A program made the position numbers and the translations under genes. The notes under the pieces were generated by a model. That model was given only the letters and a program-made list of their open reading frames with translations. It was not told where the DNA came from and did no database searches. DNA of 63,141 nt, counting the filler, from Octopus bimaculoides (lineage: Eukaryota), in the NCBI RefSeq assembly GCF_001194135.2. It is 6 parts of 5 records of this genome, joined end to end, with 100 filler letters (N's around TTAATTAATTAA, not from the genome) between each part and the next. Parts side by side here need not be neighbours in the genome. Positions count along the whole stretch, not along the records: positions 1 to 17,743 come from NC_069006.1; positions 17,844 to 24,322 come from NC_069009.1; 4 more parts are not named here. One strand, written 5' to 3'. Positions within the stretch are counted from its first letter, which is position 1. Each line of letters begins with the position of its first letter. This document shows, in pieces, positions 1-63,141 of this stretch.

Positions 1-43
<43 letters not shown>

Positions 44-60
44 GATGGGTATAAATATAG

Positions 61-102
<42 letters not shown>

Positions 103-701
103 TTATATATGTTATTTATATTTACATATTTGTATATGTGTATATATAAATGTATAATGTGTATATATAAACGTCTGTGCACCCTCCCCCATTAACACAT
201 GCACAAATGTTAGCCAGATAGATAATGAGGCGGAGCCAACCTGATCTGGGAGAGTCATACTTGTTGTCTAAGGGTATAAGTGGGAGGTGTCCATATACTA
301 GAGTAGGCGTTTCACTGTTGAGTAGATGTGTGTGTGTGTGCATGATGGTGTTTAACCCTGGGTCAGGTTCGCCTTCCCAGGGCTCACCTATGATTAAAGG
401 TATTCCAGCTGTGACAGTCATATCTTTTATTTCAAAATTTATTTTGACCTGACATAGTGTATCTAGGATTACATGATCTGAAAGTGTCCTTGCTTTTTTA
501 AGGTGGTAGGATGTGATATGAGGGAGATTTGGTTGGTATTTTTAACTCATCTGTGAGTTCTGTGGAATTGGATGAGTGACTTTTGTTCTGTGTGTGTGTG
601 TGTGGGTGTGTTTTATTGCAGACAAGGCTTTATAAAATATATTTTATTGTGCATATGTAAACACGAATGCTAGATTAAATGTAGCTTTCTAAAATGTATA
701 G

Positions 702-743
702 ATGATCTGTCTGTCTATCTATCTATCTATCTATCTATCTCTG

Positions 744-774
<31 letters not shown>

Positions 775-777
775 CTG

Positions 778-836
<59 letters not shown>

Positions 837-839
837 CTG

Positions 840-886
<47 letters not shown>

Positions 887-908
887 GTCTGTCTGTCTGT
901 CTGTCTGC
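702..908. repeat. (TCTA)n/(TCTG)n microsatellite, representative of dozens of GATA, TA, CA, GA, CAT, CAC, CTT and TAC tracts across the window
   Basis: Seen directly. These tracts account for most low-complexity ORFs in the track. Confidence 0.95.
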
Positions 909-1970
909 CTATTGTAAGGCCCTGTGCATCCCTAAAGATGTTACTTCTAATGAGGCTGCTCCCTACACCCGACTTGCTAGAGATAGTAATTAAGTGTCCT
1001 TCAAATCGTACTCTATGGTTTTTAGAAAAATAGAGGGAGAATACATTGTTGTTGTTCTTAGATGGGATGGTCATGGCTGGAATATGTTTTGATCATTGAG
1101 CGGCTTCTTTAGGATTGATCTGGCTCTACTTTAAGCAACAACAACAAATCAATAATTTCTCACCGTGAGAGAAACGTGTAAAGGAATTCACTTGGACCGA
1201 AATACAAGGAACCAATGAAAAGCATTGGTTGTTGTGCTGTTGGCCAATGGCCTGCAGCGGTCATATGGCAGACAGCGTGACCTTATCGACAACACCACCA
1301 ATGAATGGATATAGTAACGTCAAATGGAAGACGGAATACGTCAATGGACCTGATTCACATGTTCAGTTACGCCTTGATGCAGTCAACCGTGAAGAACTCA
1401 ATGAATCAGTTCAACCAGAAATTGAAACTGGATGTCCTTCACCTACACTGTTTGATGGTCTGTTTATATAGTTAAAGTGGTGGGCATGTGTATGGATGGG
1501 TGGTTAAGCCATGTACTTTGTTGCCATGTCATTATGCGTTCGATCCCAGTGTCCGGCGCATGATGGAAGAGTTACTTCTTTCCATCAAATCTTCGTCACT
1601 GAAGTTATACATTCAATAGTTGACTGGTACATTATTTTATTCACCCCCAAAAGGACGAAGGGTAAAGTCGACCTCGGTGGCATTTGAACTCAGAATGTAA
1701 AGTCAGGAGAAATGGTGCAAAGCATTTTTTCCAGTATGGTAATAATTTTGTCTTCAAAATCAATATTAATAAAAGAAAAACGCTTTTCTAATCATTGATC
1801 AAATATTGCAAATATTAGTTCAGGTCAGTCATTAAATAAATATACGTCTGTCTGTCTATGCTACCTTATCTCTCTCCATCTTCCAAACTATCTGTCTGTC
1901 TGTCCGGCTGCCTGTCTGTTTAGTTATTTATATGCATGAACATGTGTGTATATGATAATATATATATATA

Positions 1971-2002
<32 letters not shown>

Positions 2003-2126
2003 TACTTGTTTCAGTCATTTGACTGTGGCCATGCTGACACACATATTTACATATATATATAAGTATATATGTATTTATATATATAAATATACGTATATAC
2101 ATACATAGATACATATATACATGCAT

Positions 2127-2173
<47 letters not shown>

Positions 2174-2234
2174 TAGATATAAAATATATATGTGTATGTA
2201 TGTATGTATGTATCTATCTAGCTAACTAGCAAGC

Positions 2235-2267
<33 letters not shown>

Positions 2268-2280
2268 GTCTCTCTGTCTG

Positions 2281-2340
<60 letters not shown>

Positions 2341-2396
2341 ATCATATAAAAAATGTCCATGCATATAAATAAAGACAGACAGATAGATAAGTAGAT

Positions 2397-2428
<32 letters not shown>

Positions 2429-4014
2429 GGAGAAATGTCTACAGAGGGGAGAGTAGGAGCAGATGCATCATGTTAGTGTGATAACCATTAATGGAATCAC
2501 CAAATATCAAAAAGCCTGTCTTTATGTGTTGTCAGTTCCAGCCTTCATTTATATATTTCTCCTCGAATAATCTGACTGCTTCAATCCATCCATAACTCTT
2601 AAATCTCGATCACTCGTTTTAGTCCTCCCCATTGGTTAATGAGTACAAGCCTTTTAATTACGTTGACCGACAGACCAACTCAGTTAATGGCGTGATTGGT
2701 AATTAAACAGAACCAGAGATAATTTAGCTTTCATGTCTAAGATGGTCTTCAGACATTCTTGAAATTCTTTTATTCTATGTATTCTTTCATTCCTTCACTT
2801 GTTGCATTCATTAGAGTGTGGCCATGCTGGGGCATTGTAGTGAAAGATTTAATTAATCAAATCTACTGTAGTATTTTTTAAGTCTCATACACATTTCATT
2901 GGTCTCAATTTGACAAACTGTTAAGTTACAGGGACATAAACAAACCAACCCTGGTTCTCATCTTTTGAAAGCTGTCTTCTTGCTTTACCATCTCTGACTG
3001 TCACTCACTCCCACTCCATTTGTTGTTTTACTCTTCTTTCCCACTAGCATGACTGACAGGTCATACATTGTGTTTTATCATATGTTAGATAATATACGAC
3101 AAAACCACTAAAATTAAAAACATTTTTCTTAGTCGCAAATCACAATTTTGTCAAGACATAATCAAGACACAAATGAAAAATGATACTTATAAATATGAGC
3201 TTAAAGGTAAAAGTTGTTAACTTCATGACTCCAACTGTTATATTGGCTTTACAAAGATGACACATTTTCACAGAACCATCATACTTACAATAAGGAGCAT
3301 GATACTCTTCTGTCTACCCACAGTACTTACAGTAAGGAGCAACTGAAATGGATCACAACACAGAGTACAGAACAAAGCTAGATAGGAAAAACATTAGTGG
3401 ACAATACATTGATAGTAGACAGAATTTCTTACAGAAAAAACAAAACAAAACAAAACAGTACAAATAAAAACTATTATTGATTCAAGTAATGCTCTTTGCA
3501 TAGCACAATGTCAAGATAAACACACACACAATATACTATAGTCACAAATAAAAATATACACATGAATGATGATGTATAAACCCAACAATGAAATATTCAA
3601 ATACATATGTATACACACACATTCATACATATGTGTAAATAAATATATATATTTATGTAATGTTGTGTGTCTATAGATATATATTATATTATGTATATGC
3701 ACACACACATATACATAATATATATGATATATAATATAATATAATGTATATATATGTATGTATTGTATGTATGTGTGTGTGTGTGTGTGTGTGTGATTAT
3801 TGCAGTAGCACACCTATTTCTAATAATAATTTCTTAATTGTGCACAGAACATTTGTGTCATATCCAGACAAAGACCTCATACATCGTTGTCATATTAATT
3901 GAAGAGACACAAATAACTGTGGGGTTGTTTGAGGCATTATAACTGTCGAGACAATAAGTATAAGTCCATATGATATTGTATAATTGCCACAGTATTATAC
4001 AGTGTGAACTATGA

Positions 4015-4056
<42 letters not shown>

Positions 4057-4449
4057 TTATCTGTCTATCTATCTACACACACACTCATTTCTACATATAA
4101 ACACGCACATATAAGCAGTGTCATAGCCATATGTTTAATAAATAGGAATTAGTTTTGTTCAAAAATTAGACCCACGAAGGCCTTTTTAGAAACTTGCAAC
4201 GGGAATTGAACTGATGTGAAAACGTCTGTTGTTATTTAACAACTTGTAATTCGTTCATCTCTATCTTCCCCAAGAAACTAAGACAAAGTAAGGGAAAACT
4301 TTTTGAAATTGGGTGACTATTTCATTAGGCAAAACTCATTCGTACAATGAATGAGTTATTCTACAATAAGTAAACTGATTGGTTTGAGTGACATTTCAGG
4401 CTATCAAAAAATCCTCCAGAGAGACCTAATTTGATAACGAGCTAAATCG

Positions 4450-4790
4450 TCATTGTCATGTATCGTATGCCTGCAGCTCGTTAATGACACCGCAATGAAA
4501 ATCTTCCTGATTATGTGTGAGTTCTCCAGCTGTCTTTCCATTCTTGTCCAACCTGTTCTTCATATCATCCATCCTTTGCATTCTTTGCTTGTCTCTTGTT
4601 CTTCTACCCTCTACTCTTCCTTCCATAATAATGTTTTCTAAACCTCTGCTTCTTTGAATATGGCCATAATAGATGAGCTTTCGTTTGTTTCAGGAATTGT
4701 TGTCGTTCAGCCATTTCTTGTAACATTTTTTCATTCACCTGATGATCCTTGTAAGACCTGAATACGGCACCTTTGTTCTTTGACAGCAGC
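4450..4790 (-). mobile_element. RTE-clade LINE, 3' RT-thumb fragment
   Basis: Minus-strand frames give FRSYKDHQVNEKMLQEM and then KLIYYGHIQRSRGLENIIMEGRVEGRRTRDKQRMQRMDDMK, the RTE GH...LE..IMEG.IEG.R.RGRQR motif. Confidence 0.8.
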
Positions 4791-5403
4791 CAACTGTCGG
4801 ATGTGGTCAACAATCATGAATGACTAGAACTGGCTAAAACCACACCAGGTGAATGCCACCACATGAACAAGTAAGTAATACAGATATTTGCAGTTCTGTT
4901 GGAATCTAAATCAACTCACAGACTTTGCTTATCAGGCTGTTAGTTGTTGCTTTGAAATATTGATTCCTAATGTCAGCACAAAACCATTCTTTTCAGTTAC
5001 CACTGACTTAGCCATTGTTTATAGGAATTTCTGAAAGCTATTTGAAGGTCGTAGAAATATGGCAATATTTCATCCTGGTTCTGCAAGACTCTAGATGCCA
5101 GGTAGAAATTATTAACATTCAGTGAAATTTGAGAAAGGTCAAGAAAAAAAAAGGAACCGTTTTAAAGTTTTAGCCATTGTGTTTGCCTGTGTTTGTGTGC
5201 TTTACTTGTCATGAAGTCTACCAGTTCCGTTCTTCTAAATAAACTTGACATTCGCAAGAACCAATAATGGTAAAAAATGACTGCTAAGTGCTACAGAAAA
5301 CCAGAAAATAGCTCACATGATTCTTATCATGGAATGTTGTTCCTCCTTCTCCTTCTCTCTCGCTTTCACACTTATATATTTGGGTATACATACATATGTA
5401 CAT

Positions 5404-5456
<53 letters not shown>

Positions 5457-5489
5457 TACATAGATGCATACATGAATATATATACAAAA

Positions 5490-5521
<32 letters not shown>

Positions 5522-5554
5522 GTAATTGTATATGTGTGTGTGTATGTATACCTG

Positions 5555-5618
<64 letters not shown>

Positions 5619-5759
5619 TATATATATATAAATATACGTTATACATATATGTATATATATATAAACATGAAGTACATATATATACATATATATATAGTTT
5701 AATGCTCTGTTAAGGAAGATCAGCAAAAATGTACTCTATCCAGTGGGAGAGGATATATA

Positions 5760-5893
5760 TCATCATCATCATCATCATCATCGTTTAACGTCCGCTTTCC
5801 ATGTTAGCATGGGTTGGACGATTTGACTGAGGACTGGTGAAACCGGATGGCAACACCAGGCTCCAGTCTAATTTGGCAGAGTTTCTACAGCTG
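5760..5893 (-). mobile_element. Family C retroelement 3' end with a (GAT)n tail (RTE-type LINE or SINE)
   Basis: (CAT)n CGTTTAACGTCCGCTTTCCATG.TAGCATGGGTTGGACG recurs at 22660..22850 (-), 17852..17972 (+), 24097..24203 (+) and 16824..16880 (-). Confidence 0.75.
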
Positions 5894-6074
5894 TTTCTAT
5901 TACAGAGTTTCTATATATATATATGTGTATATATATATATGTGTATATATATCTCATCATCATCATGTATATATGCATATGTTTCTGTAGGTATGTGAGT
6001 GTGCATACATACACATATATATTTATATTTGCATATACACCCACATAATATATATAGGTATATAATATGAGTCT

Positions 6075-6198
6075 AGGACAATGACCCCACAAAGACATTT
6101 ACCCCTGAGGAAAACAGATCATGATTTAAAACTTCTTAATATATTGGAGGTAATTAACCAAGGAGGTAGTTGTCATGGGGGGTGGGGGGGATTGTCCT
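6075..6198. mobile_element. Small MITE-like inverted repeat
   Basis: AGGACAATGACCCCAC versus the reverse complement of the right end, AGGACAATCCCCCCCAC. Confidence 0.35.
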
Positions 6199-6418
6199 GA
6201 TATGATATAATATATGGAGATTTACACATTTATACACTCATGTATGTATGTCTGTATCTTTCTATCGGTCTGTCTGTTTATCTATCTGTCTATCTATCTA
6301 TCTCTCTATCTATCTGTCTGTGTTTGTGTCTATCTATCTATCTATCTATCTATCTATTTGTCTGTCTGTCTATATATCTGTCTATCTCTATATATTTATA
6401 GATAGATAGATAGATGTA

Positions 6419-6458
<40 letters not shown>

Positions 6459-6974
6459 TACCTACATACATAAATCGATAGTATTGCTGCTAACTCCATA
6501 AACAGATATGTCACACTTTAAATTCTGGGTTTTCTGTCAGTTTAGTACCGCAGACATTACACAGCAGCGTTTGTGTACCTATTGCTGGCAGTAAGAACAC
6601 ACTATCTAGTGCCTATCTACCTATCCCTACCACCTTCGTCTCAGCAAATCAAGACAACCAATCAGGTGGTGTTGGCATTTTGTGTACTTTGTTACTTAGA
6701 AATATCTTGGTCTTTTGCCATGTTGACTCTTAGACCTCCTCCTCCTCTCCTCCTTCATCATCATCATCACCATCATCAAGTCTATGCATATGTATGTATA
6801 TCTATATCTGTCCATCTATCTATCTATATATCTATCTGCCTGTCTGTCTGTCCACCTGTCTATCTCTACACAATCACATGTATCATATACAAATACACAT
6901 ACATACTTATATGTATACATACATTATACATACACACATACACATATATATATATACATACACATATATATACA

Positions 6975-7345
6975 TACGCTGTTTATCAATAAGGCTACAA
7001 TCTTCAGCTCGGAACCTTGCGAACCACTTCCGTACAGTTCTTTCGGATAAAGACACATCACTGTAAACTGCGCATATTTCTTTGGTTGCTTGTGAGGCAT
7101 TTTTCCCTTTATGGAGAAAGAAAAGCATCAAGTACCGAAAATGAACTTTCTTATCTTCCATTTTAAAGGGTTACAGAATTAACACAGGTTATAAGAACAT
7201 AAACCTTCTTCCACGAAAAGATAGCTTAAACTGTGCTCTAAATGGAGGTGTAGTGAAATCCTATTTTATGGACTCAACCATGTTCTAAAATAAGTCGAAA
7301 GGTAAGCTACTATAAATCGGCATGAACTTTCCGGACAACCCAATA
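6975..7345 (-). mobile_element. Mariner fragment (one TIR plus the transposase N-terminal HTH)
   Basis: ORF 6907..7161 MEDKKVHFRYLMLFF...KGKNASQATKEICAVY...LSERTVRKWFARFR. The TIR reads TATTGGGTTGTCCGGAAAGTTC on the minus strand and ends at TA 7344-45. Confidence 0.9.
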
Positions 7346-8278
7346 TTCATAGATAGCTGATCGTACCATCTTGTAGTAACTAAATATTTGCAGCTATGGT
7401 CAATAACATTCCGTCTGTGACCATCCAGTCTTGTTTAGTCTCAAGTCAAGTCTTGGTGTCAGGCATGTCATGACATAAATTCCATTCATGACCACCCAGT
7501 CAGGTTATCTATTAGCCCCAGGTCAACTTTTATTGTCCGACATATAGATAAAGGTGTTCTCCTCATAAACACAGGAGCAGTGTATCTAGGACTAGATTAT
7601 ATGTAGTGTGTCCTTCCTTTTTAAAGATGAAAAGGTCCGGTTTATGATTAATCTGGTCATTATTTCTAGCCAGTGAAATGACCATGGACAGAATGGTTTA
7701 TGTTTGAGTGTGAACATGGAAATTGAAGATAGCTTGTTGGGTTGGGATGAAATTGATGGTGGTGGTGGTGGTGATGACAATGATGATGATGAAGATGACG
7801 AAGGTAGTGTTGATAAGGATGATGACAATAATGATGACAACCAGGATGATAAGGAGGAGGAATGGGAGGAAGATGGTACTAATGAGGATGATGACAGATG
7901 ATGGTGGAGATAATGGTCACTGCAGTAATAGCAGTGGTGGCGGTGGTGGCGGTGGTTGTGGTGGTGGCGTTGGTTGTGGTGGTGGCGGTGGTTGTGGTGG
8001 TGGTGGTGGTTGTGGTTGTGTGATGAGNNNNNNNNNNGTGGTGGTGGCGTTGGTTGTGGTGGTGGCGGTGGTTGTGGTGGTGGTGGTGGTTGTGGTTGTG
8101 TGATGAGTGTATGCTATGGATTAATTAGATCCTGTAATCAATATCTTCAAACAAGAGGTGGAAGTTTGTGTTATGATTGGTTGACAGAGAGATGAGATTG
8201 GGGAGGAGACTGGAGAGGATGGAGTTACCAAATGAAGCGCACACACATGCACATACATTGTCTAAAGCACACCTCAGT

Positions 8279-8370
<92 letters not shown>

Positions 8371-8372
<2 letters not shown>

Positions 8373-8536
8373 TGCAGGAGTGGTTGTGTGGTAAGAAGCT
8401 TGCTTACCAACCACATGGTTCCGGGTTCAGTCCCACTGCGTGGTATCTTGCGCAAGTGTCTTCTACCATAGCCTTGAGCCGACCAAAGCCTTGTGAGTGG
8501 ATTTGGTAGATGGAAACTGAAAGAAGCCCGTCGTAT
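8371..8536 (+). mobile_element. SINE family A (tRNA-derived head and central domain), 3'-truncated
   Basis: GGTGCAGGAGTGGTTGTGTGGTAAG (A box) and CCGGGTTCAGTCCC (B box), then GGTAGATGGAAACTGAAAGAAGCCCGTCG. At least ten related pieces are present in the window. Confidence 0.85.
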
Positions 8537-9710
8537 GTATATATATATATATATGTATGAGAGAGAGAGAGAGAGAGAGAAGGTCTGGTAGCAAAACAGA
8601 TGCTCATCTGGACCTGACCATCCGCCCAGTTCCCCACCTGGACACCCACTGGTGCCACCCACTGACCAAACAATGTTTACCTCCTTTTATGACTTGAAAT
8701 GTGTTTTAAGATAACAGGAAGAAGACAAGTCTGACATCCAGTATGATCCATTTCCTCCTCCTCCCTCCCTCCCCTCCTCAATCCTCATCATCCTCATCAT
8801 CATCATCATCATCGTGAACATTGTCTTCTTCTTCTTCTTGACAGAAAGCAAGAAGAAGAGAAGGGAAAGAAAACCAAGTCCATTTAGGGCTGACATCAAA
8901 CTTAATGCAATACTGACTTGTAAAAAAAGAAAAAAGGGGCCACCAGTTCCATTCATGTAACAAGTATTTGTTTTTAATTAAGTCAATTAACAGAATCATT
9001 AGAACATCACTTGAAATACCTTGTGATACCTGTTACTGCCCTTTAAACTCTGAGATCAACTCTTCTTTTCATCCTTTTGGTGTTGATCAAATAAGTGATA
9101 GGCCACAACTGGGTTAATGGAATCGGTCGAGCATCGGACAGAATGCTTTGTGTCAAATATTTTAGTTCTTTGAATTCTGAGTTCAAATCTTGTCATGGTC
9201 AACTTTGTTTTTTCTCCTTCTGAGGGGTCAATTTTGTTTTTTCTCCTTCTGAGGGGTCAATAAAATAAAGTGATGGTCCAGAACAATAAGTAATGGTCAA
9301 GGTGGAGGGTAAAGTTAGAATAAGGGGCCCAGGTCTGAAATGGTTAATACGTTTTGCCATTAAAAGCCAAGTCCAACTTCTGTTTGGTCATATGAAAGCT
9401 GGTTTTATATTCCAGTGTCAAGAATACATGACCTGCACTTTGTAAAAACTAATGAATCCAAAAGGATTGAAATCACCATGTTTCGCTCGTTAAACAACTC
9501 CAGTTCGTTTGACATGTTCATTAGCCCTTAAATTATTCCAAAGAAAGATAACATATGCATCTTTATAAATAATTGATTCAGTGTAAATTGTCATTTTAAA
9601 GAAAGATATCCTGTTGGTGGAGTTGTTTAATCATTAAGCCAGGTGACTAATTTGCATTATATTCAAATCTTCAAAATTATTGTGGATTGCGGTGCATGTC
9701 AAACACTGGA

Positions 9711-9745
<35 letters not shown>

Positions 9746-9802
9746 AATTAACAGTGTGTTAGATACACATATACACACAAAGGTTTATACATGTATGTGT
9801 GC

Positions 9803-9835
<33 letters not shown>

Positions 9836-9936
9836 GATAGATGTATACACACACATACAGAAGTTTACATTCATATATACATCCATCGATTTAGCCACCT
9901 ACCATTCTATCTTCCCATTCAAATAACCATACTTAC

Positions 9937-9979
<43 letters not shown>

Positions 9980-10015
9980 NNNNNNNNNNNNNNNATATAT
10001 ATATATATATATACA

Positions 10016-10100
10016 TACAGGGTGCGGTGAATAAACTTTTGTCTAAATTACGCAAAAATGAAAATTAGCCTGACATCTCATTTTAACATATTTACCAAAA
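10016..10100 (+). mobile_element. Tc1/mariner-like terminal sequence (second copy at 35017..35102)
   Basis: TACAGGGTGCGGTGAATAAA...GTCTAAATTACGCAAAAATGAAAAT...CTGACATCTCATT recurs at 35017. The CAGGG start after TA is typical of the superfamily. Confidence 0.55.
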
Positions 10101-10109
10101 GGCAAAAAA

Positions 10110-10325
10110 AAAATAGATAGATACAACCCTCTTAAGTATAAAATAGCCTGGCTATGGAAAATGAAGAAGGTGGATATAGTGGCAATTATTGTTGGGTCCT
10201 TGGGAACAGTACCAGAAGGTATCAAGAGGAATATGAAGGAAATTGGAATAGAGTGCCCAGTAGAACTGTTACAAAGTGTTTGTCTCCTTGGCACGGCCAG
10301 AATAATCAGGTAGGTATTAGATAGC
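10110..10325 (+). mobile_element. 3' end of an RLE-type non-LTR retrotransposon (R4/Dong/NeSL-like C-terminus)
   Basis: Translates to KIDRYNPLKYKIAWLWKMKKVDIVAIIVGSLGTVPEGIKRNMKEIGIECPVELLQSVCLLGTARIIR*VLD. This matches the recalled K..KY..L...I..LW......V.P.V.GALG.....LQ...LLGTA.ILR.VL signature. Confidence 0.8.
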
Positions 10326-11820
10326 AACCCCAGAGTGACTAATGACCGATTGGATTATGGTTAAATTTGAAAATATGCTGATTTTTAATTAATTTCAATG
10401 AATTAAGATTTCTAAGTTGTCTCCCTTACCTTTCTTAGCTAGAATTAATAATTGAACTCGGGCGTTTCCCCTTACTGCAAGTAGAGGGTTAATTAAGTAA
10501 CATTTTTGAATTTAATATATTGAAGTATGTCAACTTCTCATCTCCCCCCCCCCCNNNNNNNNNNNNNNNNNNNNNNNNNNNNNNNNNNNNNNNNNNNNNN
10601 NNNNNNNNNNNNNNNNNNNNNNNNNNNNNNNNNNNNNNNNNNNNNNNNNNNNNNNNNNNNNNNNNNNNNNNNNNNNNNNNNNNNNNNNNNNNNNNNNNNN
10701 NNNNNNNNNNNNNNNNNNNNNNNNNNNNNNNNNNNNNNNNNNNNNNNNNNNNNNNNNNNNNNNNNNNNNNNNNNNNNNNNNNNNNNNNNNNNNNNNNNNN
10801 NNNNNNNNNNNNNNNNNNNNNNNNNNNNNNNNNNNNNNNNNNNNNNNNNNNNNNNNNNNNNNNNNNNNNNNNNNNNNNNNNNNNNNNNNNNNNNNNNNNN
10901 NNNNNNNNNNNNNNNNNNNNNNNNNNNNNNNNNNNNNNNNNNNNNNNNNNNNNNNNNNNNNNNNNNNNNNNNNNNNNNNNNNNNNNNNNNNNNNNNNNNN
11001 NNNNNNNNNNNNNNNNNNNNNNNNNNNNNNNNNNNNNNNNNNNNNNNNNNNNNNNNNNNNNNNNNNNNNNNNNNNNNNNNNNNNNNNNNNNNNNNNNNNN
11101 NNNNNNNNNNNNNNNNNNNNNNNNNNNNNNNNNNNNNNNNNNNNNNNNNNNNNNNNNNNNNNNNNNNNNNNNNNNNNNNNNNNNNNNNNNNNNNNNNNNN
11201 NNNNNNNNNNNNNNNNNNNNNNNNNNNNNNNNNNNNNNNNNNNNNNNNNNNNNNNNNNNNNNNNNNNNNNNNNNNNNNNNNNNNNNNNNNNNNNNNNNNN
11301 NNNNNNNNNNNNNNNNNNNNNNNNNNNNNNNNNNNNNNNNNNNNNNNNNNNNNNNNNNNNNNAAACTACAGAGGAACCAGCTGAAGGCAGCAGGAACTCC
11401 ATGGCTGTCGTTTTCCCACAAGAAGGAGGTCAGGGACCATCAGGATTTTCCTTGGGAAGGACACAACAATGCTTCCCTGTTGCCTCTTCCTGTATATTCA
11501 GAGTTTATTCTGTTTGTCTCCAACCACAAACGTAGCTAGAGGGGGAGCAGAGGGGGTGTCCACCCTTGGCAGCACTCTTTCTCTCGAACCTCCATACACA
11601 CACACACGTACACACATACATAGATACATACATACACACACTCTCTCTCCCCCTCTAACTCACAGATACACCCACATACACCAACCAATACAGTTTGAAT
11701 CGGCATCTAAACCTCACTCAGTCTGGGATGAGGTTGACGATTGTATATCTGGGGTGGGGGAACAGAATAGGAAGATTTGTGTAGGTTGAACACTAACACC
11801 AGCACAAATAACAGACCAGA

Positions 11821-11869
<49 letters not shown>

Positions 11870-12270
11870 GTGATATATCATGAGGGGAAATAAAGGGAGG
11901 TAATGCAGGGGTGGCGGTAGAGGCAGGGACTCCTCTCAGCCGTTCACCGATAAACACAGATAGATAAATGTTAAGAGTTTATTCTGATTCCCCCCCACCC
12001 CTCTGTATTTACGTATAAATATCTGTAGCACACTGTTGGTTCCATTAATGAATAAAAATACAACACACCATAGCCCACAGGAATTATCTGTCGTTGATGT
12101 CGTTGATGTTGTCGTCGTCGTTGTTGTCCTTCTTCTTCTTCTTCTTCTTCTTCTTCTTCTTCTTCTTTTTCTTCTTCTATTTCTTCTNNNNNNNNNNTCT
12201 TCTTCTTCTTCTTCTTCTTCTTCTTCTTTTTCTTCTTCTTCTTCTTCTTCTTCTTCTTCTTCTTCTTCTT

Positions 12271-12302
<32 letters not shown>

Positions 12303-13348
12303 CACCAACACCGCCACTGCCGCCATCACCACTATCAGAACAGCTGCTGCTGTCATTGCTGCGGCTAATATGTGAGAAATTATATCAGAAATTATTCTCT
12401 TCTTTTTCTCATCATCACCATCACCATTATCATCATCATCACCATCATCATCACCATCATCATCATCATCATTACTATTATTAGCAGTAGTAGTGGTGGT
12501 CGTAGTCACTTGTAACAGCAATCTGTTTGAAGTAGTTCCTCTACNNNNNNNNNNNNNNNNNNNNNNNNNNNNNNNNNNNNNNNNNNNNNNNNNNNNNNNN
12601 NNNNNNNNNNNNNNNNNNNNNNNNNNNNNNNNNNNNNNNNNNNNNNNNNNNNNNNNNNNNNNNNNNNNNNNNNNNNNNNNNNNNNNNNNNNNNNNNNNNN
12701 NNNNNNNNNNNNNNNNNNNNNNNNNNNNNNNNNNNNNNNNNNNNNNNNNNNNNNNNNNNNNNNNNNNNNNNNNNNNNNNNNNNNNNNNNNNNNNNNNNNN
12801 NNNNNNNNNNNNNNNNNNNNNNNNNNNNNNNNNNNNNNNNNNNNNNNNNNNNNNNNNNNNNNNNNNNNNNNNNNNNNNNNNNNNCCCCCTTCACGTGTCC
12901 ACCCCCCTTCACGTGTCTACCCCCATTCCCTGCAAACGCACAAAAGCGAAAACAAAACCAAACGACATGAAACCTATAAGCGATCAATACATGAATTGTC
13001 TCACTGTTTCTTAAATTGTGTTCTTTGATCACTCGGAATTAAAAAGATGGTTTCTGTTTAAAGATGGTGTGATCACCACTGGAATAATTGTTACTCTGTG
13101 TTCATGGCAATCGATCATTTTGTGAATAATTTAACACTTTGCTTCGCTATTGATCTTCTTGGAAAATATATCAAATCATACAAATTAAAAATTCCTCGCT
13201 AAGATTTTTTAAAGGTAAAGCATATTGATTTCTGTCATAGGCACGAGGCCTCGAATTTGTTGGGAGGCAGATGAGTTTCAACTGATTAGAAGATTCGAAT
13301 AATTCTTTTATTCTTTTAATTGTTGCTCATTTTGATTATATATATATA

Positions 13349-13560
13349 TAGGAGGGGTGTTGAAAAGTTCCCAGCTTTGGATAAAACAAAATACAGGATG
13401 AGGATCAGTGAATTATGATTTCATTCAACATATTCTCCTCTCAGATTCACAGTGGGCCTTCAGTTTTTCTAAGCACTGTAAAAAAACTTGGAAAGCTGGG
13501 CCTCCAACCAGGCCTCTCACGATACCCTTAGAGCCAGAAACTTATCAGCACCCCCTCATA
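13349..13560. mobile_element. Mariner-type MITE (about 212 bp)
   Basis: TAGGAGGGGTGTTGAAAAGTTCCCAGCT at the left end matches the reverse complement of the right end, TATGAGGGGGTGCTGATAAGTTTCTGGCT. TA at both ends, no ORF. Confidence 0.75.
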
Positions 13561-14748
13561 CACATCCCTTATACTATGTATTATACACACCCCTAATTTT
13601 AATCTGGATTTTCATGAAAAAAAACCTTTGTATCAAAGAAGGAGTTTTATAGTAAATTTTATTAGTTTTTATTCCAAGATTGTCTCCCTTACTTGACTAA
13701 ATAATTATGTCTTTCCCTCCTCATTATATTTGGAATGTCAACGAACTGAAATATTTTTGCTAATTACATTAAATGTATTACTGCCCACTTTAGAAGATTA
13801 CAGGTAGACATAGAGAGTCATATAACAGCTTTTGTTATCACATTCTACCACTAGGTGCCGCTTCACAATCATCGCAAGACCTGTGGATAGAATATTAATA
13901 TTTCTAATGTTTTTTTCTTCTTCTTCCCTAAAAATAGTCACTAAATACATTATTTCTTTATTGGTATGAACAGATAAATTCAATTATCCTTAACAAGAAA
14001 TTGAATTAGTTTAAAAAAAAAAAATTGAAAAAGCAAAAATAAAAAAAACTAGTGAAAATTTTATTTTTCTAATTATTGGCTAAGTTTGGTGGAATTTGTC
14101 TGAAATTCGTAGAAATCAATGTTAATTAGTTTAAAAGTTTGAAATAAAGAATAATTAGAAGGTAAACTGTTTTCATATCGAAGAATTTGTACCTATAAGA
14201 TGTGGACTTGTAAATATCTAATTTGTAAGTTCTGTCTTTTTAGCTGTAGGTCAACGCGGAGATCGCTTAAAACTGATGCAAAACAATTTTAAGAGGGAAG
14301 GGTGAGAAGGGGGAGGTGGAGGAGAAAGGACGTGGTGGTGGCAGCGGCAGCGGTAGAGAAAATGGAGGGATTGAATTTGAATTGTTGATAAGCGACACCG
14401 CGCTTGTGCACACATGCGCTTTTGTGCATTTTTCTCTGTGTGTGTGTGTGTGTGTGTGTGAATGCTGTAATGTGTTGGAGCATGCGTGTATGCAACCCAT
14501 TGCCACCTTCTCTTTGGGTGAGGATGGGGACTGCATTTGAGTATATCGACACATCAGTGCAAACAACTATGTGTTAGTCTGTTTGTGGTGTGTGTGTGTG
14601 TGTATGTGATTATAGTTACAGAGGCACGTGGCCTAATGTTGAGGGTGTTGCACTCATGACTGAAAGGTTGGGGTTTCGATTCCAGGACCAGGCTGTGCGC
14701 AGTGTTCTTCAACAAAATATTTCATTTTATATTGCTCAAGTTTTTATA

Positions 14749-14910
14749 GGTGTAGGAGTGGTTGTGTGGTAAAAAGCTTGCTTCCCGACCACATGGTTCT
14801 GGGTTCACTCTCACTGCATGGCACCTTGGGCAAGTGCCTTCTACTCTAGCCTTGGGCCGACCAAAACCTTGTGAGTGGATTTGGTAGAGGGAAACTGGAA
14901 GAACCCCGTT
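14749..14910 (+). mobile_element. SINE family A, 5' half, preceded by another tRNA-like SINE head at 14620..14745
   Basis: Aligns with 8371..8536 and 22983..23148. Confidence 0.8.
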
Positions 14911-14917
14911 GTGTGTG

Positions 14918-14950
<33 letters not shown>

Positions 14951-15062
14951 CAAATGATTGAAATGTGGAATAGGAGGAAAGTGTGTGTTTGTAGTGAGTA
15001 GACAGGTAAAAAATTATTGTGAGATTTTCTTCGATTTGATGTCTATTTATCTCTATACCTAC

Positions 15063-15114
<52 letters not shown>

Positions 15115-15238
15115 GTGTCTGTCTATCTACCTATCTACCTATCTGTCTATCTACCTGTCTGTCTATCTATTTATTTATCTAATGTCTAAGAGGAATTTTG
15201 CGAGCCACACTCCGTTTCTGTTCAGAAAATACACGAAA

Positions 15239-15248
15239 ATGGTTTTAG
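15239..15248 (+). CDS. ZP-domain protein, putative coding exon 1 (M-V-L + phase-1 G)
   Basis: gaaaATGG has a good Kozak context and is followed by TTAG|GTAAGA, a strong donor. The phase-1 end joins exon 2 in frame to give a clean signal peptide, MVLVSLLLAAVVATTA. The 10-nt length and an assembly gap in the intron limit certainty. Confidence 0.55.
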
Positions 15249-16348
15249 GTAAGACTAGTCAAGTTCTCGTAACTGTCCAGCTTCTTCTTCTTCTCCTTCT
15301 TCCAGTCTGTAAGATGATAAACACCCAGCATCGCCCTCAAAGAAAAACAAAAGAAAACTTTCTCTTGATGACACAGCCTTCTGGCTGAAGCCGACCGCAT
15401 TACTCTTATAAAACAAACAACACTGAAACGGTTTTCAATGAAGCTGACCTTTGACCGAGAAACAACCGAAAATGTATAATAGAATAGAATTAAAGAATTG
15501 CATTCCCCGACACCGACACCGGTCTTTTAACAGAACTTCTTCCAGACGTGCCCCCCACCCACCCCCGCTTGTCTCTGCTACTTTCATTGAAGTTTATTTC
15601 TCTTCCCATCTTCTGTCTTGTCTGTTTTTTTATTTTGTTTCCCTTTTTTATTTTCCTTTCTCTTTATCTTCCTCCACTTCTCTCTTGCTCCCTCCTCTCT
15701 CTCTCTCTCTTTATATATATATATATATATATTTATCTATCTATCTATCTATCTATCTATGTCTCTCTCTCTCCCCCTCTCTCTCTCTCTCCCGTCTCCC
15801 CCCCCCTCTCTCTCAGTCTCTGTCTGTCTGTCTGTCTCGTCCCGCTCTTCATTTGTCCTGTTTGTTATTTTAGTAACAACTTTTAGCCAAGAGCTTCTTT
15901 ATAATTCAGGAGTTTAAAATTAATTTAAAGACAACAACAATTTTTAACGATGATGATGGTGACAACAACAACAACAACAATGAAAACGAAAGTTCTGATT
16001 AGAAAAAAAAATGTTCTAGTTAATGTTTTAATTATTTAATCAAAATAGTTTTAGGGAAAAACAGTTAGAAAAACATTTATGGATTTCTTGTTGTGGTTGT
16101 TGCTGCTGCTGCTGCTATTGTCACTTATGTAAAATGACTCCAAGTTAGATTTAACCGCATAATGTTAAGTACAACCACCCCCTACACATGTACGTATGTA
16201 ATATGTATAATATGATAATAATAATAATAACAACACCACACCCATACATGCACACACAGACATATAATGTAATATATACATTTTTAAGTACATATATATT
16301 TGAATATATGTATGTGCATATGTGTGTATGTGTATATATACATACATA

Positions 16349-16528
16349 GGCGCAGGAGTGGCTGTGTGGCAAGAAGCTTGCTTCCCAATCACATGGTTCC
16401 AGGTTCAGTCCTACTACTTGGCACCCTGAGTGTCTTCTACTATAGCCTCGAGCTCACCAAAGCCTTGTGAGTGGATTTGGTAGATGGAAACTGAAAGAAT
16501 TCTGTTGTATATATATTACATATATATA

Positions 16529-16605
<77 letters not shown>

Positions 16606-16720
16606 TTTGTCTCCTCCACCATCGCTTGACAACTGATGTTGGTGTGTTTACATCCCTATAACTTAGCGGTTTGGCAAAGGTGTCTGATAGAATAAGTACT
16701 ATTTGCCTGACTAAAGGTGG
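16349..16720 (+). mobile_element. SINE family A with an expanded internal (TG)n(TA)n tract, in ZP intron 1
   Basis: Head at 16349..16505, microsatellite, then the 3' module CCATCGCTTGACAACTGATGTTGGTGTGTTTAC...GATAGAATAAGTACT. Confidence 0.85.
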
Positions 16721-17016
16721 TGCTCTCATGTGTATATGTATTTAAATGTATACATGAATGTATGTGTGTGTGTGTGTATGTGCATACATAACATGCATTT
16801 GGAAAGAGAAGAGAGAGCAATATATCATCATCACCATCACCATCATCACCACCACCATCATTTAACGTCTGTTTTCATTAAATGATGATGATGAAGATGG
16901 TGGTGGTGGTGGTGGTGATGTATATATTACACTCTCTTCTCCTTCCAAATGCATGCTATACATATATATATATACACACACACACATCCATGCATGCATA
17001 TACATACATACATACA

Positions 17017-17052
<36 letters not shown>

Positions 17053-17743
17053 TATATGCACCCCCCCCCTCTTGTGTCTATCATTTTGTTTTTGTTTTTG
17101 TTGTTGCATCTATTAATAAACAATCACACTTCTTGCTGAATCGATATGATTGCAATATTCACATATAAATACCTGTATCGATAAACTATCTCATTAGGCT
17201 CGCTGATTAATTACAATATCATCGCCATCGTCGTCGTCATAGTCGTCATCATCACCATCACCGTCATCCTCCTCCTTCTCCTCACCACCAACGCTATTAC
17301 CACCCCCACAACTCACAGCATTGCCATCGACATCAGCAGCACCACCACCATCATCATCATCATCATCATCCTCATGAAGGCAACTACTACCATCACCACC
17401 ACCACCACCACCACTACCATCATCGTCATCATCATCACCACCATCACCACCACTGTTATCATCATAATCATCATCCTCACGACAATGCTAACCACCACCT
17501 CACCCATCACCATTACCATCATCACCATCAACATCACTGTCATAATGATGACCACCACCACCACCACCACCACCACCACCACCACTACCATCACCGTCAT
17601 CATCAATTTTGTCTTTGATTCAATCACATTTCTGAAATCTTTATTCTTGTTCTGTTCTTTTTTTTTTTTTCTATCAGATTCGCAAAAAACATTCCCATTT
17701 GTATTCTTTAATTTTTTCTCTTCAATTATTTATCATAACCTCT

Positions 17744-17843
17744 NNNNNNNNNNNNNNNNNNNNNNNNNNNNNNNNNNNNNNNNNNNNTTAATTAATTAAN
17801 NNNNNNNNNNNNNNNNNNNNNNNNNNNNNNNNNNNNNNNNNNN
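17744..17843. other. Artificial 100-bp gap placeholder: N44-TTAATTAATTAA-N44 (also centred at 24367, 46445, 56876, 58795)
   Basis: An identical 12-mer flanked by N runs occurs five times. It is a palindrome with TAA in all six frames. Confidence 0.9.
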
Positions 17844-18035
17844 TATATATAACTGTACAAACTCTGCCAAATCAGATTGGAGCCTGGTGTAGCCATCTGG
17901 TTTCACCAGTCCTCAGTCAAATTGTCCAACCCATGCTAGCATGGAAAGCGGACATTAAACGATGATGATGATTCACTCACTCACCTGCTCACTCATTCAC
18001 TCACTCTCTCACTCTCTCTATCTTCCCTTTTTCAG

Positions 18036-18200
18036 TCTCCCTCCTTCTAGCAGCAGTAGTGGCCACCACTGCCAAATTCAACATGGACAACATTAATGTC
18101 AAGGTCAAATGTAACAACATGATTGCCTTGACCTCTGACCTTGATCTTTATGTTGTGGCACGGTGCCGAAATGGTGTTCATCGGTATTACCGACACAGGG
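18036..18200 (+). CDS. ZP-domain protein exon 2 (signal peptide h-region and start of ZP-N)
   Basis: Acceptor tcttcccttttttcAG (18034-35) and donor AGGG|GTAAGT (18201). Phase 1/1, open frame SLLLAAVVATTAKFNMDNINVKVKCNNMIALTSDLDLYVVARCRNGVHRYYRHR, carrying ZP-N Cys1 and Cys2. Confidence 0.8.
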
Positions 18201-18345
18201 GTAAGTAGACAGTTTCAGACATTAATACATACATACATACATTCATACAAACATACATACATACTTACATACATACATACATGCATGATCATGGCTGTCC
18301 ACTCGTGACCGAGGAAGACCATCACCGACCTTCAGGAACATAACA

Positions 18346-18766
18346 CCAACCACTCCAAGAGTGTAGTGGGTGCTTTTACGTGCCGCCAGCACGAAGGCCG
18401 GTCAGGTGAGCGGTACTGGCAACGGCCACACTCTAAATGGTGTATTTTATGTGCCACCTGCACAGGAGCCAGTTCGGCGGCACTGGCAACGATCTCGCTC
18501 GAATGTCTTGACACATGCCATCTGGCACAAGTGCCAGGAAGGCGATGCTGGGCNNNNNNNNNNACGATCTCGCTCGAATGTCTTGACACATGCCATCTGG
18601 CACAAGTGCCAGGAAGGCGATGCTGGGCACAGGTGCCATGACGATTTCGCTTTCGCTTGCCCCAACAGGTCTTCACAAGCCAAGTTCCGTGTCCGATGAA
18701 GGAGACAACGTTGGCATGGGTGCCAGTCGTCGAATTTAATTCGATTTCAATTTCACTTGCCTCAAC

Positions 18767-18770
<4 letters not shown>
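18346..18770 (-). mobile_element. Family C internal segment in ZP intron 2
   Basis: CCAACCACTCC.AGAGTGTAGTGGGTGCTTTTACGTGCC matches the distal end of 22660..22850. Confidence 0.7.
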
Positions 18771-18803
<33 letters not shown>

Positions 18804-19262
18804 TATATGATGATATCTCCACAATGTGCTGATGAGAAAAGCATGTAATCGCTACCAATATAGCAAGAGATTTCTCCCCAAAGGTCTAAAGTAGACTCCT
18901 TAAGGATCGATCTCCTTGGTTATATATCAAGTTTAAAATTTAAAAGAGAGTTTTGACGCTGATATCCATTATTATTGAAATTTATTCCTATGTCAACATT
19001 TCTGTATAAGGCTATATTTACCTGTCAAATTCAAGTCAAACATATAATTTACCTTACACATCTTCAGGGCAAAAAGTAAAGAACAAAAAGTAAACACCAA
19101 AAACATCATCTCTAAGTCTAGTTCATATATATATATATATATATATATATACCCCCAGATATACATACACCTATATGCATACACACCTACATGCACATCT
19201 ACAAATAAACTCCTACACATGTGGAGATAGGCTTCATCGGTATATTCTTTCATTTTTTTCAG

Positions 19263-19597
19263 ATGAATACCAGCTGACCATTCCGATCTGCCAGAAATCA
19301 TGTTCCCGGTACACCTGTCACATGATGCAGCGCGGCAACATCAGAGAGTACTACGTACGATTGCAGGTTAGCACGAAACAGTCGAGGATACTCCGGAAGG
19401 GATACATAGTGAGGTGCTCCTTTGCAAGGTACGGCAAGGCAAAAGCAAAGACCATTGTTTATCTGACGGGAGCCAGAAAGAATGTAACAAGGTATGTGGC
19501 GACAAGGATCGGCACGAAGAAGCGAGTCAACCTGATGATGAGGCTGAAAGACTCCCGTGGAAGAACAGTCACCAAATTGACAACAGCTAAGAAAAGG
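19263..19597 (+). CDS. ZP-domain protein exon 3 (rest of ZP-N, linker, first strand of ZP-C)
   Basis: Acceptor tattctttcatttttttcAG (19261-62) and donor AGG|GTGATT (19598). Phase 1/0, within ORF 19175..19729. (D)EYQLTIPICQKSCSRYTC...YYVRLQV...GYIVRCSF resembles the ZP-N strands with Cys3 and Cys4. Confidence 0.85.
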
Positions 19598-19669
19598 GTG
19601 ATTATGAGGCATTCATTCATTTCACTGTTGTTTTTTGTTTGCTCATTGGTTGGTTTTTTTTTTTGTATC

Positions 19670-19980
19670 TTAGTGGTTAGGGGTGTTGGACTCATAATTG
19701 TAAGATTGTGGTTTCGATTCCTGGACTAGGCAGTGAATTGTATTCTTGAGCAATGCTTTCATCTTTAAAAAGTGGAGGTGCATGGCTTAGTGGTTATGGT
19801 GTTGGACTCGTCATGGTAAGATTGTGGTTTCAATTCCTGGACTGGGCGAACCATTGTGTTCTTGAGCAAAACACTTCATTTCACGTTGCTCCAGTCTGTT
19901 CAGCTGTAGACATGAGTTCCACTAGTGGAGGCGCATCACTTAATGGTTAGGGTGTTGGATTTACGACTCTAAGATTGTAC
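19670..19980 (+). mobile_element. Three tandem tRNA-like SINE heads related to family D, in ZP intron 3
   Basis: Repeated (GTGGAGG.GCA)TGGCTTAGTGGTTA.GGTGTTGGA...AAGATTGTGGTTTCGATTCC at about 19670, 19774 and 19924. Confidence 0.7.
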
Positions 19981-20070
19981 AGTTCTATATTTAAGAGATA
20001 AGGAATTATGTACATTATTTACATTATTTACAATTGACGGATATTTGTCCTCATCTTGTTTGTTGTTAAC

Positions 20071-20168
20071 ACAACGTTTCGGCTGATATACACTCCAGCC
20101 TTATGTATTAGTATAACGCTCGGGAAGTGAAAAAGTCTTTAACATTTCGAGCCTACGCTCTTCTACAG
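20071..20168 (-). mobile_element. Two degenerate hammerhead-like motifs of a Penelope-type terminal repeat in ZP intron 3
   Basis: Minus strand: CUGUAGAA GAGC GUAG GCUC GAAA and AA GGCUG-loop-CAGCC GAAAC GUUGU. The CUGAUGA core is mutated in one and truncated in the other. Confidence 0.45.
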
Positions 20169-20492
20169 AAAGGAACAAAGAAAGAAACTAGGTGAGAAAA
20201 AAAATAATATAAATATATATATATATATATATTATTAGATATGGTATACACCTGGTAGCATACTGGTAAAGTACAGTGTTCATTAGGTATTTGATTAATG
20301 AATGAGACTGAAGATAGAAGATTCGAGAATGTTTATTAATCACTACAGTTGCTTCAAACCATTTAGCATTGATCCCTCGTGGTATATCACCATTCTTTGT
20401 TAATAATTTCTTAATGACTTCCTGAAATTCTATGTAGCATCCTAAATTACTCAAACTTCAAAACCATTTCTGTGCATTTTTCTATTCGTCAG

Positions 20493-20789
20493 GTTCGTCT
20501 TGTCAGTGAAATGAACGATTCCAACGGCACAAAGAACATCGTCATACGGAACTGCTTCGCCAAGGCCAGACGGAAACGAATTCTACTTCTGCGAAACGGC
20601 TGTGGCACGGGTAAAGTGTTCAAGACCAAGCAAGGTTTCATCAACCGAGGAAACAGGATTGAAAGCCCATTTTTTAAAATCCATCGCCATAAGGGCAAGA
20701 CCGCTGTCGATACGTTCTATTGCACTTTCAAGATATGTAAATCTCATTGCCACATCATAAACAGCTGCAAAGCCGCAAGAGGCCATTAA
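20493..20789 (+). CDS. ZP-domain protein exon 4 (ZP-C, terminal)
   Basis: Acceptor gcatttttctattcgtcAG (20491-92), phase 0, within ORF 20472..20789. IRNCFA...ILLLRNGCGTGKVF...GF...IESPFF...FYCTFKICKSHC...SC matches the ZP-C pattern of mollusc vitelline-envelope ZP proteins (recalled as ILxxGCGDGxVF...GF...SPYF...FxCNFTxC). Stop TAA at 20787-89. Confidence 0.88.
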   Translation, partial: VRLVSEMNDSNGTKNIVIRNCFAKARRKRILLLRNGCGTGKVFKTKQGFINRGNRIESPFFKIHRHKGKTAVDTFYCTFKICKSHCHIINSCKAARGH

Positions 20790-20969
20790 AATAATTAAAC
20801 TACCCCTTGTCCCCTTCATCCATGATGTCTATACCCTAATTTTCTTGTTCTTTGCTGGCTATCTTTCAATTTCTGTTGACCAAATCCACTCAGAAGGCTT
20901 TGTTCAGCCCAAGGCTATTGTGATGGCCATTGTTATTACCACTGAATTATATAAATCCATATATTGTAC

Positions 20970-20975
20970 AATAAA
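20970..20975 (+). terminator. Candidate poly(A) signal AATAAA of the ZP gene (ATTAAA variants also at 20785 and 20794)
   Basis: First canonical AATAAA downstream of the stop codon. There is no transcript evidence. Confidence 0.3.
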
Positions 20976-21180
20976 TTTATATGTGAACAAATGTATTACT
21001 TTCTCTCCCTCTATCTCTCTCCTCTTATATATATATATATGTCTGAATATATGCTTATTTATATTTGTATATTTATTTGGTTGTTTAGTAAATAAATTAT
21101 TTTATGCAATAATTCTCTTTGTTATTTTTGTTAGTCTTTTGTCTCAGCATAAAACCCCTGCCAAAGTCAACTTAGTCTTT

Positions 21181-21787
21181 CATTGCATAAAAGAAGGGAA
21201 TACAACACTTCAAAATAGTGTTTTTCTTTTGGTTGTCTTTCAATTTGTGCGGCACCATTTCTTTAGTATTTTTGCTTTTCCAATCTCTTTCAAGAGGTTG
21301 GAAATTGTTGTGTACCTTACGTCTAATTCAGAATCAAGCTCTCAAACGGTTGTGCATGGATTGGCTTCGACTAAGGCTCTTAGTTGATCATTGTCAACAT
21401 CCGATGGTCGACCACTACGCTTTTCATCTTCAAGACTCTCATCACCACTACGAAATTTCTTGAACCACCATTGTGCTGTACATTCATTAGTGGTTCCTGG
21501 GCCAAATGCATCGTTGATATCGTGAGCTGTTTCAGCAGCTTTTTGGCCTAACTTGAACTGGAATAAGAAAATTGTGCAAATTTGCTTTTTGTCCATGTCG
21601 TATTCAACGTTCCGGAAAAAATGGCTTAATTATAAAAAAAAAAAAAGAATAACATGATTAGAAAGAGTGAAAAACGGGCTTTAAAATTATATATAAAGTC
21701 AAAGTAATTTAATGAAAATTAATTTGAAAATACATCATTTAAAACCAAAATTAAAAATTCCGCAAGAACTTTCTTGACAACCTAATA
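21181..21787 (-). mobile_element. Mariner fragment, cecropia subfamily (Hsmar1-like), TIR plus HTH up to a degenerate WVPHEL region
   Basis: ORF 21342..21596 MDKKQICTIFLFQFKLGQKAAETA...QWWFKKFRSGDESLEDEKRSGRPSDVDNDQLRA. The frame continues with stops and shifts to KW.PHKL. TIR TATTAGGTTGTCAAGAAAGT ends at 21787. Confidence 0.92.
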
Positions 21788-22260
21788 ATTAGTTAATTAT
21801 CTAACCAAGTAACTAATCAATCGTTTGTTTAATGTATTGGTTAAACAATCGATCGGTTGTTTGTTTATTAGTCACAGTTCCTTCGTTATTGCTCATGACC
21901 TTTTCAGCAATTTATCTCAAGAGACACAAAACAGAGCTTGGATGCGCAGAAGAGAAGTGACTGAATCTCTGAAAAGGTTGCAAACAGTGATGGAAGAACT
22001 TTGACTAATAAACAACTGATTGATGTTTTTTTCTTCCTTTTTTAATTAACACATTAAACAACCAATCAATTGGCAGCCAAACTGAAAAGGTCTATTTAAT
22101 CAGTTAGTTGTTTAGATAATTAACTAATTAACTAACTATAAAAAGTGATATTGAATCAATATGTGTGTTTATCGTTAGTGACTTGTTAAAAAGTTAATGA
22201 ACTGTGATGAAAGAACTTTGATTCATAAACAAAAAAACAAACAAACACTCATTTAACTAA

Positions 22261-22651
22261 CACAGGAGTAGCTGTGTGGTAAGTAGCTCGCTTATGAAGC
22301 ACATGGTTCTGGGTTCAGTCCCACTGTGTGGCACCTTGGCCAAGTGTCTTCTACTATAGCCTCGGGCTGACCAAAGCCTTGTAAGTGGATTTGGTAGATG
22401 GAAACTGAAAGAAGCCCATTGTATATCTATATATATATGTGCGTGTGTGTTTTTGGGTTCGTGTTTGTCCCCCCGCCATCGCTTGACAACCGATGCTGGT
22501 GAGTTTACGTCCCCGTAACATAGCGGTTCGGCAAAAGAAACCGACAGAATAAGTAGTAGGCTTACAAAGAATAAGTCCTGGGGTCAATCTGCTCGACTAA
22601 AGGCAGTGCCCAAGCATGGCCACAGCCAAATGACTGAAACAAGTAAAAGAG
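22261..22651 (+). mobile_element. SINE family A, full-length copy
   Basis: Head, central domain, short internal microsatellite and tail ...CAAATGACTGAAACAAGTAAAAGAG. Confidence 0.9.
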
Positions 22652-22659
22652 TAACAGAG

Positions 22660-22850
22660 TATCATCATCATTTAATGTCCGCTTTCCATGCTGGTATGGG
22701 TTGAACGGTTTGACTGGGGTTTGGGAAGCCAGGAGGCTGTGCCAGGCTCCAATCTGATCTGGCAGTGTTTCTACAGCTGGATGCCTTTCCTAATGCCAAC
22801 CACTTCGAGAGTGTAGTGGGTGCTTTTTACGTGCCACCGGCATGAGGGCT
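22660..22850 (-). mobile_element. Family C 3' end, directly after a SINE A tail
   Basis: Aligns with 5760..5893 and 18346..18400. Confidence 0.75.
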
Positions 22851-22982
22851 CACAACTACAGTTTCCATTTGGTTTTGGTTTTGATGTTGATCCTTGGGTC
22901 ATAGGATGACATGCTGTAACTTAGCAGCTTGGCAAAAGGATACTGATAGAATGAGTACCAAGTTAAACAAAAATATAAGTAT

Positions 22983-23148
22983 AGGCGCAGGAGTGGCTGT
23001 GTGGTAAGTTGCTTGCTTACCAACCACATGGTTCCGGGTTCAGTCCCACTGCGTGGCACCTTGGGCAAGTGTCTTCTACTATAGCCTCGGGCTGACCAAA
23101 GCCTTGTGAGTGGATCTGGTAGACGAAACTGAAAGAAGCCCGTCGTAT
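22983..23148 (+). mobile_element. SINE family A, near-consensus 5' half running into (TA)n and an assembly gap
   Basis: GGCGCAGGAGTGGCTGTGTGGTAAG...GAAAGAAGCCCGTCGTATAT. Confidence 0.9.
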
Positions 23149-51241: not shown

Positions 51242-51825
51242 GCACACTCACGCACACACACACACACACACACATTTACAGTAGTGTGCGTATGTGTGTG
51301 TACGTGTGGATGAGTCAAAGCATCTATGTGTATGCGAATATATGTGTATCTGTGACGTGCACGAATGTCTGTGTGTGTATTTGAGTGCGTGTGCTCGCGA
51401 TCGTGCTTGTATGTCTGTGTGTGTGTGTGTGTGAGTAAAAGTCTCTTCAGGGGTCATACACAATCACACACACACACATATACTCACTCAGTCACACACA
51501 CGCACACACACACACACACACACACAAGCGCGCTAATGTGTGTGCATGCGTGTCTGCGTGTGTGTGTATCTGTATGTGCATGAGTGTGCATGTGTGTGCA
51601 TGTTTATGCATGTGTATGTGTGTGCATGTGCATGTGTGTGTGTCAATGCGTACCAAACGGGTAGTGGTGGGGTGGAGAGGAGCTTCAGGAAGGGATAACC
51701 AATTAAAAAAAATATACGACGCCCTTAATATATGTAGAAATATGTAAATAACATTTTGCACATTTGCATTCATAAAGACGTATAAACATACATACAAATA
51801 CACACACAAAAATATACATACTTAC

Positions 51826-51875
<50 letters not shown>

Positions 51876-53084
51876 NNNNNNNNNNNNNNNNNNNNNNNNN
51901 NNNNNNNNNNNNNNNNNNNNNNNNNNNNNNNNNNNNNNNNNNNNNNNNNNNNNNNNNNNNNNNNNNNNNNNNNNNNNNNNNNNNNNNNNNNNNNNNNNNN
52001 NNNNNNNNNNNNNNNNNNNNNNNNNNNNNNNNNNNNNNNNNNNNNNNNNNNNNNNNNNNNNNNNNNNNNNNNNNNNNNNNNNNNNNNNNNNNNNNNNNNN
52101 NNNNNNNNNNNNNNNNNNNNNNNNNNNNNNNNNNNNNNNNNNNNNNNNNNNNNNNNNNNNNNNNNNNNNNNNNNNNNNNNNNNNNNNNNNNNNNNNNNNN
52201 NNNNNNNNNNNNNNNNNNNNNNNNNNNNNNNNNNNNNNNNNNNNNNNNNNNNNNNNNNNNNNNNNNNNNNNNNNNNNNNNNNNNNNNNNNNNNNNNNNNN
52301 NNNNNNNNNNNNNNNNNNNNNNNNNNNNNNNNNNNNNNNNNNNNNNNNNNNNNNNNNNNNNNNNNNNNNNNNNNNNNNNNNNNNNNNNNNNNNNNNNNNN
52401 NNNNNNNNNNNNNNNNNNNNNNNNNNNNNNNNNNNNNNNNNNNNNNNNNNNNNNNNNNNNNNNNNNNNNNNNNNNNNNNNNNNNNNNNNNNNNNNNNNNN
52501 NNNNNNNNNNNNNNNNNNNNNNNNNNNNNNNNNNNNNNNNNNNNNNNNNNNNNNNNNNNNNNNNNNNNNNNNNNNNNNNNNNNNNNNNNNNNNNNNNNNN
52601 NNNNNNNNNNNNNNNNNNNNNNNNNNNNNNNNNNNNNNNNNNNNNNNNNNNNNNNNNNNNNNNNNNNNNNNNNNNNNNNNNNNNNNNNNNNNNNNNNNNN
52701 NNNNNNNNNNNNNNNNNNNNNNNNNNNNNNNNNNNNNNNNNNNNNNNNNNNNNNNNNNNNNNNNNNNNNNNAGAGAGAGAGAGAGAGAGGTTGAGATTTC
52801 AAGGCCATAGAATGGCATTCAATTTATATATTTTGTTGTAATGAAAAAAATGATAGTAAATAAATAAATATAATAAATGAAATAAAAAAAGAAATAAACA
52901 AGCATAGCTGTCCAGTAACATGTATTTTGATTTTACCTGGATTTCTTCAGCGTTGTGTCAAATTTCAGATCTTGGAATAGAATTGCTAGCTAGATAGATA
53001 CAGATAGACAGATAAAGCGATAGAAGAAAAGAAAGAAATAAAGAAAGAAAGAAGGAACGGGAGAAAGGAAGAATGATAGATAGT

Positions 53085-53124
<40 letters not shown>

Positions 53125-53531
53125 CAGAAAGACAGAAAGATACAATGAGTTTATCTGTCTGATTTAGGGAAAATAAAAGACTGCAGGTATATTTAATGCT
53201 TTTTCCTTCTCCGATATGAAGATCTGTATTTTTGGGATTCTCATGCTATGTTTTTCTATGGTGAAATACTCTCTCTCCCTACCNNNNNNNNNNNNNNNNN
53301 NNNNNNNNNNNNNNNNNNNNNNNNNNNNNNNNNNNNNNNNNNNNNNNNNNNNNNNNNNNNNNNNNNNNNNNNNNNNNNNNNNNNNNNNNNNNNNNNNNNN
53401 NNNNNNNNNNNNNNNNNNNNNNNNNNNNNNNNNNNNNNNNNNNNNNNNNNNNNNNNNNNNNNNNNNNNNNNNNNNNNNNNNNNNNNNNNNNNNNNNNNNN
53501 NNNNNNNNNNATATATATATATATATATACA

Positions 53532-53760
53532 CATTTGCAACGTGGAAGTTGTTCATAAGCCATTTAAAAACACACAAAAACCGTTAGATTCACTTCAACA
53601 TTTATATTTAATATGAGACCGCGACAGAATTGTCAGTGAACAGGTCGCGGTCTCAAAGCGACAAAAATATTTTGGCAAATTACATTTATATGTTGAAGTG
53701 AATCCAAACGATTTGTGTGTGTTTTTAAATGGCTTATAAACACCTTCCAGAATGCAATTG
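53532..53760. mobile_element. Hairpin MITE-like element with about 75-bp TIRs and an internal 11-bp stem
   Basis: GTTCATAAGCCATTTAAAAACACACA...ATTCACTTCAACAT pairs with ATGTTGAAGTGAAT...TGTGTGTTTTTAAATGGCTTATAAAC. Internal stem GAGACCGCGAC/GTCGCGGTCTC. Confidence 0.7.
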
Positions 53761-54099
53761 TTTTTGTTTCAGCACACGATCTCAGACCAAAGAATATAAA
53801 CATATTTAGTCACTTACAGCTGTTTCTAGAATAGCCAACTATGTGGATCATGATATTGAATAAGGATTCCCCAAGTAGAGTATACCGTCATCAAAGAGTG
53901 AGAAGTGAGAGAAATGCAGTTTATTAAAATTGAATGAAGGATCAGAATGAAAATGGTAGGCGTTATGCAGTTCCATGACCAAATAAACAATAAAGATATA
54001 GGTAAAGTCTATTATCAGTTTTAAATGAGAATGTTCGATTATAATTCACGGCAAGGAATGATGGAAGTTACCAGTTTCATTTTTGAATTCAGTCTATTC

Positions 54100-54174
54100 C
54101 CGCTCAAGAAGAAACCACTTTTAGCTGCTCAAGGAGAAACCACTTTTAGCCGCTTAAGGAGAAACCACTTTTAG
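54100..54174. repeat. 25-bp minisatellite, 3 copies
   Basis: C(C/T)GCT(C/T)AAG(A/G)AGAAACCACTTTTAG x3. Confidence 0.9.
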
Positions 54175-54984
54175 ACAGTCTCAACATCACACTTTTCAGT
54201 TGCCGTTCAAGCCGGAGTTTTAGTGGTAAACCAAACTTAGCACTCATAGTACATACTTATTACATTACGTCAGTTGACGAAAACTCCTTGAACGTTCTAT
54301 GTATATATATGTACACATAAATACATATACCTACAGTTGCACTGGCTATTTCATTATACTCGGACATAATCTATTTTCTAAATATTAATAAAATACATTT
54401 CCCTCACTCCCTCTCTGTGAATCACCTTTCTCTCACTACCTCTCTCACTTTCTTTCCCCCCCCCTCTCTCTCTCTCTCTCTCCCTATATATTCACACACT
54501 CACACACACGCACGCACGCGCGCACAAACAAACAATAATACATTTACATCTCATCTCTCATGCACGTTTATCCTCACTACCCTTAGGGCATTTTCTTCGA
54601 GATATGAGGACGACACTTTATCTCAAAAACATTTCTTTTGCTTCCAAAGCTAACCCTAATCTTTGACCCCTATTAAGAAGCCCTGATTGTTTCATCTCGA
54701 CTATGCCTTTCTCTAGAATGAAACAATGGTAAATTCGTCACAATCTCTTGGCAGACCTTTTCACCTTCAGAGATTCTATTTTCCTTATTTACTTTGTAAG
54801 TCATTTTTATTTCAAGATTTTCTTTTTATTATTTCCTTCCGATTGCGTTGATGGCTTCTCTCTGTAGTGATAATCTGTCTATCTTTTGTCACAAGGCGTT
54901 GTTTGGACTCTCTCTCTCCCTCCCTCTCTCTCACATACGCACACACACACGCATGCATAGATACAAACACTAACATATATATAT

Positions 54985-55101
54985 AGGTTATGATTCTATT
55001 CATTATTCATCTGAAACAGCTGTAAAGACTGTAGCGACATCACTCTTTTTGTTTATTTGTATCCGCATTATAAATACACTCCTCATGTTTATATACTTTT
55101 A

Positions 55102-55158
<57 letters not shown>

Positions 55159-55300
55159 ATACACATCCACGCACACACACTCATAGATATATATATGTAC
55201 ATACACGTATATTCGCATACATTCATATGTAGATATGAACCTTTATAGATATAGATGCAGATGCATATCTATGAGTGTGTGTGCGTGGATGTGTATGTAA

Positions 55301-55368
<68 letters not shown>

Positions 55369-55485
55369 TAAAAGTATATAAACATGAGGAGTGTATTTAT
55401 AATGCGGATACAAATAAACAAAATGAGTGATGTCGCTACAGTCTTTACAGCTGTTTCAGATGAATAATGAATAGAATCATAACCT
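54985..55485. repeat. Near-perfect long inverted repeat (arms about 205 and 220 bp, spacer about 75 bp)
   Basis: 54985..55190 is the reverse complement of 55265..55485. It includes a (TAC)19 versus (GTA)22 tract and about one substitution in the unique part. Confidence 0.95.
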
Positions 55486-55880
55486 TGTACATTATGTTGT
55501 ACAGTCCCATAATAATCATGGTTATGATGTTAATCAATGTTTATCCGAAATAGCTGTGAGGATAAAGCTATTAAATCATTCTTTGTGTTTATTTATATTC
55601 GCAGCTTTCGACGTTTCTGCTTTTTTTAGTTACTTTTAAACCCGCTCGATGAAGATGGTCTTTGTAACCGACTTGCTGTACCAATGCTACCTGCGTTGGA
55701 TGAAGGCGTTTACCCCCTCCTTGGTGACTCTATACCATGTTTGCTTTAGCTTCCTGTAACATACTTTAATAACTGGCGTCTCTCGGAATCTCTCTTGTAT
55801 AGTTCCTTTTTTCTTTATTGCCCACAAGGAGTTAAACATAGAGGGGATAGATAGATATACACGGATATATGTATATATGT

Positions 55881-56117
55881 CTTATTTCTTTATTGCCCAC
55901 AAAGGGCTAAACATAGAGGAGACAAACAAGGACAGACAAAGGGATTAAGTCGATTACATCGAATCCAGTACGTAATTGGTACTTAAAATTTATCGACCCC
56001 GAAAGGATGAAAGGCAAAGGCGACCTCGGCGGAATTTGAACTCAGAACGTAACGGCAGACGAAATACCGCTAAGCATTTCGCCCGGCGTGCTAACGATTC
56101 TGCCAGCTCGCCGCCTT
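55881..56117 (-). mobile_element. SINE family B, full-length
   Basis: Minus strand AAGGCGGCGAGCTGGCAGAATCGTTAGC (A box) ... GAGTTCAAATTCC (B box) ... CCTTTCATCCTTTCGGGGTCGATAAA ... GGGCAATAAAGAAATAAG. Confidence 0.9.
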
Positions 56118-56761
56118 GAATAGTTCCTACCTAGCTTTAACAACTGATAAACATGTTTCTCTTACATAATCTCCACTTAACTTTCATAGCTGTTTCCCAT
56201 AACTCTCTTACATTATCTTTACCAAGATTTCATTAATGGCTATAATAGGTATATTACATAATCTTCAATCTAGGTTCTAGAGCTGATTATTTTATGGATG
56301 TATTTCTTTCCTTACAGAGGTTTTTATACCTGCATGAACGTACAATATTCCGCGTTTTTATTTAGCTGCTTCGTTAGTATAGAAGCATTTAGGTGTGTAT
56401 ATGCGTATTTATACACAATGATATGTAGTTAATGTTAAAACCTTGACTGTTTGTTGATAAAATGGATGCATTGATGTATGTAACTATGGATTTGAATGTG
56501 TAGAATACATGCGGCTACGTATATATGTATGTATGTATGTATGTATGTTTGTATGTATGTATGTATGTATGTATAGGTGTGTGTGTGTGTATACATACGC
56601 ATGCGCACACAAATACACACACATACTAATACATATACTACACATGTGAAATACGTACCTATGCACGCGCACATGTATACATCTCACACACATATATGTA
56701 TGTGTATATATATGCATATATATATACATATATATATATGCATATATATATAAATATATAT

Positions 56762-56831
<70 letters not shown>

Positions 56832-57899
56832 NNNNNNNNNNNNNNNNNNNNNNNNNNNNNNNNNNNNNNNNNNNNTTAATTAATTAANNNNNNNNNNNNN
56901 NNNNNNNNNNNNNNNNNNNNNNNNNNNNNNNATATATATATATATATATATATATACATTAGTTTGTTTTGAGCTTTCGAAGAACCATTTTGCCAATAAA
57001 AACACATGCACTGGCTGGAGTTCACTTTTTTATCGTCAACTGATGCATTAATTACTCAACCATAAAACACGGAATAGAACAAGCTATTAGCCTGCCTGTT
57101 TATTGGCAAATCGTACCTATTTTACCAAGTAACTTAGAGATATCTGCTTTAGTACAACACAAATTTACACCTAGAATACGAGCAACATAAAGCAATTACT
57201 TATATAATTTTACCTGTGGATTTTTCTCACTCTCCCTCACTCAATTTCTGTCTGTCTGTCTCTCTCTCTCTTTCTCCACATCTATAAATCTATCTTTTAC
57301 TTGTTTCAGTCATTAGACGGTGGCCATGCTGAAGCACTGTCTTGCTGAATTCATTGTCGAATGAATCGACCCCAGTACTTATATTTTCTGAAGCTAGGTT
57401 CATATTCCAATGGCCATTTTTGCAAAATCGTTAAGTTACCCGGACATAAGCTCATTATCACCGGTTGGCAAGTGGTGGTGGGAGACAAACACAGAGAGAA
57501 AGACATACACACACACACATATATACATACACATATATATACATACATTCACATGCATATATATAGTACTTGTGTATATAAGATTGACCCGTAGGATCTC
57601 GAAAACAATTTTTTCCTGAACCTTCTGATTCTTTTAATTGGCTAGTTTCCTGGTATTAAATTGATATTAATTAATATCGAATTTTTACCANNNNNNNNNN
57701 ATATATATATGACACCCACAACATGCAGTCTCTATAGAGATATATGGATTTACTGATGTAACGATCCAGTAAGGATATTGAAATAAACTAAATGGCGTTT
57801 TCTACACTCACGGAGGTTTACCAGCATTAGTAACCGGTAAAAGTGAATACGGTACTCGCTAGGATTGTATAGCCCTACCAATCTAATTTCAAAATTTAC

Positions 57900-58270
57900 C
57901 TTTACTACATACAAGTCCCGAAATTTTGAGGGAGAGGCCAGTCTATTACATTGACTCCAGTACGCAACTGGTACGTAATTTATCGACACCGAAAGGATAA
58001 ACGAGAAAGCCGTCCTCGGAGGAATTTGAACTCAGAACGTAAAGACAGACGAAATACCGCTAAGCATTTCGCTCGGCGTGCTAACGTTTCTTATTTCTTT
58101 ATTGCCCACAAGGGGCTAAATACAGAGGGGACAAACAAGGACAGACAAAGGGATTAAGTCGATCACATCGACCCCAGTGCGTAACTGGTACTTAATTTAT
58201 TGACCCCGAAAGGATGAAAGGCAAACTCGACGGAATTTGAACACAGAACGTAAAGACAGACGAAATATTA
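57900..58270 (-). mobile_element. Two adjacent SINE family B copies with different 3' tails
   Basis: 57900..58089 and 58090..58266 share the head and central domain but diverge after CTGGGGTC/CTGGAGTC. Confidence 0.85.
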
Positions 58271-58982
58271 CAACGTTCCAATAACGTGGTGAGCTGGCAG
58301 AATTGTTACCGCACCTGACAAAATAGATACCCGCTGGACTCTGCGGTCATTGTAAATGACTGACCCGTCCTCACTAAATCTCTATAGACTTGTTCTAAAT
58401 TGTGAAACCGCTATTTTAGTACATTCTTTTGTGTACCGAATTGGCTTCTCTTAGATTTGCAGTGATCGATAAAATATTCTGTTTTTTTAAAAAATCTTTT
58501 TTAATGAAAGCTACGCCGCAAGGATATCAAGAAGAATAAGGGTTGTATAACTATGAAAGTAGTCAAATGAAAGTGACAAAGTGCGGTGATCCGCTGATGC
58601 CGATTAATGCGTAAGAAAATGAAGATCTATATCAACCGGTTGAATGTCTCTTTTTTTTTCTTTTTGCAGTTTTGTTTATACGATTTTGTGTTTTTATGAA
58701 ATCGTTTCAGACTGCTTTCGGTTCAAAATTTAAAAGATAAATATATATATNNNNNNNNNNNNNNNNNNNNNNNNNNNNNNNNNNNNNNNNNNNNTTAATT
58801 AATTAANNNNNNNNNNNNNNNNNNNNNNNNNNNNNNNNNNNNNNNNNNNNTTATATAAAACTACATATAACATTATATAACTGCATATAAGTTTTTTTGC
58901 ACGTAGGTGTGTGTGTATATAATACACACACACACACACACACACACATACACATACACATAGGTGTGTGTGTGTACGTCTA

Positions 58983-59019
<37 letters not shown>

Positions 59020-60029
59020 GAATATATAAATATATATGTGTGTGTGTGTGTGTGTGTATGTGTGTGTGTGTGTGAGTGTCCGTGTCCATATGTATGCATG
59101 TTATGTATGTGTTTATATTCAATAAATTACTTCAGTCGTTTTATTTGATTGAATTTCGGAATTCGTAAATCAGAAACGTCAACGACGTTCTTATTATATT
59201 AGATGTAATTTTCAGCCTAAATCGCTGTGAGCCGGAGAGAGAATGAGAAAGGAGAAAGAGAGAATGAGAAAGGAGAGAGAGAGAGAATGAAAGAAAGTTA
59301 GAAAGAGAAATAGAGAGAGAGAGAGAGAGAGTGTGTGTGTGTGTGTGTGTGTGTCTGTGTGTGTGTAAGAAAGAAAAGATTGATGGAATGTTTATTTAAT
59401 AAAGGTGAACACCTATAAACACAACACAAACAGTCAACAGAAACAATGAACAACAACACCAACTAAAGAATAAAACTGTTCACTAACAAGTAAGAAACAA
59501 GAAATAAATCTAAAGNNNNNNNNNNNNNNNNNNNNNNNNNNNNNNNNNNNNNNNNNNNNNNNNNNNNNNNNNNNNNNNNNNNNNNNNNNNNNNNNNNNNN
59601 NNNNNNNNNNNNNNNNNNNNNNNNNNNNNNNNNNNNNNNNNNNNNNNNNNNNNNNNNNNNNNNNNNNNNNNNNNNNNNNNNNNNNNNNNNNNNNNNNNNN
59701 NNNNNNNNNNNNNNNNNNNNNNNNNNNNNNNNNNNNNNNNNNNNNNNNNNNNNNNNNNNNNNNNNNNNNNNNNNNNNNNNNNNNNNNNNNNNNNNNNNNN
59801 NNNNNNNNNNNNNNNNNNNNNNNNNNNNNNNNNNNNNNNNNNNNNNNNNNNNNNNNNNNNNNNNNNNNNNNNNNNNNNNNNNNNNNNNNNNNNNNNNNNN
59901 NNNNNNNNNNNNNNNNNNNNNNNNNNNNNNNNNNNNNNNNNNNNNNNNNNNNNNNNNNNNNNNNNNNNNNNNNNNNNNNNNNNNNNNNNNNNNNNNNNNN
60001 AGAGAGAGAGAGAGAGAGAGAAAGAGAGT

Positions 60030-60079
<50 letters not shown>

Positions 60080-60468
60080 AGCTAATGGAAAAGTGACAGA
60101 GAAGGTGAGAAAGAGAGGGAGATATAGGACGTAAGGAATTTTGAAGACAGTCGTCGTTGTTTATTTCCTCACACCGGCTTCTGAGACGCACAGACACACA
60201 GACACACGCATATACATAGTTACTCTAACACTCAAACACACACACACAGAGACAGACACACACACACAAACATACATACGCTTACGCACGCACATACACA
60301 TACAGACACACGCAAACATACGTATGCACATGCACATATACATAAATACACACACACATGTACCATCGTCCACCTTTTTCTTCCCGTTCGCTGTGAACGT
60401 CAAGAATTCTTTCTTAATGCAATTTCGGGGACCAGGTAGTCATCACGAACAGTCCTTGCTGTGTCAAT

Positions 60469-60940
60469 ATGGTTCGGCAAAACAGCTATTATAGTTATTC
60501 TTCATCTTCCTTTTTACTTTGTAATACTTTTTGCGTTACCGTTTCTTTGATTTGTGCCGGCCAACTGTTGCTGCTTTTCGGAAGAGCTCAGGCAGTGCTG
60601 GGGCACATGAAAGTCCCAAGTGCTATGTCTAGCGAAAAACCCCGGACAGTTTTAGGGAAATACGGTAATTATACTTGGCCAAACCGTCAACTTGCCTCTA
60701 AGATCGACGGCGAAATAGTAATCGGAGCTTTACATATGATTCACGAGAGAAGCGAAGATATGATCTGTGGTGCTATCATGCCGGACGGCGGTATACAGGC
60801 GCTGGAAGTTATGCTTTACACCATAGATCACATAAATAAGGACCCTGACTTCTTACCTGGGATAAGGTTGGGTGTCCTTGCAAAGGATGACTGCGACCGG
60901 GACATCTACGGACTCGAGCAATCAGTCGACTTTATCAGAG
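60469..60940 (+). CDS. Class C GPCR (metabotropic glutamate receptor family, mXR/mangetout-like), first coding exon: signal peptide and start of the Venus flytrap domain
   Basis: ORF 60469..60945 contains IDGEIVIGALHMIHE...CGAI...GGIQALEVMLYTIDHINKDPDFLPGIRLG...DDCDRDIYGLEQSVDFIRG, the hallmark N-terminus of an mGluR VFT. Kozak caatATGG. Phase-1 donor AGAG|GTTAGT at 60941. Later exons are not evident in the window. Confidence 0.95.
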
Positions 60941-61052
60941 GTTAGTCTTAACTACTACTACTACTAATACTACTACTACTAATAATAATAGTAATACGAT
61001 AAATCATCATCATCGCCATCATCATCATCATTATTATTAATGTTGTTGTTGC

Positions 61053-61086
<34 letters not shown>

Positions 61087-61088
<2 letters not shown>

Positions 61089-61170
61089 GGCGGCGAGCTG
61101 GTAGAATCGTTAGCATGCCGGGTAAAATGCTTAGCGGCATTTCGTCCGTCTTCGCGCTGTGAGTTCAAAT
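61087..61170 (+). mobile_element. SINE family B head only, in the GPCR intron (other degenerate B pieces at 1622..1740 - and 9105..9265 +)
   Basis: AAGGCGGCGAGCTGGTAGAATCGTTAGC...GAGTTCAAAT. Confidence 0.8.
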
Positions 61171-61238
61171 GTTGTTGTTGTTGTTTTTATTTTAATTATT
61201 ATTACAACCACCATCATCATCATCATCACCACCACCAC

Positions 61239-61301
<63 letters not shown>

Positions 61302-62025
61302 CATTATTATTACTAATTACTCTCATGCCATGCCTTGCACTCCATCTTCTTTAAGCTCCAATTAGCAATGAAATTGATAGGTGGGGAGGGAAGCTTCATC
61401 GCTTGGTTGAATTTGGTTAAAATGTGCATGCGAGAAGGAAAAGAATAGCTGCAGAAATGTATCTGCTCTCAGTATGCACAAAAGCTTCCTCCTGGCAGCT
61501 GGGTGAGGGCACTTGCGCCTGGTAGTTAGGACAATCATAAATTCTGTGTGATTTCTTTTCATTGGTCATATATTTGAACACCTTGTTTCATACAGTTTCT
61601 TAACGTAAAATTTTTAATGCCTGCCTATATTTTTATTTTCATCATGGATTATGCGTAAATTGCCATCGCATCGTGTTTGTAATTTACCCTTTCCAAAGTA
61701 TAGTGTGACCAGCACCAAGAAAGTAGCGGCGGCGGCACCAGAGAGTTTGCGACCCTCTATCAATCATGTGTTGTGCCGCTACATTTCATTTCGCGTCACT
61801 TTAACAGCAAAAAAAAAAAAAAAAAAAAGATGCACTTAAGGAGCGGACCGACTTCAACTTTACAACACTCATTAAATTGTCTTTAAACAAATCGCCCCAA
61901 ATTTAATTAATGACTACAACTCGACAAAATCTGTTATCATTGTTATTCCGTCATAATAATCATGTCTGTAGTACTTATTTCTAAATTCTAACATATTTAT
62001 ATGAATACACACACACATACACACT

Positions 62026-62069
<44 letters not shown>

Positions 62070-62112
62070 GTTGTGTGTCTGTATGCCTGTGTGTATGCAT
62101 GTGTGTGTGTAT

Positions 62113-62143
<31 letters not shown>

Positions 62144-63141
62144 CATGTATGTATATCTATATATGTATTTATATCCATATGTGTATCACACCTAAAAGTT
62201 GTTCAAAGTTTTCAACTTTAATAATGTATACTTTAAGTAATTTGCAGAGGATATGTTACAATAAGAGGGATTCTGTTGTGTCTGGGGAGAGTCATTTTCT
62301 TTTTGTGCCTTATAATTTAACACAATCACCGGTGAAATTTCGACTTATTCTTTATTTCTATTTTCCTAAAATTTTCGTTGCGTTTTGCAACTTTCTCAAT
62401 AGTGTTGACTCTGTCCATTATTTACACTGCGTTCCTTTTTGCTTGTTTGTGCGCATGTGTGTAGGTCAGTGTGTGTGGGTCAGTGTGTGTGTGTGCCTAG
62501 GCATGCATGCATATATGTATGTAAGGATATATGTATGGATGTATGCATGTGTGTATATGTATATATGTGTGTGTATGTATATGTATATAGCTATGTATAT
62601 GTGTGCATCTGTATGTATGTATTCTGCATATTCATGTGTTTGCGTGTCCGTGTTTAGAAAGACGACGTTATTTTTTATGTATGTGTATGTATTTTTATGC
62701 ATATGTATGTATTTTTATGCATATGTATGTATTTTTGATGTATGTGCGTGTGTGTGCGCGTGTGTTTGTATATATATGCACCTCTGTCTCCTTGTGTGTG
62801 CATGTCTGTGTGTGAGTTTTACAGCTATGTACCAACAAACAAACTCACATAACCAAACCAAACCAAACCAAACCCAAAAACGAAATAAGAGGGATTAGAA
62901 TACGATTAATGCGTTTTTTTAATAATTAATCATAGTCGTCCTCGTGTGAGTGGCATCAACATTGTATACGCACTGTATAAAATTTTATGTCGAAGGCAAT
63001 TTAAAAAATGAAGCTAAAAGACAAAATTAAATATTGATTTTATTACATAAGTTTTAGATAATATACATGTATATTTGTGCATGTATAATTATATTTATCT
63101 ATCTACCTATCTATCAGTATGAATATACATATATACATACA

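Follow-up and report, generated by a model that had tools for sequence, protein, structure and literature searches.

A strongly basic ZP module of the VEZP family without a C-terminal propeptide in Octopus bimaculoides, a candidate egg-envelope subunit

LOC106880446 of Octopus bimaculoides encodes a zona pellucida (ZP) module of the mollusc VEZP class. Its two most distinctive traits, both absent from the preliminary description of this DNA, are an extreme positive charge and a missing C-terminal propeptide. The unusual charge and the lack of an assembly-controlling tail make it likely that the protein is secreted as a component of the egg envelope, and we give roughly even odds (about 0.5) to the product being a VEZP-family structural subunit of that envelope, co-polymerising with membrane-anchored paralogues. 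New here are the truncated annotation, the absence of the first coding exon from the window (the whole stretch of 63,141 nucleotides analysed) and a propeptide-less ZP module with extreme charge.

Results

The annotated gene model is truncated

Exons 2 to 4 correspond to LOC106880446 (XP_014785894.1, 249 aa, UniRef A0A0L8IH93); the gene had been presented as hidden, but is already annotated. RefSeq names the product 'vitelline envelope sperm lysin receptor', which is a domain label and not a demonstrated function. XP_014785894.1 is identical to residues 20-268 of the 268-aa protein described previously. It starts at an internal ATG at 18083 in exon 2. This 249-aa model is cut short and lacks the signal peptide, which is regained both in the 268-aa model and in the RNA-corrected 270-aa model described below. 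In Table S2 of Shimizu et al. 2022, Ocbimv22031179m.p is listed with a ZP profile spanning 1-249, and the tree text places this id among the VEZP tips. It is probably the same gene, the link being one of length and annotation only. Gene and family name are therefore on record, and the placement in the VEZP clade probably is as well. A main-text literature search for LOC106880446 and six accession ids gave no match.

Recomputation of the four proposed intervals reproduced GT/AG splicing with phases 1,1,0 into 807 nt encoding 268 aa. The features are as follows.

15239..15248, plus strand: first exon of the preliminary description, ATG plus 7 nt with a GTAAGA donor, probably a chance donor
18036..18200, plus strand: exon 2, encoding the signal peptide's hydrophobic core and the first part of ZP-N (Cys1, Cys2); X1 contig depth 8227
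18201..19262, plus strand: phase 1 intron with GT..AG ends, containing repeats and a gap of 10 N; spliced out in contigs of X1 and X18
19263..19597, plus strand: exon 3, remaining ZP-N (Cys3, Cys4, two extra cysteines), interdomain linker and first ZP-C strands (predicted IHP); Pfam 29-138
19598..20492, plus strand: phase 0 intron with GT..AG ends, containing multicopy repeats; spliced out in X1
20493..20789, plus strand: coding part of exon 4, ZP-C with six family cysteines and TAA stop; Pfam 140-231
20790..20975, plus strand: 3' UTR, reaching at least 20929 in X1 and at least 20964 in X18

Poly(A) hexamers are located at 20794, 20970 and 21091. Reads were mapped to 17900-21200. None of the matching runs listed is on record as RNA; X1 and X18 were treated as RNA because their contigs are spliced. 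A single 802-nt contig of X1 (depth 10257) covers both GT..AG junctions, 18200/19263 and 19597/20493, and runs past the stop codon to 20929, and the first junction was also found in X18 at a depth of 5.3. Both downstream junctions predicted from the genomic DNA are thus spanned by RNA.

In X1 RNA, the exon preceding exon 2 is not the proposed one

The proposed junction 15248/18036 was not supported. In the X1 contig over exon 2, the 28 letters upstream of 18034 differ from the proposed exon 1. They match nowhere in the window at up to three mismatches, the best ungapped match being 21/30. X1 joins exon 2 to another first exon, which gives a 270-aa precursor beginning with M-I-L-H-R followed by a hydrophobic leader. 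An ATG at most 12 in-frame codons from a GT[AG]AG donor occurs at 5 of the 24 donors upstream of exon 2. Since three control stretches display a similar frequency (4/28, 4/25 and 6/38, or 4-6 per 18 kb), the candidate at 15239-15248 is at chance level. The X1 contig and this frequency rule it out as first exon of the dominant transcript. A minor isoform may use it, as read mapping was confined to 17900-21200. The RNA-derived first exon may lie within one of the seven N gaps (1271 N in total) that precede exon 2, or beyond the window. The signal peptide is predicted from hydropathy, with a Kyte-Doolittle 9-residue mean of 2.7 in the exon 2 core and an in-frame ATG that precedes it by five codons in the RNA contig. 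Exon 2 is 82% identical in the O. vulgaris model CAI9743372.1, and the O. vulgaris protein has the same leader.

The protein is a stand-alone ZP module of the VEZP class

The spliced protein matches Pfam PF25272 VERL_C over positions 1-231 of 231 (E 6e-58, 196.8 bits against a cut-off of 27.2). Exons 2, 3 and 4 match it in order at 1-25, 29-138 and 140-231 of 231, with E values of 0.0064, 1.3e-12 and 4.4e-29. A six-frame profile search for other ZP genes in the window returned exons 2-4 only, the next match being a simple repeat at E 0.03. The 91 homologue matches, self included, comprise abalone VEZP16, VEZP23, VEZP5 and VERL as well as Mytilus, Patella, Lottia, Argonauta and Lingula proteins. 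The best homologue belongs to the abalone VEZP16 cluster (27% identity), and the aligned VEZPs from abalone, mussel and limpet share just 19-28% identity with it. All ten family cysteines are present, four in ZP-N and six in ZP-C, each in a column that is Cys in 51-54 of the 54 aligned proteins. The two extra ZP-N cysteines of the octopus protein are each found in 1/54. Assignment to the mollusc VEZP class, made beforehand from the sequence, is borne out by this profile match, the VEZP16-cluster homologue, the cysteines and the top-ranked ZP folds described below. The terms 'secreted' and 'stand-alone' apply as well. A signal peptide is predicted, and the leader directly adjoins the ZP module without preceding N-terminal ZP-N repeats. 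Word-indexed homologue searches, which are insensitive, returned the protein itself or itself and LOC106869837, and yielded no full-length orthologue in any other octopus or in squid.

In a quick tree of 89 rows (11 omitted as short or near-duplicate) the octopus protein forms a long branch, and its composition is atypical. It clusters with two cephalopod paralogues, P0010 and P0026 (SH-aLRT 94), which carry hydrophobic tails as judged by hydropathy and by eye, respectively. Its clade contains tailed and tail-less forms together.

The predicted structure is a bipartite ZP-N, linker and ZP-C immunoglobulin-like fold with a mean pLDDT of 83 and a pTM of 0.53. The top nine rows from Foldseek were all ZP modules (uromodulin, ZP3, ZPD filament). 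A comparison with the VERL ZP-N fold had been suggested, and the model matched VERL repeat 2 in VIA-align (Z 10.0, rmsd 2.4 over 90 residues). The ZP-C side of a ZP3/ZP1 filament fragment (8rki_B) followed with Z 9.1 and rmsd 2.8 over 117. All eight chains with Z of at least 8 were ZP proteins; the whole-module rmsd values of 19-38 make the relative placement of the two domains in the model tentative. Exons 3 and 4 gave no match to solved structures by sequence search; all matches came from fold searches. In P0001 numbering, strands are modelled at 99-107 and 129-136 around a low-confidence segment at 109-122 (pLDDT <50). After the final modelled strand (225-233), only a short helix remains before the chain ends.

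Extreme charge and absence of the C-terminal propeptide

With a net charge of +44 versus -20 to +25 in 52 homologues (z 4.1), the octopus module is the most basic of the 53 compared. It contains 31 Arg and 28 Lys versus 11 acidic residues. The stop codon lies six residues past the last cysteine, and X1 RNA reads through it. Downstream of this last ZP-C cysteine there is no cleavage site, the sole R-x-K/R-R site being internal. The model has no C-terminal propeptide with an EHP strand (external hydrophobic patch, strand G), and the highest 19-residue hydropathy of 0.83 reveals no transmembrane or GPI anchor. Among the aligned proteins, 34/53 have an R-x-K/R-R site and 17/53 a hydrophobic tail; a short tail is also found in 11/52 homologues.

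Abalone VEZP16, VEZP23 and VEZP5 (PF25272) share with the octopus protein a signal peptide, a single ZP module, the ten family cysteines and the GCG/GF/SPxF motifs. In contrast to the octopus protein, they possess an R-x-K/R-R site and extend beyond the last cysteine into a tail, are far less basic and have no counterpart of the two extra ZP-N cysteines. Abalone VERL and VEZP14 (lysin receptor and decoy) have a homologous C-terminal ZP module (VERL E 6e-14) and, unlike the octopus protein, extra N-terminal ZP-N repeats, reported to be the lysin-binding parts (bioRxiv 10.64898/2026.07.29.741504). The missing tail has parallels in limpet VEZP models (Patella caerulea KAK6196125.1 and KAK6185371.1; Lottia ESO97217.1, ESO97220.1, ESP04894.1 and ESO83787.1), which consist of a single module ending 3-11 residues past the last cysteine, these ends being predictions. 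Their charge of -13 to +20 differs from +44, and they form a separate clade.

One reading of these two traits is that subunits lacking the EHP repel one another through their positive charge until a polyanion or high salt shields it, the charge taking the place of propeptide cleavage as the switch for self-polymerisation. The joint absence of cleavage site, EHP and anchor, backed by RNA through the stop, is consistent with such a switch, as are the top rank in basicity and the linker poorly modelled as a monomer. However, several short-tailed homologues are acidic (e.g. P0015 -9, P0041 -12, P0062 -13), so tail loss does not require positive charge, and we regard this switch as improbable. There is likewise only a slim chance that the module is secreted 'pre-activated' and self-repelled, and is set into filaments of chorion or egg-stalk cement by sulfated polysaccharide.

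The composition would also suit a soluble, non-polymerising cationic protein derived from a VEZP and acting as antimicrobial, cross-linker or glycan binder. The internal RRKR and nine dibasic sites could free cationic peptides. Extracts of cationic egg-case proteins of cuttlefish are reported to be antibacterial (PMC4500399), and nematode ZP-C proteins are described that terminate before the EHP strand (PMC7456536). We nevertheless consider a soluble protein unlikely, given that ZP-N, ZP-C, linker and 10/10 family cysteines are retained as in a polymerising module.

Abundance appears confined to few samples

The exon contig of X1 reaches a depth of 10257, whereas the unique intron contigs from that run have depths of 14-39. 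Depth was 0-6 in X2 and X18 and below 2 on the exon bins in 12.9 million raw reads taken from X21, contig depth being a poor measure of expression. As inferred from contig depth, this pattern is that of a bulk product in few samples.

Discussion

The egg-coat, capsule, mucus or cuticle function suggested beforehand from the sequence is a candidate role. The relatives with established roles are egg-coat proteins, which by analogy supports a function in the egg envelope. More than 30 abalone vitelline envelope proteins are reported to carry a ZP module (PMC3567151), and mussel VERL is described as female-specific (PMC3511322). Our literature searches found no paper naming a ZP protein of a cephalopod egg envelope, and none on vitelline envelope sperm lysin in cephalopods or on a vitelline-envelope zona pellucida domain in squid; PMC7024357 contained nothing pertinent. 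The LOC106880446 product is therefore a ready candidate for such a protein.

The polymerisation model applied here comes from uromodulin (PMC7737619), which together with vertebrate ZP1/ZP3/ZPD filaments provided the best structural matches. These are anchored precursors activated by cleavage and EHP release, whereas the octopus gene encodes no such propeptide. Uromodulin cut before the EHP is reported not to be secreted and to polymerise inside the cell (PMC7737619), so a module without the tail must be held back in some other way. As an egg-envelope subunit, the octopus protein would be produced in large amounts in a single tissue or stage. Neighbouring subunits might complete its linker and open EHP groove, the way they do in uromodulin filaments, and an anchored partner such as LOC106869837 or another VEZP would set the site of assembly. 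The basic surface would bind acidic or sulfated matrix components.

Several points count against a role in the egg envelope. ZP proteins are reported to be often co-opted for non-egg matrices (PMC9290575, PMC13361971), kinship with tailed paralogues is no proof of co-assembly, and the low identity (19-28%), long branch and atypical composition set the protein apart. It is possible, at less than even odds, that it belongs to a matrix outside the oocyte, such as oviducal-gland cement or egg stalk, spermatophore wall, sucker cuticle or mucus, where a basic protein sets with acidic polysaccharide. The outlying charge fits such a matrix, as do the description of octopus oviducal-gland cement as mucoprotein and sulfonated mucopolysaccharide (PMC8976471) and the highly cationic egg-case proteins reported from cuttlefish (+70 and +42; PMC4500399). 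Abundance in few samples suits a gland as much as an ovary. On the other hand, those VEZP-family proteins whose site is given in the literature found belong to the vitelline envelope, and the main text of the O. maya oviducal-gland paper (PMC8976471) uses 'vitelline' 0 times and 'zona pellucida' 3 times, apparently not on an octopus ZP gene.

If a charge-switched octopus module did exist, it would represent a protease-free mode of ZP assembly. LOC106880446 offers a natural case for testing if ZP filaments are able to form in the absence of EHP release and membrane anchoring, two steps that work on uromodulin has seen as coupled and necessary.

Gene structure and annotation

LOC106880446 is a real gene whose family had been called correctly and whose first exon had been misplaced, and it is already annotated. 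The preliminary description had composed a hidden four-exon gene of the following intervals.

15239-15248 (+): proposed exon 1
18036-18200 (+): exon 2
19263-19597 (+): exon 3
20493-20789 (+): exon 4, coding part

A splice check reproduced the GT/AG ends, the phases (1, 1, 0) and the 807-nt frame of 268 aa. Exons 2, 3 and 4 were scanned separately and matched a single Pfam family, PF25272 (VERL_C), at profile stretches 1-25, 29-138 and 140-231 (of 231), respectively. This consecutive tiling is not chance. In a six-frame profile search of the whole window nothing beyond these exons was better than E 0.03. The complete protein matched the full VERL_C profile (E 6e-58), confirming the assignment to the mollusc VEZP-type family. 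The exon 4 query returned one protein with 100% identity, XP_014785894.1 / A0A0L8IH93 of Octopus bimaculoides LOC106880446. This 249-aa protein is annotated as 'vitelline envelope sperm lysin receptor', showing that the gene was not hidden, and is identical to residues 20-268 of the proposed protein; the annotated model starts with the ATG at 18083 and lacks a signal peptide. Table S2 of Shimizu et al. 2022 (PMC9290575) assigns residues 1-249 of Ocbimv22031179m.p to a ZP profile, the supplementary tree text has it among the VEZP tips, and the article describes VEZP as conserved in molluscs. Matched by length and annotation only, Ocbimv22031179m.p is probably LOC106880446.

RNA support and the first exon

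In an RNA test, four sequencing runs (X1, X2, X18 and X21) were compared with positions 17900-21200. One 802-nt contig of X1 (depth 10257) joined 18200/19263 and 19597/20493, both with GT..AG, passed the stop codon and ended at 20929; unique intron contigs of this run had depths of 14-39. X18 contained the joint 18200/19263 at depth 5.3, and the contig holding it begins 93 nt ahead of the acceptor of exon 2. X2 yielded only an unspliced stretch covering exon 3 (depth 4), and exon-bin depth was <2 in X21 (12.9 million raw reads, ~6% of the run). Both proposed junctions downstream of exon 2 were thus borne out, the first of them in two runs, and the gene is therefore spliced as proposed from exon 2 onward. 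It is abundant in one of the four runs, though contig depth reflects expression only poorly.

In X1, the contig covering exon 2 (depth 8227) carried 28 additional upstream letters, which belong neither to the intron nor to the proposed exon 1. They hold an in-frame ATG, from which the reading frame opens with M-I-L-H-R and runs into the hydrophobic segment encoded by exon 2; the RNA-corrected precursor has 270 aa. The window contains no match to these letters at up to 3 mismatches (best ungapped match 21/30), which places the true first exon in an assembly gap or outside the window. Seven assembly gaps (1271 N) are located upstream of exon 2. Candidates resembling the proposed exon 1 occurred at 5 of 24 donors upstream of exon 2 and at 4/28, 4/25 and 6/38 donors of control stretches. 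As these rates are alike, the interval 15239-15248 was probably a chance pick, and in the dominant transcript other letters precede exon 2. The predicted secretion survives this error because the hydrophobic core sits in exon 2.

The O. vulgaris model (P0014, CAI9743372.1) is 82% identical across exon 2, retains the hydrophobic core and continues with unrelated sequence beyond the splice point; it is probably a mis-modelled orthologue. The interval 15226-15248 (+) is preceded by a pyrimidine run and an AG (15224-15225) and followed by a strong donor, and might serve some transcript as an internal micro-exon of 23 nt. Twin 44-N gaps flanking the 12-base spacer TTAATTAATTAA (17788-17799) occupy 17744-17843, with four similar places, and resemble the markers used for assembly gaps whose size is unknown. 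The true first exon could be concealed in the one at 17744-17843, which lies 190 nt ahead of exon 2.

Other elements in the window

60418-60945 (+): open frame, hydrophobic leader and start of an ANF_receptor domain (Pfam E 1e-7)
21342-21629 (-): Mariner/Mos1 transposase remnant
6907-7170 (-): Mariner/Mos1 transposase remnant
10074-10313 (+), 38291-39150 (-), 4456-4689 (-): candidate retroelement pieces

The first frame may be the opening coding exon of a metabotropic glutamate receptor gene. Both transposase remnants matched Pfam HTH_48 (E 2e-15 and 1e-19), and one lies directly downstream of LOC106880446. The last three frames resemble decayed LINE or Penelope pieces; a Pfam scan of four frames left three without a match and gave one weak unrelated match.

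Predicted fold and family

The proposed comparison with the VERL fold came out in favour of a predicted ZP module. An AlphaFold2 model of the 249-aa protein (mean pLDDT 83, pTM 0.53) consists of two beta domains with a poorly defined linker (109-122), their relative orientation being undefined by the model. Foldseek rows 1-9 were uromodulin, ZP3 and ZPD structures, and all eight chains with Z of at least 8 in an exhaustive structural alignment were ZP proteins. The N-terminal domain matched VERL repeat 2 (Z 10.0, rmsd 2.4, 90 residues), the C-terminal domain ZP-C domains (Z 8.1-9.1). A preprint (bioRxiv 10.64898/2026.07.29.741504) assigns lysin binding to the N-terminal ZP-N repeats of VERL. 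In contrast, the octopus protein is devoid of such repeats and, on that account, is not a VERL.

A search of 1.84 billion representatives yielded 91 matches including the query. Among the 20 named ones, the abalone VEZP16 cluster was best; the others were VERL, VEZP23, VEZP5 and Mytilus, Patella, Lottia, Argonauta, Octopus and Lingula proteins. ESM Atlas indicated the same families. In an alignment of 54 of the 91 matches, selected chiefly by near-complete coverage and moderate length, the octopus protein has all ten family cysteines and two additional ZP-N cysteines of its own (1/54 each). A quick tree of 89 rows grouped it with LOC106880366 and LOC106869837 of O. bimaculoides, an Argonauta protein and a Logan protein (SH-aLRT 94), a placement that is tentative due to a long branch and atypical composition. 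LOC106880366 (P0050 / P0099 / P0100) is an O. bimaculoides VEZP paralogue outside the window, whose models break off early in ZP-C and are apparently incomplete. Its contig and that of LOC106880446 are equal in size (11,991,813), so that both genes are probably linked.

Charge, missing propeptide and possible function

The 234-residue module has a net charge of +44 (pI 10.7), whereas 52 homologues average +1.2 (SD 10.4) and span -20 to +25, one truncated paralogue being left out. The chain ends 6 residues past the last cysteine at a stop confirmed by RNA. A sequence scan of the octopus protein detected neither a cleavage site after the last cysteine nor a hydrophobic anchor, and its predicted model contains no strand G (EHP). 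Among 53 aligned proteins, an R-x-K/R-R site follows the module in 34, a hydrophobic tail is present in 17, and 12, including the octopus one, have tails of at most 12 residues; several limpet models and some partial sequences are among the short-tailed proteins. These homologues and the nematode ZP-C proteins ending before strand G described in PMC7456536 provide precedent for a tail-less form, and PMC13361971 mentions that cleavage sites are not universal among ZP proteins.

According to PMC7737619, uromodulin polymerisation is blocked by the EHP and released by cleavage, the neighbour's linker takes the place of the EHP, and membrane anchoring and assembly are coupled. Uromodulin cut before the EHP is described there as not secreted and polymerising inside the cell. 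By this account, a natural EHP-less module would need another brake. Charge screening might be such a switch if the octopus module self-assembled, which we regard as improbable. That the strongly basic chain is simply a soluble cationic protein, despite its predicted ZP fold, is just as improbable. A component of gland cement, cuticle or another non-oocyte matrix (PMC8976471, PMC4500399) is a better, albeit still doubtful, candidate. We give a probability of roughly one half to a secreted egg-envelope subunit. As such, the predicted protein would be secreted and would join heteropolymers with membrane-anchored VEZP paralogues, given that PMC3567151 reports >30 ZP proteins in abalone envelopes, and its basic surface may bind an acidic matrix. 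What the analysis adds to the existing annotation is the corrected N-terminus, the charge and the missing tail, and the latter two make the octopus protein convenient for testing whether ZP modules assemble in the absence of a propeptide.
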